Positions 1 through 64,000 of a stretch of 64,000 nucleotides of DNA are shown here, in pieces. Positions within the stretch are counted from its first letter, which is position 1. Each line of letters opens with the position of its first letter. The notes under the pieces were generated by a model. The model was given only the letters and a program-made list of their open reading frames with translations. It was not told the DNA's origin and did not search any database. The translations under genes and the position numbers were made by a program. The stretch is from a phage, in assembly GCA_017822615.1 (NCBI GenBank), contig GCA_017822615.1_4530.1. One strand, 5' to 3'.

Positions 1-177
1 GCAACACTTAATGGGAATGTTACTGTGGAGACTAAAACCATCTTCAAAGCACCAGAAGATTGCTATAACTCCTTGGTAACTTGGCCTCGTGATGATGATG
101 ATAAGGCAGAGTATCAGTGTTTTTACATTGAGGGTAATCCTGTAGAATTTGAGGTTAAAGTGAAGGAGGAAAAATGA
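1..177 (+). CDS. 3' end of an upstream gene (partial), hypothetical protein
   Basis: Open frame from window edge to TGA at 175-177; stop overlaps next start (ATGA). Confidence 0.4.
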   Translation, partial: ATLNGNVTVETKTIFKAPEDCYNSLVTWPRDDDDKAEYQCFYIEGNPVEFEVKVKEEK

Positions 178-644
178 GAATTAAAGTAACTAAAGCTTAC
201 GATGATAACCCGAAGTTTATCTCTTTGAATAAGAGTTATGGTGTCGAAAACGGCGATGAGTTCGAGGTTATCGATCTTTTTGAGGACCACGGTTATATTG
301 TCAAAGCCCCAATCACAGAGCAGGCTATTATCATCTTACGCACAGAGGCTGTTGAGGTAGGTTCTGATGAGCCTCAATATGACAGCCCATACATGACAGA
401 GTGGATCGTAGCTGTGGATGTTGGAGGTATGGTTTCTGTACTGAAGGCTCCTAATCTCCATCCTAGTTTTACAGAGAACGGTAAGACAGCTTTGGATTAT
501 GGGTTGCCAGAAGATGTTGAGAATACACCGCCAGGTATGTACCGTTGGATTTGCTCTTTCCATGAAGAGAAGGATTGGGAATCAGGGCTTGTTGATGATT
601 GGCATTTTGAAGTGGAAAGTTCTTTTTTAATCATGCCAGCTTAA
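174..644 (+). CDS. hypothetical protein
   Basis: ORF track; RBS aaggagg upstream of ATG 174. Confidence 0.6.
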   Translation: MRIKVTKAYDDNPKFISLNKSYGVENGDEFEVIDLFEDHGYIVKAPITEQAIIILRTEAVEVGSDEPQYDSPYMTEWIVAVDVGGMVSVLKAPNLHPSFTENGKTALDYGLPEDVENTPPGMYRWICSFHEEKDWESGLVDDWHFEVESSFLIMPA

Positions 645-654
645 AGGAGGTTAT

Positions 655-999
655 ATGAAAGTTTGGATAGATGATATGCGGAACCCAGCCGACTATGGAC
701 AGGAGGATGCAATTTGGTTTAAAACGTCACAAGAAGCTATGGCCTTTCTCAACGATCCTGCTAAACTGTATCGAAGAGTAACCGAGTGGTCTTTTGACAA
801 TGATTTAGGTATGGAGTCAGACCAAGATGGGTATGATGTTTTCCTGTACCTGGAAGAACTTCTGGCGTTTGGTAAACCTTGCTTTGGTTCACCCACCATT
901 TTCGTGCATACTTCTAATCCCGCCGCTGGGGATAAATTCATGCTTGCAAAAGAATCCATGCTGCGTTATGGTATTAAAATGATTCGTGTGCACTACTAA
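655..999 (+). CDS. hypothetical protein, possible cyclic-phosphate-processing receiver-like domain
   Basis: N-terminal MKVWIDDMRNP pattern recalled from receiver-like domains found beside RNA-repair genes; RBS aaaggagg; sits next to the RNA-repair cassette. Confidence 0.45.
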   Translation: MKVWIDDMRNPADYGQEDAIWFKTSQEAMAFLNDPAKLYRRVTEWSFDNDLGMESDQDGYDVFLYLEELLAFGKPCFGSPTIFVHTSNPAAGDKFMLAKESMLRYGIKMIRVHY

Positions 1000-1008
1000 G
1001 GAGAGAAC

Positions 1009-1152
1009 ATGCATCATTCGGTTTGGTCGGAACAAGAAGAGGACGAAGGTTACTTTATCTACCGAGAAGAAGAGGATTGGCCCGACACAAGTAATGATCT
1101 TTTACTTCCAGACGCTAGTTTTTTCGAGGATAACTTAAGAGAGGAGGATTAG
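1009..1152 (+). CDS. small acidic protein (47 aa)
   Basis: ATG with RBS aaggagag; not in track (<60 aa); fills intergenic gap. Confidence 0.35.
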   Translation: MHHSVWSEQEEDEGYFIYREEEDWPDTSNDLLLPDASFFEDNLREED

Positions 1153-1158
1153 GAAACA

Positions 1159-1515
1159 ATGAGTGGTATTGAAAACAATATTTGTTACCAACCTCTTACC
1201 TGGATGGGTGAGGGTCATTATGCGCAACGTGTTATCGTCTGTGCTGCAAATAAGTATATTTTGAATAATGGTGAAGAGTTAATTATTCCTTGTGTTCGAC
1301 ATGCAAATCCTGTACTATATGCACAGTTAAACGTGTTGAAAGAAGCAGGTGTAATCAACAAAACTTTGTGCACACCAGATAATCAAGGCTTTATCGATCA
1401 GTATTACAATTGGTGGAGTCGTGCGGATGCTTACATCATCGCGGAAAATGCTGACCAGATCGACCATGAGCGTAATGGTCACGACCATGAATTATTTAGC
1501 GAGGGATTATACTAA
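1159..1515 (+). CDS. hypothetical protein
   Basis: ORF track; RBS agaggagg. Confidence 0.6.
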   Translation: MSGIENNICYQPLTWMGEGHYAQRVIVCAANKYILNNGEELIIPCVRHANPVLYAQLNVLKEAGVINKTLCTPDNQGFIDQYYNWWSRADAYIIAENADQIDHERNGHDHELFSEGLY

Positions 1516-2066
1516 TGTTTATTACAAGTGATTTGCATTTTATGCACAAACGTATACGAGAGTTTGCTCCTGAATATCGACCGTGGGAAGATATGGACCA
1601 CATGACAGAAGCACTGATCGAAGCATGGAATAAATGTGCTACTACTCCTGGTGTTAAGATGTGGCATTTGGGCGACTTCTGTTTCGGAACTGAAGAAGAT
1701 ACCCGTAAAATTGCTTCTCGTCTCCAAGGAGATATCACCTACTGTGTTGGGAACCATGACTACAGCAAACACCGAGAAGTGCTTGCAGAGTATGGTGAAG
1801 TGGTGTATTATGACGAAGTGAAATATCAGAAGCTGTTCTTCGTCTTAAGTCATTACCCTATGGCCTCCTGGAATAAACAAGGTCGTGGATCAATCATGCT
1901 ACACGGGCATTCCCACGGATCTTTCCCTGATGAAGCTTATGGTAAAATGTTAGATGTGGGTTGGGATGCACATGGAAAAATCTTGCATTTTGATGAGATA
2001 ATTTCTATGATGAGTAAACGAGATATCGTGACTGTAGACCATCACAAAATAATCAAAGGAGAGTAA
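1515..2066 (+). CDS. calcineurin-like metallophosphoesterase (candidate RNA 3'-phosphatase / 2',3'-cyclic phosphodiesterase)
   Basis: Motifs SDLHF, GDFCFG, GNHDY, HGHSH typical of metallophosphoesterases; adjacent to RNA ligase and kinase. Confidence 0.7.
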   Translation: MFITSDLHFMHKRIREFAPEYRPWEDMDHMTEALIEAWNKCATTPGVKMWHLGDFCFGTEEDTRKIASRLQGDITYCVGNHDYSKHREVLAEYGEVVYYDEVKYQKLFFVLSHYPMASWNKQGRGSIMLHGHSHGSFPDEAYGKMLDVGWDAHGKILHFDEIISMMSKRDIVTVDHHKIIKGE

Positions 2067-2067
2067 T

Positions 2068-3000
2068 GTGGCTAAATTTAACTGCGACGATTTGGTTGAA
2101 AAAGGTTTAGTTCATAAGAAAACATATAAAGAAGGAGAGTATTCTGGTCTATCTGTTCTTAAGTATAAGAACAAAGTTTTCTGGGATAACTTATGGGGCA
2201 TTGATTCTCGTCTTCTGGAATGTCGCGGAATCGTTGTTGACGCTGATGACAATGTTGTTATTTGGCCTTTCACTAAGATTTTTAATCATTTTGAGAATGG
2301 CACAGATCTACCAGCGGATGAACTTGTAGATGTGGTTCGTAAAGTAAATGGTTTTATGGCCTCTGTGGGTGTATATAAAGGTCAACTTATTGTATCGACA
2401 ACAGGAAGCCTTGAATCAGATTTTGCAAGTATTGCAAAGAATCATATTGTTTCAGAGTGTGATGACATAGAACATTTCATCAAATGGACAGAGAGTGCAA
2501 AAGCAACTTTCCTTTTTGAAATCTGTGATCCTTCTGATCCGCATATTGTCGAAGAAGAACCAGGTGCATACTTAATTGGTGCCAGAATTCAAAACCCTGA
2601 TGGGACAAGTTTTATGTTACCTGAAGGTGCTCTTGATGGAATTGCTTCTGTCACCAAATTTAAGCGTCCTGAAGTTTATCCAATGGTTAAGTTTTCAGAT
2701 GTTGTTGAAATGTCTAAACATTGTAAACACGAAGGGTTTGTAGTTCGTGAAACAAACTATCCGTTCAACTTACTTTTAAAAATTAAATCACCACACTATC
2801 TTACTAAGAAGTTTCTTATGCGCGGTGGAGATAAAAAGTGGGATCTGATTTGGGATAATCCGAAAAATGCCAAACAAATTGTTGACGAAGAATATTACGC
2901 TTTGTTAGAATGGATTCGAAATAATTTTACGAAGACTCAATGGGCTGCTTTAAATCAGCAAGAGCGACGTGAAAAAATCGAAAACTTCTTTGGAGGATAA
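2068..3000 (+). CDS. rnlA: RNA ligase 1 (T4 RnlA-like)
   Basis: LLECRGIVVDADDN matches T4 RnlA ALECRGIMFEMDGE; nucleotidyltransferase motifs IV EGFVVR and V LLLKIKSP; motif I appears as KVNG. Confidence 0.65.
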   Translation: MAKFNCDDLVEKGLVHKKTYKEGEYSGLSVLKYKNKVFWDNLWGIDSRLLECRGIVVDADDNVVIWPFTKIFNHFENGTDLPADELVDVVRKVNGFMASVGVYKGQLIVSTTGSLESDFASIAKNHIVSECDDIEHFIKWTESAKATFLFEICDPSDPHIVEEEPGAYLIGARIQNPDGTSFMLPEGALDGIASVTKFKRPEVYPMVKFSDVVEMSKHCKHEGFVVRETNYPFNLLLKIKSPHYLTKKFLMRGGDKKWDLIWDNPKNAKQIVDEEYYALLEWIRNNFTKTQWAALNQQERREKIENFFGG

Positions 3001-3405
3001 ATGAAACAACTTATCATTTTACGTGGCGTTTCAGGTGCTGGTAAATCTACGGTAGCAGAAATTATTTCTGAAGGTTATTGGCCTATCTGTGAGGCAGATC
3101 AATATCATTACACAGAGAGTGGTGTTTACGATTGGAAGCCAGAAAATGTAGGTAAAGCACACGCATGGTGTCAGGGTATTGTTCGTGATGCTATGGCATC
3201 TAATCTTAACAAGATTATTGTTTCTAATACTTCAACCACAGAGAAAGAACTTAAACCTTATCTAGCTCTTGCTGAAGAGTTTGGTTATCAAGTTATCTCT
3301 TTAATTGTTGAAAATAGGCACGGTAATGATTCAATTCACGAGGTTCCACAATATATCCGTGATCAGCAAGAGAAACGTCTTCGTGGTTCACTTAAACTTC
3401 AATAA
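3001..3405 (+). CDS. P-loop polynucleotide/nucleotide kinase (Pnk kinase-domain-like)
   Basis: Walker A GVSGAGKST; 134 aa kinase-only protein following the RNA ligase. Confidence 0.6.
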   Translation: MKQLIILRGVSGAGKSTVAEIISEGYWPICEADQYHYTESGVYDWKPENVGKAHAWCQGIVRDAMASNLNKIIVSNTSTTEKELKPYLALAEEFGYQVISLIVENRHGNDSIHEVPQYIRDQQEKRLRGSLKLQ

Positions 3406-3414
3406 GGAGAAATA

Positions 3415-3741
3415 ATGCAGATTTATACAGATGATCGTAAATATGAGACAATTTTAGATGAAGATACTGGACGAATTACCGTTCTCCGTCACGGTGAAGA
3501 GTGGCGTGATGAAACGGGAGACAATTATATCTTGTCTCTGATTCATCTTATTGAACAAATGCGTGATGATTACGCTGAACTGCATTATGAAAATGAGGCT
3601 AATAAAGTAAAATTTGAAAATGAATTAGAAGAGAAAGAATCCGAAATGGTATATCTAAAAGAAGAGATCTCCCGTTTGGAGGAAGAGATTGATGCTCTTC
3701 AAGAAGAGATTTACGAACTCAACAACGAACTGAACGCTTAA
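3415..3741 (+). CDS. hypothetical acidic coiled-coil protein
   Basis: ORF track; RBS aaggag; heptad-like EEISRLEEEIDALQEEIYEL. Confidence 0.6.
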   Translation: MQIYTDDRKYETILDEDTGRITVLRHGEEWRDETGDNYILSLIHLIEQMRDDYAELHYENEANKVKFENELEEKESEMVYLKEEISRLEEEIDALQEEIYELNNELNA

Positions 3742-3750
3742 GGAGGGATT

Positions 3751-3939
3751 ATGAAAAAAGATATCGTTGTTGGTTGGCTGACTTGCCCTTGTGGTAGTAA
3801 TGACATAACTGTAAACACAGAGGGTGATAAAAATTATTTATTCTACGGGGATAAAATCACTTGCAATACCTGCGGACGTGTTGGTATTATAGAAACCGAT
3901 GATTGTTGTGCTTTTGAATCTTGGGATGAAGAAGAATGA
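3751..3939 (+). CDS. small zinc-ribbon protein
   Basis: CPCG...CNTCG cysteine pairs; RBS aaggaggg. Confidence 0.55.
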   Translation: MKKDIVVGWLTCPCGSNDITVNTEGDKNYLFYGDKITCNTCGRVGIIETDDCCAFESWDEEE

Positions 3940-4157
3940 GTACTGCATTTTATGTTCGTAGCGGAGACGAGGATTTTCTAGCTACTTTTGATGACGGTGA
4001 TCTTGAAGATATGTATGAAGATATGCTTGACTATGCCAAAGGGCAAGGTTTCACAAGCATTGATTATATGTTGGCAACATCTACAACGTTACTCGACGCA
4101 GATTTGGATGAAGTGTGTAACAGATTGAAAATTTCAGTTTTTAAATGGGAGGACTAA
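3936..4157 (+). CDS. hypothetical protein
   Basis: ORF track; overlapping start/stop with neighbours. Confidence 0.5.
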   Translation: MSTAFYVRSGDEDFLATFDDGDLEDMYEDMLDYAKGQGFTSIDYMLATSTTLLDADLDEVCNRLKISVFKWED

Positions 4158-5272
4158 TGCAACAAACAAATCAAACGCTGTATGGTAAAGATTCAAAAGG
4201 AAAACTTAAACAGTGGACAGTATATACAGATGGTGCAGTTGTTACTGTAGCTCATGGAAGAGTAGGTGGAAAGATCACAGAAAAATCTTATACAGCAGAA
4301 GCAAAAAACATTGGTCGTTCCAATGAAACAACACCGGAAGAACAAGCTGAACTTGAAGCTTTTGCCAAATGGACAAAACAGTTAAAGAATGGCTATTATA
4401 AAACAAAAGAAGAAGCTGAAAACCATGTTCCTTCCACACCAATGAAATGCCAGGATTATAAAGATTATCCTGAAAGGGTTGTGTTCCCTGGTTATGCACA
4501 ATACAAACTGAACGGGTTACGTTCTATGATTAACATGAAAGGGGAGTGTTTATCAAAAGCTGGGGAAGTGTATAACCTGCCACCTCATTGGAAAGGTATT
4601 CCAAACTTTATTAGTGAAGTTGTTGGTCATCCTCTTGATGGTGAAGTGTTTGCTGGGTTAGGTGTCCTTAGTCTGCAACAAATTAACAGTGCTTGGAAGA
4701 AGCATAATGCAAATACACCTTTGCTGAATTATTACGTATACGATATTCCAGTTCCAGGTCTACCGTTTGAAAAACGTGTTGATGCTCTTGCTGCTCTTAA
4801 GGCAGTAGTTGAAGATTATGGTCTTGACGAGCTTATTTGTGTAGTTCATACAGAGTATATTGAAAACCAAGAGCGGTTTGACGCTTTCTATGAAAAAGCT
4901 TTACTTGAGAAAGCTGAAGGTGTAGTATATCGTAATGCTCACGGAGTTTACGAATTTGATAAACGTTCTTATGACGTTATTAAACGTAAGCCTCGCCACA
5001 CCCTTGAAGTTAAAGTAACAAATTCAAAAAGCGATAAAAATGGCGATGGAGTGTTGACAGGTGAGATGGAAAATGGTAAAGTAGTCGAATTCTTAATGCG
5101 TAAAGATGCTCATGAGACTATCAATTATCGTAAAGCAGAGAATGCTTCTACCTTGATTAATCAGTTCGTTGAAATAGAGTATGAAGAATTTTCAGATGAA
5201 GGTATTCCAACAAAACCTGTTGGTGTTCGTATTCGAGAAATGATCCCAGGCACTTGGGAACCAGCAGAGTAA
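4145..5272 (+). CDS. ATP-dependent DNA ligase (T4 gp30-like)
   Basis: PGYAQYKLNGLR resembles T4 PAFAQLKADGAR (motif I); motif III LDGEVF, IV EGVVYR, V DVIKRK. Alternative start ATG 4157. Confidence 0.75.
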   Translation: MGGLMQQTNQTLYGKDSKGKLKQWTVYTDGAVVTVAHGRVGGKITEKSYTAEAKNIGRSNETTPEEQAELEAFAKWTKQLKNGYYKTKEEAENHVPSTPMKCQDYKDYPERVVFPGYAQYKLNGLRSMINMKGECLSKAGEVYNLPPHWKGIPNFISEVVGHPLDGEVFAGLGVLSLQQINSAWKKHNANTPLLNYYVYDIPVPGLPFEKRVDALAALKAVVEDYGLDELICVVHTEYIENQERFDAFYEKALLEKAEGVVYRNAHGVYEFDKRSYDVIKRKPRHTLEVKVTNSKSDKNGDGVLTGEMENGKVVEFLMRKDAHETINYRKAENASTLINQFVEIEYEEFSDEGIPTKPVGVRIREMIPGTWEPAE

Positions 5273-5281
5273 GGAGGAAAA

Positions 5282-5476
5282 ATGTTCTTAGCCATTTTAA
5301 TCGTTTTCAGTGTACTTTCTTTTTATTGTATGAATGCTTCGGAAAACTTTCCTAAGAATTCAAAGAAAAGAACCGTATGTGTTGTGATTGATTCATGTAT
5401 GTCTGGAGTTGGGTATGCGGTAGTTTCTTGTTTCTTAGCTTATCATTGTTCAAAATACCTGGAGGCATTTTTATGA
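5282..5476 (+). CDS. small hydrophobic protein
   Basis: RBS aaggagga; hydrophobic N-terminus. Confidence 0.45.
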   Translation: MFLAILIVFSVLSFYCMNASENFPKNSKKRTVCVVIDSCMSGVGYAVVSCFLAYHCSKYLEAFL

Positions 5477-5655
5477 TAATTTTAGCAACAATTCTTATGA
5501 TGCTGATAGCAATTGCTATTGTAATTCTGGCATCTTTTCCAGCGGATAAATGGTATTTCAATATTCCACGTATGCTTGTTTTCGGTTTCGCAGGAATTTA
5601 CATGGGTGAGACTGTAGTAAATATTAGCAACTTTCTAGAAAGCTATTTTAAATAA
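5473..5655 (+). CDS. small membrane protein (60 aa)
   Basis: ATG 5473 after ctggagg; two hydrophobic helices; track ORF 5395..5655 read as over-extended. Confidence 0.5.
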   Translation: MIILATILMMLIAIAIVILASFPADKWYFNIPRMLVFGFAGIYMGETVVNISNFLESYFK

Positions 5656-5664
5656 GGAGTTATA

Positions 5665-6390
5665 ATGATCGAGAATTTTTTTAAAGATATTAAGTTCGAT
5701 ACTGAATTTTTCAAAAATGCAGCGAAGCACGTGATTGATTGGAATGCTAAAGCACGAGGTGGTGAACAACCTGAATTCACTCAAGAGCTATTTATGTCCC
5801 AAATCGGATTCGTTCGTGAAGAGCTTAAAGAGTATGAAACAGCCGCGAAAGTAAACGATCATGTAGAACTCTTGGATGCAGCAGCGGATATTTTTGTAGT
5901 ATCCAGTTATCTGACCTACATGTTCTTTGGTGAAGAACATACGATGAATTTCTTGGACTATGCTGTAGGCGATGTTTTTACTCCAACTGTGTATACTGAT
6001 TTTGATGCTTTGGAACAAACATTTACAGAGCCAGTTCAAATGGCACTAATGGCTGCTGGTATTATGCGTATGTCTCGTGACACTCTAATCCGTTCAAAAT
6101 ATCCAGAAAAGAAAGTTATTAAAGAGGTATTGAAAAGTAATGATTCCAAGTATCCAACTAAACAACAGTTGCTGAAAACTTGGAAAACTTCGGATATCGA
6201 TTCAGCCATTGCACAAGAATGCGCTGCAATTGAAGAACGAAATGCCAATCGTCCAGAAGGGGCATACACTGGTGTTCATGCTGTTTATAATGAAAAACAG
6301 AAAGTGTATGTGTTCTTTGATGATAAAGGTAAGATCATGAAACCATCGACCTTTGTCAAACCTAATATTGCAGGTATTATTAATAAGTAA
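5665..6390 (+). CDS. hypothetical protein, possible MazG-like nucleotide pyrophosphohydrolase
   Basis: EELKEYETAA...ELLDAAADIF resembles all-alpha NTP-PPase motif; RBS aaggag. Confidence 0.45.
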   Translation: MIENFFKDIKFDTEFFKNAAKHVIDWNAKARGGEQPEFTQELFMSQIGFVREELKEYETAAKVNDHVELLDAAADIFVVSSYLTYMFFGEEHTMNFLDYAVGDVFTPTVYTDFDALEQTFTEPVQMALMAAGIMRMSRDTLIRSKYPEKKVIKEVLKSNDSKYPTKQQLLKTWKTSDIDSAIAQECAAIEERNANRPEGAYTGVHAVYNEKQKVYVFFDDKGKIMKPSTFVKPNIAGIINK

Positions 6391-6446
6391 TGTTGTAAGC
6401 CGCCCTTTATGGGCGGTAATGTGAGATGTATTAAATAGGAGGAAAC

Positions 6447-7325
6447 ATGTTTGTAAAATCTTTTAAATCCGCTCTGCCTATGGTTGTTGGTGACAATGCT
6501 TCTGTAGCATCCCTTAACAGCATTACAGATATTCCTCTGGAATTTGTAACAGCAGAAGGCTCCCAGTCACACACTATCGGTCTTGTTCGTTTCGAAGATG
6601 ACTCTAAATTTGTAAAAGAGTTTTCAGATCTTGAACTGCTTAATGTAGGTCAATCTGTGAAGAAGGTAGATAAAAAGAAAGTTAAACGTATTCTGAATGA
6701 ACGTCTAGAAGAAATGCGTCAGGACATGGAGAGCGAAGGTAAAGAGTTTTATGTCGATAAAGAAGTAGTCAAAGCAATGAAAGAAGATATTGAATTTGCA
6801 CTATTGCCTGAAACAGAACCTGAAGATTTCTTTAACTATGTTGTCTTGGATAAAACTACGAATCTTCTTTATGTTCTTAATGGAAGTAAAAAGGTTGCAG
6901 AAGAGATTACTTCTTTCCTCCGTTCCGTCCTGGGGACTTTCCCTTCGGTAGGTTTTAGTGTGCACGAAGAAGCTATTGTAAAAGGTTTTGGTGAATTGCT
7001 GGAGAATCACGAAGCAGATCGTATTACTCTCGGAAATTATATCAAAATGGAGGATAGCGAGGGCGTTGTTGTTTGGAGTAAAGAATCTCTATACGAGTCT
7101 AAAGCTGTCGAACTAAAAGAAGATGGTAAAGATGTTGTTGCAATCGGTCTTGAATATGACGGTGTTGTAGATTTTGTAGTGGATAAAGAGTTTAAACTTT
7201 CTAAACTACGTTTTCCGAAATATTTTGCAGACGAAGAAGGTAGTATTGAAGCTTCAGTCCTTCTGTGCTTCAATGAGATTCGAGGTCTGATGGAAGATTT
7301 AACCAAAGCAACAATCCTTAAATAA
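6447..7325 (+). CDS. recombination-associated protein RdgC-like
   Basis: LLYVLNGSKKVAEEITSFLRSVLGTFPSVGFS resembles E. coli RdgC [32 protein letters not shown]; about 290 aa. Confidence 0.65.
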   Translation: MFVKSFKSALPMVVGDNASVASLNSITDIPLEFVTAEGSQSHTIGLVRFEDDSKFVKEFSDLELLNVGQSVKKVDKKKVKRILNERLEEMRQDMESEGKEFYVDKEVVKAMKEDIEFALLPETEPEDFFNYVVLDKTTNLLYVLNGSKKVAEEITSFLRSVLGTFPSVGFSVHEEAIVKGFGELLENHEADRITLGNYIKMEDSEGVVVWSKESLYESKAVELKEDGKDVVAIGLEYDGVVDFVVDKEFKLSKLRFPKYFADEEGSIEASVLLCFNEIRGLMEDLTKATILK

Positions 7326-7329
7326 GTTC

Positions 7330-7382
7330 TTGACTTGCGGGATTAGTTATGATATTATGCCTACCTACTTAATGAGGTAGGC
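7330..7382 (+). promoter_or_regulatory. sigma70-type promoter with 5'-UTR hairpin
   Basis: TTGACT 7330-7335, 17-nt spacer, TATTAT 7353-7358; hairpin gcctacc...ggtaggc 7359-7382, then RBS aggagg. Confidence 0.6.
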
Positions 7383-7397
7383 TTTTTAGGAGGCGTT

Positions 7398-7607
7398 ATG
7401 AAAAAGATTCTGACAGTCGTTCTTTTAGCTTTTAGTTTCACAGTAGCAGCAGGTCAAATTACTTTAATCTTGTCTGATTCTGAAGTTAATGGCAACACAA
7501 AATATTGCTACTATTCTAACGCTAACCAAGATGAAGTTATAGCAATCCCGAAAAGTCGTCAATGTCCGTATACTAAAACATTCTCAACAGAGGATGACGA
7601 TGAATAA
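7398..7607 (+). CDS. small secreted protein (signal peptide)
   Basis: MKKILTVVLLAFSFTVAAGQ signal-peptide-like N-terminus; RBS aggagg. Confidence 0.6.
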   Translation: MKKILTVVLLAFSFTVAAGQITLILSDSEVNGNTKYCYYSNANQDEVIAIPKSRQCPYTKTFSTEDDDE

Positions 7608-7619
7608 TTAGGGGGAAAT

Positions 7620-8738
7620 ATTAGCGGTTATATTTTAATTAAACCTGAAGATCTTCATTTATATGTCAACGAAGAAACAATAGCTGCAATTGATTATGAT
7701 CAGATCGCTTTCCAAGCAGCGTCTGCATTAGAGAAAAGAACAATCATTGCGAAGCACATCCCTTCAGGTGCTCAAAAGGAATTTAAAAATAAGACAGAGT
7801 TTTGGGGTAAAAGCAAGACTAAAATTGGAGGTTGGCTAGGAGATACAAATGCAGAAAGAGCCTCCAAAAACAAACGTCCCTTCACAAAGGAAGAGTTCGA
7901 AATCATTGATAAGCAATATCCGCCAGAAGATATCGGACACACCTTCCAAGCAGCTAAAACAAAAGTCTTAGGTATTCTAAAACATCTACGTTTAGAAAAA
8001 TATTGCGGAGTTATTGGCGTAGGAAAAACTTTCAGACACGCCTTCAAAATGCCTGTAGAATATAAATCTGAACGATTAGATATCAAACCACTCCAGCTTT
8101 CAGAAACCAAAGATTATCTTGTGGAGTTCCACAATGGTGATGTTGTTACTGTAATAGAAGCTGATGATGAGTTAGAGAAGTATGGTTTCCAAGGTTATAA
8201 AGATTATAAAAGGACGGGTAAATTTTCTTATATCGTTGTATCTATAGATAAAGATAGTTTACATACTCCTAGTATCCTTTTTAATTTCTACAAAGAGGAT
8301 GGAGTATTTAAAAATCCAGATATAATTCTTATTGACGAGTCTATTGGCGACATATGGATCGTAGATAAAGGTAAAAAGAAAGAAGTTAAAGGTTGGGGCA
8401 GTTACTGGTTAGCATATCAGATGCTAATGGGAGATAAAACAGATAGTATCCGACCTTATCAAGATTTTGATATTAAGTTCGGAGATATTACTTGTTTTAA
8501 TCTTCTTTCAGCTTGTAAAACTCAAGCAGAACTTTTCCAAACAGTTAAAGATACTTACTACTCATGGTTCCCAGATGGTGTTAATTTTACTTCTTGGGAT
8601 GGAGAAGAAGTCCATATGACAACAGATGAATGGATAGAAACAATTTTCCAGTTGGTATACATGAAACGCTGGGATAATGACGATACAACATTTGAGAGTA
8701 TGCTTCAGTCATACATCTCGCAACAGGAGGCAGAGTGA
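7620..8738 (+). CDS. rnh: RNase H / 5'-3' flap endonuclease (T4 rnh-like); start codon non-canonical or missing
   Basis: IAAIDYDQIAF resembles T4 ICLIDFSQIA; IEADDE and MGDKTDSI resemble FEN motifs. Frame is open from 7608 but holds no ATG/GTG/TTG before 8049. Confidence 0.65.
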   Translation: MSGYILIKPEDLHLYVNEETIAAIDYDQIAFQAASALEKRTIIAKHIPSGAQKEFKNKTEFWGKSKTKIGGWLGDTNAERASKNKRPFTKEEFEIIDKQYPPEDIGHTFQAAKTKVLGILKHLRLEKYCGVIGVGKTFRHAFKMPVEYKSERLDIKPLQLSETKDYLVEFHNGDVVTVIEADDELEKYGFQGYKDYKRTGKFSYIVVSIDKDSLHTPSILFNFYKEDGVFKNPDIILIDESIGDIWIVDKGKKKEVKGWGSYWLAYQMLMGDKTDSIRPYQDFDIKFGDITCFNLLSACKTQAELFQTVKDTYYSWFPDGVNFTSWDGEEVHMTTDEWIETIFQLVYMKRWDNDDTTFESMLQSYISQQEAE

Positions 8739-9694
8739 GCAGATTAACAGAAGAGCAGAAAGCAGATATCCTTAGTATGAGTGCAGAGGGTATGTCTTCT
8801 CGCAATATTGCAGCAATTGTTTTAGGTAGTCCAACAAGAAAAAGCACAGTGAACGATTTCCTTGCACGATTCGGAGCAAGTAAACAAGAGCCAGTTAAAA
8901 AGAAACAACCAGTTATTAAAATTATTGATGTTGAAACTGCACCAGAGATTGCATATACTTTCCGTCGATTCAAAGCCTTCATTTCTCCAGATCAAGTAAT
9001 TCGTAGGGGTTATTTGTTATCTTACTCTTCTGCCGACCTGTATACTGGTGAAGTGGAAGGTAAGAACTTGTCTTCTTATCCTCTTTTTGATATTGATCAT
9101 ACAGATGATTGGGAGCTTTGCCAAGATCTTTGGAACCTTCTGAATGAGGCAGATGTAGTTGTGGCACACAACGGATATAAGTTTGACCGTGCATACATTA
9201 ACCAACGATTTGCATATCACGATATGGCTCCTCCTTCTAATTATGTAGTTGTTGATACATTGAAGGCAGCTAAGAAACAATTTGCACTTCCTTCCAACTC
9301 CCTTAAAGAAATGGGAGCATATTTCGAAACAGAAAGTGAAAAACTGGATAACGAGGGGTTCCCTTTATGGAAAGCATGTTGTGAAGGTGATCGTGATGCT
9401 TTTGAACGTATGCAGATTTACAATGATGGTGATGTTGTTTCGCTCCGTGATTTGTATATGAAAATCCTTCCGTGGATTCCACAGCATCCTAACTTATCCG
9501 CTTATTACACAGATGAGAAGGTCCGTTGTTCTCGTTGTGGCAGTGATCACGTTCACGTTGTTACTGGTAAACAATACCACACTGCGGTAAGTTCTTTCGA
9601 TATCATTCGTTGTGAATCTTGTGGAGGTTTGTCACGTAGTAGAGCAAACACCAGATCCAAAGATAAACGAGCAGCAACTATTATTGGAATCTAA
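8735..9694 (+). CDS. DnaQ-like 3'-5' exonuclease with N-terminal HTH and C-terminal Zn-ribbon
   Basis: Exo motifs IIDVETAP, AHNGYKFD, LRDLY; C-terminal CSRCG...CESCG. Confidence 0.6.
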   Translation: MSRLTEEQKADILSMSAEGMSSRNIAAIVLGSPTRKSTVNDFLARFGASKQEPVKKKQPVIKIIDVETAPEIAYTFRRFKAFISPDQVIRRGYLLSYSSADLYTGEVEGKNLSSYPLFDIDHTDDWELCQDLWNLLNEADVVVAHNGYKFDRAYINQRFAYHDMAPPSNYVVVDTLKAAKKQFALPSNSLKEMGAYFETESEKLDNEGFPLWKACCEGDRDAFERMQIYNDGDVVSLRDLYMKILPWIPQHPNLSAYYTDEKVRCSRCGSDHVHVVTGKQYHTAVSSFDIIRCESCGGLSRSRANTRSKDKRAATIIGI

Positions 9695-9700
9695 TAATCA

Positions 9701-9723
9701 GGGAGCTTATTGCTCCCTTTTTT
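9701..9723 (+). terminator. rho-independent terminator
   Basis: Hairpin gggagc-ttatt-gctccc followed by T6. Confidence 0.7.
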
Positions 9724-9724
9724 A

Positions 9725-9753
9725 TTGACAAAAATTTGATATTAGTGTATACT
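9725..9753 (+). promoter_or_regulatory. consensus sigma70 promoter
   Basis: TTGACA 9725-9730, 17-nt spacer, TATACT 9748-9753. Confidence 0.65.
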
Positions 9754-9780
9754 CTGCTAACCACAATAAAAGGAGGAAAT

Positions 9781-10008
9781 ATGAGCATTACATTAACAGG
9801 TAACGAAATTTTCGAACTGTTTGAAATGTTAGGTTTAAACTACACCATCGAGAAAGACCCAGATTTACTTGACGTTAAAATAACAATTCAAGAAGATACA
9901 GCAATCTACAATGATGATGGTGATGTTATCTATCAAGGTAGGGTAGCTTATTATACAGATTACCCAGAAGAAGGCGCAGTAGGAATTCAGGAGGAAAATT
10001 ATGTCTAA
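9781..10008 (+). CDS. hypothetical protein
   Basis: ATG 9781 after aaaggagg; track ORF 9736 overlaps the promoter, so the shorter start is preferred. Confidence 0.6.
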   Translation: MSITLTGNEIFELFEMLGLNYTIEKDPDLLDVKITIQEDTAIYNDDGDVIYQGRVAYYTDYPEEGAVGIQEENYV

Positions 10009-10402
10009 TGCTTTTGATAATCAGGTTGACGGTGATCACTACACAAAAATGGCAATGCAACCTATCGAACTAACTTATTTGGTTGGTGGCACACCTTGTT
10101 TTTGCAAATTGGCAAAATACGCAACACGTATTAAAGGTGAACGTCAGATTAACCTAGATAAAGCTATTCATTGTATCGAACTAGAAAGAACCCTTATGCA
10201 AAATAACACGTATATGGTTCGTGAAAATTATCCATCTATGACAAATGCAGCTAAACATGATCAAGCTATGCTTCTTATTGATTTCTTCACAAAAGATCCT
10301 TTAATCCGAGTGGCACTGAAACACATGTATAACTCTTCTTATGTAGATGCAGTTGAAGCTATTAAACAACTTAAGGAACGTATTAGTGGCGAGCAATACT
10401 AA
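10001..10402 (+). CDS. DUF3310-like protein
   Basis: GDHYTKMAMQPIE matches the G-x-HY...QPIE signature recalled for DUF3310. Confidence 0.55.
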   Translation: MSNAFDNQVDGDHYTKMAMQPIELTYLVGGTPCFCKLAKYATRIKGERQINLDKAIHCIELERTLMQNNTYMVRENYPSMTNAAKHDQAMLLIDFFTKDPLIRVALKHMYNSSYVDAVEAIKQLKERISGEQY

Positions 10403-10491
10403 ACAATATGGAGCAGGAGAAGTTTATAAAATATTCAACCGAAAAGGTGATAAACTTTTACTAACTTTGACTATTCCAGAAACAATGTGCA

Positions 10492-10520
10492 AGGCGGGGT
10501 TAGACCGCCTTTTGTTTTTT
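10492..10520 (+). terminator. rho-independent terminator
   Basis: Hairpin aggcgg...ccgcct followed by tttgtttttt. Confidence 0.65.
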
Positions 10521-10569
10521 AAACACAATATCCCACCAGGGGAATATACAGCTAAAAAGGTGAGCAATA

Positions 10570-11145
10570 TTGGCAGGTGAACCAAAAATAATGTGGGGTG
10601 AAGGAACACCCTGGAAAACACAAGCGGAATTTTATACTTATCTTAGAGGATGTTTTAGAAAAGCATGGATGAGACACCCTAATAAAATTAAGGTTATCAA
10701 TGCAAGGCGTTTTAAAGTTGATCGCGTAGATAAAGACGGCAATGTGATGATAGACAAGAAAACTGGAAAACCAAAACAAGTTTGGAATTGTGAGTGCGAA
10801 ATATGTGGACATAGAGGAGGAATGAAAGACTTCCAAGTGGATCATATTCACGCAGCAAAACAACTTCAATGTTTTGATGATATTCCTCTTTTTGTTTTCC
10901 GTTTAATCTATGTGAAAGAAGAAGATTTGCGAATGGTTTGTAAATTGTGCAACTCTATTCTTGCTTATGCAGACAAGCAAGGCATATCTTTTGAAGAAGC
11001 GAAAGCTGAAAAAGAAGCAATAGCTTTGTGTAGAGCTAAGAAAGATAAAGCTTGGTTGAAGAAGCGTAAAATAGAACCTGAAAGCACAGTAGCGAAACGC
11101 CGCAAACAAATAGTCAAAATCCTATTGCAGGAAATTGAAAGTTAG
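10570..11145 (+). CDS. HNH homing-type endonuclease
   Basis: CECEICGH...QVDHIHAA (Cys pair plus His-x-His); TTG start after aaggtga. Confidence 0.6.
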   Translation: MAGEPKIMWGEGTPWKTQAEFYTYLRGCFRKAWMRHPNKIKVINARRFKVDRVDKDGNVMIDKKTGKPKQVWNCECEICGHRGGMKDFQVDHIHAAKQLQCFDDIPLFVFRLIYVKEEDLRMVCKLCNSILAYADKQGISFEEAKAEKEAIALCRAKKDKAWLKKRKIEPESTVAKRRKQIVKILLQEIES

Positions 11146-11181
11146 TATAAGATAACTATACTAAAAGAGAGAGGAGGTTTT

Positions 11182-11791
11182 ATGCAGATAGTATGTGATT
11201 GGGATTTAGTTGTGGCTCCATTAGATGTTGCTTGGTTAGAATGGTTGAATAAGATTAGTGGACTTGGTGTTAAGATAGACACATTCACAAAAAAATGCAG
11301 ACTATGATCTTACCAACTACTTTCCTGGGTTCAGGGAGGAGTTCAATATAGATCCTTACGGATTTCTGGATAATCCTCATCTCTATGATACAATGGGTTT
11401 TGTTCCAGGTATGCCAGATTTCTTAAAGTATGTTTCAAGGAAAGGTAGCAATCTTTTGATCGCAAGTGTGACAAAAGGTGGTCACTTAAGTTCTAAACAT
11501 AAGCATGTTTTAAGAACGTTAGATACGATTGATTTTAGCAAAGGATCTGGTAACGGCTTTTTTGCTACGAAAGAAAAATACTTATTGCCTTGTGATATAG
11601 CAATAGATGACAGGGCTGATAACCTACTATATTTTCCAGATGAAGTGGTTAAAATATATTTTAATACGCCTTATAAAGATAACCATCTAGAAGAACTAAA
11701 GAAAAAACCAAATGTTGTGATCACAGGTTTAGAAGATCAGTGGCTAACATGTTTGGATGTTTTTAACACTTTGAACAATTTTAAAAACTAA
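11182..11791 (+). pseudogene. HAD-family 5'(3')-deoxyribonucleotidase interrupted by a +1 frameshift at an A7 run
   Basis: N-terminal ORF 11182-11307 carries DWDLV (HAD motif I); C-terminal frame (open from 11279, track ORF 11393..11791) carries IASVTKG and IDD. Frames differ by +1 at A7 11289-11295. Confidence 0.55.
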
Positions 11792-11800
11792 GGAGAAAAA

Positions 11801-12799
11801 ATGACAAAACAGATTTCGGCTAGTATTATTGCGCATTCCATCACTGAAGACGGAAAAGAGATTGTAACTTTTGAACTAGAGTATCCACGTATTATTCATT
11901 CAGAATTGATGACTCACCGCCTGTTCAGTCGTAATGCTGCTTCTAGCCGTGCTATACCTGTTAAAACACTGATTGAAATGGTGCGAAGTCAACCTGCTCG
12001 TCCTTATCGTTTTGGGGCTAACCAACCTGGTATGCAGGATAAAGGTGTTGACCATGATGCTCTTATTGATGCAGGTTATACTGCTCAAGAGTGGTGGGAT
12101 CTTGCCGCGCTTAGTGCAGCACGTTTTGCAGAAGAATTCTCTTTGGCAGGGTACCACAAACAAGTTGCAAACCGTCTTCTGGAACCTTTCCAACGAATTA
12201 AAACAGTTCTGACAGCAACAGAATATGAAAATTTCTGGTGGCTACGTGATGACAAAGAAGCCGATCCTACTATCGAGGCTTTGGCTAAAGAGATGCACAA
12301 AGAGTATGAAGAATCTACACCAGAAGTGCTGAAACCAGGGCAATGGCACACACCTTATGTAGACCATTTCTATGATAGTATTGGCACAGAAGGTGACGAT
12401 CATTTTGTTTTTGGTGGATACTATGTTCAAGATGAATCTGGAGAAGTTGTTGTGCTTACTTTGGAAGAAGCCAAAGCTATTTCAGCTTCGTGTTGTGCAC
12501 AGGTTAGCTATCGTCGTTTGAATGCAACTAAAGATAAAGCTTTAGATATCTATGGTCGTTTGCTAACTGGGCGCAAGGTTCATGCTTCTCCGTTTGAACA
12601 TCAAGCCACCCCAATGCAAGAAACATGCGAACAATACGGAGAGAACTGTTTTGAAGATTTGTTTATCAATGCTCCTTGGGATTTTAACTCTTGGGAACCA
12701 GGTATTACCCATGTAGATCGTAATGGTAAGTTTTGGTCTGGCAATTTCAAAGGCTGGATTCAACATCGTCAACTTTTAACAAATCATACTAAATGGTGA
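11801..12799 (+). CDS. thyX: flavin-dependent thymidylate synthase ThyX
   Basis: RHRLFSRNAASSRAIP matches the ThyX RHRxxSxxxxSxR signature; RBS aaggag. Confidence 0.9.
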   Translation: MTKQISASIIAHSITEDGKEIVTFELEYPRIIHSELMTHRLFSRNAASSRAIPVKTLIEMVRSQPARPYRFGANQPGMQDKGVDHDALIDAGYTAQEWWDLAALSAARFAEEFSLAGYHKQVANRLLEPFQRIKTVLTATEYENFWWLRDDKEADPTIEALAKEMHKEYEESTPEVLKPGQWHTPYVDHFYDSIGTEGDDHFVFGGYYVQDESGEVVVLTLEEAKAISASCCAQVSYRRLNATKDKALDIYGRLLTGRKVHASPFEHQATPMQETCEQYGENCFEDLFINAPWDFNSWEPGITHVDRNGKFWSGNFKGWIQHRQLLTNHTKW

Positions 12800-12815
12800 T
12801 CTGTTTAAATAGTTA

Positions 12816-12876
12816 TTGACTTTAGTATTAGTTTTAGTATAATATAGCACAATACTGGGAGGAGGTGAGTCCTCCC
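12816..12876 (+). promoter_or_regulatory. sigma70-type promoter with 5'-UTR hairpin
   Basis: TTGACT 12816-12821, 16-nt spacer, TATAAT 12838-12843; hairpin gggagga...tcctccc 12857-12876. Confidence 0.6.
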
Positions 12877-12897
12877 ATTCAAAATGAAGGAGAAAAT

Positions 12898-13308
12898 ATG
12901 TCATTAGTAAATACTACAACTTGGGCTACCGTAAGCATGTCTACTGTAATGTCTACCCCTATCTGGAAACTAGAATCAAATAAACACAATGGTAATATCC
13001 CACACGAGAAACAAAATGCTGTTATTAGAGCGTCGCTTGTAATGCTGGGTATGGCTGAAGATTCACACTATTCTGTTGAGCGTAATGTGAATATCCGAAG
13101 CAATAACGATAAGCGAGTAGTGTTTGCAAATACAACGCTTTTCACTTTCCCTGTTTCACCTAATTGTGGTTTTAAACGAATCTATCAAGAAAATGATATT
13201 TTTCATTTTGGTGATGAAGAATTTACAGGTTGGGGTGCGTCACATATTAAGATGGATGATTTCGGTAACTCTTATGATCCTGCGAAAGCAGATGATACTA
13301 ATCAATGA
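12898..13308 (+). CDS. hypothetical protein
   Basis: ATG 12898 after aaggag; track ORF 12865 overlaps the UTR hairpin. Confidence 0.6.
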   Translation: MSLVNTTTWATVSMSTVMSTPIWKLESNKHNGNIPHEKQNAVIRASLVMLGMAEDSHYSVERNVNIRSNNDKRVVFANTTLFTFPVSPNCGFKRIYQENDIFHFGDEEFTGWGASHIKMDDFGNSYDPAKADDTNQ

Positions 13309-13559
13309 GAGGGACAATGACTGATAATAAATATGAAGGCTGTGAAATCGAAGTCTATTTTGATGAAACTGTTGGTTGTAATGTAACTGTAATTCTAGAC
13401 ACTTCAAAACGTTTATCTCCTAAAAGACAAGAAGCAGACCGTCGAGCAAAAGCAAAAGGGTTTGATGACATAACTCATTTTGAAGGTTTTCTATATGCTA
13501 ATGGACTTTTTAATGAAATGAAGTTCGGTTATGATGTAGATGTTTTGAATATGCATTAA
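13305..13559 (+). CDS. hypothetical protein
   Basis: ORF track; ATGA start/stop overlap; alternative ATG 13317. Confidence 0.5.
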   Translation: MRGTMTDNKYEGCEIEVYFDETVGCNVTVILDTSKRLSPKRQEADRRAKAKGFDDITHFEGFLYANGLFNEMKFGYDVDVLNMH

Positions 13560-13575
13560 TAATAGGGAGGAGAAG

Positions 13576-15822
13576 TTGATTCGTTTTGTAACTAAATCTA
13601 ACGGTAAGACAGAGGAGTTTAATCCAGAAAAACTTCGCAAGTGGTCTGAATTTGCAGCAGGTAAACTAAACTGGTCTGAAATTGAATTAGAAGCTGTGAA
13701 GCGGTGTTATGACGGTGTGTCTACACGTGATCTGCATAAAGCAATGATTGCAGCGTGTATTGACAAGAAAACACAAGCTTACAGTGATATGGCAGGAAGA
13801 CTTCTTCTGGGTATGATTTACAAACAGGCTCATGGGGGATACCACAGTATCCCTTCACTGAATACCTTTTATCATGATATGGTAGAACGTGGACATTGGG
13901 CTAAAATGGATTATACTGATGAAGAGATCAAAGAAATCGGTAAGATTGTAAAGCATAATAAAAATCTAACTTATGGTTATTCTGTTTTACGTCAGATGGT
14001 AGATAAATATCTTATTCGAGATGCAGTAAACGATGTGGTGCATGAGTCTCCACAGTTTCTTTTCATTGGTATCGCAATGAAGGTTATGGAGATCCAACCA
14101 AAAGAACGCCGTATAGAAGATATTAAAAAACTTTATACTTATGTTAGCGATCTTAAGATTAATCTGCCATCGCCGTATCTGACAACTCTACGAACTCCAA
14201 TCAAAGGAAGTGCGTCTTGTTGTTTGTTCCGTGCAGACGATACGGCAGAGTCTTTAGCCATTGCTAATTACTTAGCTCATGAGTATACGTTGAATAACGC
14301 AGGTATTGGTGTTAATCTTCAAACTCGTGCCACAGGTCAAGGTGTTAAGAATAATCGTATTATTCATGGTGGTCTTCTTCCATATCTGAAATGGATGGAA
14401 GATAGTGTTGGAGCTTCGAAGCAAGCAAGCCGTGGAGGTAGTGCTACAGTTACCTTTACCATACTTGAACCAGACTTCGACGATCTGATTCGACTGAAGA
14501 ATCCAACAACACCTATAGATAAACGAGTGGATAAACTAGATTATTCTATTGTTGTTAACCGTTCGTTCTTGCGTAGAGCAGCAAAAAACGAAGACTGGAT
14601 GTTAGTTAGTTGTGATGATGCTCCTGAACTTTATGAAGCCTTGTATAAAAGTGAAGAAGAGTTTGATGCAGTTTATGACAAAGTAAGCCGTCGTCGCATT
14701 AAGAAAAAATTTGTTAAGGCTCGTGATCTTCTGACAGAGATTATTGTTCAACGTGCAGAAACAGGACGTATTTACATGTTCTTTGCTGACAACGTTAACA
14801 ACCATACACCTTTCCTGGATACGGTGTATCAATCAAACCTGTGTCAAGAGATCTTCTTACCAACTAAAGCTTTCCACAGTATGCCGGATCTCTTTACTGG
14901 TGAGAATACAGAAGATCAAGAATTGGCTTTATGCTTCTTATCTTCTATTGTCGCTGGTCGTGTCTTACCTGAAGAATATGAGGATGTTGCATACTACACT
15001 GTATTGACAATTGACAACGTTATTGAAACAATGGATTATCCATTTAAACATAACGAAATAACTGCTAAAGCACGTAGATCTATTGGTGTAGGTATTACAA
15101 ACTTAGCGCATTATTTGGCAAGTAATTTTGTAAATTATTCAGATGCTTATGCTAAAAAATTAATGCATGAACTTGCAGAACGTCATTACTTTTGGTTGGC
15201 AAAAGCCTCTCTGCGTCTGGCTAAGGAAAAAGGTAATGCAGAATGGATCGATAAGACCAAATGGCCTCAAGGTTGGCTACCAATTGACACTTATGCTAAA
15301 ACAGTAGATAGTATCGGTAATTTTGATCTTAAAATGGACTGGGAAGGCTTACGTGCTGAAATCATTGAACAAGGTGGTATCCGTAACAGTGTCTTGGCTG
15401 CTATTGCACCTAATGAGTCCAGCAGTTTGGTAAGCAATACTACTAACTCTCTGTACCCTGTTCGTGATACTATTATGTATAAACAAAGTCAGAAAGGTAG
15501 CGTATTATTTATTGTTCCAGATTATGAAAAACTGAAAATGTTCTACCAGTCTGCCTGGGACACTCCGGCTAAAGATCTTGCAGAAATGTATGGTATCTTT
15601 ACCAAGTTTACGGACCAAGGAATTTCTTGTGATTCTTGGCTAGATTATTCTAAATTGGTAGGTGGACGTTTATCAGTGAAAGCTGAGATGCAGTTTATTC
15701 TGAATTTTGCTAGACTGGGTGGCAAGTCATTGTATTACCTTAACAGTAGAACAAAATCAGCAGACTCTTTAGCACAAGAAGATAACTTAAAAGAATCTGG
15801 TTGTGAAGGCTGCTCTATGTGA
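13576..15822 (+). CDS. nrdA: ribonucleotide reductase class Ia alpha subunit
   Basis: 748 aa; ATP-cone-like N-terminus; NLCQEIFL active-site motif; TTG start after gggaggag. Confidence 0.9.
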   Translation: MIRFVTKSNGKTEEFNPEKLRKWSEFAAGKLNWSEIELEAVKRCYDGVSTRDLHKAMIAACIDKKTQAYSDMAGRLLLGMIYKQAHGGYHSIPSLNTFYHDMVERGHWAKMDYTDEEIKEIGKIVKHNKNLTYGYSVLRQMVDKYLIRDAVNDVVHESPQFLFIGIAMKVMEIQPKERRIEDIKKLYTYVSDLKINLPSPYLTTLRTPIKGSASCCLFRADDTAESLAIANYLAHEYTLNNAGIGVNLQTRATGQGVKNNRIIHGGLLPYLKWMEDSVGASKQASRGGSATVTFTILEPDFDDLIRLKNPTTPIDKRVDKLDYSIVVNRSFLRRAAKNEDWMLVSCDDAPELYEALYKSEEEFDAVYDKVSRRRIKKKFVKARDLLTEIIVQRAETGRIYMFFADNVNNHTPFLDTVYQSNLCQEIFLPTKAFHSMPDLFTGENTEDQELALCFLSSIVAGRVLPEEYEDVAYYTVLTIDNVIETMDYPFKHNEITAKARRSIGVGITNLAHYLASNFVNYSDAYAKKLMHELAERHYFWLAKASLRLAKEKGNAEWIDKTKWPQGWLPIDTYAKTVDSIGNFDLKMDWEGLRAEIIEQGGIRNSVLAAIAPNESSSLVSNTTNSLYPVRDTIMYKQSQKGSVLFIVPDYEKLKMFYQSAWDTPAKDLAEMYGIFTKFTDQGISCDSWLDYSKLVGGRLSVKAEMQFILNFARLGGKSLYYLNSRTKSADSLAQEDNLKESGCEGCSM

Positions 15823-15828
15823 TATCAA

Positions 15829-15850
15829 GGGGCTTCGGCCCCTTTATTTT
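15829..15850 (+). terminator. rho-independent terminator (UUCG tetraloop)
   Basis: ggggcttcggcccc followed by tttatttt. Confidence 0.7.
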
Positions 15851-15863
15851 CTAAGGAGAAAAT

Positions 15864-16202
15864 ATGGAAACATTAATAGTGTTACCAGGCGCATCACCTA
15901 TACATAAACGTGATGGAACCGTTATCTTGGTAGATTCCAAAGATTTTACTTTACATTGGTGTTGCAATTATATTGCTGCCTACCAACTTAGGGATATACA
16001 AATATGGGCTTCTGATGATCCTAGTGCAACGGCTTTTGCATTAGGTAGAGCAAGATCAGAAAATAACATAACAATAATCTTAACTAAAAGTGTATGGGAT
16101 GGTCTAGAAGGTGTTTATAAGATAGACGGAGCAAGCGAAGAAGATATTGCAGAACTTAAAAGCATGTGTTATATAGTGGAGGACTTAAATGGCAGCAATT
16201 AA
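15864..16202 (+). CDS. hypothetical protein between nrdA and nrdB
   Basis: ORF track; RBS aaggag. Confidence 0.6.
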   Translation: METLIVLPGASPIHKRDGTVILVDSKDFTLHWCCNYIAAYQLRDIQIWASDDPSATAFALGRARSENNITIILTKSVWDGLEGVYKIDGASEEDIAELKSMCYIVEDLNGSN

Positions 16203-17277
16203 TTTACACAATGAAGTTTACAAAACAGGAAAATATCCAGTATTTTTGGGGGAGCAATTAGGGATCTTTGATTCTGTTAACGTAACTTATCCAGAAATGC
16301 ACAAACTCTACAAACTTCAAAAAGCACAAGATTGGGATGAGAATGAAGTCAATCTGGATCAGACACGTAAAGATTTCGTAGCTTGTTCTAAAAACAACTA
16401 TGATGTTATGATTAAAAACTTATCGTTCCAATGGGAAAATGATTCTCTTGCAAAATCAATCATCACTTTGTTCTCTCCATTTTTGAGTAACAATGAAGCC
16501 TGTGCTATGATGATGAAGCAGAGTGAAATGGAAGTTCTCCATGCGTTAACGTATTCTGAAATAATCCGTCAATGTACTCCAGATCCAATTGAAGTCATCA
16601 ATCAGATTATGATTAATGATAAAATTTTCAATCGTATGGGTATCATTGCTGATATCATGGGTCAGTTGGAAGAAGCTGGTCATAAGTATGCTCTAGGATT
16701 GATTGAAGCTAACGATGAACTTCGACTGCTGATTCTTAAAGGGATGGTAGCCCTGATTGGATTAGAAGGTATTCAGTTTATATCTTCCTTCTCTGCTACT
16801 TTTGCTATGGCAGAACAACAACTGTTTGTTGGGGCTTGTAAACTGATCCAGAAAATTATGCTAGATGAAATCTTGCATGTTAAGATGGATTATGCTGTAA
16901 TTGATGCATTGATGCATGACCCAATTTGGCGTAAAATTTACGAAGACAATATTGAAGAGTTGACTTTGATCCTCGACACTGTTGTTGAACAAGAGGAACA
17001 GTGGTGTGACTACCTGTTTAGTGAAGGTCGTTTTATTGTAGGTCTTAACGCCGAATTGTCTAAACAGTGGGTTTATTTCAATGCTGCTCCTATTTATCGT
17101 CGATTGAAAATGAAAGCCAAGTTTAAAGCACCTAAACATAGCCCTTTAGCTTGGATGGAAAAATGGTTGAATCCTGATTTGATTCAGTCAGCAGCCCAAG
17201 AGATTCAGTTAACTAACTACAAATTGAATTCAGCTAACAAAGATCTCTCTGATGATGAGGAGCTTGACTTCGAATGA
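16189..17277 (+). CDS. nrdB: ribonucleotide reductase class Ia beta subunit
   Basis: 362 aa; E-x-x-H motifs (MEVLHALTYSEII); follows nrdA. Confidence 0.85.
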   Translation: MAAINLHNEVYKTGKYPVFLGEQLGIFDSVNVTYPEMHKLYKLQKAQDWDENEVNLDQTRKDFVACSKNNYDVMIKNLSFQWENDSLAKSIITLFSPFLSNNEACAMMMKQSEMEVLHALTYSEIIRQCTPDPIEVINQIMINDKIFNRMGIIADIMGQLEEAGHKYALGLIEANDELRLLILKGMVALIGLEGIQFISSFSATFAMAEQQLFVGACKLIQKIMLDEILHVKMDYAVIDALMHDPIWRKIYEDNIEELTLILDTVVEQEEQWCDYLFSEGRFIVGLNAELSKQWVYFNAAPIYRRLKMKAKFKAPKHSPLAWMEKWLNPDLIQSAAQEIQLTNYKLNSANKDLSDDEELDFE

Positions 17278-17483
17278 TTTTGAAATGTGTTGGTATAATC
17301 GACACATTCAAAGACGTTTTTGATAAAGGGGCTTCTTATGAAGCCTCTGAAATGAAGAATGGTTTTTGTGATGTATTCGGTAAACGCCTGAAGAAAAACG
17401 GCGATCCTTGGCTAGGAGTTATGTCTTGTGGTCATATTATTGTAAATGGTGTTGCCAAATTTGAAATAATTAAGGAGGAATAG
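17274..17483 (+). CDS. hypothetical protein
   Basis: ORF track; overlapping stop/start. Confidence 0.5.
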   Translation: MILKCVGIIDTFKDVFDKGASYEASEMKNGFCDVFGKRLKKNGDPWLGVMSCGHIIVNGVAKFEIIKEE

Positions 17484-17635
17484 TGGCTGAAAAACTTATT
17501 TTTTGTCCTGTGTGCGGTGGGACGGGACAGATGGAAGTGGAAATTATGGTAACATTTCCTTGCCTGAATTGTCATGGTGAGGGACGAGTAGTAGTCTTTG
17601 AAAAAGAAGGGTTGGAGGTAGAAGATGGAGAGTGA
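17483..17635 (+). CDS. small zinc-ribbon protein (50 aa)
   Basis: GTG after ttaaggagg; CPVCGG...CLNCHG; not in track. Confidence 0.4.
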   Translation: MAEKLIFCPVCGGTGQMEVEIMVTFPCLNCHGEGRVVVFEKEGLEVEDGE

Positions 17636-17789
17636 AAAAGAGTATGTTCGCATTCCACGAGAATTAACAGATCACATTGCAGAAGCAATAGCTTTCGAAG
17701 CTAGATGTTGTGGAGGCATTGCTTACAATATTTATGAAGCAATTATTAAAGCTGCTCAAGAAGAGGAGGAGATGAAAAATGGGTATTGA
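17625..17789 (+). CDS. small hypothetical protein (54 aa)
   Basis: ATG after ggaggtagaag; not in track. Confidence 0.3.
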   Translation: MESEKEYVRIPRELTDHIAEAIAFEARCCGGIAYNIYEAIIKAAQEEEEMKNGY

Positions 17790-18105
17790 TATCGAATGGC
17801 GTATGTTACAGGGTGCACCTTTAAATAAGTGGGAAGAGGCTGTAGGAGAAGATCCTAGAATTGAAGAAGAATTTGACGGAGATTTTAACTGGTTCTTACA
17901 AGAAGGTCTTGACTTAAGCCGCATCTCTCCTTTCTACGATGCGGATGAGTCTTATTGCATATATGGCCTTGATTTAGAAGGCGGAGAAGGAAGCATAGCT
18001 GTAGATCTTGAGCAATTGAATGAGAATGCAAAAGAAGCCTATGCAAAGCTACTTGAAAAATATAACATTAAAACGGAAACTATTATTTCTCAACATGTCT
18101 GGTAA
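17779..18105 (+). CDS. hypothetical acidic protein
   Basis: ORF track. Confidence 0.55.
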   Translation: MGIDIEWRMLQGAPLNKWEEAVGEDPRIEEEFDGDFNWFLQEGLDLSRISPFYDADESYCIYGLDLEGGEGSIAVDLEQLNENAKEAYAKLLEKYNIKTETIISQHVW

Positions 18106-18114
18106 GGAGAACTG

Positions 18115-19107
18115 ATGCGCTATCTGGTAACAGGTGGTCTTGGTTTTATTGGGAGTGCCGTGGTGCGCTCTCTTTGTCAAGATCCCAATAACGAAGTTTT
18201 TGTCGTTGATAAGATGGGCTATGCAGCAGATATTGAGAATGTAGGCGATATCACTCACGTTAAACTGAGCATAACAGATTTGGCAAACGAAACCCAGGTC
18301 AAAAGTTTAGTAGTAGAGTGCAATCCCGATTTCATCATTCACTTAGCGGCAGAGAGTCATGTGGATAATTCTATCAAGAATCCACGAGTTTTCATCGACT
18401 CCAATATTATTGGTACATACAATTTATTGGAAGCTGCAAGGCTCCTCCCAAAAAATAAACTTAAGATGTTCGTACATGTCTCCACAGACGAAGTGTACGG
18501 CGATATGGCAGACTCTGGCGTTCCCTTTACCGAAGAGACAGCTTATGCCCCTTCAAGCCCGTACAGTGCGTCTAAGGCAGCATCTGACCATCTTGTGAAA
18601 GCTTGGTACCGTACCTACGGTTTACCTGTTGTGATAACCAACTGCTCCAATAACTTTGGACCTTATCAACATCCAGAAAAGCTGATCCCAAAAATCATCA
18701 CAAGTATCTTGACGAATAAAGAGATTCCGGTGTATGGTAAAGGCGATCAGGTGCGAGACTGGCTTTTTGTTGAGGATCATGCGCGAGCTATTCTTCAAGT
18801 GGCAACAGGTGGAGAACCAGGTCAAACGTATAATGTTGGAACACGTAATCCCAAAACCAATATGGAGATCATCTATATGGTTTGTGACTACATGGATGCT
18901 GTACATCCAGAAGCAGGAACCTACCCTTCTTCCAACTTGATAACTTTTGTTGAAGATCGTAAAGGACATGACTTGCGTTATGAAATCAATCCTTCTAAAA
19001 TAGAGTCTGAACTGGGTTGGAGTGCAAACTCTACATTTGAACAAGATCTCTACTCAACGATTGAATGGTACTTAAACAACCCTCAATGGTGGAGTGAGAA
19101 GATTTAA
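18115..19107 (+). CDS. rmlB: dTDP-glucose 4,6-dehydratase
   Basis: [15 protein letters not shown]-binding motif; YSASKAASD (YxxxK). Confidence 0.9.
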
Positions 19108-19115
19108 GGAGGGTT

Positions 19116-19994
19116 ATGAAAGGTATTATTTTGGCGGGAGGAAGTGGAACCCGCCTTCATCCGGTAACACGCAGTGTGAGCAAGCAATTGCTCCCTGTGT
19201 ATGACAAACCCATGATCTACTACCCTTTATCGGTATTGATGTTGGCTGACATTAAGGATATCTTAATCATCACCACACCAGGCGATCAGGAAGACTTTGA
19301 GTATCTTCTTGGAGATGGGTCTATGTTTGGGATAAAACTCACTTACGCAATCCAATCCAAGCCACGAGGTCTTGCGGACGCTTTCATCATCGGTAAAGAT
19401 TTTATCGGAGAAGACTCTGTTGCTCTTATTTTAGGTGACAACCTATTCTTCGGACAAAGCTTTGGTAAACTACTGATTGACGCTAGTGAGATGGTAGATG
19501 TTTGGGGCGGAGCTTGTATCTTCGGGTGTTTGGTGAAAGATCCTGAACGATTCGGTGTGGTTGAATTTGGGAGTAATCGTCAAGTTATTTCTATTGAAGA
19601 GAAACCTGAAAATCCTAAATCAGATTATGCTGTCACAGGTTTGTATTTCTATGATAACTCTGTTATTCAACGTGCATTAGAAGTAACCCCTTCCGCGCGT
19701 GGAGAACTGGAGATCACTGATATCAATCGCAGCTACCTCGAAGACAGGAAGTTACAAGTGGAAGTTCTCGGACGAGGATTTACTTGGCTTGACACAGGAA
19801 CACACGCCAGTCTGATGGAAGCTGGTCAATTCGTGCAGACTATTGAGAACTGTCAAGGATTGAAGATTGCGTGCCTGGAAGAAATTGCTTTCAAAAAAGG
19901 GTGGATTTCTTTAGAGACTTTGGTCTACCATGGAAACTCACTGAAGAAAACAGAGTACGGGCAATACCTACTCAAATTAGCGGAGGGAAAATGA
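19116..19994 (+). CDS. rmlA: glucose-1-phosphate thymidylyltransferase
   Basis: [18 protein letters not shown] nucleotidyltransferase signature. Confidence 0.9.
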
Positions 19995-20557
19995 AAGTAG
20001 AAAAAACAAAAATTGAAGGTGCGGTAATTATCAAACCAGACGTTTATAAAGACGACCGTGGTTTCTTTTTAGAAACATATAATGAACAAAAATACGAAGA
20101 TATCATTGGTAGACAAACTTTCGTTCAAGATAACATGTCTAAATCAAACTTCGGTGTTTTGCGAGGAATGCACTTTCAAACAAATAATCCGCAAGGTAAG
20201 CTTGTTCGTTGTGTAAGTGGTGAAGTATTGGATTTCGCTGTAGACTTACGTAAAGATAGTCCTACTTACGGTGCTTGGGACGGTGTTGTTCTTCGTGCAC
20301 GACACCATACGCAGTTTTGGCTTCCACCTGGTTTGGCACATGGTTTTATAGTTTTGAGTATGGATGCTATCTTTGAATACAAATGCACAACTCCATACGA
20401 CCCTTCTAGTGAAGAAAGTTTACGTTGGGATGATCCTGATATAGGGATCGATTGGGGCTTCGATATGATTTTTGATGAAGGTTTTAAACCTATCCTATCA
20501 ACAAAAGATGCAATGGCTAAATCTTTTCAACAGTTACGTAGCGAGGGTGTATGCTAA
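19991..20557 (+). CDS. rmlC: dTDP-4-dehydrorhamnose 3,5-epimerase
   Basis: [10 protein letters not shown] and GVLRGMHFQ cupin motifs; ATG 19991 after ggaggg. Confidence 0.85.
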
Positions 20558-21393
20558 CATATCTGGTATTGGGTGGTAATGGACAACTGGGACAAGCTTT
20601 ACGTAAAGTTGCCCCTGCAAATGTATCTTTAATTTATCCTAAAGAACGTGTAGATATTACAAATTTTGAAGCTGTGCGAAACGCTATTGTTGAAGATTAT
20701 GTAGATGGTGTTATTAATTGCGCCGCTTATACGGCTGTAGATAAAGCCGAACAAGATTTTGCTACTGCTTTGGCTGTTAATGCTTATGGCCCTGCAAATA
20801 TTGCGGCAGTGTGCAGCAAACTTAAAATTGATTTTGTGCATATTTCCACAGACTATATTTTTAATTATTCTCATCCTATTTTTGAAGACACTACACCTAA
20901 CCCAATAAACAATTATGGGTATACGAAAGAACTTGGTGAAAAAATGGTGCGAGGAGTTAACCCAAATGCATATATTATTCGAACAGCCTCGGTATATAGC
21001 GAATTTGGAAATAACTTTCTAAAAACTATGTTGTCTCGCTATAATGATGGACAACGTGATTTTATTATTGTTGCTGATCAGTTCTCTTGTCCAACATATG
21101 CTCCAGATTTAGCAGAAGCTATTTTTGAAGTATTAAAAACAGGTTGGTCAAGGTCTGTTAAGACTTACCATTTTGCAGGAAGCCATCTTATTTCTTGGGC
21201 GGAGTTTGCGGAAAAGATCTTGACACAGATGCCAGAACCTGTTAAGATATCGGCGGTATCAGCTTCAACCTATAATGCTCCAGCAGCACGTCCGGTGAAG
21301 TCACAACTAGTAACCAGTCACTATCTTACAAAATCAGATTTAAATAAAGGTATTGAACAGTCTTTAGCAGTATTACTTAATAAGGAGAGGTAA
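20551..21393 (+). CDS. rmlD: dTDP-4-dehydrorhamnose reductase
   Basis: LVLGGNGQLGQAL Rossmann start; completes the rml gene set. Confidence 0.8.
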   Translation: MLTYLVLGGNGQLGQALRKVAPANVSLIYPKERVDITNFEAVRNAIVEDYVDGVINCAAYTAVDKAEQDFATALAVNAYGPANIAAVCSKLKIDFVHISTDYIFNYSHPIFEDTTPNPINNYGYTKELGEKMVRGVNPNAYIIRTASVYSEFGNNFLKTMLSRYNDGQRDFIIVADQFSCPTYAPDLAEAIFEVLKTGWSRSVKTYHFAGSHLISWAEFAEKILTQMPEPVKISAVSASTYNAPAARPVKSQLVTSHYLTKSDLNKGIEQSLAVLLNKER

Positions 21394-21653
21394 TGGAATT
21401 TGTAATTTTTGGTAAACCTAACTGTCAATTTTGTGAAATGTCAAAACAACTATTGACTATGCGCAATAAACAGTTTGAATATTTAAGTCTTGACCAAGAC
21501 TATGATTTAGAATCAATGACTAAAACAGTTGTTGATCTTACCGGAGTTCCTCCACGCACATTTCCACAAATTCTGTCTGAAGTGAACGGGGAGGTAACAT
21601 ACGTAGGCGGTTTTACCGAACTGCGTGATCTCATGGCTCAAATTGCGGAGTAA
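21393..21653 (+). CDS. glutaredoxin/NrdH-like redoxin
   Basis: 86 aa; CQFC active-site motif near N-terminus. Confidence 0.7.
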   Translation: MEFVIFGKPNCQFCEMSKQLLTMRNKQFEYLSLDQDYDLESMTKTVVDLTGVPPRTFPQILSEVNGEVTYVGGFTELRDLMAQIAE

Positions 21654-21658
21654 CAATT

Positions 21659-21808
21659 ATGAAAAGTAAACAGAAACGTAAGATCTTTTCTCGTGCTTTG
21701 GCAAATGAGCTGAAGTCCAACATAAAGAAAACGAAACCAAAACGTGAAACTTCTCCAGAACATCTGTTGTTTAATGAGTTGGATCACGGAGTAGGAGACG
21801 ACGAATAG
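21659..21808 (+). CDS. small basic protein (49 aa)
   Basis: ATG after gcggag; not in track. Confidence 0.3.
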   Translation: MKSKQKRKIFSRALANELKSNIKKTKPKRETSPEHLLFNELDHGVGDDE

Positions 21809-21815
21809 GAAGTAA

Positions 21816-22316
21816 ATGGCTAAAGTAGTAGATGAGTTTGATATGCTACGAGTCGATGAAGGACTGAAGCTTACTGTTTACCAAGATCATCTTGGTTATT
21901 GGACAGTTGGCATAGGACACCTTCTGACTAAAATAAAAGATAAAGCAAAGGCTATTCAAATCTTAGATAATCTCCTTGGTCGTAAGACCAATGGAGTTAT
22001 CACAGAAAAAGAAGCCCGTCAAATCTTTGCTGACGATGTTGCAAAAGTGAAGAGAGACATAAAAAACAGTGCTATCTTATCACCAATCTATGATAAGGTG
22101 AGTGATACTCGTAAATTGGGAATAATCAACATGGTTTTCCAGTTGGGGTTAAAAGGTGCTGAAGGGTTTAAAAATAGCTTGACTTTAATCAGCAATGCAT
22201 ATTATACTCAAGCAGGTAAAAACATGCGTAAAAGCCGATGGTATAGCCAAACGCCAAACCGTGCTGAACGAGTAATTAAAGTTCTGACTTCTGGAACTTT
22301 AGATGCTTACAACTAA
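21816..22316 (+). CDS. e: T4 e-type lysozyme (GH24 endolysin)
   Basis: LRVDEGLKLTVYQDHLGYWTVGIGHLL and SRWYSQTPNRAERVIKVLTSGTLDAY closely resemble T4 lysozyme. Confidence 0.9.
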   Translation: MAKVVDEFDMLRVDEGLKLTVYQDHLGYWTVGIGHLLTKIKDKAKAIQILDNLLGRKTNGVITEKEARQIFADDVAKVKRDIKNSAILSPIYDKVSDTRKLGIINMVFQLGLKGAEGFKNSLTLISNAYYTQAGKNMRKSRWYSQTPNRAERVIKVLTSGTLDAYN

Positions 22317-22353
22317 TAAAGGGGCTTCGGCCCCTTCTAAAAGGAGTGCTACT

Positions 22354-23112
22354 ATGGGAAATAAAACCGCAGCTAAAACACAACGGCAGAAACTGGCTAA
22401 TTCAGCAAAGATTGAAAGCCGTTATGCAGCAAAAGCGGTAGGTAATGACGATTACCGTTTAGATGAATTTATGCCTGAAGGGGACCAAAATAAGATTGTT
22501 CAAAGCATGATTTGGAATGATCTGACTGTTGTAAATGCTCCGGCAGGGACTGGTAAAACCTCTGTTGCTTTATGGAAAGCTTTGCAGATGCTTCGTTCAG
22601 GAGACTTCCGTAAACTACTTTTTATCAAGAACCCTACTGAAGTCGGAGATGATCAGATTGGTTTCTTGTCTGGAGATAAAACAGATAAACTAGCAGCACA
22701 CTATGAATCTACAAAACGTATTTTCCAGCAATTCATGACAGCCAACAAATTGGAAAACGATATTGGATCAGGTAAGATCGAATTGAATATTCCTAACTAT
22801 TTGTTGGGGGCCACCTTGGATAATACAATCGTCATTATTGACGAAGCACAACTTATGTCAACAGAAACACTTAAACTTCTTATTGAACGTGCAGGTATTA
22901 ATACGCATGTTATTGTATTAGGCGATGTTCGCCAGACATATGCAATTAAAAAACGTAGCAATGGTCTGCATCAAATTTTGGAACTTTTATATCCAGAAAA
23001 TGAAGAAGGTGTTCGTGAGCCAATTGTAGATTTTATTGGATACGTTGAACTGACAACGGACGATAATAAACGTGGACGTTTGTCTAAACTGATTACTGAA
23101 GTGTTTGTTTAA
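22354..23112 (+). CDS. phoH: PhoH-like ATPase
   Basis: Walker A NAPAGTGKT; ATG 22354 after aaaaggag. Confidence 0.85.
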   Translation: MGNKTAAKTQRQKLANSAKIESRYAAKAVGNDDYRLDEFMPEGDQNKIVQSMIWNDLTVVNAPAGTGKTSVALWKALQMLRSGDFRKLLFIKNPTEVGDDQIGFLSGDKTDKLAAHYESTKRIFQQFMTANKLENDIGSGKIELNIPNYLLGATLDNTIVIIDEAQLMSTETLKLLIERAGINTHVIVLGDVRQTYAIKKRSNGLHQILELLYPENEEGVREPIVDFIGYVELTTDDNKRGRLSKLITEVFV

Positions 23113-23147
23113 TAATGTGGCAGGGAAGCCATTTATAAGGAGGATTG

Positions 23148-23648
23148 ATGGGTGTAGCAACAATAGCTATCGGAAGAAGCGGTATAGATGAGTGCTATCA
23201 AACGGGACTCGTAAAACCTAACGAATTTCGTCAAATTTGTGTAAACCATATTGAAAAAGAGATTGCTCTTACTTTAGAGAATATGACCCTCCGAGATAAA
23301 CTGGAAATGTTTAAATGTTGGTGTCTAGGAGAAGATTGGCTTTTAAACCATTTTCAAGAACTTTCTGATAGTAAAGAAAGCTTGTTTGATTGTATAATAG
23401 GAATAGCTGGCTCCGATCCTAGCCTTCTGCACATAACAGAAGAAGAGGCGAAGTTACTGTTCTTAAGTAATTTGTTTAATAAGAAAGCACTGCTTGTTCG
23501 TGATTGTAGTGATCTTCTTAATAACCCGCTCGCAACGTCTGATCAAATTTTTGTTGACAAAGAGACACTACGTGCGATAGAATACATCTGCAAATATGTG
23601 AATGGCGGGAAAGCGGTTCTTAAAACATTAACAGAGGAGGAAGAATAG
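23148..23648 (+). CDS. hypothetical protein
   Basis: ORF track; RBS aggagg. Confidence 0.55.
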   Translation: MGVATIAIGRSGIDECYQTGLVKPNEFRQICVNHIEKEIALTLENMTLRDKLEMFKCWCLGEDWLLNHFQELSDSKESLFDCIIGIAGSDPSLLHITEEEAKLLFLSNLFNKKALLVRDCSDLLNNPLATSDQIFVDKETLRAIEYICKYVNGGKAVLKTLTEEEE

Positions 23649-24340
23649 TGACGACAATTATTGCAACCAAAAATAAGATTTTGAGTGACGGTAAGGTAAC
23701 TTTTGGTGGACGTGTAGATTCTATTAATTTCAAAAAGGTCCGAAAAATTGGAGATTACCTTGTAGGTGGTGCTGGTCGTCTGACCTCCGTGCTTTCTTTC
23801 TTTCAATGGTTTGAACAAAATCTACAGTGCGAAGCAGCACGTGATGCTGTCCCTGGTTTGATGATTCACTCTGATCCAGACAAAGAAGATGAAGAGTTTA
23901 TTGCACTTGTTGTTCATCCAGACGGACGTATTTTCCTGCATGAAGGTAACAACCCAACACGTGCATATCCGATTGATGAAGAATATTATGCAGTAGGAAG
24001 TGGGTCAGATTTTGCTTTAGCTGCTCTTGACGCAGGGGCAACACCAGAACAAGCTATGGAAGTAGCTAAAAAGCGAGATGCTTTTTCTGGTGGTGAAACA
24101 TTTGTTGAAGAACAAGATGAGATTATTGAATTAACAGACGATGATTTAGAAAACTTCTCCAAAGAAGAATTAATCAATCTTTTGAAATTCGGTAATCCCT
24201 ACGGTGAAGAAGAACCTCGTAACGTGGCAGGTAACGAGGCGGATACTGAAGAAAAATCTGTTGCAGAAAACAACTTGACTTCTAAATCTGAAAATATTAA
24301 TCTCGTAAATGTGGCGGATTTCGAAGGAACCGCTATTTAA
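23648..24340 (+). CDS. HslV-like N-terminal-nucleophile peptidase with acidic C-terminal extension
   Basis: MTTIIAT...KKVRKIGDYLVGGAG...AVGSGSDFALAALDAG aligns with E. coli HslV (MTTIVSV...KKVRRL...AGFAGG...AIGSGGPYAQAAA); Thr at position 2. Confidence 0.7.
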   Translation: MTTIIATKNKILSDGKVTFGGRVDSINFKKVRKIGDYLVGGAGRLTSVLSFFQWFEQNLQCEAARDAVPGLMIHSDPDKEDEEFIALVVHPDGRIFLHEGNNPTRAYPIDEEYYAVGSGSDFALAALDAGATPEQAMEVAKKRDAFSGGETFVEEQDEIIELTDDDLENFSKEELINLLKFGNPYGEEEPRNVAGNEADTEEKSVAENNLTSKSENINLVNVADFEGTAI

Positions 24341-24346
24341 CAAACT

Positions 24347-24366
24347 GCCCCTTCGGGGGCATTTCT
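24347..24366 (+). terminator. terminator-like hairpin (UUCG tetraloop)
   Basis: gccccttcgggggc followed by atttctt. Confidence 0.55.
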
Positions 24367-24385
24367 TAAACATAGGAGATTAATA

Positions 24386-24820
24386 ATGTTACAAGTTCCT
24401 GCTAAGTTTGTTGAAGGCGCTATCCACTCTTACCGTCAAACATGTAAGAGGGCAAGAAACTGTTTAGATGGTCTGGTGGCAAAAACCTATACTGTTGAAA
24501 AGAAGAAACGTTGGTTTGGCAAAGATGTTTACGAAGTTAATATTTTTGGTGAACATAAACTAAACCACGATACTCCTGAAAACATGTTAGAAATATTTCT
24601 AAGAGATGACAAAATATCTCCTATGGATTACCAACTTTTAAAATTTTATGATTCTTCTTTGGCTATTGATAAGTTTGTTGAAGATATTCTGTCTAGAAAA
24701 ACAGATAAAAACACTTATCCTCTAGAGGCTGATCAAATAGGATTATTAAACGAGATTTCATCCTTTAAAGAGTTGGATAATATTACAAAAGAGGAGATTT
24801 TAGATGGCATTAGATTATGA
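24386..24820 (+). CDS. hypothetical protein
   Basis: ORF track; RBS aggag. Confidence 0.6.
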   Translation: MLQVPAKFVEGAIHSYRQTCKRARNCLDGLVAKTYTVEKKKRWFGKDVYEVNIFGEHKLNHDTPENMLEIFLRDDKISPMDYQLLKFYDSSLAIDKFVEDILSRKTDKNTYPLEADQIGLLNEISSFKELDNITKEEILDGIRL

Positions 24821-25313
24821 TCGCCCAACAAGCGATTATTATCCGACACCGCAAAAAGCAATCAATAGTTTGTTTAGTGTTATAGATTTCAAAAATCTAA
24901 AGGAAGAAGGTTGGGTTTTTGCAGAACCTTGCAGAGGTGAAGCTGAAGCGATTTATCGCCATTTTCCTGAAGGTTCAGAATATTGCGAACTTGAAGAAGG
25001 TAAAGATTATTTTAGTCACGAATGGGAAAATCGTCCCGACATTATAATCACAAATCCTCCATTTAAGTTAGCAATGGAGTTCTTGGAAAAGAGCTTAAAA
25101 GAGGCGGATGTTTGTATTTATCTTCTTCGGTTGGGCTTCTTGGAGTCAAAGAAACGACGAGAGTTCCATCAAAAGAATCCACCAACAAACCTTATAGTCC
25201 TTTCAGAACGGCCTTCGTTTGTTGCAGGTGGAACAGATAAGACAGCATACGCTTGGTATGTATACGACCCAAAGAATCGTTTGGGCCTCTCTCAACCATT
25301 TTATTTTGTTTAA
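24804..25313 (+). CDS. phage Dam-like DNA N6-adenine methyltransferase (small)
   Basis: IIITNPPF (motif IV NPPF); N-terminal YYPTP and EPC resemble small phage Dam-family proteins. Confidence 0.55.
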   Translation: MALDYDRPTSDYYPTPQKAINSLFSVIDFKNLKEEGWVFAEPCRGEAEAIYRHFPEGSEYCELEEGKDYFSHEWENRPDIIITNPPFKLAMEFLEKSLKEADVCIYLLRLGFLESKKRREFHQKNPPTNLIVLSERPSFVAGGTDKTAYAWYVYDPKNRLGLSQPFYFV

Positions 25314-25325
25314 GGAGTGTGAACT

Positions 25326-25562
25326 ATGGGTAAACTAATTATGACAGTGGCTATTGATTTTGATGAAGTAGATGAAAGCCTCAACCTTTCACTTTCTACT
25401 GACGTAGATGGTGAAATGGATAATATTGAAGCAGCTACTGCTCTTTTCTTCAAAAAAGCCATTGAAGTTTATGCCGAACATGCTGCAAATCAGGCAGTAG
25501 ATTACGGTGGTATCGTGCGAGCTTTAGTTCACTCTACCGAGGGCAATGACTGGGAAGACTAA
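25326..25562 (+). CDS. hypothetical protein
   Basis: ORF track. Confidence 0.55.
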   Translation: MGKLIMTVAIDFDEVDESLNLSLSTDVDGEMDNIEAATALFFKKAIEVYAEHAANQAVDYGGIVRALVHSTEGNDWED

Positions 25563-25834
25563 TGGCTTACAATTATTACTGCATTTATGCACATGAAAAG
25601 AAAAAAGGTGACACTGGGACTAACGTTTATGCGGAGTCCGAATCTCATGCAAAAGAGATTGGTGCTATCCTTTTATCACGCTGGACTGGAAATAATTACA
25701 GTGCAGAAGATATGTTTGCAGAAGTGGATTCTAGAATCCAAGAAGACAACATAACAACTACGGATATACTTATACTCCCTTTTCGGAGGGAGTATTTTAA
25801 GGAGGGATTATGCAGAGCGGAGAAGAACTTTTAG
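25562..25834 (+). CDS. hypothetical protein
   Basis: ORF track. Confidence 0.55.
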   Translation: MAYNYYCIYAHEKKKGDTGTNVYAESESHAKEIGAILLSRWTGNNYSAEDMFAEVDSRIQEDNITTTDILILPFRREYFKEGLCRAEKNF

Positions 25835-26004
25835 AGAAACAATTCTCAACGCGTCAACAAGCTTTAAGTTATATGGTTTTTCTAAGCAATCTTGATGTGA
25901 ATGAGATACTTTTACGGCGCGAAGGTAATTTCTGGAGCGTTAAATATCATGCAACAAGGTCTGTAATCTACCTGGAAGAGGCGGAATTCTCTTTGGTAGA
26001 ATGA
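25810..26004 (+). CDS. hypothetical protein
   Basis: ORF track. Confidence 0.5.
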   Translation: MQSGEELLEKQFSTRQQALSYMVFLSNLDVNEILLRREGNFWSVKYHATRSVIYLEEAEFSLVE

Positions 26005-26018
26005 TCCGAGGAGTAGTT

Positions 26019-26591
26019 ATGCGTTCAACTTTCACTGGCAAAATAAATGCTGGTTTGATTTTTACAGCAGTAAGCATTCTTAGCAAAAAGTTTAAAGTTG
26101 TTAACTTACCTGTGTGTGTCGATTTCGATCATGTTTTTGATCCTTCGAACCCCACTCGTTGCATAGTAAGGAGTAATGTTGAAAACCCAACAGAAAATCT
26201 TTTTTATGTAACAAAACCATCTCAAAGCATACTTAACCAGGTTGAGGCGAAATTGATACCTAACGGTAAATATTACTCCTTTTTACCTTGTAAGTCGGTT
26301 GAAGTAGAGAATAGCAATACTTTCGCTAATAACTTGTCTGTATTCGTTTTCTTTGTTTCACAGGAAGACGAAACAGATGAAATGGTAGCAACAGTGAGAT
26401 CACTTTATGACTCTTTAGGGGTTGTTTATAGTCAACAAGTGTGCGAAAATAATAAAGCCTGTGTAGATTTCATTATCAACGGTATTTGTGTTTGTAGAGT
26501 AGAATCTTTTTGGCTGCACGATACATATGTGACTGTAGCAGAGGTTATATCTGAACCAAGATTTAGTCATGCGGTTTCGTTAATAATTTGA
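26019..26591 (+). CDS. hypothetical protein
   Basis: ATG 26019 after gaggag (track start 26001). Confidence 0.55.
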   Translation: MRSTFTGKINAGLIFTAVSILSKKFKVVNLPVCVDFDHVFDPSNPTRCIVRSNVENPTENLFYVTKPSQSILNQVEAKLIPNGKYYSFLPCKSVEVENSNTFANNLSVFVFFVSQEDETDEMVATVRSLYDSLGVVYSQQVCENNKACVDFIINGICVCRVESFWLHDTYVTVAEVISEPRFSHAVSLII

Positions 26592-26601
26592 GGAGGAAGG
26601 A

Positions 26602-26931
26602 ATGGAAATTACTACAGAACAAGCCCTTATCGACGAGGGTCGTAAAATCTTAGAAAAGTATTTAGGGGAGATTCATAAAACCCCTGGCTATTTGGGTTGG
26701 AGAATTGTTGAAGCTGTAGATTTCCTTCCTCGTAACAGTAAAAACGTCGAAATGCGATCTCTTTTCTTATTAGTAAAGGTGGATGGGGATACGCCTTTTA
26801 AAGATGCCGCAGAACATATTGAAAAAGTTGAAGAGAAAGCTTATGCAGAATTTGCCGATCTTGTTTTAGAACAAGAGATTGAAGGAAAGGTGAATATTTT
26901 TATTTTCTTAGATTTTGAGGAGGATAAGTGA
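26602..26931 (+). CDS. hypothetical protein
   Basis: ORF track; RBS gaggagg. Confidence 0.55.
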   Translation: MEITTEQALIDEGRKILEKYLGEIHKTPGYLGWRIVEAVDFLPRNSKNVEMRSLFLLVKVDGDTPFKDAAEHIEKVEEKAYAEFADLVLEQEIEGKVNIFIFLDFEEDK

Positions 26932-27671
26932 TCATACACAGAGAAATTACTGTTAAAAGCGATCAAGATCTTTTTATAATTGGAGATCTACACGGTTGTT
27001 ATAATTTGTATGAAAAAGGAAAGGCAAAGTTAGGTATCCGAGATACAGATGTGGTTGTATCTCTAGGAGATCTTACTGACCGTGGAAAGCAAAACTTTCG
27101 TTGTGTTTTAGAATTTACTCGTAAACACAATCGCTACGCTATTCGTGGCAATCATGAAGACATGATGATTAAAGGTATGCTGGAAGGAGATCGTAGCTAC
27201 TACGAGTGTTGGTATCAAAATGGAGGATATACGGTCTTTGAAGAATGTGGTGAAGAAGGAGCTACAGCCTTAGCAATGATGACAGAAGATTTACCTGTTG
27301 TTCTCATTGTTAACTACAGAGGCATGAAACTTGCGTTTATTCATGGTGGGTATCCATCTTCTTTGGAATATCTCCCTGTAACAGATATTCCAGAATACAT
27401 TTCGAAGATGACAAAAACACAGGAAAACCGTTTTGCTGAAGCACTTATGTGGGACAGAGATATGGTAGACTGTGCTAAAGAGGGAATGAAACTTCCTGTT
27501 GTGATGGGTGTGGATTATGTGTTTCATGGACACTCTTATGTAAAAACACCTATTATCAATGCGAATCGTGTTTATATGGATACTGGATCTGTGTTCAATA
27601 ATAACTTAACATTTGCTTATTTCGATATGGACGGTGGTCTTCAATTTTATTCAACTCTTGAGGAGGATTAA
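26928..27671 (+). CDS. Ser/Thr protein phosphatase (lambda-PPase-like metallophosphatase)
   Basis: GDLHG, GDLTDRG, GNHE motifs. Confidence 0.8.
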   Translation: MIIHREITVKSDQDLFIIGDLHGCYNLYEKGKAKLGIRDTDVVVSLGDLTDRGKQNFRCVLEFTRKHNRYAIRGNHEDMMIKGMLEGDRSYYECWYQNGGYTVFEECGEEGATALAMMTEDLPVVLIVNYRGMKLAFIHGGYPSSLEYLPVTDIPEYISKMTKTQENRFAEALMWDRDMVDCAKEGMKLPVVMGVDYVFHGHSYVKTPIINANRVYMDTGSVFNNNLTFAYFDMDGGLQFYSTLEED

Positions 27672-27979
27672 TGTATAAGATTACAATTATTCAAAGTGTA
27701 GGTAATATCCGTAAAGAAGTTATCTTAGAAACAGAAGATGTTAATCTTGTTCGTGAGATTGTTCTTAAGGAAGATAACCTGCAAGCTGTAGAATCAGATG
27801 CACCGAATCTTATGGTGGATCAAGAATATTCTGAACTTCGTCGTATTTTTGAAGAGATTCAGAAGAAAGAAACACAACCGACCATAAAACCTTTTGGTCC
27901 TTATGATCCGAGCAATCCTAGCAGTCCTTGGATCATGAGAAATACGGAACCGTATACACCTTTTGAAATTACTTGTTGA
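27671..27979 (+). CDS. hypothetical protein
   Basis: ORF track. Confidence 0.55.
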   Translation: MYKITIIQSVGNIRKEVILETEDVNLVREIVLKEDNLQAVESDAPNLMVDQEYSELRRIFEEIQKKETQPTIKPFGPYDPSNPSSPWIMRNTEPYTPFEITC

Positions 27980-27986
27980 GGTGATT

Positions 27987-28568
27987 ATGGCAGAACTGTT
28001 CTATACGGGAGTTGGAAGTAGAGACATATCCGAAGAAGAGTGGGCTTTGATGGTAGGCATAGGGAAATGGCTTTCAAACCTTGGGTTTAAATTAAGGTCT
28101 GGGAAGGCAGAGGGTAGTGATTCTGCTTTTGAAACAGGTGTCCAAGAGTCTGAAAATCCTACTAACAAGGAGATTTATGTTCCTTGGGAAAATTTCAAAG
28201 GTAATCAGATTCCAGGGGATGTTATTGTTCTTGCAAAACCAGATACAATGAACTATGCTATCTCTGTGCAATGGATCAAAGATGTTCACCCAGCTTATGA
28301 AAAGCTTAAGCAGGGTGCTAGAAAATTGCACCAACGTAATGTGCATCAAGTGTTAGGTAGAGATTTGGAAAATCCTGCTCCATCCTGTTTCTTGTTGGCT
28401 TGTGCTAATACTGATAAACATGGAGATGCAAAAGGTGGAACAGCTACGGCTTGGAAGATAGCTAAAGCCAATAATGTTCCTTGTTTAAACATTCGTGGGA
28501 AAACAAAACAAGAGATTTACGATTTTCTACGACCTTTGGTAATGAGGGCAATAACAAGTGATTCCTAA
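27987..28568 (+). CDS. SLOG-superfamily (DprA/Smf- or LOG-like) Rossmann protein
   Basis: GVGSRDIS...IGKWLSNLGFKLRSGKAEGSDSAFETGV follows the GSR...SG-A-G-D-A pattern of DprA/SLOG domains. Confidence 0.45.
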   Translation: MAELFYTGVGSRDISEEEWALMVGIGKWLSNLGFKLRSGKAEGSDSAFETGVQESENPTNKEIYVPWENFKGNQIPGDVIVLAKPDTMNYAISVQWIKDVHPAYEKLKQGARKLHQRNVHQVLGRDLENPAPSCFLLACANTDKHGDAKGGTATAWKIAKANNVPCLNIRGKTKQEIYDFLRPLVMRAITSDS

Positions 28569-29070
28569 ACGTAAACGTGGTGAACAAAGAACAAACTTGG
28601 CAGAAATCTTAGATTACAACATGGTTAATGATGTGACAAAAGAAATTCTCCCTGTTGTAGAAGATATTCTTCATAGAGGGTTACGATTCTGCTCTGATCG
28701 GGTGCATTTCATGTGGACACATAAAAGTGACTCCGCTTTGAATTTCTATCCTTTGGACTATACTCTGAACAATACGGAGATGAAAGATATCAACAAATAC
28801 TTAATGGGATATAAAGATATAACAGAAACTGTTCTTGGAGAATTGGCAGAAATCTTGGCTAACGATATCCTTAGAAATATTAATAAGGCTCTTGACAGAA
28901 GCCCAGCAGGAGTAGTAGTATCTTTTGCTGTGCCAGATATGGTTAAATATGAGTCTACAATACCTAATAAAGCTTATGCCTTTCTTCGGAGAGACGTTCG
29001 TGGAAATGTGTTGGAGATGGAGTCAAACTACAAGATTGAGGAGGTTTTATGGCAGAGTTCGGATCAGTAA
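28558..29070 (+). CDS. hypothetical protein
   Basis: ORF track. Confidence 0.55.
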   Translation: MIPKRKRGEQRTNLAEILDYNMVNDVTKEILPVVEDILHRGLRFCSDRVHFMWTHKSDSALNFYPLDYTLNNTEMKDINKYLMGYKDITETVLGELAEILANDILRNINKALDRSPAGVVVSFAVPDMVKYESTIPNKAYAFLRRDVRGNVLEMESNYKIEEVLWQSSDQ

Positions 29071-29339
29071 CAAGTTTTGAAAGTAACTTCGTTACCGCTT
29101 GGGAAGCTTGGGATGAAATGGGTGTTGGGGAACTTTATTTTTACAATGTAACACTACGTCCAGAGTATGCTTACCTGGTACCAGAAGGAACAGTTCAAAT
29201 TGGCATGTATTTGTCTTCTCAAGACGGTGTTGTTCAATTTGAGTTTTATTCTAACACAACGGACAACGAATTTACATACCGCGCATTTCATGTCAACATG
29301 TCTTTAGGAGAGGAGAAATTTTATGACGACCAAGTTTAA
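29049..29339 (+). CDS. hypothetical protein
   Basis: ORF track. Confidence 0.5.
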   Translation: MAEFGSVTSFESNFVTAWEAWDEMGVGELYFYNVTLRPEYAYLVPEGTVQIGMYLSSQDGVVQFEFYSNTTDNEFTYRAFHVNMSLGEEKFYDDQV

Positions 29340-29520
29340 AACAGTAGAAGAAGCCGTAAAAGCAGCTTATGAGGCTTTAGCGGAAGCAGAGCAGTTAGCA
29401 GATGAGACTGGTAAAGGTTTCCGTTTCTCCCCTGAGTATGGGATGGGTGGTTATTATGATCCAGAAGACGAAAATGAGAACACTGGAACAAATTGGCATC
29501 CATCTTCTTTAAGTTGTTAA
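29323..29520 (+). CDS. small acidic protein, W-x-SSS-C C-terminal family member 1
   Basis: C-terminus ...TNWHPSSLSC. Confidence 0.5.
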   Translation: MTTKFKTVEEAVKAAYEALAEAEQLADETGKGFRFSPEYGMGGYYDPEDENENTGTNWHPSSLSC

Positions 29521-29531
29521 TAGGAGGTAAA

Positions 29532-29801
29532 GTGGGAATCGAAGATATCAAAGGTTATAAACCGCATACCGATGACAAAATTGGTAAAGTGAATGCTATT
29601 AAAGATGCTGAAGTTCGATTAGGATTAATCTTTGATGCTCTAATGTCTGAATTGTGGGCTGAACTGGATGATTGTGAAGATTTGGAAGAGTCTACCAATA
29701 TATCCACCCGCCTTGACCAAATTTCAATAGCAAAGACTAAGTTGAAAGAAGCTTCTATGTGGGCCTGTCGTTCCGTTTTCCAACCAGAGGAGAAATACTA
29801 A
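29532..29801 (+). CDS. hypothetical protein
   Basis: GTG 29532 after taggagg (track start 29493). Confidence 0.5.
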   Translation: MGIEDIKGYKPHTDDKIGKVNAIKDAEVRLGLIFDALMSELWAELDDCEDLEESTNISTRLDQISIAKTKLKEASMWACRSVFQPEEKY

Positions 29802-30019
29802 TGAGTGATCGTAATGTTGAAGAATTAACTGAAAAAGCCCAAGCTATTATGGCTTTAGTGGACGAACTTACAAAAGAAGCTGAAGATGCTGGTTTTGGTC
29901 TTAGTTTAGAAAATGACGCAATCTGTTTTGAAGATTGGCAATCCTCTTCTTGTTATGGTGAAGGTGATGATGGTTTCGTCGTTAATTCTCAAGGCGTTTG
30001 GCACAGTAGTAGCTGTTAA
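29801..30019 (+). CDS. small acidic protein, W-x-SSS-C C-terminal family member 2
   Basis: C-terminus ...GVWHSSSC; internal DWQSSSC; ATG 29801 after agaggag. Confidence 0.55.
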   Translation: MSDRNVEELTEKAQAIMALVDELTKEAEDAGFGLSLENDAICFEDWQSSSCYGEGDDGFVVNSQGVWHSSSC

Positions 30020-30028
30020 GGAGAGATT

Positions 30029-30301
30029 GTGGAGTCTGAAGGCGAACTGCTGATAAAAAAGAAAGTTAAAGAGATGGAACAAGCACAAAGAAAGTTTCGT
30101 AAGGAGATTGAAGAACTTTGTGAACAGTTTCAGGAACAAGCTTGGATAGGTGACTACGGTAACGGAGAAACTTATTACCCTACAGGAACGCCAGCCGCAG
30201 ATCACTATATTGATTTCATTTGTGAAGATTATGGTGTAGAGTTGGATGAAAATGGTTTAACCACAAGAGGTGTTTGGATCTCTTCTTCCTCAATGTGTTA
30301 G
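30029..30301 (+). CDS. small acidic protein, W-x-SSS-C C-terminal family member 3
   Basis: C-terminus ...GVWISSSSMC; GTG start after aaggagag. Confidence 0.55.
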   Translation: MESEGELLIKKKVKEMEQAQRKFRKEIEELCEQFQEQAWIGDYGNGETYYPTGTPAADHYIDFICEDYGVELDENGLTTRGVWISSSSMC

Positions 30302-30311
30302 TAAATAATAA

Positions 30312-30331
30312 CCCGCTTCGGCGGGTTTTTT
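30312..30331 (+). terminator. rho-independent terminator (UUCG tetraloop)
   Basis: cccgcttcggcggg followed by T6. Confidence 0.7.
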
Positions 30332-30332
30332 A

Positions 30333-30361
30333 TTGACAGGAATCTGGAAGCTTGATAAACT
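30333..30361 (+). promoter_or_regulatory. sigma70-type promoter
   Basis: TTGACA 30333-30338, 17-nt spacer, TAAACT 30356-30361. Confidence 0.6.
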
Positions 30362-30391
30362 TAACCTATCAACCAATAGAGGAGAAATATT

Positions 30392-31333
30392 ATGGTGTTA
30401 ATTGGTAGCCGTGCATTGCAAATTCATGCTATGGACATGGGAAAAGACTTGTATCGCCCTTGTGTAGATTTAGATTACCTGTGTACAGAACAAGAGTGGG
30501 AAGAATTATCAAAAATGTTCTCTCAAGAGGAGTTTGTTGAACTTGTAGAACGTAAAGGAAACAAAGGCCATGTCAAAATGATAGCTGGTGCACATTTGGA
30601 ATACGATATTGCTTCTCAAGGAGATAGCACAGAAGCTTTGATTAGTTATTGTGAAGATTCTGATGATGTTCGTCGAACTTACGCTGGACATGTTGTTGCT
30701 CCTTTAGATGTGCTCTACCTTCTTAAAATGAGTCATCGTTTTAAAAAGGATAGTCCTCACTTCTTTAAAACTATGAAAGATATTCATTTCATGCGGTCAC
30801 TGGGCGCAAAGATCCCAGAAAATCTTAAGAGTATTTATGAGTTGCGTGAGAAAGAAACATACACTTACTCTCATCCGAACTTAAACGTAAAAAGTAAAGA
30901 CTTTTTTAAAGGTGATGAGGTTCCGTATGTTTATGATCATGATTCTATCCATGAAGCAATCGCGGTAATGGATGCTCCGGCATATAAATCTTATATGAAA
31001 GATGGAAGTGAAGTTATGACCAGCAAAGAAAAGTTTTTTGCTCAACCAAAACATGTGCGCCTGTTAGGTGTTTATGAAGAAGCGTGTGTTTTGGCTTTGG
31101 AACGTTCACAAATTCCTTTCGGTGGAGAGATCGGAGGTCCAACCCCTAAGCAAAGTTTTATAATGGCTTTATCTAAAGTCTGCACATCCATCACTAGTGG
31201 TTGGTTTAGGGAATATGCTTGGGAAAACTTTTATGTTGTTATTAAGCTATATGAAAACATGGGCGAAAACGACTATGTTGAACGTTTTAAAGCTAATCAA
31301 CATGTAGTAAAGCCTTTTGAAGGAGGTTATTAA
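30392..31333 (+). CDS. hypothetical protein, possible Pol-beta-type nucleotidyltransferase fold
   Basis: N-terminal LIGSRALQ...VDLDYL loosely fits the GS...DxD nucleotidyltransferase signature (spacing atypical). Confidence 0.4.
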   Translation: MVLIGSRALQIHAMDMGKDLYRPCVDLDYLCTEQEWEELSKMFSQEEFVELVERKGNKGHVKMIAGAHLEYDIASQGDSTEALISYCEDSDDVRRTYAGHVVAPLDVLYLLKMSHRFKKDSPHFFKTMKDIHFMRSLGAKIPENLKSIYELREKETYTYSHPNLNVKSKDFFKGDEVPYVYDHDSIHEAIAVMDAPAYKSYMKDGSEVMTSKEKFFAQPKHVRLLGVYEEACVLALERSQIPFGGEIGGPTPKQSFIMALSKVCTSITSGWFREYAWENFYVVIKLYENMGENDYVERFKANQHVVKPFEGGY

Positions 31334-31334
31334 T

Positions 31335-31730
31335 ATGTGTGGATATCTTTCAGAAAGTTATTTCAAAGTGACGCATGAGGATTTAGAAAAAGCACGATTG
31401 AAACTGACAGCTATTATTGAATACTCTAATACTGTTGATCACAGATTAAAGACTACTAAAGTATCTGTTCCTTGTTGGTTAGGTTTACGGCATAAAATAA
31501 TGTCTCAACATGACCATGTTGTTCGAGAGATGCATGGTTGGTGTTGGTTTCACGATGTGGCTCTGCATTTTGGTTATATTACAGAAGAAGAGCATAGATT
31601 CTGTGAACTAACATATCGTATTCCAACCCTTCACGATTTAGATTTGTGGAAGAAAGCAAACGAGATTTTTCTTACAGAAAGTGATTGGCGTAAAGTTATG
31701 GCTTGTCTTGAATGGAGGGGTAATGAGTAA
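31335..31730 (+). CDS. hypothetical protein
   Basis: ATG 31335 after aggagg (track start 31317). Confidence 0.55.
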   Translation: MCGYLSESYFKVTHEDLEKARLKLTAIIEYSNTVDHRLKTTKVSVPCWLGLRHKIMSQHDHVVREMHGWCWFHDVALHFGYITEEEHRFCELTYRIPTLHDLDLWKKANEIFLTESDWRKVMACLEWRGNE

Positions 31731-32406
31731 AACAGTTTTGTCTATGTTTGACGGATCTGGGATCATGGTGTTACGTTATGCCGAAGCAGGTCACAAGTGT
31801 TTTTGTGTAAACGCTGATGAAGGGGATCACGGTAAATACGAGGTTAGGATGGAGCACCCAAACATAACCTATGTGAATGCCTGGATAGATTCTACATTCA
31901 ACCCTGAAGATCATGGGATACCTAAACCCGATATTATTTTTGGATTTCCACCTTGCACTATGTTAGCAGGTAGTGGTAGCAAACACGAACGCAGCACAGA
32001 GGAATTGGATGAAGCTTTAGCTAATATTCGTGTAGTGGAAGCTTTGGGTAACAAATATAATGTTCCTTGGATGATTGAGAACCCAGTAGGTAAACTTTCA
32101 ACCTTATGGCGTAAACCCGATTTTTACTTTGATCCTTATGAGTATGGTGGGTATTTGTTTGAAGAGGAAGGAAGCTTTCATCCTAAAATGCCTACCCGTG
32201 ATGGGTATACAAAGAAAACTTGTATTTGGCACGGCAATGGTTTTGTTCAACCAGTGAAGAAACCAGTAGATCATATAGGCTGCTTCTGGGGTTGGAAAAG
32301 CTTAGGTGGAGCTAGTGCAAAAACAAAACAACTTAGATCACTAACCGCACGTGGTTTTGCTCGTGCAGTGTTTTTGTCTAACAATCTTCTAGATAAGGAG
32401 AAATAA
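31723..32406 (+). CDS. small C5-cytosine methyltransferase-like protein (227 aa)
   Basis: Motif I LSMFDGSG, motif IV GFPPCT (Pro-Cys), motif VI ENPVG; no obvious target-recognition domain. Confidence 0.5.
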   Translation: MSKTVLSMFDGSGIMVLRYAEAGHKCFCVNADEGDHGKYEVRMEHPNITYVNAWIDSTFNPEDHGIPKPDIIFGFPPCTMLAGSGSKHERSTEELDEALANIRVVEALGNKYNVPWMIENPVGKLSTLWRKPDFYFDPYEYGGYLFEEEGSFHPKMPTRDGYTKKTCIWHGNGFVQPVKKPVDHIGCFWGWKSLGGASAKTKQLRSLTARGFARAVFLSNNLLDKEK

Positions 32407-33059
32407 TGTCAAATTCAAAACCAGTGGTTGCTTATCAAGTAGATCGTAATGATGGTGAAGGAAGTGTTGTTATTTTCAGTACACACGGTCTTGAGGCTCG
32501 TCGGAAAGGTGCATATCGTTTAGAATGTGAGTTTGAAGACTGCACAAGCCACCGTGTCAAACAATTCGATCAATATGCTGATAAAGGCTTCGTCCCTATC
32601 AAAGCGTTACTGGAAGATGGTTGGTGGGTATATTCTGCTTTTGATTACTCAAAACTGGAGGAGTCAGCTTCGTGCGCCTCCGAGATCGAATATGATGATT
32701 ACTATGACACTCTCTACCTTCCAGAATGGCTTGTCTTTTCCCCTGATGAGAGAAGCGTCTGGAAAACTTGGGAAGAAATGGAGAGACATGCGTATAGCAT
32801 CAATGAAGCCTTAGATCGTAAAGCTTGGTTTATTGAGGCAGTAAAGGCGGCATACCCTCAATTTTCATTCTGTGATTTCACTGGTGGCCCAGGGTACATT
32901 ACACATACAGCCTCTTTTGAGTTCCCTGGCTCACGTTATAAAGGTAATGTTTATTGGGATTGGGATGAAAATAAACAACCTTCGGCTCAAGACTTCCGTT
33001 GCTATGTTTGTCAAGGTGATCAAGAAGCCCTTGACAAATACCTTCAAAGTCTGGTATAG
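32406..33059 (+). CDS. hypothetical protein
   Basis: ORF track. Confidence 0.6.
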   Translation: MSNSKPVVAYQVDRNDGEGSVVIFSTHGLEARRKGAYRLECEFEDCTSHRVKQFDQYADKGFVPIKALLEDGWWVYSAFDYSKLEESASCASEIEYDDYYDTLYLPEWLVFSPDERSVWKTWEEMERHAYSINEALDRKAWFIEAVKAAYPQFSFCDFTGGPGYITHTASFEFPGSRYKGNVYWDWDENKQPSAQDFRCYVCQGDQEALDKYLQSLV

Positions 33060-33076
33060 TGCCGATATCTGAACAA

Positions 33077-33105
33077 AGCCTCCTGTTTCAGGGGGCTTTT
33101 CTTTT
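33077..33105 (+). terminator. rho-independent terminator
   Basis: Hairpin agcctcc...gggggct followed by tttcttttat. Confidence 0.6.
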
Positions 33106-33117
33106 ATAGGAGGGAAT

Positions 33118-33591
33118 ATGTTTCAAGTAAATGTCAATGTGCATAATAGTTACTCTGATTGTGAAACGTGTGGCTATAATTCATCTAATGTTGTTCGTAT
33201 TAGTGGCGATTTAGGAGAAGCTTCTTTTGGAGAAGAAGCAAGTTGCTTTAGTGGTATGGATGCAGAATGGAATGATATTGCACATTGGTTGGTGAGCAAA
33301 CTAAAAGAAAAAGAGAAACCATTTCCTACCCTGCTTGATCGTTCTCTTGTGGAAGATGCAGGTAAAGCATATGCAGACTATGCGTATGCAGACGGGAAAT
33401 ATTTGGAAGATGATAAGGCTAACCATTTGCTTTATGTTTACTATGAAGCTGAATCTGCCTACGATAATTATTATAGCATGTCTAACATCCTCCGTCTATT
33501 TGCAGAGTTTGATATTTATTTCGAAGTAGAATTTTCAGAAGATGATACTTACGAATATGATTCTTATGATCCATTTGAGGAGGATGAATAA
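33118..33591 (+). CDS. hypothetical acidic protein
   Basis: ORF track; RBS aggaggg. Confidence 0.6.
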   Translation: MFQVNVNVHNSYSDCETCGYNSSNVVRISGDLGEASFGEEASCFSGMDAEWNDIAHWLVSKLKEKEKPFPTLLDRSLVEDAGKAYADYAYADGKYLEDDKANHLLYVYYEAESAYDNYYSMSNILRLFAEFDIYFEVEFSEDDTYEYDSYDPFEEDE

Positions 33592-34391
33592 TGCCAAGAC
33601 GTGTATATTTTATTAGTGGTGCGGGACTAAGTGCTGACAGCGGAATCCAAACATTTCGCACAGAAACAGATTCTGGAAAGGCATTATGGGATGAATATGA
33701 TTTAACAGAAGTCTGTGACATTTTCAACTTCCGTGACGGTTATCAGCAAGAACAGGGTATTCCTGATGCTATGGGTGGCTTAGATGTGGAAGGATATAAC
33801 CTCTACCGTAAAACTCACGACTTCTACAATAAACGTCGCGTGGAATTAGAGAAAGTTGACCCGAATCCAGCACATCTTCAGATTGGAGAATGGTTCGAAA
33901 AATACGGTGCAGAAAGGATTATTAACATCACTACTAACGTTGACGATCTATTAGAACGCGCTGGAATCGATAGAGAAGAAATATTGCACGTTCATGGTTT
34001 CTTGCCAGAAGTTGTTGTTGATAACAAAATTATCAAAGATGTGGGTTACGCAGCTATTGATGTAGACGATTACAAATATGTGAAGCCTAATGTGGTGTTT
34101 TTTGGTGAGAATGCACCACTCTACACAGACATGTATCACAAACTGGATCAACTAACATCACAAGATATGGTTATCGTTGTAGGCTGCTCTAACCAAGTAA
34201 TCAACTTCAACTGGGAACTCTTCCCTGCCCTGAATATTGGGGTTAAGATGGTTGTAGTTAACCCAGGTTTGAATTTTGTAGAACAAACTCTCTACGAAGA
34301 ACGTGGAGTGCTTGTCTACCGAGAGAAAGCAGGAACAGTCTTCAGTGATGAAGGCTTTATCAAAATGGTTGAAGACCATTTAAACAAATAA
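33591..34391 (+). CDS. Sir2-family (sirtuin-like) protein lacking the zinc-ribbon cysteines
   Basis: ISGAGLSADSGIQTFR, ITTNVDDLLERAG, HVHG, VVFFGE, IVVGCSN match sirtuin motifs; no CxxC pairs between HG and VVFFGE. Confidence 0.75.
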   Translation: MPRRVYFISGAGLSADSGIQTFRTETDSGKALWDEYDLTEVCDIFNFRDGYQQEQGIPDAMGGLDVEGYNLYRKTHDFYNKRRVELEKVDPNPAHLQIGEWFEKYGAERIINITTNVDDLLERAGIDREEILHVHGFLPEVVVDNKIIKDVGYAAIDVDDYKYVKPNVVFFGENAPLYTDMYHKLDQLTSQDMVIVVGCSNQVINFNWELFPALNIGVKMVVVNPGLNFVEQTLYEERGVLVYREKAGTVFSDEGFIKMVEDHLNK

Positions 34392-34400
34392 ACCACTCAA

Positions 34401-34420
34401 GGGGCTTCGGCCCCTTTCTT
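34401..34420 (+). terminator. rho-independent terminator (UUCG tetraloop)
   Basis: ggggcttcggcccc followed by tttctt. Confidence 0.65.
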
Positions 34421-34434
34421 ATTAGGAGAACAAA

Positions 34435-34707
34435 ATGACTGAAGAAATCCGTGATTACTACCTTGCACATTACGTTTACTACTTTGCTAATGCTACACAA
34501 AAAGGGGAAGGTAATCTTTACTTGGCAACAGGGCATGGAACAGGTGTTAGGAAATCAAATATTGATAATGCCTTGGCTCAAGTGGCTGCTGGGCTAGAAG
34601 ATAAACTTCAAACACCTGTAGTTGTAGTGATGCAAAACATAAGTTACCTAGCAAGTTGTACTGAAACCGAATTTAACGCGTCTGAAACGCAATCTAACGA
34701 AGAATAA
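34435..34707 (+). CDS. hypothetical protein
   Basis: ORF track; RBS aggag. Confidence 0.55.
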   Translation: MTEEIRDYYLAHYVYYFANATQKGEGNLYLATGHGTGVRKSNIDNALAQVAAGLEDKLQTPVVVVMQNISYLASCTETEFNASETQSNEE

Positions 34708-34711
34708 AATA

Positions 34712-34745
34712 AAGGCACCCACTTGGGTGCCTTTTCTATTTTAGA
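34712..34745. terminator. bidirectional terminator at the convergent junction
   Basis: Hairpin aaggcaccc-actt-gggtgcctt with T-runs on both sides; plus genes end at 34707, minus genes at 34777. Confidence 0.65.
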
Positions 34746-34776
34746 GCGTCTCTGTTCGATTTAGGTGGGTTCTAGC

Positions 34777-35007
34777 TTACTTGTGTAGTGCTCTCTCGTA
34801 TAACTCAATGATCAATTCATCCTCTACTGTAATACGCGCCATTTGATCCGTCTTAAGTATTGTTGGTTGGTAGTGGTGCATTTCACTATTGATACTACAA
34901 TCCCATTCGTCATAACCTAAATACTCTCCTACATGGACCTTAACCATAAAGGGAAACGGGTTATCTACCAAAAATGCCATACAACCTTCTTCGATTTTAT
35001 TTAACAC
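34777..35007 (-). CDS. hypothetical protein
   Basis: ORF track. Confidence 0.55.
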   Translation of the reverse strand: MLNKIEEGCMAFLVDNPFPFMVKVHVGEYLGYDEWDCSINSEMHHYQPTILKTDQMARITVEDELIIELYERALHK

Positions 35008-35032
35008 ACGACCTCCTATTGCTATAGATATG

Positions 35033-35052
35033 AAAAAACCCGCCGAAGCGGG
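35033..35052 (-). terminator. rho-independent terminator (UUCG tetraloop)
   Basis: Reverse strand reads cccgcttcggcggg followed by T6. Confidence 0.6.
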
Positions 35053-35098
35053 TTCTATTGCTACGATAGGATCACTATCCTATAGTATTGTTTCTGTG

Positions 35099-35380
35099 TC
35101 AAGCCTTAGCGTAGAAAAACTTCTCATATTCAGATTTTGTTACGATTGTGGGGCAACCTTTTGTTCCATCCTCGATAACAGGGGCTTCTACCATTCTGGT
35201 GTTGAATAAGCAATAAGTTCCACGCATGTAAATACCCAGTTTTGTTTCTACGATGTGCTCTTTACTTACGCTTGAAAACTTAATCTCACCATCGGAGTCT
35301 CTTATAGCAATAAGTGCATGTTCGGGCCAATCTTTTCCTTTTGCTCCTAAAGCATTATACAATTCTTGAACGAGTTCCAT
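35099..35380 (-). CDS. hypothetical protein
   Basis: ORF track. Confidence 0.55.
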   Translation of the reverse strand: MELVQELYNALGAKGKDWPEHALIAIRDSDGEIKFSSVSKEHIVETKLGIYMRGTYCLFNTRMVEAPVIEDGTKGCPTIVTKSEYEKFFYAKA

Positions 35381-35392
35381 ATGACCTCCTTA

Positions 35393-35593
35393 TTAAATAA
35401 CAAATTTTTCTTCTTCTGGCTTATCGTAATCTGGAGAATAAACATGTGCGGGATTAAAACCTTTAAAATTTCCGCGACCTTTACGTGGACAGTTGAATGT
35501 GCGAGCTTGATGATCCCCAAAAGATTTCCCACAATGCATACATTTAAAATCAGTGCGTTTAGTCATGCCATATCTCCTTTTAAAAGGCTGCAC
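35393..35593 (-). CDS. small zinc-finger protein
   Basis: CMHCG...NCPRKG cysteine pairs. Confidence 0.5.
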   Translation of the reverse strand: MQPFKRRYGMTKRTDFKCMHCGKSFGDHQARTFNCPRKGRGNFKGFNPAHVYSPDYDKPEEEKFVI

Positions 35594-35729
35594 CTATTGA
35601 AGATGCAGCTTTGATAGATTATTTAGATGAGTCTAAAATGTCTTTTACTTTTGCCGTGATAACGTCTTGATATTTGTTAATAAGATAGCCTACAACTACA
35701 CCTACGATAAATGAAACCATTATTTCTCC

Positions 35730-36338
35730 TTATTTAAGTGGTGAGAGAACAATCTCTCGGTTTTTTAAGAACCAAAGCATGTCATCTTGATCATAGTCTG
35801 ATCCCTCTGTAGTAGAATTTTTGATAGAATCAAAAAACCAACGAGGTATACCAAAACAACTTCCAGATGACTGTATGTCTTTCTGCGACATTTTAAATGT
35901 GATTGGAAAATCACAATTATCAATCTCTCGGATATCTGCTGAAGATAAGATTGTAACTTCAACCAGTTCGTCGTTAGATGTAGTATCGTTGTCTTCCTGA
36001 ATAATGTCAAATGCTTTTTGCACATCTTTTGCATCTAATGTTAAACCTGTGGCTTTCTGAAAAGCCGAAACAAAAATTAGAGCTTCTTCAGAGCAAGGGG
36101 CTTCCAGCAAATGAGCCATAATAGGTGACAAGCAAATGTTAAGATCTTTGTCATACCAACGAACAATCCATACAGGCGTTGCTCCGTTTTGTTTGTCACG
36201 AGCCAAAATTGTAACGTGCTGACCTTCTTCTGGTATATGATACAAACCAGAAAAACCAGGGCCTGTAGTAGATTTTTTGACACGTGCTACGTGTCCAACT
36301 TCTAAAGGATCTTTACCATCCCAAATCTTCTCTTCCAT
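35730..36338 (-). CDS. hypothetical protein
   Basis: ORF track. Confidence 0.6.
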   Translation of the reverse strand: MEEKIWDGKDPLEVGHVARVKKSTTGPGFSGLYHIPEEGQHVTILARDKQNGATPVWIVRWYDKDLNICLSPIMAHLLEAPCSEEALIFVSAFQKATGLTLDAKDVQKAFDIIQEDNDTTSNDELVEVTILSSADIREIDNCDFPITFKMSQKDIQSSGSCFGIPRWFFDSIKNSTTEGSDYDQDDMLWFLKNREIVLSPLK

Positions 36339-36346
36339 ATAACCTC

Positions 36347-36610
36347 CTAAATAACATCTTTGAAATAGTGAATCACTTCAATATTATGGTACAAAGTGCT
36401 TCGCTCTTTTGTGTACTCTGTTTTAGTAACAAACACTTTTGCAATACCGTACTTATGTGCTGGTAGGTTTGGATTGGTTTGCATAATTTCTTTCACTACA
36501 CTTATAGTTTCGTGCTCGGATTCCCAATAAGTGAAGTAACCCTCACTATCAACGATTAAAGACTCGTTTTCAAGATCTACAAAACAGAAAAATATTGACG
36601 GATGGCTCAT
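36347..36610 (-). CDS. hypothetical protein
   Basis: ORF track. Confidence 0.55.
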   Translation of the reverse strand: MSHPSIFFCFVDLENESLIVDSEGYFTYWESEHETISVVKEIMQTNPNLPAHKYGIAKVFVTKTEYTKERSTLYHNIEVIHYFKDVI

Positions 36611-36774
36611 TCTTTTTCTTCAACCTTCCTCAAAGCTTTTTGATCGAATATGGCGTGTTGCAATTCCCCGTTTTCATCGAACCAAGTTACTTTACAAGAT
36701 TCACCATAACTTTCTATTACTGTCATTTGTTTGTTTGCACCTTTAAGGCAAACCACATCACCTACTTGCATCAT
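36607..36774 (-). CDS. small hypothetical protein (55 aa)
   Basis: Reverse-strand ATG with ATGA overlaps to both neighbours; not in track. Confidence 0.4.
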   Translation of the reverse strand: MMQVGDVVCLKGANKQMTVIESYGESCKVTWFDENGELQHAIFDQKALRKVEEKE

Positions 36775-37220
36775 GATTGAGTTCCTTTTTGTTTTTCAAT
36801 AGCTGCACGAATTTCTGCTAAAGGTTCTGCTACCAAGTCTTCAACTTCTTGGATTTGTTCATTCATCACATCACGAACCATTTGAATCCGCTCTTCAAGG
36901 GAAACAGCAAGTTCATCTGCATAAGCCATATTAAGAACGTGGTAGAAATTTTCTTGTGCACTTAAAGCACCAGATAACAAATAATCCTGATCTTCCTCTG
37001 GTAAAAGCATGTGTTGCTCATATTCGGCAAAAGTGTTTTTGTTAATCTCAAGTAAAGCACCCATCATAACATCATACTGATAATCTTTATGATCAGGATT
37101 GTTTAAAATAACATCTTCAAAGATATTAAGAAGAATCTTAGTAACAAAAGCATTGTTTTCGGCACCTTCCATCTGACGGATTACCGTGATTACTTCTTTT
37201 TCTTTAGCGTTTTGGCTCAT
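36771..37220 (-). CDS. hypothetical protein
   Basis: ORF track. Confidence 0.6.
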   Translation of the reverse strand: MSQNAKEKEVITVIRQMEGAENNAFVTKILLNIFEDVILNNPDHKDYQYDVMMGALLEINKNTFAEYEQHMLLPEEDQDYLLSGALSAQENFYHVLNMAYADELAVSLEERIQMVRDVMNEQIQEVEDLVAEPLAEIRAAIEKQKGTQS

Positions 37221-37410
37221 AGTATTTCTCCTCTGACTCTGCTTGGATATAACCCGTGGTTTTGCACGGATTACACTCGTAGATTTGACCTACATCCGCC
37301 ATAACATACCCTGCACCACCACAATAGGGGCAAGACATAGGAGGACAAGGTATGGACGTAGTAATTGTTACAACATCATCAATTGCTAACATTTTCGCCA
37401 TTATTACCAC
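37204..37410 (-). CDS. small zinc-binding protein
   Basis: CPYCGGAGY...CNPCKTTGY, DnaJ-type CxxCxGxG repeats. Confidence 0.55.
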   Translation of the reverse strand: MVIMAKMLAIDDVVTITTSIPCPPMSCPYCGGAGYVMADVGQIYECNPCKTTGYIQAESEEKYYEPKR

Positions 37411-37652
37411 TCCGCTATTAATGTCAGACCAAGTGCATCGTTAAAACGTTCAACATTTGAATATAGGTATGGAGGGGTTATTTGCTCTAAAATTTGTGCT
37501 GCTTCCACTTGGTGCTCTATGTTTTGAGAAGTTCGGGCATAAACTAAGACACCCATTTTATTCAAAATAAAAACAGAATCAGACCCATCCAGCTTATCAA
37601 CGGCTGCATACATTTTAGTCATATTTTCTCCTGGATTACCATTCAGCAACAA
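37404..37652 (-). CDS. hypothetical protein
   Basis: ORF track. Confidence 0.55.
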   Translation of the reverse strand: MLLNGNPGENMTKMYAAVDKLDGSDSVFILNKMGVLVYARTSQNIEHQVEAAQILEQITPPYLYSNVERFNDALGLTLIAEW

Positions 37653-37851
37653 GACTAGGATTCATAGCAAAAGCTTTGAAAGTTGTTATGTCATGACTAA
37701 CATTAAAACTAACACCTTTTACTTTCTCTAGTATTTGAACTTTCGTCTCTCCGTCCCACGGTAGGATGATAACACCATCTTCTGTGATCAACCACCAATG
37801 GTTCTCTCCATCTCGTGAATCTTTTGCTTTGTATAGAAAATTGGAACTCAT
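37636..37851 (-). CDS. hypothetical protein
   Basis: ORF track; RBS aggaggaag on reverse strand. Confidence 0.55.
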   Translation of the reverse strand: MSSNFLYKAKDSRDGENHWWLITEDGVIILPWDGETKVQILEKVKGVSFNVSHDITTFKAFAMNPSLVAEW

Positions 37852-38212
37852 TCTTCCTCCTGTTCGGTATTATTCACCTGTGAGACACAATGTAACACAA
37901 GCTTTGTGAGTTTGTCAAGGATCTAATTACATTCTACACAAGAAGAGGGGTTAATAACTATAGGAATAGTCTTACTATAGGTGCAATACAAGTTAAGAGT
38001 TAGATTGATAGGTAAGACTTATCTTAAACACATAATTGATAGGTGAACCAGCATTGACTTTTTCAAAAAAATATGGTACCCTAAACATATGTTTACGAGC
38101 GATAGCGAGTAGTAGATTTCTATATAATAATGTTTCATGTTACTCACGATAGTGAGGTATGAAACGTAAGTGAAGGTAGATAAACTATGATCATCTATCT
38201 ACCATCTATTAA

Positions 38213-38422
38213 TCAATATAGATCTAATGTTAGACTAACAGTTATCCAACAAACAATAGCAGTCCATATAACAAGTAATGATCTACAAACTACATTCCAT
38301 TCAAATACATTGTATGTTAACCATTCTCCCATCACAACACAAGAACCTAACCAACATCCGACAATAACTATAATCCAATAAAAGAATCCTACAGTAGAGT
38401 ATACAGCAAAAGCTTTTAACAT
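38213..38422 (-). CDS. small membrane protein
   Basis: Two hydrophobic segments; RBS ggaggaaag on reverse strand. Confidence 0.5.
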   Translation of the reverse strand: MLKAFAVYSTVGFFYWIIVIVGCWLGSCVVMGEWLTYNVFEWNVVCRSLLVIWTAIVCWITVSLTLDLY

Positions 38423-38835
38423 CTTTCCTCCAGAAGTTGTTCAACAGTTTGACGAGTATGATTGTCCCAGTAAACCTTAGTGAAGTCAAGAGTTCCTTGT
38501 TCGTTTCTCTTAGTTTCGAAGAAGTATCCGCCTTCTCTTTCTACTCTGTCTCTAATGTGCTCTATGAGGTGCTTTTTACAAGATGCTGATAAACAATAGT
38601 CATACTCCCCACGAAGCAATACTATAGCTGCAAGTCTGTTATCACCAACTTGGGATATTGTCCAAGAAAGCATACTACCTTTTATACCTAAAGGTGTTTG
38701 TCGAATGGAATATCCACCATGCCGACTGATAGAAATTATGGCAAGCTGTTCTCCTGTTAGAGATCTTCCTAATGCACCTTCTGTTGGACTTCCTTCAATA
38801 ATACTTTTGAAAAAAGCTTTGATCTTACCTAACAT
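38416..38835 (-). CDS. hypothetical protein
   Basis: ORF track. Confidence 0.55.
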   Translation of the reverse strand: MLGKIKAFFKSIIEGSPTEGALGRSLTGEQLAIISISRHGGYSIRQTPLGIKGSMLSWTISQVGDNRLAAIVLLRGEYDYCLSASCKKHLIEHIRDRVEREGGYFFETKRNEQGTLDFTKVYWDNHTRQTVEQLLEERC

Positions 38836-38853
38836 AAGTCCCCCCTTAAAAAT

Positions 38854-38988
38854 TTACTTGTTTAAAGTATCTCTTACTTGTTCTGCTTGACGTTTAGTAA
38901 TAAAAGTCCCAACCGAAACGTTAAACTCATTGACTACAGAGAACGATCCATCACGGTTCTCACGAATATTAAACAATTTCTTACTCAT
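38854..38988 (-). CDS. small hypothetical protein (44 aa)
   Basis: Reverse-strand ATG after gaaggaggtaga; not in track. Confidence 0.4.
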   Translation of the reverse strand: MSKKLFNIRENRDGSFSVVNEFNVSVGTFITKRQAEQVRDTLNK

Positions 38989-39184
38989 TTCTACCTCCTT
39001 CAATGCTTTGTGCCGTACCATCCCAAGCCATTAGAATGTTTTCCAATAGTTCACGAGGCTCTTTAAACCAAACTTCCATTTCATCAAGAATCTCGTCCGT
39101 GTCGTAAGTATAGCCTGGAACACCAAGTTCACATTTCTTAATATAACTTTCTAACCAACGATGATAAGTCTTAGCCCCATTCAT
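38981..39184 (-). CDS. hypothetical protein
   Basis: ORF track. Confidence 0.5.
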   Translation of the reverse strand: MNGAKTYHRWLESYIKKCELGVPGYTYDTDEILDEMEVWFKEPRELLENILMAWDGTAQSIEGGRNE

Positions 39185-39461
39185 ACTGTGCTACCTTTTC
39201 TTTTACCCAATCTACGCGATCTTTGTCATAATGTTGAGTGCCAAGAAAAAGACCATTGTGGAAGCTTTCAGCACCGAAAGGATAAATCGGATCTAAACCA
39301 TCTTCTTCAAATAACATTTTTAGTCTCTTTGATGTAGATTTCTTAGTCTCTGAATTGTAGCTTGTGGTTATAAGCCAGTCTTCCAAACAACGACACAAAC
39401 CTTGACGAGAGTCCCAAGGAAAAACACAATCTCCAACAGGAGCTTTTTCCGCCCATTCCAA
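39171..39461 (-). CDS. GLC/WVK paralog family member (N-terminal region in another frame)
   Basis: Carries GLCRCL, PFG and RVDWVKEK; the family N-terminal helix is encoded in the -1 frame upstream (ORF 39368..39508). Confidence 0.5.
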   Translation of the reverse strand: MEWAEKAPVGDCVFPWDSRQGLCRCLEDWLITTSYNSETKKSTSKRLKMLFEEDGLDPIYPFGAESFHNGLFLGTQHYDKDRVDWVKEKVAQYEWG

Positions 39462-39508
39462 CCAGCCTTTAAAAAGTTATACAATATGTAGTCTTCAGTG
39501 TAATACAT
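39368..39508 (-). CDS. small ORF with strong RBS; candidate frameshift partner of 39171..39461
   Basis: Reverse-strand AAGGAGG 5 nt before ATG at 39508; encodes MYYTEDYILYNFLKAGW...; track lists it from an upstream start. Confidence 0.4.
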   Translation of the reverse strand: MYYTEDYILYNFLKAGWNGRKKLLLEIVFFLGTLVKVCVVVWKTGL

Positions 39509-39559
39509 TAGCGCCTCCTTTACGTATACAATAACACCCCGCAGAACGGGGTGCAACTA

Positions 39560-40171
39560 TTATTTAATCTGTTTAAAAATTTCGTTTGGAACGGTACCGT
39601 TTAAAATACCTTCTACGATCTCTTGTGCAGATGTGTAAGAGAGTCCAAAAGAAGCTACGCCTAAAATTGCCTCCTTCAAAGGATCTGGCAGGGGTTCAAA
39701 ATTACCTGCAACAAAGCCACCTGCACAAGCAGCGCCTTCATCATCCCAGAAAACAACTGCTACATCGTTACCATGCGAAGTTGTGCGATGTGCAATAACT
39801 TCAACTTCGGTGCCTTCTTTAGGAACAGAATAAGAACTGTCCCAAGAATATCTTTCCAAATCAGGAACAAAGATAACCTTTTCACCTACTGGCGGCAGTT
39901 CACAACGATAATACCAAGAATTTTTTTCGTTCATTGCTTTATTTTCCTCCACGTCTTCAAAAGTAACGATCCAATCGTAGCCGTAAGAAAACGGATATTT
40001 TAGATCTAAAGAATAAGTTTGACCTAAATCGTCCTCAACAAGAACCATCCTGTCAAAGTTTGCGATGTTAGGATTATGTTTAATGACAGGGTATGTTTCC
40101 CCTACAGTAAATTGTCCTAAATGGTAAAGTTCATCTCTCCAAGTAATTTGGATATGAGTGCATTGAATCAT
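39560..40171 (-). CDS. hypothetical protein
   Basis: ORF track. Confidence 0.6.
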   Translation of the reverse strand: MIQCTHIQITWRDELYHLGQFTVGETYPVIKHNPNIANFDRMVLVEDDLGQTYSLDLKYPFSYGYDWIVTFEDVEENKAMNEKNSWYYRCELPPVGEKVIFVPDLERYSWDSSYSVPKEGTEVEVIAHRTTSHGNDVAVVFWDDEGAACAGGFVAGNFEPLPDPLKEAILGVASFGLSYTSAQEIVEGILNGTVPNEIFKQIK

Positions 40172-40175
40172 AAAA

Positions 40176-40448
40176 TCACCCCCAAGAAATATTTATATAT
40201 CTTACAATGTTTGCACTGTCTAAAGCCATGTTTGCACCACACCCACGCTCGCGCCAATAACTAACAATACCTTCACAGATACTCTCTTGTATCTTCTTAT
40301 CACTTGGCATTTCTAGTATAAGACTTGGGTTGTGGATGTTTATGTTATAATATCCTTCCTCTGCGGCTTGAGCTACCAATTTACTTACTTTTTCAAAGTA
40401 CGGGGAATTAGTGGCATCTGCCATTGTTTTTAAGGTTTGTCTATCCAT
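40176..40448 (-). CDS. hypothetical protein
   Basis: ORF track. Confidence 0.55.
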   Translation of the reverse strand: MDRQTLKTMADATNSPYFEKVSKLVAQAAEEGYYNINIHNPSLILEMPSDKKIQESICEGIVSYWRERGCGANMALDSANIVRYINISWG

Positions 40449-40846
40449 TATTCTGCCTCATCATAGAAGAAATCCAACTCTTGTTCCAGTTGTTTAACTC
40501 GCTCCTTAACCCACTGTACACGTTTTTCATTAAACATGCAACGTTTTTCCTTACACTCTTGCTCAAAAGATTTTGCTGTGTTAAACGGGAAAGTTGTATC
40601 TAAACCAGCATTTTCAAAACTGGCTAATTGCATACCATAAACAGAATATGCTAAAGAATGATCGGCTCGAAATTCATCACTTATATACATACGTAGACCT
40701 CGACATAAGCCAACATCAGCGTAACCACTTTCTCGTGGAAAGAGACGGAGGTGTTCTAACCAATTATTATAGAAATCTAAAAGAATCCTCTTACACTTCA
40801 AATCAATTGTCATAAAAAGTTTCTCCTTCATCGAACAAGTTGGCAA
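40448..40846 (-). CDS. GLC/WVK paralog family member
   Basis: LLDFYNNWL...GLCRGL...FPFN...RVQWVKERV. Confidence 0.6.
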   Translation of the reverse strand: MPTCSMKEKLFMTIDLKCKRILLDFYNNWLEHLRLFPRESGYADVGLCRGLRMYISDEFRADHSLAYSVYGMQLASFENAGLDTTFPFNTAKSFEQECKEKRCMFNEKRVQWVKERVKQLEQELDFFYDEAE

Positions 40847-41213
40847 GATTGTTCACCGCAATTTGGGTGGAAAGAAGACAACTGTTTGCAGACACATAAG
40901 CACGGGCTATTTTGTAAACATAAGCTTTCGTATTGCAATCTTCTAAAATCGGAAGACTTTCATCGATAGCATCTATAACACTAAACATCACATCTAAAAC
41001 TTTAATTGTAAGTATTGTATCTATATCTTCGTAACCTTTTTCAATCCGACCTGAATAGAAAGTATAGTCCTCAACAGTTCGTCGTTTAAATTGGCGCATA
41101 AAATCAGAACCATCTGTAGCAGAATTGAACAAATTTTCAAAAAATACCTCCCATCCGGCAAAAAGGGCTGACAGCATGATTAAGTGATCTACAGATTCAT
41201 TTTCTTGTTTCAT
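40803..41213 (-). CDS. hypothetical protein
   Basis: ORF track. Confidence 0.55.
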   Translation of the reverse strand: MKQENESVDHLIMLSALFAGWEVFFENLFNSATDGSDFMRQFKRRTVEDYTFYSGRIEKGYEDIDTILTIKVLDVMFSVIDAIDESLPILEDCNTKAYVYKIARAYVSANSCLLSTQIAVNNLANLFDEGETFYDN

Positions 41214-41221
41214 ATCCTCTC

Positions 41222-41899
41222 CTATTTAATGTTCAATCTAGCACACAAGCGAGAAACAGTTTTAGCATCCCACTTACCACCACGTGCTGTTGCGATTTTC
41301 TTACTATTGAATTTTTCAGCAATAGTTTTGTAAGGTGTATTTAAATCTCTAAGGATCTCCAAGCGTTCACGGAATGTCTCTGCAAAAGCGTCTGCTTTAA
41401 CAGAATTGTATTCCATTTTTCCTTTTCTACGTGCAGCGGCAGTTTTAGGATTAGCACTGCCTAATAAAACACCTTTGCTTTTTGCTACAGCAAGACCCTT
41501 TTTAATACGATCAGCAATACCTCTGACTTCTTGTTCAGCCAGAACAGACAGAAGCTGTATAACCATTTTATCTGCATCTGGCATGATGGCTATCTTAACA
41601 TCGATCATTTCTAGAAGAGTTGCTACGGAGGCGTTGTTACGACCCAAGCGGTCAACTTTAGCTACCAATAAAGTTGCTCCGGTAGCTTTACACATTTCAA
41701 CCGCTTTGACCAGTTCCTTACGTTGCTTCCAATCGCCCTTACCCGAATAGTATTCAGAAAATTGACCAATAACTTCAGCATCAGGCACAGAGTCTAAGAA
41801 GTAACGGATATCGTTCTCTTGGCTCTCCATACCATATTGTGCCTCACCTTTTTTCTGTTTAGAAAGACGACTGTAAACAACAAACTTTTTCATAACCAC
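41222..41899 (-). CDS. serine recombinase (resolvase/invertase family)
   Basis: YSRLS catalytic region, YYSGKG, LLVAKVDRLGRN, EQEVRGIADRIKKG; C-terminal HTH; reverse-strand TTGACA-17-TAAAGT upstream. Confidence 0.8.
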   Translation of the reverse strand: MVMKKFVVYSRLSKQKKGEAQYGMESQENDIRYFLDSVPDAEVIGQFSEYYSGKGDWKQRKELVKAVEMCKATGATLLVAKVDRLGRNNASVATLLEMIDVKIAIMPDADKMVIQLLSVLAEQEVRGIADRIKKGLAVAKSKGVLLGSANPKTAAARRKGKMEYNSVKADAFAETFRERLEILRDLNTPYKTIAEKFNSKKIATARGGKWDAKTVSRLCARLNIK

Positions 41900-41963
41900 T
41901 CCTAAACCATTGCTGTATTCTCACTTTACAAAACGAATAAACACTTGTCAAGGTATTTATTAT

Positions 41964-42176
41964 TTACAGCCATTCTACTTTTAAGCAGTATTCTTCGACA
42001 TGTTGTTTACGCTTGTTTTTGTCTATGTAAGTGTATTCAACAAATGTCCCAAGATAATCCTTGTCCACATTGTGTTGGCTATTAATTGGACATTTAGTAC
42101 GACAAACCCGTTGCCACTGACGAAGAATTACGGCTTTGTTTTTAGGATCAAAGGGATGAGGGTAATGTGCCTTCAT
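41964..42176 (-). CDS. hypothetical protein
   Basis: ORF track. Confidence 0.5.
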   Translation of the reverse strand: MKAHYPHPFDPKNKAVILRQWQRVCRTKCPINSQHNVDKDYLGTFVEYTYIDKNKRKQHVEEYCLKVEWL

Positions 42177-42500
42177 TCACGCCTCCTGTTTTAGTCGAAA
42201 AATATTTTGAATAACGAGAGATGTATAGTTATCACTTAGTCCCATAAGTTCTACTTCCAAGTTTCGAATATCTTCCACCGTAGGAGGATATGTTGGTAAA
42301 AATGCTTGAGCATTACCAGATCCAACCTCATTGCTGTAAGCAGTTGTAAAATTGTAAGATACAAAACATGAAACACCTTTTTGTCGGTACCCGATTAATC
42401 GACGAATACACCAGATAAGAGCCAAACCTATGAGAACACCTCCTAAACCAGCTAACAAGAAAGATAAGTTCATAATAGCTTCGTTAACAACTGCTTGCAT
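42177..42500 (-). CDS. membrane protein
   Basis: Hydrophobic LSFLLAGLGGVLIGLALIWCI. Confidence 0.55.
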   Translation of the reverse strand: MQAVVNEAIMNLSFLLAGLGGVLIGLALIWCIRRLIGYRQKGVSCFVSYNFTTAYSNEVGSGNAQAFLPTYPPTVEDIRNLEVELMGLSDNYTSLVIQNIFRLKQEA

Positions 42501-42510
42501 TCTTTTCTCC

Positions 42511-42858
42511 TTAGTTATGTAAACCCAAATGTGCTACAACTTCTCTACGATAAGATAACTGCATAGCGATTTTATAGCCAGGATGAAAACCATTTACATC
42601 AATGTCATCAAACCAAACCTCAAATGAACCGTGTTTAAGAGTCATTAAGTTAATATACCATTCAATAGTATAATGATCGTTAGCAATACCTTCGATGTAA
42701 AATTCTCGACAACAGTGAGATAAATCTTCACTTGTTTCACGTTTCCAGTCTTTGATAGCACCCTTCTCTTTGGCTTTATTCAGAATGTGGATCAGGTCTT
42801 CAACTTGCATATTCTCTCCTTTAGTTCCAACTAATAATGATGTGTTTGATAATCCCAA
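42511..42858 (-). CDS. hypothetical protein
   Basis: ORF track. Confidence 0.55.
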   Translation of the reverse strand: MGLSNTSLLVGTKGENMQVEDLIHILNKAKEKGAIKDWKRETSEDLSHCCREFYIEGIANDHYTIEWYINLMTLKHGSFEVWFDDIDVNGFHPGYKIAMQLSYRREVVAHLGLHN

Positions 42859-43375
42859 AAATACTGTGCTCTGCGGTTGCCAATGTTACATCCAAACCTT
42901 TTGCACGTAGTATTGTAGCTACAACATTTGCCCCTCTTTTCTGTTCACTTATCTGTTCATAAGAAGAAGGGTTATTGCACAAACCAAAACTGGAAGGTTC
43001 AAAGTATTTTTCAAACTTCCCTTGTTCCGCACAATCTTCAATCTCTAATAGAACGGCGTCTACCATTTCAGTAAAATGGGAATTTGCTTGCAGTGCTTTA
43101 TTACGCAGTTTATCACGTAAACTTCCCGTAGATTCTTCCTGCTCTTCTGTCTGTCCATCTTCACAGAAAGGATGAAGTTCAGCCCAGTCCCAAGCATCTC
43201 CTTCTAAAGCAAATGGAGTGTTGTAATTGAAGAAAGTGCAGCGCGGATATTCCCCGTTGAAAGAATCTTTCAGCAGGATATATTTCTTACCGTTTGCATG
43301 GAAGAGTTCTCCTTTGATAACCTTACCTACAAGGATATCACTGTTAGTGGAACGGGTGCAAATAAACTTTTTCAT
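42821..43375 (-). CDS. hypothetical protein
   Basis: ORF track. Confidence 0.6.
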   Translation of the reverse strand: MKKFICTRSTNSDILVGKVIKGELFHANGKKYILLKDSFNGEYPRCTFFNYNTPFALEGDAWDWAELHPFCEDGQTEEQEESTGSLRDKLRNKALQANSHFTEMVDAVLLEIEDCAEQGKFEKYFEPSSFGLCNNPSSYEQISEQKRGANVVATILRAKGLDVTLATAEHSIFGIIKHIIISWN

Positions 43376-43429
43376 GATTTTCTCCTCTCTGTTTCGATGA
43401 GATGATTATGACAAAGACAGATCCTTCTG

Positions 43430-43756
43430 TCAACCAATTATTTCTTCTGCTACACGTTCTTTTACCCAGTTCACACGATCCATATTCAAATGACAGCGGC
43501 TTTTTTCCGCTTCTAAGGTGTACTTTCCAAAATTACTGTTGAAAGGCAACACCATAACCAAATCTTTGCGGTAGAACTGCTCATGCATTTCATCCAGTAC
43601 AGGTTCGTATCGTTCGCTTTCCCCCATATCGTAAAAATCATAGAGGTTAGAGCACAAACCTGTGCAACGGGTGAACGGTTCACCTTCAGGAGCACCAGCT
43701 TCCAACCATGCCAAATACGTGCGGTAAAATGTTAATAGTTCTTCGCTCATTTCCAC
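43430..43756 (-). CDS. GLC/WVK paralog family member
   Basis: LTFYRTYLAWLEAGAPEG...GLCSNL...LPFN...RVNWVKERV. Confidence 0.65.
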   Translation of the reverse strand: MEMSEELLTFYRTYLAWLEAGAPEGEPFTRCTGLCSNLYDFYDMGESERYEPVLDEMHEQFYRKDLVMVLPFNSNFGKYTLEAEKSRCHLNMDRVNWVKERVAEEIIG

Positions 43757-43962
43757 TCTCCTTCATGTTTTTTAATATCATAGGAGTAGTATTCAAACAT
43801 ACTCATGCTCACCACACCTGCCATCTCTAAACAAAGAGGTTTGTCATTATAGAAGGCACTTACTGCTCTTCCTGCTTTGTGTGCTGCTTCTTCGGAATCG
43901 CAACCACAAACATTATGCACCCAAGAACCTGGACCATCATATTTAAGACGGACAATCCACAT
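43747..43962 (-). CDS. hypothetical protein
   Basis: ORF track. Confidence 0.55.
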   Translation of the reverse strand: MWIVRLKYDGPGSWVHNVCGCDSEEAAHKAGRAVSAFYNDKPLCLEMAGVVSMSMFEYYSYDIKKHEGEWK

Positions 43963-43964
43963 GG

Positions 43965-44192
43965 TTATTCCTCCATCTCAAACCATTCAGGGAACACTTT
44001 GCGGAAGACCCGCGTGTTTTCTAAGAGAAATGCCAACTCTTTTTCCAAATCTGCGTTCCAACCGTTTATTTTAACACGGATTGCCAATGCACTTGCACGG
44101 CGACTTAATTCTTGACAGATTGGATCACGCAGAACTATTGAATCATAAAACTGACAAACAGCTTCAAGTTCATACCAGTTATAATCCGACAT
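43965..44192 (-). CDS. hypothetical protein
   Basis: ORF track. Confidence 0.55.
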   Translation of the reverse strand: MSDYNWYELEAVCQFYDSIVLRDPICQELSRRASALAIRVKINGWNADLEKELAFLLENTRVFRKVFPEWFEMEE

Positions 44193-44518
44193 TATTCATC
44201 CTCCTCTGCAATACGATTTCTTACCCAATTAATTCTGTCCACGTTCAGGTGACAGGCATCTGCATCTGACTCTAAGACATATGCATCGTAGTTCTCATTG
44301 AAAGGGAGTTCTTGATTCAACCCTTTATGGTAAAACTGTGCGTGCATTTCATCTGACAAGGTTGTTATAATGGGGTTGTAATTACCTCTGTGCACATAAT
44401 CGAACAAGTTGGCACACAAACCACAATCCCGCCGAAAAGGTTTACCATCAGGAGCACCAACATCAATCCATGCTAGATAAATTTTATAAAACTCCATCAA
44501 CCTTGCGCTTGTTTTCAT
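44192..44518 (-). CDS. GLC/WVK paralog family member
   Basis: MEFYKIYLAWIDVGAPDG...GLCANL...LPFN...RINWVRNRI. Confidence 0.65.
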   Translation of the reverse strand: MKTSARLMEFYKIYLAWIDVGAPDGKPFRRDCGLCANLFDYVHRGNYNPIITTLSDEMHAQFYHKGLNQELPFNENYDAYVLESDADACHLNVDRINWVRNRIAEEDE

Positions 44519-44756
44519 TTAGCCACCTCGTTAGTTTTTCTTGCTCTTTGTTTGCGCGTTCTAAGCTTCTGAACTTTAAACAGAGGGAACGAGAATCCCT
44601 ACCCATGCACAAGCTTTCATCTAAGCTGTGCTCCCCAACCAACCAAAGAGAGTATGTTTGAACATCTAACCCATAGTTTCTGTCTTTCCATAATCTCACC
44701 CCAAGAACATCAAAAGGAGCTTCCGCGACTAAAGAAAGAAACCGATCTTTATTCAT
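44484..44756 (-). CDS. hypothetical protein
   Basis: ORF track. Confidence 0.5.
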   Translation of the reverse strand: MNKDRFLSLVAEAPFDVLGVRLWKDRNYGLDVQTYSLWLVGEHSLDESLCMGRDSRSLCLKFRSLERANKEQEKLTRWLNENKRKVDGVL

Positions 44757-44818
44757 ATTACACCACCTTGCTCACGTTGATAATGTATGTATACCATACA
44801 TAAAATAAATGTCAAGGC

Positions 44819-45019
44819 TTATCGACACAGATAGTTGTAACGATCTGCTTTATCCTCGGCTTCAGCAAAGTCAGCAATCAAGGAAGTTTTGAGTTCTTCC
44901 AACTCTTTCACCCAAGAGTCGTAATCGTTCTGTGTTTCTCCAATAGTTTGGAGAAAACAATCGTCGTAGCCAATAGACATGGCTAACTCGATAATACGTT
45001 CCAGTTTTTCTTCCATCAC
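44819..45019 (-). CDS. hypothetical protein
   Basis: ORF track. Confidence 0.5.
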   Translation of the reverse strand: MMEEKLERIIELAMSIGYDDCFLQTIGETQNDYDSWVKELEELKTSLIADFAEAEDKADRYNYLCR

Positions 45020-45498
45020 TTCTCTCCTTCTACAGACTTCTGTTTAACATAAAAGTAAGCACCACGAGCAAGATACAAATCATGTTCAATATCGCTCACA
45101 GGAAAACCATCTGGATTTTTAAAACCATCTTCTACAGCCAAAATGAGAGATCGTAAACTGATAGCTAACAACTCCATTTGATCTTGTAGTTTTCTATTTT
45201 CTGCGTAAAGGTTTTTGCATTTTTGTTCTGCATTTTTCCATTGTTCTAATGCATGATCATAGCGGTGCATAAGAATAGCTTTTTCTTGTTCACGCTTAAA
45301 AGTTTCTTCGCAAATGAAACCTGTGCCTAAACCAGTTTCTTCGTCTTTGACAAACACTTCAACAAAATCTTTAGACATATTATCTCCTATTTGCTTTCGG
45401 ATACTCCCAACCCTCTGGGAGATCTTCTTTACACATCCACTCAAAAGGCCAGCGACAATAACTGTGCCACTTTCCATTGAGATACAAACAATCTTCAT
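45016..45498 (-). CDS. hypothetical coiled-coil protein
   Basis: ORF track. Confidence 0.6.
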   Translation of the reverse strand: MKIVCISMESGTVIVAGLLSGCVKKISQRVGSIRKQIGDNMSKDFVEVFVKDEETGLGTGFICEETFKREQEKAILMHRYDHALEQWKNAEQKCKNLYAENRKLQDQMELLAISLRSLILAVEDGFKNPDGFPVSDIEHDLYLARGAYFYVKQKSVEGEK

Positions 45499-45643
45499 CT
45501 ACTGGTCCACAAGGGTTGATAACTACAACACACCCTTTTGCTCGCCAATATTGAACTATTTCAGGGTAAAAACAAGAAACGTCGGTCCACTCCCAAATAC
45601 GCTCATCATTCAAACGATATGCTGCTGGTAATGTTTCTTCCAT
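45380..45643 (-). CDS. hypothetical protein
   Basis: ATG at 45643 chosen so it does not overlap 45648..46103; track start 45670. Confidence 0.5.
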   Translation of the reverse strand: MEETLPAAYRLNDERIWEWTDVSCFYPEIVQYWRAKGCVVVINPCGPVDEDCLYLNGKWHSYCRWPFEWMCKEDLPEGWEYPKANRR

Positions 45644-45647
45644 ATTG

Positions 45648-46103
45648 TTAAACCTGAACCAAGGAGTCACGCCAATTAAGGTTGTTTCCTTCTCCTAAAT
45701 ACCAGCAATCTGCAACATTAAAAACTTCATAAGGAATACGCCACGCATAAGCGAAATCTGGAATCTCCGGTTTATGAGTGTAACCATAACGCTCGCCACT
45801 CGAATCTGTTGCAATATAATTAACAAATTCAGGAACATCTAAAGTTTCACCTTGATACTCTACACGCTTGAAGCCATCTTCCACTTCTTTCTCACCTTCA
45901 ACCAGACAAGCAAGAAGTTTGATGTGAGGGCAAGTGAAATCTTGTCCTGGATAACGTGAACGGATATCAGTTAACAATGCGATCACAGCATCCGATAACT
46001 CTTTATAATCCTCATATTTTACAAATGTGCCTTCTGTCGGATCATCAGGACACAAACGCCAAACATCGTTGCAGTTTACAGCATAATGTCTTATTTTAGT
46101 CAT
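45648..46103 (-). CDS. hypothetical protein
   Basis: ORF track. Confidence 0.6.
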   Translation of the reverse strand: MTKIRHYAVNCNDVWRLCPDDPTEGTFVKYEDYKELSDAVIALLTDIRSRYPGQDFTCPHIKLLACLVEGEKEVEDGFKRVEYQGETLDVPEFVNYIATDSSGERYGYTHKPEIPDFAYAWRIPYEVFNVADCWYLGEGNNLNWRDSLVQV

Positions 46104-46175
46104 AAATACCTCTATTCATATATTAAGAAACCCAAAATAATAACCAGAACAACGAAAATGATAGTCTCTATCATA

Positions 46176-46424
46176 TTACCAAGCTGCCACTACCCCAGTG
46201 CGTAGGGTTTCTTCATACCCCCAAATATCTGCACTAAGAGCAACAGCGGTCCATTCTGGGGACCAAGTAAAACCCAACAGGTCTGTCATCTTTTCAGCAT
46301 CTTTTTTAATGCTTTCTTCATCAGAGAAAACACGGTAAAGATCTTCCAACTCTTTTGTAATCTCTACACGTTCTTCTTCGGTAATCGGTGTTCCTACACG
46401 ATCAGTAGTAAAAACATTCAGCAT
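46176..46424 (-). CDS. hypothetical protein
   Basis: ORF track. Confidence 0.55.
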   Translation of the reverse strand: MLNVFTTDRVGTPITEEERVEITKELEDLYRVFSDEESIKKDAEKMTDLLGFTWSPEWTAVALSADIWGYEETLRTGVVAAW

Positions 46425-46433
46425 AATATCCCC

Positions 46434-46832
46434 TTATCGTTGCGTACAATCAGCTTCTAGAGTAAGAACATTCGTTATTGTTTTATCATTTTTTAGAAAT
46501 GCAAACCAAGCCAAAGTGTCTCGATACTCTGTGCGCATCATCACAACTTCAGTAGTGCCAATAAACTGCTGTGAACCGTACATAGAACTTCCATCTTTAC
46601 TCTTTCCTCCTGTGTTTTGAAGAATACCGCTCATCAAAGCACCACCCGAATTTTTAAGGATAAAAGAGTTATCTTTATTAATGACAACAGAAGCCATTTT
46701 CTTAGGACCAGAAATCACTTCACCTTTCAGATTTTTAACAACTACATCTGATACACACTCATAAACTTGAGACGCACTTGCTGTTCCAAGTGATGCAATG
46801 AGTAACAAGAAACCTACGATGATCTTTTTCAT
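46434..46832 (-). CDS. secreted protein with signal peptide
   Basis: Internal start MKKIIVGFLLLIASLGTASASQ is signal-peptide-like; track start 46907. Confidence 0.55.
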   Translation of the reverse strand: MKKIIVGFLLLIASLGTASASQVYECVSDVVVKNLKGEVISGPKKMASVVINKDNSFILKNSGGALMSGILQNTGGKSKDGSSMYGSQQFIGTTEVVMMRTEYRDTLAWFAFLKNDKTITNVLTLEADCTQR

Positions 46833-46927
46833 ATAAACTCTCCTCTTTATTTGCCCGACGCGCCCCTGTTGGGCGGAAAGGGTTGTACGCAAAATTTTTA
46901 GCTCCAATCGTCGGGTGTCCCGACTCC

Positions 46928-47134
46928 TTACGCTTTTAATGTTTTAACAGAATGACAAGCTTTGCAAACAATAACCGGAACAAGTTCATCTCCATTATCC
47001 GCATAAATCACTGTTTTCTTCATTCTGCCACCGCATGAACAATACTCTGTATGATCCGCAGGAATATTAAATATTCCGTAATCACTTTCATACTGTTTCT
47101 TACATATGGACACTGCTTTCGTAAAACAAGACAT
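46928..47134 (-). CDS. small zinc-ribbon protein
   Basis: CSCGG...CKAC cysteine pairs. Confidence 0.5.
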   Translation of the reverse strand: MSCFTKAVSICKKQYESDYGIFNIPADHTEYCSCGGRMKKTVIYADNGDELVPVIVCKACHSVKTLKA

Positions 47135-47136
47135 GC

Positions 47137-47358
47137 CTACTCCGCAAGAACCTTCACTTCGTCAGAGAAGAATACGTAATCACAACCTTCCCAAACATCT
47201 TCTTCAAACCACTCCCATCCCTCGACTTTGGACATTTCTTCTATCGTAACAAAGAATGTTGTCATATCATCGCTAACAAGATGTGCTTCAACAACAAAAG
47301 GAATCTGAACATTCTCAAAACCAACATAACCCAATACATCACAAACTCTAATTTTCAT
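47137..47358 (-). CDS. hypothetical protein (MKIRV/DYVFF pair, member 1)
   Basis: Shares MKIR..., EGWEWFEED..., DYVFF with 50650..50880. Confidence 0.55.
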   Translation of the reverse strand: MKIRVCDVLGYVGFENVQIPFVVEAHLVSDDMTTFFVTIEEMSKVEGWEWFEEDVWEGCDYVFFSDEVKVLAE

Positions 47359-47359
47359 A

Positions 47360-47560
47360 TTATGCTCCTTTGTAGATTATGTTGGTGCGTTCACACTCTG
47401 CCACCAGCAAGCGATTAGCAATGTTGTCCATAGGAACATCAATCTCTACGCTCCAAGCGTTGATATACACTTCTTCAATCTTTGCTCCAAGCATTTGTGC
47501 GATCAGAGCAACAGCGCCAGCATACTCAAGTTTAATCTCAATTACCATTTTGCACCTCAA
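47360..47560 (-). CDS. hypothetical protein
   Basis: ORF track. Confidence 0.5.
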   Translation of the reverse strand: MRCKMVIEIKLEYAGAVALIAQMLGAKIEEVYINAWSVEIDVPMDNIANRLLVAECERTNIIYKGA

Positions 47561-47562
47561 GG

Positions 47563-47799
47563 TTATTTGTCTTGCTTGTATCTTACAAGGCGATCACACT
47601 CCAGGTCAAGAAATTTCTCCGCATTTCGTTCATGTTTGAGCACAATACATTGTTCTTTCCAGTCTGTAGCTCTTTGCTGCGCTGCTCCTGGGTCAAAATC
47701 CCAAAGCCATGCCGCGAAAAGAACAACCATAACAATTACCAAGAAACTAAACACTATTGGCATTGCACATCCTCCTGTGTAGCATGATCTTTTACCCAT
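47563..47799 (-). CDS. hypothetical membrane-anchored protein
   Basis: Hydrophobic IVFSFLVIVMVVLFAAWL. Confidence 0.5.
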   Translation of the reverse strand: MGKRSCYTGGCAMPIVFSFLVIVMVVLFAAWLWDFDPGAAQQRATDWKEQCIVLKHERNAEKFLDLECDRLVRYKQDK

Positions 47800-48068
47800 T
47801 TTATACGGGCAGCATTCAAATGCAATAGCCCGTTTCTTTGTGCAAAATCATATTTAAACCAATCTCCGTCATCAAACGGGTATTCTTCAGACAACCCTGC
47901 TTCGTGGAATTGCATTTGCATTTCATAATTTAGATCATCATAGCCACCAGACCAAAGATAGAGGCAACTGCACAAACCTTTATCATGCCAGAAAGGATTA
48001 TTATCTGGAGCACCAGCTAACAGCCAATTATGATAGGTTTGATAAAATTCTTTAAGTTCCTCTGACAT
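47754..48068 (-). CDS. GLC/WVK paralog family member
   Basis: KEFYQTYHNWLLAGAPDN...GLCSCL...YPFD...RIKWVKDH. Confidence 0.65.
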   Translation of the reverse strand: MSEELKEFYQTYHNWLLAGAPDNNPFWHDKGLCSCLYLWSGGYDDLNYEMQMQFHEAGLSEEYPFDDGDWFKYDFAQRNGLLHLNAARIKWVKDHATQEDVQCQ

Positions 48069-48266
48069 TTAGCCTCCCGTATGCAGTGTTGAAAGATACA
48101 CAGCAAAAGCATTCTCGGCTGTTTTAACCTCCTCTTCAAGATCTTCACGCTCTGCTGGCGTTAGCGCATTTCGCACAGCAGCGTCTGCTTCTCGGATTTT
48201 TCTTACTAAACGTGAAACATCTTTCAATTGTTGAAAAGTAGCCATAATCTTCCTCCTTTTAGTCAA
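48069..48266 (-). CDS. hypothetical protein
   Basis: ORF track. Confidence 0.5.
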   Translation of the reverse strand: MTKRRKIMATFQQLKDVSRLVRKIREADAAVRNALTPAEREDLEEEVKTAENAFAVYLSTLHTGG

Positions 48267-48558
48267 ACCAGTTGTATTCAGAAGGGTAACGAGCGTAGTT
48301 TGGCTTATACCCCAGCCTTTTCATCTTAACAGACATACGAGTGAAGCCAAAGGTTGTTTTGCCCTTAGACATAAACTTCTTCCCGCTCTTCATTGGCTTC
48401 TTAGGGTTTTTGATCGTCTGGTGTAACGCTCGCGCAAGCCACAAAGTGTATGCGCTCGGCACTTGATTAACTTTCATCTTGTTACCTTTCATCGAAACCT
48501 CCTCAGTGAACTTCGTGCCAAGTGCCAAACTCTTCTGCTGATACTTTAGGAACGGCAT
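48259..48558 (-). CDS. hypothetical basic protein
   Basis: ORF track. Confidence 0.5.
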   Translation of the reverse strand: MPFLKYQQKSLALGTKFTEEVSMKGNKMKVNQVPSAYTLWLARALHQTIKNPKKPMKSGKKFMSKGKTTFGFTRMSVKMKRLGYKPNYARYPSEYNWFD

Positions 48559-48730
48559 GAGTTTCTCGGTATTTGTTTAAAGCTTTCTCAATGGCTGTAG
48601 CAAAAACATCTTGTGATTTATAAGGCATATAATAAGAGCGTCCCATGTATGCCACTGCATCACGTAATTCTTCTGCTTGCTCTTGTGTAACTGTCAATGT
48701 GATAGTAACCATTATTTCACCTCCGACCAA
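48503..48730 (-). CDS. hypothetical protein
   Basis: ORF track. Confidence 0.5.
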   Translation of the reverse strand: MVGGEIMVTITLTVTQEQAEELRDAVAYMGRSYYMPYKSQDVFATAIEKALNKYRETHAVPKVSAEEFGTWHEVH

Positions 48731-49011
48731 TCAATAGTGATCCACTCGTATGCCCCGTTCAGATCCATTTCTTTATAAACAATAAGCCCACGCTCACGAA
48801 GAATTGCTACTGCTTCATCCATCCACTTCACCTGATTGTAGATCTCCCCTGGGTGGGTAGGGGAATTATCCAGACCAAAATCAGATGGCGTGAAATTTCT
48901 TGAAGAGTTTCCCGCTCGTGCTTCAGCAAAACATGTCTCGATCACTTCTTCAACAGGGAAGTTGAAGGAAGCTTCTTTTGCAATACGGCGTAACTGTTCG
49001 GTCAGATTCAT
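48712..49011 (-). CDS. hypothetical protein
   Basis: ORF track. Confidence 0.55.
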   Translation of the reverse strand: MNLTEQLRRIAKEASFNFPVEEVIETCFAEARAGNSSRNFTPSDFGLDNSPTHPGEIYNQVKWMDEAVAILRERGLIVYKEMDLNGAYEWITIDWSEVK

Positions 49012-49038
49012 TTTATTCTCCTTTCGTTGTGCGAAACA

Positions 49039-49476
49039 TTACAGCAGATCTAATGCTTTCAACTCTTCTTTCAATGATTCAGGCAGGTCACATTCAATGT
49101 CAATCAGAGATAACAAGTGACCAACAATGCCTTCCAGATGTTGATACTCACTATAACTTATAAATTCAGAATTGTAAACAGAAACATCCTTAGTTTCTTT
49201 CACAACTTCCCCCGCAGACACGCACATAAAAAAGTTACGCTCTCCGCGAGCTAACAATATCTCCCAACTTCTGAACGGATACTGTCCAGCTTCAATAATA
49301 TCTCCGCTGTCCAATAAAGTCAATGAGCAAACAGACCCTGATTCACTAACATCTTCGACGCGGAAACAAGACCCTTCAATCAAAGCTGCCATTTTGAAAT
49401 TTTCATCAGAGATCATAGAGAAAGCTTCACATGCAGCTTTGCTTTTGAAACAGTAAACAGCATTAATTTTAAACAT
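49039..49476 (-). CDS. hypothetical protein
   Basis: ORF track. Confidence 0.6.
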   Translation of the reverse strand: MFKINAVYCFKSKAACEAFSMISDENFKMAALIEGSCFRVEDVSESGSVCSLTLLDSGDIIEAGQYPFRSWEILLARGERNFFMCVSAGEVVKETKDVSVYNSEFISYSEYQHLEGIVGHLLSLIDIECDLPESLKEELKALDLL

Positions 49477-49488
49477 AACATTCTCCTT

Positions 49489-49947
49489 TTAAACAAAAGA
49501 TACGCCGATGGTAGCAACAACCAAACGTTTATAAACTTCAACCTCTTCTGTAGGATTAGCCATTTTATGCTCCGCTGCTTCTTTCAAAGCTTCTTCATAA
49601 TTTTGAGATCCAGAAATACAGGTGTCACCAGTCATTACAACATACCACTCTTCTTTTGTTGTATCAACAGGTTCTTCTTGGGGTTTTCCACGACCACCAC
49701 GAACACCACCGTCAACAAAATAATCTATATGAGCAGAATTGATTATGTAACGATCCCCATCACCAGCAGTGATAATACCATCTCTCATACCTATTACAAC
49801 CATTGACAAGATATTACCATTTGCATCAGTGCTCAACACCTCGAAAAAATTCTCTCCAATGATAGCCGCAATACTGTTATCAAAGGTAGAATATAGTCGC
49901 ATATAATCCTCATCCTGGAAACGGTAGACATGACCTTCTTTAAACAT
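49489..49947 (-). CDS. hypothetical protein
   Basis: ORF track. Confidence 0.6.
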   Translation of the reverse strand: MFKEGHVYRFQDEDYMRLYSTFDNSIAAIIGENFFEVLSTDANGNILSMVVIGMRDGIITAGDGDRYIINSAHIDYFVDGGVRGGRGKPQEEPVDTTKEEWYVVMTGDTCISGSQNYEEALKEAAEHKMANPTEEVEVYKRLVVATIGVSFV

Positions 49948-50401
49948 TGCTCTCTCCTCCTAGTTCATCATACCATTTCAAAGCGTCTTTTGGAAGCATA
50001 CCAAAATCTTCTTTCAATTCTTTTTCAATCTCTTCTTGCATTTCCATCAGCATTTTCAGTTGGCGTATTTTCTTCCGTAACAAAGCTTCCCGTTCACTGT
50101 TGCTTGGTGTTACTTCGTTTGCTGTTACCATTACATATCCTGTCGGAGAGCAAGGAAGATAATCATCAATATTTTCTAAAGCATAACGATAATTGGAGTC
50201 CAGGAAGTTTACATGCACTCGATCACATCCAAACAACGTGGCACGAAATACTTCATAACGAGTTTCAGATAAGATATGTTGCACACAGACAATGCCTACA
50301 TCATTTTGCACTGCACAGGTTACATTTAATAAACTTGAGTGTTCTTTGACATAATCTACAACACATTGCACATGCGCTTCCAGTATAGATGGTTGTCTCA
50401 T
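49940..50401 (-). CDS. hypothetical protein
   Basis: ORF track. Confidence 0.6.
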   Translation of the reverse strand: MRQPSILEAHVQCVVDYVKEHSSLLNVTCAVQNDVGIVCVQHILSETRYEVFRATLFGCDRVHVNFLDSNYRYALENIDDYLPCSPTGYVMVTANEVTPSNSEREALLRKKIRQLKMLMEMQEEIEKELKEDFGMLPKDALKWYDELGGESNV

Positions 50402-50646
50402 TTTCTACCTCCCCATAATGCTAACATTTTATTGAAAATGGAAACGCGTCGTGCGCGAGATGCCATATCATAATTCATTCTTTCCGTCTCTGCAAGAAAT
50501 TGATCTACTGTAATCAACGCTTCTGTCTTCTCTTTCAGAGTTTGCATATTCATCCATTCACATTCAGAGTACCAATTATCGAAATACAAACTATCGAGAA
50601 GATCCATTGCTGCTTCATTCTGTTGTGGTGTGATCATTGCACACAA
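50398..50646 (-). CDS. hypothetical protein
   Basis: ORF track. Confidence 0.55.
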   Translation of the reverse strand: MCAMITPQQNEAAMDLLDSLYFDNWYSECEWMNMQTLKEKTEALITVDQFLAETERMNYDMASRARRVSIFNKMLALWGGRK

Positions 50647-50649
50647 CCT

Positions 50650-50880
50650 TTAATAGACAATTTCATATTCGTGAGGAAAGAAAACATAATCTTCCCCTTC
50701 TCGTGCATCTATCTCGTCCCAAAACCATTCCTGCACTTCCATCATCTTCGAGAATCGCACATGAGCAAGCCCACTGTATTCCACTGTAGCTTCCAACACA
50801 AGTGGAAATTTTGCATGTGCCAATCCTTTATAACCACCATCATTCTCAATACGAATTTTCATGCGTTTCATGTTATGCAT
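50650..50880 (-). CDS. hypothetical protein (MKIRV/DYVFF pair, member 2)
   Basis: MKIRIENDGG...WFWDEIDAREGEDYVFF parallels 47137..47358. Confidence 0.55.
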   Translation of the reverse strand: MHNMKRMKIRIENDGGYKGLAHAKFPLVLEATVEYSGLAHVRFSKMMEVQEWFWDEIDAREGEDYVFFPHEYEIVY

Positions 50881-51082
50881 CCTTCAGACCCTTAATAAAG
50901 TAACGACCAACCGGATTCCCTCGGAAGTATTCGTTAATGAAATCGATAACACACGTTTCACTGCCTGTCACAACGGACGGCTTAAAGTTTTGGAATTCTA
51001 CAACTACACGGCTGGCTTTAGCCAGTGCTTGCACACGTGTAGGATCAGTCAAGAACATTGTGACAGTTTTCAAATTCTTCAT
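50873..51082 (-). CDS. hypothetical protein
   Basis: ORF track. Confidence 0.5.
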   Translation of the reverse strand: MKNLKTVTMFLTDPTRVQALAKASRVVVEFQNFKPSVVTGSETCVIDFINEYFRGNPVGRYFIKGLKDA

Positions 51083-51131
51083 TTCATCTCCTCATTGGCT
51101 ATCTGTTATGTCATCCATTATACAAACATCT

Positions 51132-51515
51132 TTATTCAATGCAAGCATTATTTGCATCTTCAATCCGATCTTTCACCCACTGAAGACGTAACGTGTTGGT
51201 ATGACACGCCAAGTTTATACACTCTGAAAGGTAATCCATGCAATCCACATTGAACGGAAGATTGTAGTCCAGCCCTGCACATGTAAATTGTTTCCTCATT
51301 TCATATTTCAAACGGTCCAACAAATGATCACGCCATTTTCTATCTTCTTCTCTAGGTGTATCACCAACAAAATCATCTACATAATCTACCAGACAACCAC
51401 ATAAGCCACTCGTTGTGCGATTCATTGCAGGATAGTTGGCAATCCATGCTTTATAGAAGCGAAGCAATGTTGCACTGCTCAATGGAATACTATTTGTCAT
51501 CTTTCTCTCCTTCAT
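51132..51515 (-). CDS. GLC/WVK paralog family member
   Basis: LLRFYKAWIA...SGLCGCL...LPFN...RLQWVKDRI. Confidence 0.65.
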   Translation of the reverse strand: MKERKMTNSIPLSSATLLRFYKAWIANYPAMNRTTSGLCGCLVDYVDDFVGDTPREEDRKWRDHLLDRLKYEMRKQFTCAGLDYNLPFNVDCMDYLSECINLACHTNTLRLQWVKDRIEDANNACIE

Positions 51516-51834
51516 AATCTTGAATTCTATCTAGCACCCATTGTATACGATGTTTGTTTTTATGGCAAATATGTTTTTTATGTTCAAAGGTGTATTCCTC
51601 ATAACCACCTTCATTAAACGGGAAATTGTAATCCAATCCTGCACCAATAAACTGTGATTTCATCTCTTGTTGTAGACGAGGTAACAGTTCATCAGGGTAT
51701 GTTCCCTCTACATACTTAATCAAACATATGCACAAACCACTCGTTGTGTGACCTTCTACCTCACCAGCAAGCCAAGCTTTGTAAAACTTCATTAGACGTA
51801 AACTACTTAACGGAACATTTTTACTCTCTTGCAT
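51490..51834 (-). CDS. GLC/WVK paralog family member
   Basis: LMKFYKAWLA...SGLCICL...FPFN...RIQWVLDRI; RBS gagaggag on reverse strand. Confidence 0.65.
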   Translation of the reverse strand: MQESKNVPLSSLRLMKFYKAWLAGEVEGHTTSGLCICLIKYVEGTYPDELLPRLQQEMKSQFIGAGLDYNFPFNEGGYEEYTFEHKKHICHKNKHRIQWVLDRIQDYEGEKDDK

Positions 51835-52173
51835 GACAATCTCCTCTCATCGTTAGCCATCTTTCATGGCAATCATCAATCACCAACATCATACGATCAA
51901 TCTTAAGGAATTACAATCGATTTATCATAGGGGATTCCTATCAATTATCCCATATATACCGATTATTTTTGACACCCCGCTCTTGTATAAAAAGTAACCC
52001 AAAATATCTACGGGGAGAGATTATTTCGGGACACCCTGTTTCATGGCAATCATGGCAAGAATATCTAATAGAATCAATATCATATGGCAAAAATCATGGC
52101 GCATACGTAAGAAGTGCTTAACGCGAATTTTCGGGCCGTCAGGTCCACGCAGCGACAATTCCCAAATATCATG

Positions 52174-52196
52174 CGAATGAGAATAATTATCATTCG
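52174..52196. promoter_or_regulatory. 23-bp near-perfect palindrome, Fur-box-like operator
   Basis: cgaatgagaataattatcattcg; resembles the GATAATGATAATCATTATC-type AT-rich dyad. Confidence 0.4.
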
Positions 52197-52353
52197 TATT
52201 CAATGACTTATGCAAGGCTCATGCCAACATAGCGACAAGGTGGGCCACCTGATTATAAATCACACAAACACTTATTTATCAATGGCTTGGCAACTTCATC
52301 ATATGACGGAACAATGTCAACTAATCCCGCTCATGACAGACGGACTATTATTT

Positions 52354-52374
52354 ATATGAGAATGATTATTATTT
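52354..52374. promoter_or_regulatory. iteron-like site (ATGAGAATGATT motif)
   Basis: atatgagaatgattattattt shares the ATGAGAATGATT core with the iterons at 63829-63944. Confidence 0.35.
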
Positions 52375-53089
52375 AAACGTTTATTAACATATAAACTAAA
52401 ATAAATCAAGAATTTTCTGATTTTATTTACGTTTAAGAGAACTTGCTCAACATATCGCTACGCGATAGTATTCGCCCCCAAAAGATTAGCCTTTATTTTC
52501 TTGTATGTTTATACACTATGTGCACACTATGCAACCTGTCGCTATTCGCTCATGTTGCTACGTGCAATTATTCATCTTGCTAATGATCTCATCTTGTAAT
52601 TACCACAATGATTATTGTTATTGCGCTAATGTTATGATCTTGGTAATTACATATAATGCTAATAATAAGCCAGCGCAATAAGTGTAAGCGTCATTACGCT
52701 TGCAATTATTGCAAGCTACGCAGTAACAAGAAATAACCGTCACCGATGGTTATGATTGTTGGGGTGTAGTTGGCTTATTATTAGCTCGCTATGTGTCCGG
52801 CATAGCGTGCTAATGATGACTCTGTGAATGATTCGTTTTGTAATGATTTCATTCATGCACTATTTTGCTAATAGTTATTATTTTAATGGTTTCGTTTGTT
52901 ATTGTTCGTTAGTTGGTTGTTTTGTCGTGTTATCGTTATCTTGCTTAGTATTCATCATGGTTTGATTGTTTGTCGTTATCAATCATCTTGCTATTATTCC
53001 TTTGATTATGATTAGTTTGCTTATTGTTTTAGGTTGTTGGTTAGTTAGTTGTTGCGAACTATTATCAACATTATAATTATGCGCTTATA

Positions 53090-53130
53090 TTGCATAGATA
53101 ATCATGGGTAGATGATAATGGTTATCATTG
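53090..53130 (+). promoter_or_regulatory. promoter-like element overlapped by a Fur-box-like site
   Basis: TTGCAT 53090-53095, about 17 nt, GATAAT; gatgataatggttatcattg 53111-53130 matches about 14/19 of the Fur consensus. Confidence 0.35.
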
Positions 53131-53151
53131 CACTAGAAAGGAGGTAAAAGG

Positions 53152-53250
53152 GTGTTTTTGATGGTTTGTTGTTGGTTGTTGATCGATTTTAACCGCTATA
53201 AATGGCTCTCTAACAGCCTGTTACCCTGGGAGGTATGGTTATTCGTTTAA
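53152..53250 (+). CDS. candidate small hydrophobic Trp/Cys-rich peptide (32 aa)
   Basis: AAGGAGG 53138-53144 placed 7 nt before GTG 53152; peptide MFLMVCCWLLIDFNRYKWLSNSLLPWEVWLFV; not in track. Confidence 0.25.
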   Translation: MFLMVCCWLLIDFNRYKWLSNSLLPWEVWLFV

Positions 53251-53333
53251 TGGTTGATTAGCTCGATACCGCGATTTATTCAATTTTGTTCTGTGTCGGT
53301 TTTTCATAGGCGAAAGCTATCAACATTGTTCGG

Positions 53334-53364
53334 GCAAAAAGAAAGGGCGCTTGGTGCGCCCCTT
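53334..53364 (-). terminator. rho-independent terminator (aagggcgc hairpin family)
   Basis: Hairpin aagggcgc-ttggt-gcgcccctt; reverse strand followed by ctttcttttt; ends the early block. Confidence 0.65.
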
Positions 53365-53377
53365 GTTTTGTTGTCAA

Positions 53378-53797
53378 TTATAACGCTTCATAGATTGAGT
53401 AGATCCGGTTTGCCAGGTCATTACGAAAGCGGAATTTTTCATCACGTTTGATCATCAGATCCTTAAAACCGCATTCTTTCAGTGCTTCATTAACTTTATG
53501 GCGGCAAACGTTCATATTATCCTGCGCGTCACCAATAAACTTATTACTGTGATGCATTGCTTTGATCTCTTCCTCTAATACCAGGGCAACTACACGGATC
53601 GGATCAAGCTGATATGCGGTAACATCCATGCGGCATTGTAAACGGCTTTTAACATCGTTTACCGGATACACTGCAACCTCTTCCCCGTCAACGTTCACGA
53701 TAACCAATTTACCATCGATTTCGAAGCCTTTGGCGGCGCTACCGTGACAAAAAGCGTTATCGAAGGAGTAAGCTGGATTATTTGATTTAATGTTCAT
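53378..53797 (-). CDS. hypothetical early protein
   Basis: ORF track; RBS aaggataa on reverse strand. Confidence 0.6.
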   Translation of the reverse strand: MNIKSNNPAYSFDNAFCHGSAAKGFEIDGKLVIVNVDGEEVAVYPVNDVKSRLQCRMDVTAYQLDPIRVVALVLEEEIKAMHHSNKFIGDAQDNMNVCRHKVNEALKECGFKDLMIKRDEKFRFRNDLANRIYSIYEAL

Positions 53798-53842
53798 AGT
53801 GTTATCCTTTGTTTCGTTTCGTTGTTTGCTGCCAGTGAGTTA

Positions 53843-53877
53843 AATATAATATAACGCCGATCCCCTGTCAATAGGGG
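53843..53877 (-). promoter_or_regulatory. sigma70-type promoter with palindrome around -35
   Basis: Reverse strand TTGACA (53866-53871), 17 nt, TATATT (53843-53848); palindrome cccctgtcaatagggg 53862-53877. Confidence 0.55.
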
Positions 53878-53907
53878 ATAGCGCATTATTTACATTTCTT
53901 TACGTTA

Positions 53908-53929
53908 AAGGGCGCTTAGTGCGCCCCTT
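53908..53929 (-). terminator. terminator-like hairpin (aagggcgc family)
   Basis: aagggcgc-ttagt-gcgcccctt just downstream of 53938..54306; weak T-run. Confidence 0.4.
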
Positions 53930-53937
53930 GTATAATC

Positions 53938-54306
53938 TTACTTTGTGCGGTTGTGAACGTTATCGCGTTCAACCATCAGGGCAAGGCGGATCAGTTGATC
54001 AGTTGTATCGCGTAAATTGTCGGGCCATGTTTTACTGTTCCAGCTATCTAAATTTGATTGAATATAGGTTTCAATGGCTTGATCCATATTATCAAACAAG
54101 TTTTCCTCCAGGCTCTCGGCTGTTTCACACTGGAAAGCATTAGCGACACTATTAATCAATAAGCAAGCCAGTAAATCAGCATTACGCCAATTTTTACGGA
54201 TAGTTTCATCTGTCAGATAACCAACGAGATTAACCTTTGCGCCAGTAGTTGACGTTGCGATCACTTCTTGTGCTTTTTCAAGTGCTTTAATTGCTGATTT
54301 GCTCAT
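53938..54306 (-). CDS. hypothetical early protein
   Basis: ORF track. Confidence 0.6.
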   Translation of the reverse strand: MSKSAIKALEKAQEVIATSTTGAKVNLVGYLTDETIRKNWRNADLLACLLINSVANAFQCETAESLEENLFDNMDQAIETYIQSNLDSWNSKTWPDNLRDTTDQLIRLALMVERDNVHNRTK

Positions 54307-54323
54307 TTTATTTTCCTCTTTGT

Positions 54324-54383
54324 GGGCTTGCTGTATTGCTCGCCCTACGCAATAACTATAAGTTAACAGGAGCTATAAAGCAA
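54324..54383 (-). promoter_or_regulatory. early promoter + 5' GC-hairpin cassette (degenerate hairpin)
   Basis: Reverse strand TTGCTT (54378-54383), 17 nt, TATAGT (54355-54360), then TAGGGCG and weak hairpin 54324-54345. Confidence 0.55.
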
Positions 54384-54384
54384 G

Positions 54385-54618
54385 TTATTTTTTATAAAAT
54401 TTTTCTGCTGTGATATTCTTCCCAGTAGGCTTAACCACTTGCAAGATCTTATCATGTGCCGAACGTCCAAAAGAGTAAGATCCGTACACGGTAAACCAAT
54501 AATCCCCGTTAGGTTGAACGGTTACGGCGGCGTACGGTGTACCTCTTTCATTATCCCCGATAAAGTGAGAAACATTACCGTTAACATTTGGTGTAGTGCT
54601 TTTAATTTGTTCGATCAT
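54385..54618 (-). CDS. hypothetical early protein
   Basis: ORF track. Confidence 0.6.
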   Translation of the reverse strand: MIEQIKSTTPNVNGNVSHFIGDNERGTPYAAVTVQPNGDYWFTVYGSYSFGRSAHDKILQVVKPTGKNITAEKFYKK

Positions 54619-54639
54619 GATATGACTCCTAAATCAGAT

Positions 54640-54695
54640 GGGAAACATTCCCGCCCTACGTGATAAATAATAATGTAAGCGTGATCCGGTGTCAA
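54640..54695 (-). promoter_or_regulatory. early promoter + 5' GC-hairpin cassette
   Basis: Reverse strand TTGACA (54690-54695), 17 nt, TATTAT (54667-54672), TAGGGCGG, hairpin gggaa-aca-ttccc 54640-54652. Confidence 0.6.
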
Positions 54696-55007
54696 TAGGT
54701 GGGATTGTAAAGATTTGATAGTTTATCTCTTTGATGTTTTGTTGTTTGATAGGTGTTAGCTATCAATATATAGCGGGGTCTTCCGGTGATTATCTTCCCC
54801 TGCTCCCAGGTGCCGCCCGTTCAATAAGTATAACAAAAAACAGGACTATTGCAAGCCCTGTTTATTTATCTTAAAACCAGTTGCCAACCGTTTCTAATAG
54901 GTCGCTGACTACCAGGACAACATTGATCAGCACATGTTCAACCATGAAGGGAATAAGCGCCAGCGTTGCTACTACGATCCCCATTGTGATGATTACCTTT
55001 CTCATGG

Positions 55008-55292
55008 TTAGCGGCTTACGTAAGCTTTACCGTTTACGGTCATCGGTATGGCCTCAAGGTCTGGATCTTCCTTAAGGTCGCGTGCAAGCTCACCGCACCG
55101 GATACCCTCGAATCCGTAGTACTCTGTTGTGCCATCCTGGAAAGTTTTAGCGGCAAGGCATAGGCGATAATTAACACCGATCCGGTTCACTGCGTTGATA
55201 TCGGTTAACGTGATGGATTCAGGCAACTCATTAGCCAGTACAGGCGCGTTAATACCAACAACCAGGGCAACTACTGCGATCATCTTTTTCAT
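55008..55292 (-). CDS. secreted early protein (signal peptide)
   Basis: MKKMIAVVALVVGINAPVLA signal-peptide-like N-terminus. Confidence 0.6.
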   Translation of the reverse strand: MKKMIAVVALVVGINAPVLANELPESITLTDINAVNRIGVNYRLCLAAKTFQDGTTEYYGFEGIRCGELARDLKEDPDLEAIPMTVNGKAYVSR

Positions 55293-55322
55293 GCTTTCTA
55301 GCCTCTTCCTATTGCGTTTAAT

Positions 55323-55338
55323 GGGGCGTTACCGCCCC
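55323..55338 (-). promoter_or_regulatory. intercistronic GC hairpin (no promoter)
   Basis: ggggcg-ttac-cgcccc between the stop at 55348 and the next RBS. Confidence 0.5.
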
Positions 55339-55347
55339 GCTTATGGT

Positions 55348-55584
55348 TTATTGATTGATGTTATAATGAAAGTTATTTTCTTCAATAGCTTTTAAAATAA
55401 AAGCTGTGATCGCTTTCGTGTCTACTTGTTCGAACGTATCAGAATAGCACCAATAATGATCATCCCCTACTTTCGGCGGGTAAACCTGGACAAGGAGATC
55501 GCCACCTGGTTGATCTATAAGCTCAACATGCAAGCCGGATGATTCAGCGGTTTTAACGGCGTTTAATACTGTTGCAATACTCAT
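55348..55584 (-). CDS. hypothetical early protein
   Basis: ORF track. Confidence 0.6.
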   Translation of the reverse strand: MSIATVLNAVKTAESSGLHVELIDQPGGDLLVQVYPPKVGDDHYWCYSDTFEQVDTKAITAFILKAIEENNFHYNINQ

Positions 55585-55604
55585 AATCTTTTCCTTTCTG
55601 ATGT

Positions 55605-55620
55605 GGGGCGTTGCCGCCCC
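55605..55620 (-). promoter_or_regulatory. intercistronic GC hairpin (no promoter)
   Basis: ggggcg-ttgc-cgcccc, 8 nt after the upstream stop and about 20 nt before the next RBS. Confidence 0.5.
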
Positions 55621-55628
55621 TTTGTTGA

Positions 55629-55928
55629 TTAGATCGCTGTTTCCAGTAGTTCGGCTAACGTCTTACCGCCTGATAGTTGGTCTAACGTTTGCTCTTCTGG
55701 CAAGAAATTAGCTGATATTAAACCGACTTGATTCCCTTTGTGCCAGTTAGCCTGGCGGATGATTCCATCCTTTAAAGATTTTACCGCCATTGTGCAACCG
55801 TCGCCAAATGATTCATTTTTATGATCCATTACTTCATAAGCGCCCAGCTTGCTGCTGTTAGGCACCATTAACGCGAATACATCACCAACAACCAGTTTTT
55901 CTACGGTAACAATAGCGATAGTTTCCAT
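55629..55928 (-). CDS. hypothetical early protein
   Basis: ORF track. Confidence 0.6.
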   Translation of the reverse strand: METIAIVTVEKLVVGDVFALMVPNSSKLGAYEVMDHKNESFGDGCTMAVKSLKDGIIRQANWHKGNQVGLISANFLPEEQTLDQLSGGKTLAELLETAI

Positions 55929-55947
55929 TTTACTTTCCTCATTATCG

Positions 55948-56003
55948 GCGGCACCATTGCCGCCCTACGTGGTAAATATTAGCACACTGGCGATCTGTGT
56001 CAA
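55948..56003 (-). promoter_or_regulatory. early promoter + 5' GC-hairpin cassette
   Basis: Reverse strand TTGACA (55998-56003); hairpin gcggca-ccat-tgccgc 55948-55963; 35-nt segment identical to 61609-61642. Confidence 0.6.
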
Positions 56004-56009
56004 TACTTT

Positions 56010-56396
56010 TTATTCAATATAAATCAAATTATCTTCACCAATGTAAGCCGACACGTCCGGCATGAATTTAGCGGCATTTGTTAGGCGGTTCGCCGTGTTA
56101 GTGGTGTATATTTCAGGGCGATCCCAAAAGCCTACGCCGTGACTGTTACGGGTAAAATGTAAATCATTCCCGATCTGGTTGGCTGTTGCGCCGTCGCTCA
56201 TTGCCTCAGAGATAGCGGCAAGATTAGCATTAATAAAGGCTGTTACATCCTGGGCGATCCGTTGATCCGCGCTAGGAGAAAAATCATAATCGTCTAAGTT
56301 ATCAATAAAATTACCTTCATGATCCCTTGCTGATTCAGCAAAAATAAAGGCTTCTTTATAGCCGTTGATGATTTCGTTAATGATTTCTGTTTTCAT
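56010..56396 (-). CDS. hypothetical early protein
   Basis: ORF track. Confidence 0.6.
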   Translation of the reverse strand: MKTEIINEIINGYKEAFIFAESARDHEGNFIDNLDDYDFSPSADQRIAQDVTAFINANLAAISEAMSDGATANQIGNDLHFTRNSHGVGFWDRPEIYTTNTANRLTNAAKFMPDVSAYIGEDNLIYIE

Positions 56397-56608
56397 GCTG
56401 TACGCTCGACAATAATAATAGTTTGCGGGATCTCGTTTTCTACTACTAACAAGGCTTTTTTCTGTGTGATAGATATTTTAACACGTTGTAAAGTAGCGGT
56501 GAAATCTTTCATTTCATTATGCGCGGACTTCGTGCAATGCCAGATCTCAGGCTTACCAACTTGTAAGCCGCGTAAAAATTCCGTTTTGCCTGTTTTGTTC
56601 GTGATCAT
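56393..56608 (-). CDS. hypothetical early protein
   Basis: ATG at 56608 after aaggtga; track GTG start 56617. Confidence 0.55.
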   Translation of the reverse strand: MITNKTGKTEFLRGLQVGKPEIWHCTKSAHNEMKDFTATLQRVKISITQKKALLVVENEIPQTIIIVERTA

Positions 56609-56618
56609 TTGTTTCACC

Positions 56619-56723
56619 TTAACCGATACCGTGGGAAGATAGGATCATGTTAGCCATAGTTGCAACCACTCCAACCGATAACGCCAGGCCCACTATTACA
56701 ACCGTGAAAATTTTCTCTAACAT
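56619..56723 (-). CDS. small membrane peptide (34 aa)
   Basis: Reverse-strand ATG after gagggtag; hydrophobic MLEKIFTVVIVGLALSVGVVA; not in track. Confidence 0.4.
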   Translation of the reverse strand: MLEKIFTVVIVGLALSVGVVATMANMILSSHGIG

Positions 56724-56741
56724 GATTCTACCCTCATTAAT

Positions 56742-56803
56742 GGGCGTTGCACCATTGCCCCGCCCTACGAAATACATTCTATCAGATAACAAATTATCGT
56801 CAA
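56742..56803 (-). promoter_or_regulatory. early promoter + 5' GC-hairpin cassette
   Basis: Reverse strand TTGACG (56798-56803), 16 nt, TAGAAT (56776-56781), TAGGGCGG, hairpin region 56742-56765. Confidence 0.55.
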
Positions 56804-56946
56804 GATTTATTTTTTACTTCCCAAACGGAAAATTCACTGCCTATCGGGATCATTCTTTTAATCTTGTTTGCTGCTGCTACCAGATCCACGGCTTGCACTG
56901 TAATAATATAACCAATTGTCGGGGCTGTTGCGTTGAAAGTTTTCAT
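56800..56946 (-). CDS. small hypothetical protein (48 aa)
   Basis: Reverse-strand ATG after aaggataat; stop overlaps the next -35; not in track. Confidence 0.4.
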   Translation of the reverse strand: MKTFNATAPTIGYIITVQAVDLVAAANKIKRMIPIGSEFSVWEVKNKS

Positions 56947-56990
56947 TATATTATCCTTTAATACAGGCGGGATTAATCCCGCCTTATTAA

Positions 56991-57161
56991 TTACTCTTCA
57001 TCGTCGCCGTTATAGTATTCAATGCCGTTTTCATCGGTTACAGTGATGTTAACGCCACCGATAGCGACACGATCACGGGCAAACGTCATAGCTTCATTTA
57101 AATCTTCGGACCAAAAAATATTGTGACCTTTGCGCGATACATAAAACATAGTCGGGGTCAT
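56991..57161 (-). CDS. hypothetical early protein
   Basis: ATG at 57161 (MTPTMFYV...); track TTG start 57245 lies inside the promoter. Confidence 0.55.
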   Translation of the reverse strand: MTPTMFYVSRKGHNIFWSEDLNEAMTFARDRVAIGGVNITVTDENGIEYYNGDDEE

Positions 57162-57184
57162 GATTTGTTTCTCTTCTGTTTTGA

Positions 57185-57245
57185 GCGGTGGACCATTCCG
57201 CCGCCCTATGTGATAAACTTTACTACGTTGTTTGCCTACTGTCAA
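57185..57245 (-). promoter_or_regulatory. early promoter + 5' GC-hairpin cassette
   Basis: Reverse strand TTGACA (57240-57245), 17 nt, TAAAGT (57217-57222), TAGGGCGG, hairpin 57185-57204 with one mismatch. Confidence 0.6.
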
Positions 57246-57246
57246 A

Positions 57247-57531
57247 TTATTTTTTAATGTTTTGCCCTACAAAATTGATCACTTCCTTAAGCTGTTTCTC
57301 TGTCATGATCGTACCTGGTAATTCCTCTTTAATTTCTTCCGGTAAATAAATATTACCGCGCCAGGTTAACAAACAACCGTTTTGATCTTCGCAGATAGAA
57401 TAAGAGAAGATCCACTCATTATCATTTTCAAGCTCCCAAAAACACAAAAAGTCTTCTTTCCCTAAGTTTTCAACGGTTAAGCATAATCCGCGACGTGCTG
57501 CATAATTAGTTAGGCTTTTTGTGATTTTCAT
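57247..57531 (-). CDS. hypothetical early protein
   Basis: ORF track. Confidence 0.6.
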   Translation of the reverse strand: MKITKSLTNYAARRGLCLTVENLGKEDFLCFWELENDNEWIFSYSICEDQNGCLLTWRGNIYLPEEIKEELPGTIMTEKQLKEVINFVGQNIKK

Positions 57532-57552
57532 GATTTTTCTCTCTTCTTGTGA

Positions 57553-57607
57553 GCGGCATCATTGCCGCCCTACGCAATAACTATAACACAATATAAAACC
57601 GGATCAA
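57553..57607 (-). promoter_or_regulatory. early promoter + 5' GC-hairpin cassette
   Basis: Reverse strand TTGATC (57602-57607), 16 nt, TATAGT (57580-57585), hairpin gcggca-tcat-tgccgc 57553-57568. Confidence 0.6.
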
Positions 57608-57816
57608 CCTTTATTTTTCCACGGTGTCAGCTTGTTAATCATTGGTGATAAATAACGTTTACCAACGTAAAACAGTACGCCAACTGATGCAACGGCGGCG
57701 ATCTCATGTAAGGAGGAAGGCCGCGCGGTGTCATAATAGGTACCAATAATAGCAATAGCGGCGACGGCGGTGATGTCAATAATGATTTTTTCTTGTTTTG
57801 CTGTGATAGTGGTCAT
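57604..57816 (-). CDS. small membrane protein
   Basis: Hydrophobic ITAVAAIAIIGTYY and AAVASVGVLFYV. Confidence 0.55.
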   Translation of the reverse strand: MTTITAKQEKIIIDITAVAAIAIIGTYYDTARPSSLHEIAAVASVGVLFYVGKRYLSPMINKLTPWKNKG

Positions 57817-57838
57817 AATGTTTTCTCTTCTGTGTGGT

Positions 57839-57894
57839 CGGGAACTATTCCCGCCCTATGTGATACATCTTAGTAAATCTGGTTATAATGTCAA
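57839..57894 (-). promoter_or_regulatory. early promoter + 5' GC-hairpin cassette
   Basis: Reverse strand TTGACA (57889-57894), 16 nt, TAAGAT (57867-57872), hairpin cgggaa-cta-ttcccg 57839-57853. Confidence 0.65.
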
Positions 57895-57900
57895 CCATTT

Positions 57901-58086
57901 TTAAAGATATTTTATACTGATAACATTTTCAGGTTTTACCTTATTATGCTGTGCATCTATATAGATTAAACCATCCTCAGAAAAGCCCAGGATCACGCCC
58001 TGCGCAATAAAACCGTATTGGTCACGGTAACGCACGGCTATTTTTAATGTTGCATTGTAGGCTGTTTTAAGCTCATTTAAAGTCAT
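57901..58086 (-). CDS. hypothetical early protein
   Basis: ORF track; RBS gaggataaa on reverse strand. Confidence 0.55.
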   Translation of the reverse strand: MTLNELKTAYNATLKIAVRYRDQYGFIAQGVILGFSEDGLIYIDAQHNKVKPENVISIKYL

Positions 58087-58105
58087 TTGTGTTTATCCTC
58101 TAGAT

Positions 58106-58136
58106 ATAAAAAGAAAGGGCGCTTGATGCGCCCTTG
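58106..58136 (-). terminator. rho-independent terminator (aagggcgc family)
   Basis: aagggcgc-ttgat-gcgccctt; reverse strand followed by tttcttttta. Confidence 0.65.
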
Positions 58137-58141
58137 TTATG

Positions 58142-58287
58142 TTAATCCTCTAAATCCATCCAATTATATTTATCACTCTTCCCGCGCTTTGTTTTATTGC
58201 GTTTATCACCTTTGCGGATCACTTCTTCATTCCATGCCTTGCGGATCTTGGAAGATTGAATTTTTTCTGCGCGATTAGATGTATTCA
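58142..58287 (-). CDS. small basic early protein
   Basis: ATG at 58287 (MNTSNRAEK...) after aagaggaaac; track start 58327 lies inside the hairpin element. Confidence 0.5.
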
Positions 58288-58308
58288 TTTTGTTTCCTCT
58301 TTGTATGA

Positions 58309-58361
58309 GCGGCATCATTGCCGCCATGTGGTTAATCTAAACTATTTTGTAAAATTGTCAA
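58309..58361 (-). promoter_or_regulatory. early promoter + 5' GC-hairpin cassette
   Basis: Reverse strand TTGACA (58356-58361), 16 nt, TAGATT (58334-58339), hairpin gcggca-tcat-tgccgc 58309-58324. Confidence 0.6.
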
Positions 58362-58367
58362 GGTTTA

Positions 58368-58721
58368 TCATTCATAAGAGCAAGCAAGGATCACGCCTGC
58401 AATATAAAGCCAATAATTTTCCCTTTCTCGTTGGATTTTATCATCGTTGCTATTCTCTTTAATGTATCCCCAGGATGTTAACAAGCGATCAATTTCCCAA
58501 TATTCGAAAGCGATATTGATATCTGATGGCAAACCTTGTAACCATGATGCAAGTGCTTTAACAATACTATAATTAAAACGTGATTGGTTATCAGGGTACC
58601 AGTACTCGGAATTAAAACGGCGCATCAATTCCGCGATCTTCTCTTTTTCGGTTGTAATACCGTAATCATTAAAATCGATAGCGGCAAGTATGTACTCTTT
58701 AATTGCATTTTGTGCTTTCAT
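58368..58721 (-). CDS. hypothetical early protein
   Basis: ORF track. Confidence 0.6.
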   Translation of the reverse strand: MKAQNAIKEYILAAIDFNDYGITTEKEKIAELMRRFNSEYWYPDNQSRFNYSIVKALASWLQGLPSDINIAFEYWEIDRLLTSWGYIKENSNDDKIQRERENYWLYIAGVILACSYE

Positions 58722-58740
58722 GGTCTTTCTCTCTTTTTGA

Positions 58741-58797
58741 GCGGGAACTATTCCCGCCCTACGTGTAACAGTTTACTAAAAATTAAATCGGTGTCAA
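58741..58797 (-). promoter_or_regulatory. early promoter + 5' GC-hairpin cassette
   Basis: Reverse strand TTGACA (58792-58797), 16 nt, TAAACT (58770-58775), hairpin gcgggaa-cta-ttcccgc 58741-58757. Confidence 0.65.
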
Positions 58798-58800
58798 GCT

Positions 58801-59022
58801 TTATTTTGTTACTACCATTTGGTACCCTGTTTCAATGTTAGTAAATACTGTTATTCCGTCCTGGCGTTCACTCATTAGCATACAAGGCGCTAACATCCTT
58901 TCTACTGCCTTGCACTCATTGTAAACGGCGGTTATGTCTCCTGCGGCCTTGTCTTCTGTGGTGAATGTATCGTTTATGTAAACCTGACCAGCGACAACGG
59001 CGACAATAGCGAAAGTGATCAT
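58801..59022 (-). CDS. hypothetical early protein (MITFA N-terminus)
   Basis: ORF track; first 15 nt of the CDS identical to 59097..59264. Confidence 0.55.
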   Translation of the reverse strand: MITFAIVAVVAGQVYINDTFTTEDKAAGDITAVYNECKAVERMLAPCMLMSERQDGITVFTNIETGYQMVVTK

Positions 59023-59055
59023 GATGTTTCCTTGTTAGTAGTGGTTTCTCTTCTC

Positions 59056-59093
59056 TATAGCGCCCATTATAAGGCGCTATAACGAAAAGTCAA
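59056..59093 (-). promoter_or_regulatory. promoter with palindrome spanning the -10
   Basis: Reverse strand TTGACT (59088-59093), 16 nt, TATAAT (59066-59071) inside inverted repeat tatagcgcc...ggcgctata 59056-59081. Confidence 0.5.
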
Positions 59094-59096
59094 CGA

Positions 59097-59264
59097 TTAT
59101 TTTTTAAGGCTTAAAGTACCTAACTTGTCAGCATGACGCAGACCAGGGAAGATCCATTTTCCTGATTCATCTTTTACAGGGGCTTTAAGCGTAGCGCCCA
59201 GGTTGGCGGCGTTAACTTTACGGGCAACGTTGCGAGCGGCTTCACGGGTAGCGAAAGTGATCAT
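59097..59264 (-). CDS. small early protein (55 aa, MITFA N-terminus)
   Basis: Reverse-strand ATG with the same initiation region as 58801..59022; not in track. Confidence 0.45.
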   Translation of the reverse strand: MITFATREAARNVARKVNAANLGATLKAPVKDESGKWIFPGLRHADKLGTLSLKK

Positions 59265-59288
59265 GATGTTTTCCTCTTCTCTTTGTTA

Positions 59289-59350
59289 GGCGGTGGACCA
59301 TTCCGCCGCCTTGATGTAATACAGTTTACTTTATTTTATTAAGATTGCAA
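59289..59350 (-). promoter_or_regulatory. early promoter + 5' GC-hairpin cassette
   Basis: Reverse strand TTGCAA (59345-59350), 16 nt, TAAACT (59323-59328), hairpin ggcggtgga-cca-ttccgccgcc 59289-59310. Confidence 0.55.
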
Positions 59351-59356
59351 GCGGTT

Positions 59357-59572
59357 TTATGAAATAATTGTCAAAGTAAAATCATAAGACTGATTTAATT
59401 TATATTGTACTTTATTGCCGTAGTAGTCACCTTTACGTAAAGATCCTCGAATACCTATTACATCCTTAACGTCTTTTAAATTTTTCACGCCTGTAATGTC
59501 TTTATTGAAATACTCGTCATCTGAAAATAAAACTTGACTTGCATTTTTTAACAGTGTGCGGATATTAGCCAT
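59357..59572 (-). CDS. hypothetical early protein
   Basis: ATG at 59572 (MANIRTLL...); track start 59620 lies inside the hairpin element. Confidence 0.5.
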   Translation of the reverse strand: MANIRTLLKNASQVLFSDDEYFNKDITGVKNLKDVKDVIGIRGSLRKGDYYGNKVQYKLNQSYDFTLTIIS

Positions 59573-59595
59573 TTTGATAATCCCTCTTACTATGA

Positions 59596-59651
59596 GCGGC
59601 ACTATTGCCGCCCTATGCATTACATTTTACTGATTTTAGTTATCTTGTCAA
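59596..59651 (-). promoter_or_regulatory. early promoter + 5' GC-hairpin cassette
   Basis: Reverse strand TTGACA (59646-59651), 16 nt, TAAAAT (59624-59629), hairpin gcggca-ctat-tgccgc 59596-59611. Confidence 0.65.
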
Positions 59652-59658
59652 TATTATT

Positions 59659-59886
59659 TTAGTTTAATTCATCCAGGCATAACAGGCGATCAACGTTGAG
59701 ATCGGTTAGGCTGATGGTCGGCACCTGGTAGGATTCGATGTACTCGACGCTTGCATATTCTCCAAAATTAGCAATAGCCCACTTATTCAAGATCTCACAT
59801 ACATCATTAATCTTTTTGTTTGTTACAACTGCTACAACCTGGGAATAGCCAACGGTGCCGGATACGCGAACAATATTGATAGCCAT
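59659..59886 (-). CDS. hypothetical early protein
   Basis: ORF track. Confidence 0.6.
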   Translation of the reverse strand: MAINIVRVSGTVGYSQVVAVVTNKKINDVCEILNKWAIANFGEYASVEYIESYQVPTISLTDLNVDRLLCLDELN

Positions 59887-59909
59887 AATCTTTAATCTCT
59901 CTGTTGTGA

Positions 59910-59968
59910 GCGGGAAACCATTTCCCGCCCTATGTGATACATCTTACACTAATTTTAAACGTTGTCAA
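59910..59968 (-). promoter_or_regulatory. early promoter + 5' GC-hairpin cassette
   Basis: Reverse strand TTGACA (59963-59968), 16 nt, TAAGAT (59941-59946), hairpin gcgggaaa-cca-tttcccgc 59910-59928. Confidence 0.65.
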
Positions 59969-59977
59969 CTGTTTTTA

Positions 59978-60217
59978 TTACATTCCAACCATCGCGGCAC
60001 GGATTGCAGTTTTACTATACTTGAAACCGTCTGGAGTTTTATCTTGTCCAGTTTGTTCCAGGAATAACATCATATCACGGGCAGCATCATTACGATTAGT
60101 ATTAGCGGCGATAAATTCTTTCGCCAACCGATATAATGATTCGTCGTTATTAATCCAAAGGCTTACATTCCAATGAGTTTTATTTTTGTGACCTAAGAAC
60201 ATTTTTGATTTAGCCAT
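59978..60217 (-). CDS. hypothetical early protein
   Basis: ORF track. Confidence 0.6.
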   Translation of the reverse strand: MAKSKMFLGHKNKTHWNVSLWINNDESLYRLAKEFIAANTNRNDAARDMMLFLEQTGQDKTPDGFKYSKTAIRAAMVGM

Positions 60218-60241
60218 GATGTTAATCTCTTTTTCAGTGAG

Positions 60242-60300
60242 GCGGGAAGTGTTCCCGCTCTCTATGTAATACAGTTTACTCTTTTTATTCGTGCTGTCAA
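60242..60300 (-). promoter_or_regulatory. early promoter + 5' GC-hairpin cassette
   Basis: Reverse strand TTGACA (60295-60300), 16 nt, TAAACT (60273-60278), hairpin gcgggaa-gtg-ttcccgc 60242-60258. Confidence 0.65.
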
Positions 60301-60306
60301 TGCTTT

Positions 60307-60672
60307 TTATAAATCTTTTTTACGTTTAACATCGCTTGCATGACTGTATACAGTGATCCCATTGTCACGGCAAAAACGGGAAAGATACGCGCCGCGTGAA
60401 AACTCTTTACCTTCCATATTAATAACCTTGCTAAATTCTTCCAGGGCGACGGTATCAAAATGATCACCATAACCATATTGAAACGGAACGTTAACCACCT
60501 CGATCAGTTTACCGCCGATCTCAACGTCAACCATTAAAGAAAAATATGTGTTACCGTAGGACTGTTGAAACCAACGACGGGCGCTAATATGCACCGCCTC
60601 AATGCTGGATAATTCAATTTTAGCCGTGTCAGCCAGGGTAGCATAAGAGGAAACATTGATATTAATAGCCAT
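60307..60672 (-). CDS. hypothetical early protein
   Basis: ORF track. Confidence 0.6.
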   Translation of the reverse strand: MAININVSSYATLADTAKIELSSIEAVHISARRWFQQSYGNTYFSLMVDVEIGGKLIEVVNVPFQYGYGDHFDTVALEEFSKVINMEGKEFSRGAYLSRFCRDNGITVYSHASDVKRKKDL

Positions 60673-60698
60673 GATATTACTCTCTTTTTTTGGTTAGT

Positions 60699-60750
60699 GG
60701 GAAGTATTCCCGATAAAAGTTATTATGCTTATACTATCACTCATTGTCAA
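60699..60750 (-). promoter_or_regulatory. early promoter + 5' GC-hairpin cassette (short hairpin)
   Basis: Reverse strand TTGACA (60745-60750); hairpin gggaa-gta-ttccc 60699-60711. Confidence 0.55.
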
Positions 60751-60769
60751 TAGTATAAGATTAAAACTT

Positions 60770-60949
60770 TTAACGATAATCGTTATAGGCTTTATTGACC
60801 TGGCGAATGTAACATTCGAAAGCAAGATCAATGTATTCGTATTCACGCACATAATCACCATAGGTCACTACATACATTTTTAAAGTTTCCTCATAAGCCA
60901 GGAGGATCGAATCTAAACCTATAATCTCAGTTTTTGCAATGATAGTCAT
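60770..60949 (-). CDS. small early protein (59 aa)
   Basis: Reverse-strand ATG; fills the gap between cassettes; not in track. Confidence 0.45.
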   Translation of the reverse strand: MTIIAKTEIIGLDSILLAYEETLKMYVVTYGDYVREYEYIDLAFECYIRQVNKAYNDYR

Positions 60950-60970
60950 GATGTTAACCTTTTATTGTTG

Positions 60971-61026
60971 GCGGCACCATTGCCGCCCTACGTGATAAAC
61001 TACACCAGAATTTTAAACAGTGTCAA
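60971..61026 (-). promoter_or_regulatory. early promoter + 5' GC-hairpin cassette
   Basis: Reverse strand TTGACA (61021-61026); hairpin gcggca-ccat-tgccgc 60971-60986, then TAGGGCGG. Confidence 0.6.
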
Positions 61027-61031
61027 CCGTT

Positions 61032-61394
61032 TTATTCGTAAATTTTACCGCTTTCGGCCCATACCATAACGCGGCGCATACTATCCCAAGTGTTCTGATC
61101 CAGGTTTAAGCCGTGCAACTCTTCGGTACTTCCCAGACCAGGTACCGCCTTGTTGTAAGTAGCATATAAGCGCCCTTGATACTCATACGCCAGGATGAGA
61201 TCCGTTTGAATCATCTTTTTAAGCATAGCATTAAGCATCATGTTAGCGGCATGTTGATCACGTTTTAGCGGTAACATGTCAATAAGGGCGCGATAAGCTG
61301 AAACATGAATATCAACCGTTTCACGTGGTAAATTTTTCATATCATCGCGGAAGGATACCAGGTTTAACATGATAGTATTGATTTGCTTGCTCAT
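61032..61394 (-). CDS. hypothetical early protein
   Basis: ORF track. Confidence 0.6.
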   Translation of the reverse strand: MSKQINTIMLNLVSFRDDMKNLPRETVDIHVSAYRALIDMLPLKRDQHAANMMLNAMLKKMIQTDLILAYEYQGRLYATYNKAVPGLGSTEELHGLNLDQNTWDSMRRVMVWAESGKIYE

Positions 61395-61416
61395 TGTGTT
61401 ACCCTTTTTTGTTTTG

Positions 61417-61476
61417 GCGGGGAAGTATTCCGCCGCCCTATGTGATACATCTTATCAGATTAAAAAACGTTGTCAA
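61417..61476 (-). promoter_or_regulatory. early promoter + 5' GC-hairpin cassette
   Basis: Reverse strand TTGACA (61471-61476), 16 nt, TAAGAT (61449-61454); imperfect hairpin 61417-61436. Confidence 0.6.
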
Positions 61477-61484
61477 GAATATTT

Positions 61485-61580
61485 TTAGAAAATAATAGCC
61501 GCTACTACAATCCAAAATGGAACGGCTAGAATGATAGCGTTAATCGTTCCAACCGTCAAGCTATTTTCTTTATTAATCAT
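61485..61580 (-). CDS. small membrane peptide (31 aa)
   Basis: Reverse-strand ATG; hydrophobic GTINAIILAVPFWIVVAAIIF; not in track. Confidence 0.35.
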   Translation of the reverse strand: MINKENSLTVGTINAIILAVPFWIVVAAIIF

Positions 61581-61609
61581 TGTAAGCCTCTTGCATAATT
61601 TCACTATGA

Positions 61610-61666
61610 GCGGCACCATTGCCGCCCTACGTGGTAAATATTATGCCAGTGGCGGCGATATGTCAA
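61610..61666 (-). promoter_or_regulatory. early promoter + 5' GC-hairpin cassette
   Basis: Reverse strand TTGACA (61661-61666), 17 nt, TAATAT (61638-61643), hairpin gcggca-ccat-tgccgc 61610-61625. Confidence 0.65.
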
Positions 61667-62220
61667 AGACTATTTTCAAAGTTTTCTAGTGCGATCCTTT
61701 TTTCTTCCTCTGTCGGCTGATAATCAGGAAAAGCATCAACACACAACAACGGCGGGATCTCTTCGTACTCTTCCTCTTCCGTTGTCTCCTCGTCTTCCTC
61801 CTGGGCTATGGCTGCAATTTTGGCTAATTTTCTTTCAGCTTGAATCAATTTACCATCAAGTACGTTTTTTGCCATGTTGTAAGCGGTCCAGGTGATGCGC
61901 TTACTTTCCAGGGCCTGATCGAGCGCCGCTATCTTGCTGGGGTATTCATCCAGGACACGAAAAGCCGGATCAACTTTGTACAAAGGATTATCTTTCGCGC
62001 CGTCGCTCGCATCTTCCGCACTGGATAAATCAGCGTTACCATTTGCCAGCCAGCCAGGGCGCACATAACGCGCTTTTACGTTGCCGTTACTACGTGCTAA
62101 TCTGTTACCTATTTGCTCACCGCTATATCCCGTGGATTCATCGATAAGATGATCGGGAATGATGCGCGGATCATCTGCTTCATGTTTTACCCAAGACTGG
62201 ATCACATATTCGCGGCCCAT
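61663..62220 (-). CDS. hypothetical early protein with acidic C-terminus
   Basis: ATG at 62220 (MGREYV...); track GTG start 62229 overlaps the upstream gene. Confidence 0.6.
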   Translation of the reverse strand: MGREYVIQSWVKHEADDPRIIPDHLIDESTGYSGEQIGNRLARSNGNVKARYVRPGWLANGNADLSSAEDASDGAKDNPLYKVDPAFRVLDEYPSKIAALDQALESKRITWTAYNMAKNVLDGKLIQAERKLAKIAAIAQEEDEETTEEEEYEEIPPLLCVDAFPDYQPTEEEKRIALENFENSL

Positions 62221-62221
62221 A

Positions 62222-62479
62222 TTAACCACCTTTTTTCAACAATTGGCATACTTTAAAAAGACTTGCTGAATCCTTGCAAGGGTAGAAAGATGTACGATAA
62301 TCACGTACGCCAACCTTGCGGATCTCGATGTTCTCGCATGTTGTTTGATCAAAGATATTTATTTCATCACGCCCCCTTATATAAACATAGTGGGGATGTA
62401 TTAACGCATATTTTGCTAATCTGTAAAAAGCGTTATCTTTGAACGCGATCACGTGACCTTTTAATTTGATGTAAAACAT
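62222..62479 (-). CDS. hypothetical early protein
   Basis: ORF track. Confidence 0.6.
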   Translation of the reverse strand: MFYIKLKGHVIAFKDNAFYRLAKYALIHPHYVYIRGRDEINIFDQTTCENIEIRKVGVRDYRTSFYPCKDSASLFKVCQLLKKGG

Positions 62480-62497
62480 TCTACCACCTTACAAATA

Positions 62498-62552
62498 GCG
62501 GGAACTATTCCCGCTTTATGTAACATATTAACAAATTATTCGTTAATGTCAA
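62498..62552 (-). promoter_or_regulatory. early promoter + 5' GC-hairpin cassette
   Basis: Reverse strand TTGACA (62547-62552), 16 nt, TAATAT (62525-62530), hairpin gcgggaa-cta-ttcccgc 62498-62514. Confidence 0.65.
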
Positions 62553-62555
62553 GCC

Positions 62556-62828
62556 TTAAAGCAAAAACGCTACATCTTGCGCTTTTAGTGTAGTATCAAC
62601 CATTTTCGGGCTTTTATAATCAACAAAGCGCGCGGTTTTTTCAATAGCGAAACCGAGATAATCTTGCTTGTTGAAATTACATTCTTTCTTAAATGTTTCC
62701 CGTGCAATAGCGATCGCTGCGTCCAGGGATAAACGCCCGTCAATATTGATATTAGCGAAAGATCCGCCACCGCTCATAGGTTTACCAGTTGTGCCAGCTA
62801 CGATCATTGTTGCGCTATATGATGCCAT
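62556..62828 (-). CDS. hypothetical early protein
   Basis: ORF track. Confidence 0.6.
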   Translation of the reverse strand: MASYSATMIVAGTTGKPMSGGGSFANINIDGRLSLDAAIAIARETFKKECNFNKQDYLGFAIEKTARFVDYKSPKMVDTTLKAQDVAFLL

Positions 62829-62853
62829 GATGATAATCTCTCTTCTGTTACGA

Positions 62854-62912
62854 GCGGGAAACCACTTCCCGCCCTATGTGATACATCTTATCAGGTTGTT
62901 GTTTGTTGTCAA
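62854..62912 (-). promoter_or_regulatory. early promoter + 5' GC-hairpin cassette
   Basis: Reverse strand TTGACA (62907-62912), 16 nt, TAAGAT (62885-62890), hairpin gcgggaa-accac-ttcccgc 62854-62872. Confidence 0.65.
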
Positions 62913-62918
62913 TAGTTT

Positions 62919-63117
62919 TTATTCTATTCCTGCGATTTGATTAACGCGCTTGCATTTTGTAGCGTGCTGGTCTTCTGTAATGACTCCCATTTCTAACAGG
63001 GAATCAATGAAAGATAAAACCGTTTCATGATCATCCTGGGGGTGACTGAACTCAGTAAAACCGTTTACCACTACGTTGATTTGTCCAGCTTTCGCCACAA
63101 TGTGCAATGTTGCCATG
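62919..63117 (-). CDS. hypothetical early protein
   Basis: ATG at 63117 (MATLHIV...); track TTG start 63194 lies inside the promoter -35. Confidence 0.55.
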
Positions 63118-63137
63118 ATCTTAACTCCAAATAGTGA

Positions 63138-63194
63138 GCGGCACCATTGCCGCCCTACAAGATGAATACTACGCCGCCGCCTGGTTAACGTCAA
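63138..63194 (-). promoter_or_regulatory. early promoter + 5' GC-hairpin cassette
   Basis: Reverse strand TTGACG (63189-63194), 17 nt, TAGTAT (63166-63171), hairpin gcggca-ccat-tgccgc 63138-63153. Confidence 0.6.
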
Positions 63195-63302
63195 CCATTT
63201 TTCAATCTTTTTTATTTTCTTTTTGCTTGCTATATATAAAGAAAAGGGCTATTATCTTTCTACCGCGCCAACCAGGGCGCACAACAAAGAAAGGGCGATA
63301 TC

Positions 63303-63569
63303 ATGACAAATACTACATTACACCTTATGCACTCATTGGGCTGGCAAGGCGGCACGGTGCACCAGGTAGCAAGCGCAACGGGCTTAAAGGTTGAAACCGT
63401 TCTCAACCTGGGCGATCATAAGGTGGAAGAGATAGATCATTTTGATACGTTCGCAAATGGTTATCTATGGGCTTGCAGTGGCGGCGGGGAAAGCAAGATA
63501 CCACCAGGGGCGCGGGGCGATATGTATTTTTGGTTAGGTGTCCTATCCTGGCAAGAAAACAAAAAATAA
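63303..63569 (+). CDS. hypothetical protein
   Basis: ORF track; RBS aagggcg; only plus-strand gene in this segment. Confidence 0.5.
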   Translation: MTNTTLHLMHSLGWQGGTVHQVASATGLKVETVLNLGDHKVEEIDHFDTFANGYLWACSGGGESKIPPGARGDMYFWLGVLSWQENKK

Positions 63570-63571
63570 TC

Positions 63572-63600
63572 TTGACAAGCCCAGGGATCGGGCTTATACT
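63572..63600 (+). promoter_or_regulatory. sigma70-type promoter with palindromic spacer
   Basis: TTGACA 63572-63577, 17-nt spacer agcccagggatcgggct (dyad agccc/gggct), TATACT 63595-63600. Confidence 0.5.
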
Positions 63601-63828
63601 GTTTTACATACAGAAGAGGAAGCGCCACCCCACGGCGTAAAGGCGGGGCTAACATACCAGGGGGCACTGGTTGGAAGGTTGATCGCCGGTAGGCTGGGTG
63701 CTATATATTTGTAAAGAAATGCAAAGATAAAATAATCGCTTGCTTTCCTGGCTGGATCTGTTATTCTTATTACATGGCGAGGGGACACGGGAGCGCGAGA
63801 CAAACACCGCCCCTGCGCGTCATTCTCT

Positions 63829-63944
63829 AAATGAGAATGATTGTCATTTACCTTATTAAATAAGAATCAATCTCATTTATAAACTTAAATGCGAATCATT
63901 ATCATTTGCATTTCCATATGAGAACTCTTCTCATTTTCACCTGC
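63829..63944. repeat. four tandem 29-bp iterons, each an imperfect dyad (ATGAGAA...TTCTCAT)
   Basis: Repeat units start at 63829, 63858, 63887, 63916 with consensus aAtgaGAAtcatTcTCATTT; followed by AT-rich tract 63945-64000. Confidence 0.6.
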
Positions 63945-64000
63945 ATAAAAATTTTTGTAAACTTTAAATTTTGCTTTTGTACTTTCATTTTTGTAAAAGC

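What the first reader, a model, noticed from the sequence alone, without database searches (positions are those of the whole stretch)
23648..24340. Phage-encoded HslV-like peptidase with a long acidic tail
The protein aligns with E. coli HslV from its N-terminus (MTTIIAT versus MTTIVSV; KKVRKIGD versus KKVRRLYN; GGAG; AVGSGSDFALAALDAG versus AIGSGGPYAQAAARAL), so Thr2 would become the N-terminal nucleophile once the initiator Met is removed. It carries an extra C-terminal extension of about 90 residues rich in Asp/Glu. No HslU-like ATPase is nearby (the neighbour is PhoH). A phage proteasome-like protease could remodel host proteolysis or degrade defence proteins, or could be a decoy for host HslU.
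Basis: partly seen in the sequence, partly recalled or inferred. Interest (0 to 1): 0.6.

Follow-up and report, generated by a model that had tools for sequence, protein, structure and literature searches.

The report
Phage proteasome-like peptidase, acidic tail
This coliphage gene encodes an already-annotated proteasome/HslV-type threonine peptidase of a phage-specific branch that has lost the features HslV uses to work with its ATPase, and carries a conserved docking-like helix plus an acidic disordered tail; its biological role has not been tested.

Summary
Window 23648-24340 (+) encodes a 230-aa protein homologous to HslV/proteasome beta subunits. The catalytic set (Thr directly after Met, Asp14, Lys30, Gly-Ser-Gly 117-119) is near-invariant across 234 relatives.

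It is not new. The window is a Phapecoctavirus (phAPEC8-like coliphage). More than 60 GenBank records carry a nearly identical gene (>=98.7% protein identity in those listed), many annotated 'peptidase HslV family' (PHROG 1040). It fits the phage proteasome homolog 'PPH' group of Fuchs et al. 2021.

It is not an HslV ortholog:
- NCBIfam HslV models score 31-32 bits against cutoffs of 137-158.
- Helix H2 is replaced by an acidic loop.
- HslV's basic pore residues are charge-reversed.
- No HslU, ClpX, Lon or ClpP homolog exists in the whole phage genome or in 83 related loci.

The best reading is an ATPase-independent, BPH-like self-compartmentalised Thr peptidase.

The tail is about 75 residues, not about 90. 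It has a conserved helix motif (S/T-K-E-E-L-L type) followed by a hypervariable, disordered segment that is acidic in 91% of tails.

The gene closes an operon and is translationally coupled to a lineage-specific unknown protein (gpX) downstream of PhoH. Substrates and role are unknown.

Interest is modest.

The parts
23648..24340 (+). Whole ORF (230 aa plus stop): proteasome/HslV-superfamily peptidase of the phage 'PPH'-type branch
   Evidence: a 100% identical protein cluster exists in the database (P0001); annotated 'peptidase HslV family' in NC_048196 gp078
23634..23640 (+). Shine-Dalgarno-like GAGGAGG, 7 nt before the GTG start; lies inside the 3' end of the upstream ORF
   Evidence: read directly from the sequence
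23651..23653 (+). Thr2 codon: predicted N-terminal nucleophile after removal of the initiator Met; no propeptide
   Evidence: M-T-T-I start is kept in the family: T2 in 221 of 223 non-gap sequences; E. coli hslV also starts GTG-ACx (MTT)
23648..24112 (+). Ntn-hydrolase core, residues 1-155. Includes Asp14 (23687-23689), Lys30 (23735-23737) and Gly117-Ser118-Gly119 (23996-24004)
   Evidence: AF2 pLDDT above 90 over most of the core. Conservation: D14 224/226, K30 226/229, G117 and G119 234/234, S118 218/234 plus 15 Thr
23849..23899 (+). Acidic loop (residues 68-84, VPGLMIHSDPDKEDEEF, net -5) in place of HslV helix H2 and its basic pore cluster; contains the family motif D-E-E-F
   Evidence: AF2 shows no helix between H45-67 and E84-89. 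EcHslV R86/R89/K90 align to K79/E82/E83. The loop is net negative in 86% of 233 relatives (median -4), against +3 in E. coli. Parallel with the acidic pore loop of BPH (PMC5777263)
24128..24193 (+). Conserved tail motif, residues about 161-182 (IELTDDDLENFSKEELINLLKF): two short predicted helices
   Evidence: AF2 helices 164-169 and 172-181, block pLDDT 81-85. The strict motif [ST][KRY][EAKD][EQD][LIM][LIVM] occurs in 40 of 68 tails among 50%-identity representatives, against 0.18 expected from shuffles and a maximum of 2 in 1000; seen in members down to core scores of about 91-95 bits
24194..24337 (+). Hypervariable, predicted-disordered acidic tail (residues 183-230)
   Evidence: pLDDT below 50 for residues 189-224. 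Sequence and length are not conserved, but tails are net negative in 91% of representatives, median -13
24346..24367 (+). Intrinsic-terminator-like hairpin (TGCCCC-TTCG-GGGGCA) plus T-run, 6 nt after the stop codon; ends the transcription unit
   Evidence: RNA fold -15.3 kcal/mol, z = -3.6, 0 of 200 shuffles as stable
23148..23648 (+). Upstream ORF 'gpX' (166 aa, PHROG 14834, unknown function); its TAG stop overlaps the peptidase GTG (taGtg), suggesting translational coupling
22303..23112 (+). PhoH-family P-loop ATPase (GenBank start corresponds to window 22354); conserved third member of the PhoH-gpX-peptidase gene order
   Evidence: Pfam PhoH 1.2e-36; synteny
23554..23583 (+). Sigma-70-like promoter match (TTGACA-18-TAGAAT, 11/12) inside gpX, 65 nt upstream of the peptidase start; weak evidence only
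   Evidence: 21 promoter-like sites in the region against 17 +/- 4 in shuffles, so not enriched

Best explanation
The gene encodes a catalytically competent N-terminal-threonine peptidase of the proteasome/HslV superfamily. It belongs to the phage-specific compact branch that Fuchs et al. 2021 call PPH and that PHROGs lists as family 1040.

Shown here:
- After removal of the initiator Met, Thr2 becomes the nucleophile. The Asp, Lys and Gly-Ser-Gly active-site residues are kept throughout the family.
- Helix H2 is replaced by an acidic loop.
- No unfoldase is encoded in the phage genome.

Inferred:
- The protein assembles into an HslV/BPH-like double ring with internal active sites.
- It works without an AAA+ partner, as proposed for bacterial BPH, on unfolded or short and probably basic polypeptides.

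The roughly 75-residue tail has two parts. A conserved two-helix motif (..LT.E....SKEELL..L.) is inferred to be a protein-docking or ring-stabilising element. A hypervariable, disordered stretch, acidic in 91% of tails, is inferred to recruit or gate substrates or partners electrostatically.

The gene is the last in an early/middle-type operon (lysozyme - PhoH - gpX - peptidase - terminator) and is translationally coupled to gpX. It is not the head-maturation protease.
For: Family and fold:
- Pfam Proteasome above its cutoff.
- PHROG 1040, 9.7e-64.
- PDB HslV hits by sequence.
- AF2 core pLDDT above 90.
- Foldseek top hits BPH 5ovt, HslV and 20S beta, probability 1.00.

Catalytic residues are near-invariant in 234 relatives down to about 27% identity.

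PPH-type features:
- H2 is absent, as stated for PPH/RPC in PMC8665760.
- The family is large and dominated by proteins of about 137-155 aa.
- It occurs in many Caudoviricetes: Escherichia, Vibrio, Caulobacter, Aeromonas and Rhizobium phages.
- The tailed form is absent from 185,579 bacterial species genomes.

ATPase independence:
- There are no tblastn hits for HslU, ClpX, Lon or ClpP in the window, in the rest of a complete relative's genome, or in 83 related loci.
- The same screen finds HslU next to true HslV in 14 bacterial loci.
- Phage HslU homologs exist, but not in any listed Phapecoctavirus record.
- HslU-pocket residues 79/80 lie in the missing H2.
- R89/K90 are replaced by conserved Glu or Asp, as in the partner-less BPH.

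Tail: the motif is strongly enriched over shuffles and the acidity is conserved. Residues 189-224 are predicted disordered.

Operon end: terminator.

Not the prohead protease: a separate Peptidase_S78_2 gene sits next to the portal gene.
Against: - No biochemical or genetic data exist for this protein or its close relatives in the searchable literature.
- Oligomeric state, activity and substrates are all inferred.
- BPH, the nearest partner-less analogue, showed no activity on standard substrates (PMC5777263). 'Works like BPH' therefore does not specify a reaction.
- Some HslU-pocket positions are retained (EcHslV F57 aligns to the conserved F52), and the host does encode HslU, so use of the host ATPase is not excluded.
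- The phage has a divergent AAA+ protein (gp174) whose function is unknown.
- The roles proposed for the tail rest only on conservation patterns. I could not inspect model coordinates to see whether the helices pack on the core.
Confidence: 0.6

Rival explanations
1. It hijacks, or acts as a decoy for, the host HslU ATPase. Either it forms a hybrid HslU-phage-peptidase protease with altered specificity, or it titrates HslU away from host HslV.
For: True homology to HslV starting at residue 1. The host E. coli encodes HslU. The phage encodes none. One pocket residue is conserved (EcHslV F57 aligns to F52).
Against: - NCBIfam HslV equivalogs score 31-32 bits against cutoffs of 137-158.
- Helix H2, which carries pocket residues 79/80, is missing.
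- Q114 aligns to a variable position.
- The R86/R89/K90 cluster, whose mutation severely reduces HslV activity, is replaced by K/E/E.
- The family also occurs in Caulobacter, Rhizobium, Vibrio and Aeromonas phages with the same architecture, and only about 27% identity to EcHslV is retained.
- A pure decoy would not need invariant catalytic residues.
Confidence: 0.1
2. It is one component of a phage-specific three-part module, PhoH ATPase + gpX + peptidase. gpX would be an adaptor or regulator and PhoH the energy-dependent partner, possibly linking RNA or nucleoprotein remodelling to proteolysis.
For: - The trio is adjacent in all 25 loci of the close tailed clade, while downstream genes vary.
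- The gpX stop overlaps or abuts the peptidase start in 21 of 25 loci.
- PhoH stays within 0.2-2.7 kb in more distant Aeromonas and Vibrio phages and in loci L024-L028.
- One deletion in phage VEcB removes parts of all three genes at once.
Against: - All these phages may share ancestral gene order. The lysozyme-PhoH-...-peptidase order is part of a longer syntenic block with NrdAB and Grx, so adjacency may be inherited rather than functional.
- gpX is undetectable outside the Stephanstirmvirinae-like clade; hhalign probability is below 1% for the positional counterparts.
- PhoH is an SF1-helicase-like P-loop NTPase, not a known protein unfoldase.
- Short PPH members and phiCbK have no PhoH nearby.
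Confidence: 0.12
3. It is an Ntn enzyme with a non-degradative chemistry, such as a site-specific processing protease, a transpeptidase or ligase like connectase, or an amidohydrolase acting on a small molecule. It would then not be a compartmentalised bulk peptidase.
For: The proteasome superfamily includes the ligase connectase, and several homologs may not form rings (PMC8665760). BPH shows no activity on standard protease substrates. Some GenBank records use the neutral label 'nucleophile aminohydrolase'.
Against: Closest sequence and fold relatives are HslV, BPH and 20S beta, all ring-forming peptidases. The full proteasome-type catalytic set is retained. No ligase-specific features were looked for or found.
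Confidence: 0.1
4. It is a catalytically irrelevant or dispensable relic: an accessory gene carried along without a significant role.
For: The VEcB record carries an in-frame deletion that removes the catalytic N-terminus, yet that phage was isolated and propagated.
Against: Catalytic residues and the tail motif are under clear purifying selection across thousands of clusters: 4,478 at E<=1e-10. The gene is present in essentially all Phapecoctavirus and Justusliebigvirus records sampled. A second VEcB assembly has the intact gene.
Confidence: 0.05

Closest known systems
[quoted passage not shown]
   Same: Group-I (HslV-derived) proteasome homolog found in tailed phages. Compact core lacking helix H2. 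Thr1/Asp/Lys catalytic set. No propeptide. No partner ATPase described.
   Different: PPH is described as about 140 residues. This protein has a 155-residue core plus a 75-residue tail with a conserved helix motif and an acidic disordered segment, which that paper does not mention for PPH. A direct comparison with the published PPH representative (WP_042125023.1) could not be made with these tools.
HslV (ClpQ), the peptidase of the bacterial HslVU protease
   Same: Same fold and the same N-terminal MTT start with Thr nucleophile, Asp17, Lys33 and Gly-Ser124-Gly. About 27% identity over about 157 residues.
   Different: Fails the HslV equivalog models. No adjacent or genome-encoded HslU. H2 is missing. 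R89/K90 are replaced by Glu/Glu, and pocket residues 79/80 are absent. Has a C-terminal tail that HslV lacks.
BPH (Betaproteobacteria proteasome homolog; PDB 5ovs/5ovt; PMC5777263)
   Same: Top Foldseek hit. HslV-derived. No partner unfoldase. Acidic sequence at the pore-loop position in place of HslV's basic cluster.
   Different: Only about 21% identity. BPH keeps H2 and has an elongated pore loop. BPH is chromosomal in bacteria, forms heptameric rings and has no C-terminal tail. The oligomeric state of the phage protein is unknown.
[quoted passage not shown]
   Same: PPH-like core lacking H2, plus extra C-terminal sequence.
   Different: RPC is reported only from Proteobacteria genomes, with folded C-terminal domains. 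The tailed family here was not found in 185,579 bacterial species genomes, and its tail is mostly disordered. No sequence comparison was possible.

Membership tests
Proteasome/HslV superfamily (Pfam PF00227; Ntn-hydrolase fold) | Score above the Pfam gathering threshold | tested here: met
   25.6 bits against a cutoff of 22.4, E=1.1e-5
Proteasome/HslV superfamily (Pfam PF00227; Ntn-hydrolase fold) | Alpha-beta-beta-alpha Ntn fold matching solved proteasome-family structures | tested here: met
   AF2 core pLDDT above 90. Foldseek hits to BPH, HslV and 20S beta at E about 1e-10, probability 1.00, target-normalised TM 0.53-0.70
Proteasome/HslV superfamily (Pfam PF00227; Ntn-hydrolase fold) | N-terminal Thr nucleophile with Asp17, Lys33 and Gly-Ser-Gly equivalents | tested here: met
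   T2, D14, K30 and G117-S118-G119 are aligned to the E. coli residues and near-invariant in 234 relatives
HslV proper (peptidase of HslVU) | Scores above the NCBIfam equivalog cutoffs (NF003964, TIGR03692) | tested here: not met
   32.2 and 31.4 bits against cutoffs of 137 and 157.75
HslV proper (peptidase of HslVU) | A cognate HslU ATPase encoded with it (typically immediately downstream) | tested here: not met
   No HslU, ClpX, Lon or ClpP hit in the window, the rest of the genome or 83 related loci. Positive control: HslU found next to true HslV in 14 bacterial loci
HslV proper (peptidase of HslVU) | Helix H2 with the HslU-tail pocket residues (79/80) and the basic pore cluster Arg86/Arg89/Lys90 | tested here: not met
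   No helix between residues 68 and 83 in the model. R86/R89/K90 align to K79/E82/E83. Pocket residues from PMC6429459; basic cluster from PMC5777263
HslV proper (peptidase of HslVU) | Dodecameric double hexamer activated by HslU | not testable with these tools
   No multimer prediction or biochemistry available
PPH (Fuchs et al. 2021) / PHROG 1040 | Membership of the phage 'peptidase HslV family' profile | tested here: met
   PHROG 1040 E=9.7e-64 over residues 1-229. Tail-less relatives also match
PPH (Fuchs et al. 2021) / PHROG 1040 | Lacks helix H2 of the proteasome fold | tested here: met
   One search compared with the definition
PPH (Fuchs et al. 2021) / PHROG 1040 | Found in tailed phages (and prophage regions) | tested here: met
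   236 phage records across Escherichia, Vibrio, Caulobacter, Aeromonas, Rhizobium and Klebsiella phages; IMG/VR loci
PPH (Fuchs et al. 2021) / PHROG 1040 | Compact size of about 140 residues | tested here: inconclusive
   Most distant relatives are 137-155 aa. This protein has a 155-aa core plus a 75-aa tail
PPH (Fuchs et al. 2021) / PHROG 1040 | Clusters with the published PPH representative WP_042125023.1 | not testable with these tools
   The sequence cannot be fetched by accession here
BPH | Acidic pore region and no partner unfoldase | tested here: met
   Loop 68-84 has net charge -5 with a conserved D-E-E-F motif. No unfoldase found. BPH properties
BPH | Bacterial chromosomal gene; retains H2 with an elongated pore loop; heptameric rings | tested here: not met
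   Strictly viral distribution. H2 is absent. Ring symmetry is not testable. Only 21% identity
RPC | PPH-like core with C-terminal domain, found in Proteobacteria genomes | tested here: not met
   No close relative in 185,579 species genomes except a 425-bp contig. The tail is mostly disordered
Phage prohead (head-maturation) protease | Located in the head module next to portal, scaffold and capsid genes; S78/S80/U9/U35-type fold | tested here: not met
   The gene lies among nucleotide-metabolism and PhoH genes. A separate Peptidase_S78_2 gene follows the portal gene in the same genome

The most novel reading that the evidence does not exclude
The tailed phage peptidases may form a distinct, strictly viral machine. 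In this reading an ATPase-independent proteasome-like ring uses a conserved docking helix and acidic, nucleic-acid-mimicking tails, together with the translationally coupled gpX and the neighbouring PhoH ATPase, to capture basic host nucleic-acid-binding or defence proteins and destroy them early in infection. The hypervariable tails and the swapped C-terminal modules (Zn-ribbon-like, Trp-rich and helical domains in relatives) would reflect an arms race over targets.
Probability: 0.1. Interest if true: 0.65.

Novelty: already known. Interest (0 to 1): 0.3.

Why it matters
Phage-encoded proteasome homologs are widespread: 4,478 clusters at E<=1e-10. I found no report of a measured activity, substrate or phenotype for any of them. 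If the peptidase is active without an unfoldase, it would be a simple viral counterpart of BPH. It would also offer a tractable route, in a coliphage, to the open question of what partner-less proteasome homologs do. The conserved tail motif, the acidic pore loop and the gpX/PhoH linkage give concrete, testable handles. As it stands, the finding mainly confirms an existing annotation and refines it: not an HslV orthologue, and unlikely to dock HslU.

Tried and rejected
1. Phage-encoded unfoldase partner. tblastn with E. coli HslU, ClpX, Lon and ClpP found nothing in the window, the rest of a complete relative's genome or 83 related loci.
2. gp174, the one AAA+ candidate in the genome, lying outside the window. 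It is a generic AAA protein (PF00004 29.9 bits; AAA_2 below cutoff; no PDB sequence match; no GYVG-type pore loop in the sequence). Its distribution (Enterococcus, Bacillus, Staphylococcus and Lactococcus phages) does not track the peptidase. Rejected as a dedicated partner.
4. Positional counterparts of gpX in Vibrio qdvp001 (gp057) and Aeromonas 2L372D (gp209). No significant homology by HMM, hhalign or BLASTP.
5. P0023 (159 aa) as a natural tail-less variant. Rejected: it is an annotation starting at internal Met72 and it keeps the tail.
6. Defence-system membership. No PADLOC hit for the peptidase, gpX or the downstream ORF.
7. Prohead-protease role. Rejected on location and on the presence of a separate S78 protease.
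8. Known domain in the tail. Pfam at E<=10 on the whole protein gives only Proteasome. A remembered resemblance to SAP/HeH or Rho_N motifs was not supported and is not claimed.
9. Literature searches for experimental work on phage HslV-like or PPH proteins, virion proteomics or expression data returned only genome reports and the 2021 bioinformatic survey.
10. tRNA scan of the window: none found.
Full report
WHAT IS THERE

The window is part of a Phapecoctavirus (phAPEC8-like E. coli myophage). A 3.1-kb stretch around the feature is 99.3-99.7% identical to the 20 best-matching of 71 GenBank phage records. ORF 23648-24340 (+) encodes 230 aa from a GTG start, preceded by GAGGAGG 7 nt upstream.

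In the relative Schickermooser (NC_048196) the same gene, gp078, is already annotated 'peptidase HslV family'. Other records call it 'ATP-dependent protease subunit HslV', 'putative 20S proteasome' or 'nucleophile aminohydrolase'.

HOMOLOGY AND ACTIVE SITE

The protein matches several independent references:
- PHROG 1040 'peptidase HslV family', E=9.7e-64, full length.
- Pfam Proteasome above its gathering threshold.
- Solved HslV chains by sequence; T. maritima 1m4y gives E=5.3e-9 over residues 12-160.

An AlphaFold2 model built on 70 homologs is confident over residues 1-155. Foldseek places it with BPH, HslV and 20S beta subunits at E about 1e-10.

In an alignment that includes authentic E. 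coli HslV, taken from the MG1655 genome, the phage residues T2, D14, K30 and G117-S118-G119 fall on Thr1, Asp17, Lys33 and Gly123-Ser124-Gly125. Across 234 family members these positions are near-invariant: T2 221/223, D14 224/226, K30 226/229, G117 and G119 234/234, and S118 218/234 plus 15 Thr.

Nearly all members begin M-T-T (a few begin M-T-C), so there is no propeptide. Removal of the initiator Met would expose the nucleophile, as in E. coli HslV, whose gene also starts GTG-ACx. This conservation is strong evidence for an active enzyme, not a decoy.

NOT AN HslV ORTHOLOGUE

The NCBIfam HslV equivalog models score only 32.2 and 31.4 bits, against cutoffs of 137 and 157.75.

The model has one long helix (residues 45-67) followed by a 16-residue loop (68-83) where HslV has helix H2. 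[quoted passage not shown]

An exhaustive profile search finds 10,026 clusters at E<=1e-3 and 4,478 at E<=1e-10. The nearest roughly 60 are tailed proteins of 180-330 aa. Beyond them lies a large population of 137-155-aa proteins, which is the PPH size.

In GenBank phages the family occurs in Escherichia (107 records), Vibrio (36), Caulobacter (28), Aeromonas (15), Rhizobium (12) and Klebsiella (10) phages.

A scan of 185,579 bacterial species genomes returned only genuine HslV-HslU operons and one 425-bp contig 99% identical to the phage gene, probably contamination. The tailed form therefore appears strictly viral.

NO UNFOLDASE PARTNER

tblastn with E. coli HslU, ClpX, Lon and ClpP gave no hit in three places:
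- the 64-kb window;
- the remaining 98 kb of the Schickermooser genome;
- 83 related loci with 6-kb flanks.

The same screen found HslU immediately downstream of true HslV in 14 bacterial loci, so it works as a positive control. HslU homologs do exist in phages, but in Erwinia and Salmonella jumbo phages and contaminant-like records; none of the 30 listed records is a Phapecoctavirus.

The one AAA+ protein in the genome is gp174, which lies outside this window. It is a divergent generic AAA protein, below the cutoff for the Clp/HslU-type AAA_2 model. Its distribution is different: it is common in Enterococcus, Bacillus, Staphylococcus and Lactococcus phages. I reject it as a dedicated partner.

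DOCKING OF HOST HslU IS UNLIKELY

PMC6429459 names EcHslV Phe54, Phe57 and Gln114, with residues 79/80, as lining the pocket that receives the HslU C-terminal tail.
- Residues 79/80 lie in the missing H2.
- Gln114 aligns to a variable position.
- Only Phe57 is conserved, as F52.

PMC5777263 reports that HslV's basic cluster Arg86/Arg89/Lys90 at the pore entrance is important for activity. It also reports that the partner-less BPH has an acidic pore loop there instead. In the phage family these positions align to K79/E82/E83, inside a nearly invariant D-E-E-F motif. The loop (residues 68-84) has net charge -5, against +3 in E. coli. It is net negative in 86% of relatives.

The protein therefore resembles BPH in working principle: HslV-derived, acidic pore, no ATPase. 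It is not a BPH member: identity is 21%, H2 is absent, and it is viral.

THE TAIL

The fold ends near residue 155, so the extension is about 75 residues (20 D/E, 5 K/R, net -15), not about 90. It has two parts.

First part: residues about 161-182 (IELTDDDLENFSKEELINLLKF) are predicted as two short helices, with block pLDDT of 81-85. They carry a motif of the type (L/I)T.E....(S/T)K(E/D)(E/Q)(L/I)(L/I). Among 50%-identity representatives, 40 of 68 tails of at least 25 aa have the strict motif within the first 40 tail residues. Shuffled tails give 0.18 on average and at most 2 in 1000 trials. The motif persists in members with core scores as low as about 91-95 bits.

Second part: residues 183-230 are predicted disordered. 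This part is not conserved in sequence or length, but tails are net negative in 91% of representatives, with a median of -13. In some relatives it is followed by extra modules.

The pattern is a conserved proximal helix plus a variable acidic distal segment. I infer a docking or ring-stabilising element followed by an electrostatic recruitment or gating element. This is inference only. I could not inspect model coordinates or run multimer predictions.

GENOMIC CONTEXT

The gene is followed 6 nt after its stop by a stable hairpin plus T-run, so it ends a transcription unit. Its GTG overlaps the TAG of an upstream 166-aa ORF, gpX (PHROG 14834).

In all 25 loci of the close tailed clade the order PhoH - gpX - peptidase is kept. 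In 21 of them gpX ends within -4 to +9 nt of the peptidase start. Genes downstream differ.

gpX homologs share only 29-35% identity between distant members. They are confined to this phage lineage and give a confident helical model with no known structural relative.

More distant Aeromonas and Vibrio phages keep PhoH within 0.75-2.1 kb (0.2-2.7 kb across loci L024-L028) but have non-homologous small ORFs at the gpX position. phiCbK and the short family members have neither.

Because these phages also share a longer syntenic block (NrdAB, Grx, lysozyme), I cannot separate functional linkage from inherited gene order. I therefore keep a PhoH-gpX-peptidase module as a minority hypothesis.

The gene is not the head-maturation protease. 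A Peptidase_S78_2 gene sits next to the portal gene in the structural module.

DISPENSABILITY HINT

The VEcB record (MT932211 / NC_052663) contains an in-frame fusion of PhoH residues 1-113 to the peptidase from about residue 64. That corresponds to a deletion of about 1.18 kb removing the PhoH C-terminus, all of gpX and the catalytic N-terminus. A later VEcB assembly is 1,183 bp longer and has the intact gene. Either the trio is dispensable in laboratory culture, or the first assembly is faulty.

LITERATURE

I found no experimental study of any phage HslV-like or PPH protein. Genome papers only note an HslV gene without HslU (for example PMC7823757). The 2021 survey is purely computational.

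VERDICT

The gene is a known, annotated member of the phage proteasome-homolog family.
- High confidence: it is an active Thr peptidase of the PPH branch.
- Moderate confidence: it works without HslU, in a BPH-like manner.
- Low confidence: the specific tail and gpX/PhoH roles proposed above.

The refinements made here:
- It fails the HslV orthologue models.
- Its pore residues are charge-reversed relative to HslV.
- Its tail combines a conserved motif with an acidic, disordered segment.
- It is translationally coupled to gpX.

These are useful but incremental, so interest is modest (0.3).

Noticed in passing
window 23148-23648 (+): gpX: a 166-aa lineage-restricted protein (PHROG 14834). Its AF2 model is very confident (pLDDT 91.8), but it has no recognisable fold in the PDB. 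Its stop codon overlaps the peptidase start.
   Followed up: yes
GenBank MT932211.1 / NC_052663.1 (phage VEcB) 21498-22298; protein P0067: In-frame fusion of PhoH residues 1-113 to the peptidase from about residue 64, implying a deletion of about 1.18 kb that removes the PhoH C-terminus, gpX and the catalytic N-terminus. A later VEcB assembly (OZ035773, +1,183 bp) has the intact gene. This is either a viable natural deletion or an assembly artefact.
   Followed up: partly
L088:3432-3983 and L088:4001-4885 (Aeromonas phage 2L372D): Two adjacent Ntn-type homologs: a very divergent 183-aa protein (starts MTCII) directly upstream of the tailed 294-aa family member. This could be a hetero-oligomeric pair.
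   Followed up: partly
proteins P0061-P0064, P0068, P0076-P0080, P0092: Some relatives carry additional C-terminal modules after the acidic tail: CxxC...CxxC plus a Trp-rich end (W[RK]LHNA), a helical domain, or a Cys-rich acidic stretch (CDECSCCEDSDCEE). None has a Pfam match.
   Followed up: partly
proteins P0155, P0160, P0180, P0184, P0231: A few short-core family members have basic (Lys/Arg-rich) tails instead of acidic ones, the opposite charge pattern to the main tailed clade.
   Followed up: no
It is probably the prohead protease and is misannotated.
   Followed up: no
L087:31387-32526 (NC_048196 gp174; outside this window): Divergent 379-aa AAA+ ATPase (PHROG 2376) of unknown role, widely shared with Herelleviridae-like and other large phages. 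It has no match among PDB sequences.
   Followed up: partly
L091 (JAPMLR010000072.1, 425 bp, Lysobacteraceae genome assembly): A 425-bp contig 99% identical to this coliphage gene inside a bacterial genome assembly; probably contamination.
   Followed up: no
GenBank records listed (e.g. OP562383 'Acinetobacter phage', MG065689 'Campylobacter phage'): Records labelled as Acinetobacter phage (98.7% protein identity here) or Campylobacter phage (the same 68.2% match as E. coli Justusliebigvirus records) match E. coli phages of this subfamily. A Pseudomonas-labelled record is also among the DNA matches. The host labels look doubtful.
   Followed up: no
window 23554-23583 (+): Near-consensus sigma-70-like promoter (TTGACA-18-TAGAAT) inside the 3' end of gpX, 65 nt upstream of the peptidase start. 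Promoter-like matches are not enriched in the region, so its significance is unclear.
   Followed up: partly
window about 17900-21700 (+): The phage carries a full set of dTDP-sugar (rmlA-D-like) genes, a glutaredoxin and NrdAB just upstream of the lysozyme-PhoH-gpX-peptidase block.
   Followed up: no

What the first reader, a model, noticed from the sequence alone, without database searches (positions are those of the whole stretch)
24804..32406. Two minimal DNA methyltransferase-like genes (Dam-type and C5-type)
A 169-aa protein has the NPPF motif and N-terminal features of small phage Dam-type enzymes. A 227-aa protein has C5-methyltransferase motifs I, IV (Pro-Cys) and VI (ENP) but is too short to carry a normal target-recognition domain. 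Either could be an anti-restriction methylase; the second could instead act on a nucleotide or RNA substrate.
Basis: partly seen in the sequence, partly recalled or inferred. Interest (0 to 1): 0.45.

Follow-up and report, generated by a model that had tools for sequence, protein, structure and literature searches.

The report
Two small phage DNA methyltransferase genes
The window comes from a phAPEC8-type E. coli phage, and the two flagged genes are real, already-annotated small DNA methyltransferases: one belongs to a phage cytosine-methylase family shown by experiment in a relative to put 5-methylcytosine on DNA, and the other is an untested adenine-methylase-like enzyme.

Summary
Both ORFs exist exactly as described: ORF-A 24804-25313 (169 aa) and ORF-B 31723-32406 (227 aa). 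The window is 99% identical to phAPEC8-like phages (Phapecoctavirus). In those records both genes are already annotated as DNA methyltransferase, Dcm or N6-adenine methyltransferase.

ORF-A is a complete catalytic core of a gamma-class amino-methyltransferase (TaqI, MmeI, type I M subunit, METTL5-like) with no target-recognition domain. It is not Dam-class. It belongs to a large family with no Pfam model and no conserved neighbouring gene. Its target is unknown. Phages carrying it remain highly sensitive to m6A-type restriction systems, so it is not a non-specific adenine methylase.

Verdict: ordinary and already annotated. The open points are both sequence specificities and whether ORF-A acts on DNA at all.

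The parts
24804..25313 (+). ORF-A, 169 aa: a gamma-class amino (N6-adenine-type) methyltransferase core without a target-recognition domain. It corresponds to phAPEC8 gp177.
   Evidence: (phrog_799, E 3e-59)
24790..24796 (+). Shine-Dalgarno-like AGAGGAG, 7 nt upstream of the ORF-A ATG. The ORF-A start overlaps the end of the upstream ORF (24386-24820) by 17 nt.
24834..24851 (+). ORF-A motif X, DYYPTP (residues 11-16). The family pattern is D-x-Y-x-T-P.
24924..24938 (+). ORF-A motif I, EPCRG (residues 41-45), the SAM-binding loop. It has the M.TaqI-like E-P-x-C form.
   Evidence: the comparison with the M.TaqI motif is from my own knowledge
25053..25064 (+). ORF-A motif IV, NPPF (residues 84-87), the catalytic amino-methyltransferase tetrapeptide. 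Among the 172 family sequences held, 152 have NPPF and 20 have NPPY.
31723..32406 (+). ORF-B, 227 aa: a minimal C5-cytosine DNA methyltransferase of the phage 'mini-Dcm' family (phrog_757). It corresponds to phAPEC8 gp194.
   Evidence: (E 2e-84)
31714..31720 (+). Shine-Dalgarno-like GGAGGGG just upstream of the ORF-B ATG. The ORF-B start overlaps the end of the upstream ORF (ends 31730), and its stop overlaps the next ORF's ATG at 32406.
31747..31761 (+). ORF-B motif I, FDGSG (residues 9-13), SAM binding. D10, G11, S12 and G13 are invariant in alignment A1.
31945..31959 (+). ORF-B motif IV, FPPCT (residues 75-79). It holds the catalytic Cys78, equivalent to C82 of K42 Dcm. The family pattern is F-P-x-C-T.
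32077..32091 (+). ORF-B motif VI, ENPVG (residues 119-123). Glu119 is equivalent to E128 of K42 Dcm.
32206..32220 (+). ORF-B YTKKT (residues 162-166). K164 and K165 are equivalent to K175 and K176 of K42 Dcm, which were mutated in the published inactive quadruple mutant.
32335..32370 (+). ORF-B motif IX-like segment, RSLTARGFARAV (residues 205-216), close to the C-terminus.
   Evidence: its assignment as motif IX is my inference from the canonical R-x-L-T-x-R-E-x-A-R pattern
24346..24361 (+). Terminator-like hairpin that precedes the transcription unit containing ORF-A (a consensus match only).
30310..30327 (+). Terminator-like hairpin between the ORF-A unit and the ORF-B unit. phAPEC8 annotates a terminator at the corresponding place. 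A promoter-like site follows at 30333-30361.
33075..33099 (+). Terminator-like hairpin that closes the four-gene unit 30392-33059, which contains ORF-B.

Best explanation
Both genes encode stand-alone (orphan) SAM-dependent DNA methyltransferases. They lie in two adjacent rightward transcription units in a region of DNA-metabolism and unknown-function genes of a phAPEC8-like myovirus. ORF-B is a minimal C5-cytosine DNA methyltransferase. Cys78 attacks C6 of a flipped-out cytosine, Glu119 (in ENPVG) protonates N3, and the methyl group comes from SAM bound at FDGSG. A compact, almost invariant stretch of about 70 residues between motifs VI and IX takes the place of a normal target-recognition domain. 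The target is probably CCWGG, mimicking host Dcm, but this specificity is assumed and has not been measured. ORF-A is a bare gamma-class amino-methyltransferase core (DYYPTP, EPCRG, an acidic motif II, DYF, NPPF). It most likely makes N6-methyladenine at a defined but unknown short DNA motif. The likely benefit of both enzymes is full methylation of fast-replicating phage DNA. That would protect it from restriction enzymes whose sites overlap the methylated motifs. A likely cost is that the mini-Dcm activity can be sensed by retron Ec86 (Eco1). What is shown: homology, fold, conservation of motifs and catalytic residues, and synteny. What comes from the literature on a 50%-identical homologue: 5mC deposition on DNA and triggering of the retron. 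What is inferred: the sequence specificities, DNA as the substrate of ORF-A, and the anti-restriction role.
Against: Neither protein reaches a curated Pfam or NCBIfam threshold. Profile searches against PDB sequences are weak or empty. ORF-B: motif IV deviates from the canonical form (F-P-x-C-T, not P-C-Q), motif VI is ENPV rather than ENV, and I could not identify motifs VIII and X. The CCWGG specificity of the K42 homologue was assumed by analogy with host Dcm and from msDNA motif mutants. It was not mapped, and the work used a dcm+ host. ORF-A: there is no experimental relative. Its two best structural matches are RNA methyltransferases. Its pI is 5.2. Only 6 of 80 viral loci show another recognisable MTase within 6 kb, although that test had low sensitivity. 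[quoted passage not shown] The same study saw no simple link between methyltransferase genes and restriction resistance in Drexlerviridae.
Confidence: 0.7

Rival explanations
1. ORF-A is not a DNA enzyme. It methylates an exocyclic amino group in RNA, as METTL5/PH1948 (18S rRNA m6A), Erm/KsgA or RsmC/RsmD do, or in a protein glutamine, as HemK does. It would thereby modify the host translation machinery during infection.
Against: DNA enzymes score equally well: MmeI 13.0, M.TaqI 12.9, type I M 12.0, M.BseCI and CamA 11.8-11.9. Motif I (E-P-x-C-x-G) and motif X (Y-x-T-P) resemble the gamma-class DNA MTase forms; this comparison is from my own knowledge of M.TaqI, EcoKI M and Eco57I. Weak Pfam hits are mostly to DNA MTase families. 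Some homologues are translationally coupled to, or clustered with, bona fide DNA MTases in phage replication modules. METTL5-type enzymes need a Trm112 partner, and no conserved partner gene exists here.
Confidence: 0.15
2. ORF-A is a sequence-non-specific DNA adenine methyltransferase like Hia5, Hin1523 or M.EcoGII. Lacking a target-recognition domain, it would blanket the phage genome with m6A.
For: It has no target-recognition domain. Phage or prophage adenine MTases with almost no sequence specificity are known (PMC3299994).
Against: Hia5-type enzymes are alpha-class and Dam-related, with DPPY near residue 194 and a divergent target-recognition region. That is a different family and motif order. 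Phages with ORF-A orthologues (EmilieFrey/Bas61 at 85% identity; rV5-like at about 48%) are exceptionally sensitive to EcoRI, EcoRV, EcoKI, EcoCFT_I, EcoP1_I and EcoCFT_II. At least EcoRI, EcoRV, EcoKI and EcoP1 are blocked by their cognate N6-adenine methylation (my own knowledge), so blanket m6A should protect against them. The 173-aa HP1 Dam is reported to be a Dam (GATC) methyltransferase (cited in PMC7556043), so small size alone does not imply loss of specificity.
Confidence: 0.05
3. ORF-B acts on something other than DNA. Candidates are free nucleotides (dCMP/dCTP) or RNA (as Dnmt2 acts on tRNA), because it is too short for a target-recognition domain.
Against: The 50%-identical K42/KarlJaspers homologue raises 5mC on msDNA in vivo and needs the conserved Cys, Glu and Lys-Lys residues. 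Its best structural matches are DNA enzymes: DNMT3B, a prophage C5-MTase, M.HaeIII and M.HhaI. A canonical DNA C5-MTase replaces it at the same locus in the sister genus. Known phage enzymes that modify dCMP at C5 belong to the thymidylate-synthase family and are not SAM-dependent MTases (my own knowledge).
Confidence: 0.04
4. Both enzymes are active DNA methyltransferases, but their selected role is not protection from restriction. Alternatives include timing of replication or packaging, control of phage gene expression, evasion of mismatch or very-short-patch repair, or protection from nucleases that use Dam or Dcm sites.
For: Phages carrying these genes remain highly restriction-sensitive in the BASEL panel, and no link between MTase genes and restriction resistance was seen in Drexlerviridae. 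The ORF-B family is extremely conserved across unrelated phages: mean column identity is 58%, and identity is at least 60% among the best 120 hits from many phage types. That suggests a single fixed target rather than an arms race with diverse restriction enzymes.
Against: None of the six restriction systems tested in BASEL recognises CCWGG or GATC, so the panel could not have detected protection at those motifs. The window strongly avoids many restriction palindromes (CCGG 0.37, GGCC 0.40, GTAC 0.37 of expectation; CCSGG 0 against 9.3 expected) but not CCWGG or GATC. That pattern is what methyl-protection of those two motifs would allow.
Confidence: 0.2

Closest known systems
Phage 'mini-Dcm' of Drexlerviridae: KarlJaspers bas06_0055 and phage K42 Dcm, 236 aa, the trigger of retron Ec86/Eco1 (bioRxiv 10.1101/2023.08.16.553469)
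   Same: ORF-B aligns over its full length at 50% identity, E 1e-71. It has the same short architecture and the same motifs (FDGSG, FPPCT, ENPVG, KKT, RSLTxRGFARAV). The four residues mutated in the published inactive enzyme are conserved. Both proteins find DNMT3-type enzymes as their best structural match.
   Different: The host phage is of a different family (a myovirus of Stephanstirmvirinae, not a T1-like siphovirus). ORF-B is 9 residues shorter, with small indels. Nothing has been measured on ORF-B itself. Even for K42 Dcm the CCWGG specificity was assumed rather than mapped.
Canonical bacterial and phage C5-cytosine DNA methyltransferases (Pfam PF00145: M.HhaI, M.HaeIII, E. coli Dcm/M.EcoRII; EmilieFrey bas61_0190)
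   Same: ORF-B shares the Rossmann-type catalytic fold, motif I, the catalytic Cys in motif IV, the Glu of motif VI and a motif IX-like segment. It occupies the same genomic slot as a canonical enzyme in the sister genus.
   Different: ORF-B is 227 aa, against about 320-480 aa for the canonical enzymes. It has no separate target-recognition domain: about 85 residues separate ENPVG from motif IX, against about 150 in M.HhaI (the M.HhaI figure is from my own knowledge). Motif IV is F-P-x-C-T with a variable residue before the Cys. Motif VI is ENPV. I could not recognise motifs VIII and X. It does not reach the PF00145 gathering score.
Gamma-class N6-adenine DNA methyltransferases (M.TaqI, MmeI, type I HsdM, M.BseCI, CamA)
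   Different: ORF-A is only the catalytic core (169 aa). It has no C-terminal recognition domain and no HsdS-like partner. It is below every Pfam threshold. Neither activity nor specificity has been measured.
Small phage 'Dam' family PF05869 (HP1 orf13, 173 aa; T1-type Dam such as KarlJaspers bas06_0042)
   Same: The size and overall layout are similar: an N-terminal D-x-(W/Y)-x-T-P, then NPP(Y/F)S, and no target-recognition domain. hhalign of the ORF-A family against HP1 orf13 aligns 143 columns with E 1e-4.
   Different: The relationship is only remote: probability 58% for HP1 orf13, and 20% over 36 columns for the KarlJaspers Dam. PF05869 hits of family members are far below the 28.1-bit threshold (best E 0.0046, 11 of 35 members). 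The motif I region differs (EPCRG against DLDTC). Both families can occur in the same phage contig (L008).
METTL5 / PH1948 (COG2263) rRNA m6A methyltransferases
   Different: Sequence identity is 17-19%. Those enzymes work with a Trm112 partner (METTL5-TRMT112 in the 6h2u entry title), and no conserved partner gene is found here. ORF-A sits in phage replication or early modules, sometimes beside DNA MTases.

Membership tests
Phage mini-Dcm family (phrog_757; K42/KarlJaspers Dcm): ORF-B | Full-length sequence homology to the characterised member | tested here: met
   BLASTP gives 50% identity, E 1e-71, covering residues 5-220 of 227. phrog_757 matches at E 1.8e-84 over residues 1-225.
Phage mini-Dcm family (phrog_757; K42/KarlJaspers Dcm): ORF-B | Conservation of the residues needed for activity in the published enzyme (C82, E128, K175, K176) | tested here: met
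   They map to C78, E119, K164 and K165. C78, E119 and K164 are invariant and K165 nearly invariant in the 31-sequence family alignment.
Phage mini-Dcm family (phrog_757; K42/KarlJaspers Dcm): ORF-B | 5mC deposition on DNA; activation of retron Ec86 | not testable with these tools
   This is known only for the K42 homologue, from LC-MS and genetics.
C5-cytosine DNA methyltransferase superfamily (Dnmt fold, Pfam PF00145): ORF-B | C5-MTase catalytic-domain fold | tested here: met
C5-cytosine DNA methyltransferase superfamily (Dnmt fold, Pfam PF00145): ORF-B | Motif I (FxGxG), motif IV catalytic Cys (canonical P-C-Q) and motif VI (ENV) | tested here: met
   FDGSG, FPPCT and ENPVG are present, but in variant forms. 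The family pattern is F-P-x-C-T, with Pro-Cys in only 15 of 116 scored homologues, and motif VI is ENPVG in 117 of 120.
C5-cytosine DNA methyltransferase superfamily (Dnmt fold, Pfam PF00145): ORF-B | Motifs VIII (QxRxR) and X (GNxV) | tested here: inconclusive
   No matching pattern is seen in alignment A1. The protein ends about 11 residues after the motif IX-like RSLTxRGFARAV.
C5-cytosine DNA methyltransferase superfamily (Dnmt fold, Pfam PF00145): ORF-B | Pfam PF00145 gathering score (22 bits) | tested here: not met
   The score is 11.6 bits, E 0.18. Only 2 of 31 family members match at E<0.1. By the curated model ORF-B is a divergent relative, not a member.
C5-cytosine DNA methyltransferase superfamily (Dnmt fold, Pfam PF00145): ORF-B | Separate variable target-recognition domain between motifs VIII and IX | tested here: not met
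   Only about 85 residues lie between ENPVG and RSLT, and they are almost invariant across the family.
E. coli Dcm / M.EcoRII orthologue: ORF-B | Orthology to host Dcm (about 470 aa, PF00145) and CCWGG specificity | tested here: not met
   ORF-B is 227 aa and has no PF00145-level similarity. CCWGG specificity cannot be tested here. 'Dcm' in the annotations is a functional nickname.
Gamma-class amino (N6-adenine) methyltransferases: ORF-A | Linear motif order X - I - II - III - IV, with (N/D)PP(Y/F) | tested here: met
   DYYPTP (11-16), EPCRG (41-45), E62, D68-Y69 and NPPF (84-87) occur in that order. Of the 172 family sequences held, 152 have NPPF and 20 have NPPY.
Gamma-class amino (N6-adenine) methyltransferases: ORF-A | Fold match to gamma-class enzymes | tested here: met
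Gamma-class amino (N6-adenine) methyltransferases: ORF-A | C-terminal target-recognition domain or a separate specificity subunit | tested here: not met
   The protein ends with the catalytic core at residue 169. No neighbouring gene family spans more than 3 of 35 homologue groups in 80 viral loci.
Gamma-class amino (N6-adenine) methyltransferases: ORF-A | Curated Pfam or NCBIfam model threshold (N6_Mtase, Eco57I, EcoRI_methylase, MTS) | tested here: not met
   The best hit is EcoRI_methylase at 14.7 bits, against a 26.4-bit threshold. NCBIfam gives nothing.
Dam, alpha-class (EcoDam, T4 Dam, DpnM; PF02086): ORF-A | Alpha-class order (motif I ... recognition domain ... DPPY) and homology to PF02086 | tested here: not met
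Small phage Dam family PF05869 (HP1, T1 Dam): ORF-A | Match to PF05869 above 28.1 bits, or a confident profile-profile match | tested here: not met
   ORF-A itself has no hit. Eleven of 35 relatives match weakly (best E 0.0046). hhalign probability is 58% against HP1 orf13 and 20% against the KarlJaspers Dam. Those two controls match PF05869 at E 7e-75 and 2e-60.
Hia5-type non-specific adenine methyltransferases: ORF-A | Dam-related alpha-class sequence with DPPY, and blanket m6A that blocks m6A-sensitive restriction enzymes | tested here: not met
   The class and motifs are different. Phages with ORF-A orthologues are highly sensitive to EcoRI, EcoRV, type I and type III systems. This second point is indirect, from the literature.

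The most novel reading that the evidence does not exclude
The ORF-A family is a widespread class of phage amino-methyltransferase. It has at least 4457 members of about 170 aa, no Pfam or NCBIfam model and no studied member that I could find. It may do something no described gamma-class enzyme does. One option is sequence-specific DNA methylation with no recognition domain or specificity subunit. The other is methylation of a host RNA, such as rRNA in the manner of METTL5, to reprogramme translation. In parallel, the mini-Dcm family of ORF-B may recognise its target through a new recognition element of about 70 residues, and its true specificity may not be CCWGG.
Probability: 0.2. Interest if true: 0.5.

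Novelty: already known. Interest (0 to 1): 0.2.

Why it matters
The practical consequences are modest. phAPEC8-like phages are candidates for phage therapy. A phage-encoded mini-Dcm predicts two things: their DNA carries 5mC, which is relevant to restriction barriers and to nanopore or bisulfite analysis, and they may be sensed by hosts that carry retron Ec86/Eco1. The ORF-A family is large and untested, so determining its target would fill an annotation gap for about 1% of sequenced phages. Neither point changes how these enzymes are understood.

Tried and rejected
1. Sequence searches against PDB chains, with single sequences and with profiles, gave only weak or no hits. Fold comparison was needed instead.

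2. Pfam and NCBIfam gave no hit above threshold for either protein. Only PHROGs recognises both.

3. I looked for a conserved partner, such as a specificity subunit, for ORF-A.
- Neighbours in four diverse loci share no homology.
- Clustering of neighbours in 80 IMG/VR loci found no family that spans more than 3 of 35 homologue groups.
- The partner idea is rejected.

4. I tested whether ORF-A homologues sit in 'methyltransferase islands'. Three hand-picked contigs suggested this. In the 80-locus sample only 6 had another MTase detectable with my phmmer seeds. That test has low sensitivity and no control set, so I do not use it as evidence either way.

5. ORF-B has no conserved partner either. 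Its operon neighbours (a DUF7277/DUF7275 protein and two unknown proteins) are absent from the KarlJaspers and Bdellovibrio prophage contexts.

6. I tried site-avoidance statistics as a predictor of specificity. CCWGG and GATC are not avoided, but neither is GCWGC. E. coli hosts methylate both motifs anyway. The result is only weakly consistent with the proposal and not diagnostic.

7. Membership of ORF-A in the HP1/T1 small Dam family is rejected. The similarity is remote only.

8. The afdb50 fold library was unavailable. The BFVD search added nothing decisive.

9. Literature searches found no methylome data for Phapecoctavirus, rV5-like or phi92-like phages. The CB7 paper's ClaI digest does not separate phage methylation from host Dam methylation.

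Full report
WHAT THE WINDOW IS. A 9-kb stretch around the finding is 99.0-99.6% identical over its full length to more than 20 phage genomes of the phAPEC8 group. This group is the genus Phapecoctavirus in the subfamily Stephanstirmvirinae, E. coli myoviruses of about 150 kb. The RefSeq record of phAPEC8 annotates the two flagged genes as gp177 and gp194, both 'DNA methyltransferase'. Other records call them 'putative DNA methyltransferase', 'DNA N-6-adenine methyltransferase' and 'Dcm'. The genes are therefore already in the public annotation, in several records at 100% protein identity.

THE OBSERVATION. It is correct.
- ORF-A is 24804-25313 (+), 169 aa. It has a good ribosome-binding site, and its start overlaps the upstream ORF.
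- ORF-B is 31723-32406 (+), 227 aa. Homologues start at the same Met-Ser-Lys, so the 227-aa reading is right and the 241-aa GTG start is not.
- The quoted motifs are all there: NPPF at residues 84-87 of ORF-A, and FDGSG, FPPCT and ENPVG in ORF-B.
- Terminator-like hairpins at 24346-24361, 30310-30327 and 33075-33099 place the two genes in two adjacent rightward transcription units. These are consensus matches only. phAPEC8 annotates the middle one as a terminator.

ORF-B: HOMOLOGY AND STRUCTURE.
- Curated models barely see it. PF00145 scores 11.6 bits against a threshold of 22, and NCBIfam finds nothing.
- PHROGs places it in phrog_757, 'DNA methyltransferase', at E 2e-84.
- It has 870 detectable homologues, and the 120 listed are 210-267 aa long.
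- tblastn finds relatives in 1488 of 50,697 phage records. These include T1-like Drexlerviridae, Klebsiella siphoviruses, rV5-like and T4-like myoviruses and Vibrio phages.
- The family is unusually conserved, with a mean column identity of 58%.
- An AlphaFold model built from the family alignment is confident (pLDDT 89.8).

ORF-B: THE LINK TO EXPERIMENT. This is the decisive evidence.
- A bioRxiv paper (10.1101/2023.08.16.553469) reports on retron Ec86. Phages that escape it had lost a 711-bp dcm gene of the T1-like phage K42, which is 95% identical to KarlJaspers/Bas06.
- Expressing this Dcm is toxic only when the retron is present.
- Expression raises 5-methylcytosine on the retron's msDNA, as measured by LC-MS. 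A C82A/E128A/K175A/K176A mutant does not.
- I fetched KarlJaspers. Its 711-bp 'Dcm-like C5 cytosine methyltransferase' has Cys82, Glu128, Lys175 and Lys176 at exactly those positions.
- ORF-B aligns to it over its full length at 50% identity, E 1e-71.
- The four residues map to Cys78, Glu119, Lys164 and Lys165 of ORF-B. The first three are invariant and the fourth nearly invariant in the family.
- ORF-B is therefore a member of an experimentally supported family of minimal phage DNA C5-methyltransferases.

ORF-B: EVIDENCE FROM SYNTENY. In the sister genus Justusliebigvirus (phage EmilieFrey/Bas61) the genes flanking ORF-B are orthologous, at 69% and 25% identity. The gene between them is instead a canonical 329-aa PF00145 enzyme (E 1.7e-43). 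It is only 26% identical to ORF-B's N-terminal half. Two kinds of C5-methyltransferase thus replace each other in one genomic slot.

ORF-B: WHAT IS UNUSUAL.
Across the 120 best homologues motif IV reads FPDCT (59), FPSCT (38), FPPCT (15) or FPQCT (4). The conserved pattern is F-P-x-C-T, with a variable residue before the catalytic Cys.
- Motif VI is ENPVG rather than ENV.
- I could not recognise motifs VIII and X.
- The protein ends shortly after a motif IX-like RSLTxRGFARAV segment.
- Only about 85 residues separate motifs VI and IX, and they are nearly invariant. This suggests a compact, fixed recognition element and a single shared target across the family. That reading is my inference.
- The CCWGG specificity implied by the name 'Dcm' has not been measured. 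The retron paper assumed it by analogy with host Dcm and supported it only by mutating the CCTGG in the msDNA, in a dcm+ host.

ORF-A: HOMOLOGY AND STRUCTURE.
- PHROGs places it in phrog_799, 'DNA methyltransferase' (E 3e-59).
- Pfam gives only sub-threshold motif-IV hits.
- The family is large: at least 4457 hits with a profile search. The full-length homologues listed are about 160-230 aa, mostly near 170 aa, and none has a precomputed Pfam domain.
- Relatives occur in 544 phage records.
- The invariant or nearly invariant positions form a complete set of gamma-class amino-methyltransferase motifs, in gamma-class order. These are D-x-Y-x-T-P (motif X), E-P-C-R/K-G (motif I), Glu62 (motif II), Asp68-Tyr69 (motif III) and N-P-P-F/Y (motif IV).
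- The model is confident (pLDDT 89.8).
- No Dam or DpnM structure is among the top 60.

ORF-A IS NOT DAM-TYPE. 'Dam-type' is the wrong class.
- The ORF-A family aligns to HP1 orf13 over 143 columns, but with only 58% hhalign probability. Against the KarlJaspers Dam the probability is 20%.
- Those two controls match PF05869 at E 7e-75 and 2e-60.
- The resemblance is in architecture and does not amount to family membership.

ORF-A: DNA OR RNA. Fold comparison cannot decide this.
- For DNA: the motif I and motif X forms resemble gamma-class DNA enzymes (from my own knowledge).
- For DNA: the weak Pfam hits of relatives are mostly to DNA adenine methylase families.
- For DNA: some homologues are translationally coupled to, or clustered with, bona fide DNA methyltransferases in phage replication modules.
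- Against over-reading that last point: in 80 viral loci only 6 showed another methyltransferase within 6 kb. My seed-based test had low sensitivity.
- No neighbouring gene family is conserved across the family. ORF-A therefore has no specificity subunit and no Trm112-like partner.
- One functional limit comes from the BASEL study. Vequintavirinae and phi92-like relatives, including EmilieFrey with an 85%-identical ORF-A, are 'exceptionally susceptible' to EcoRI, EcoRV and to two type I and two type III systems. From my own knowledge, at least EcoRI, EcoRV, EcoKI and EcoP1 are blocked by N6-adenine methylation. ORF-A is therefore not a Hia5-like non-specific adenine methylase acting on phage DNA.
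- My estimate is about 60% for a site-specific DNA m6A methylase, about 15% for an RNA enzyme, and the rest for other or inactive.

WEAK SUPPORTING OBSERVATION. The 64-kb window strongly avoids many restriction palindromes.
- CCGG, GGCC and GTAC stand at 0.37-0.40 of Markov expectation.
- GGATCC, CTGCAG, GCATGC and CAGCTG are absent.
- CCSGG is 0 against 9.3 expected, so all 96 CCNGG sites are CCWGG.
- GATC (312 observed, 304 expected) and CCWGG (96 observed, 80 expected) are not avoided.
- KarlJaspers shows the same CCWGG/CCSGG pattern.
- This fits methyl-protection of the Dam and Dcm motifs by host or phage enzymes. It is not diagnostic.

VERDICT. Both genes are real and correctly recognised as minimal methyltransferases. 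Both are already annotated. ORF-B belongs to a family with direct experimental support as a DNA 5mC methyltransferase and retron Ec86 trigger. ORF-A is an uncharacterised gamma-class core without a recognition domain, and the label 'Dam-type' does not fit it. The novelty rating is 'already known' and the interest is low. Three questions remain open: the actual recognition sequences, how such short proteins read DNA, and whether ORF-A acts on DNA at all.

Noticed in passing
window 1-64000: CCSGG is completely absent (0 observed, 9.3 expected from a Markov model, 35 from base composition), so all 96 CCNGG sites are CCWGG. CCGG, GGCC and GTAC are at 0.37-0.40 and CTAG at 0.48 of expectation. GGATCC, CTGCAG, GCATGC and CAGCTG are absent. 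GATC and CCWGG are not depleted. KarlJaspers (L004) shows the same CCWGG/CCSGG contrast.
   Followed up: partly
L011:14718-15707 (phage EmilieFrey, MZ501063): At the slot syntenic with ORF-B, the sister genus carries a canonical 329-aa PF00145 C5-methyltransferase instead of the 227-aa minimal enzyme. The flanking genes are orthologous.
   Followed up: yes
window 29323-29520, 29801-30019, 30029-30301 (+): Three tandem small ORFs (65, 72 and 90 aa) are paralogous, at 33-37% identity. All end in a conserved W-x-S-S-(x)-C C-terminus (WHPSSLSC, WHSSSC, WISSSSMC). Their function is unknown.
   Followed up: no
window 30392-31333 (+): The first gene of the four-gene unit containing ORF-B encodes a 313-aa protein with DUF7277 and DUF7275 domains (E 1e-13 and 7.5e-76). 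Its function is unknown. It is not found next to ORF-B homologues in other phage types.
   Followed up: partly
homologues of ORF-A: P0171, P0225; P0153, P0161, P0166: Two ORF-A homologues carry a Cys-rich insertion of about 30 residues, possibly a zinc ribbon, right after the R-P-x-F motif. Three others carry C-terminal low-complexity tails of about 55 residues. These may be add-on nucleic-acid-binding elements.
   Followed up: no
L003 (Bdellovibrio sp. 22V chromosome, prophage-like region around an ORF-B homologue): GATC is entirely absent from 12.7 kb (0 observed, 47 expected), while other tetramers are at normal levels.
   Followed up: no
L008:1251-6538 (metagenomic phage contig, ERZ761591): Within about 5 kb of one phage replication module lie four methyltransferase-like genes: two PF02086-type genes (one of them only a faint match), one PF05869 Dam and one ORF-A homologue.
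   Followed up: partly
window 23648-24340, 26019-26591, 26928-27671, 27987-28568 (+): The genes between and around the two methyltransferases include an HslV-like peptidase, a small 'histidyl-tRNA synthetase'-like protein, a NinI-like Ser/Thr phosphatase and a DprA-like protein. A Sir2-like gene lies downstream in phAPEC8.
   Followed up: no
window 1-64000: GC skew is positive up to about 34 kb, negative from about 34 to 52 kb, and near zero after that. This suggests switches of the coding strand. No tRNA gene lies in this window, although phAPEC8-like genomes are reported to carry 10-13.
   Followed up: no
public records MG065650 (Campylobacter phage B15), OP562383 (Acinetobacter phage vB_AbaM_ABPW7): Records labelled as Campylobacter or Acinetobacter phages are 99.3-99.4% identical to this E. 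coli phage over 9 kb. The host labels look doubtful.
   Followed up: no
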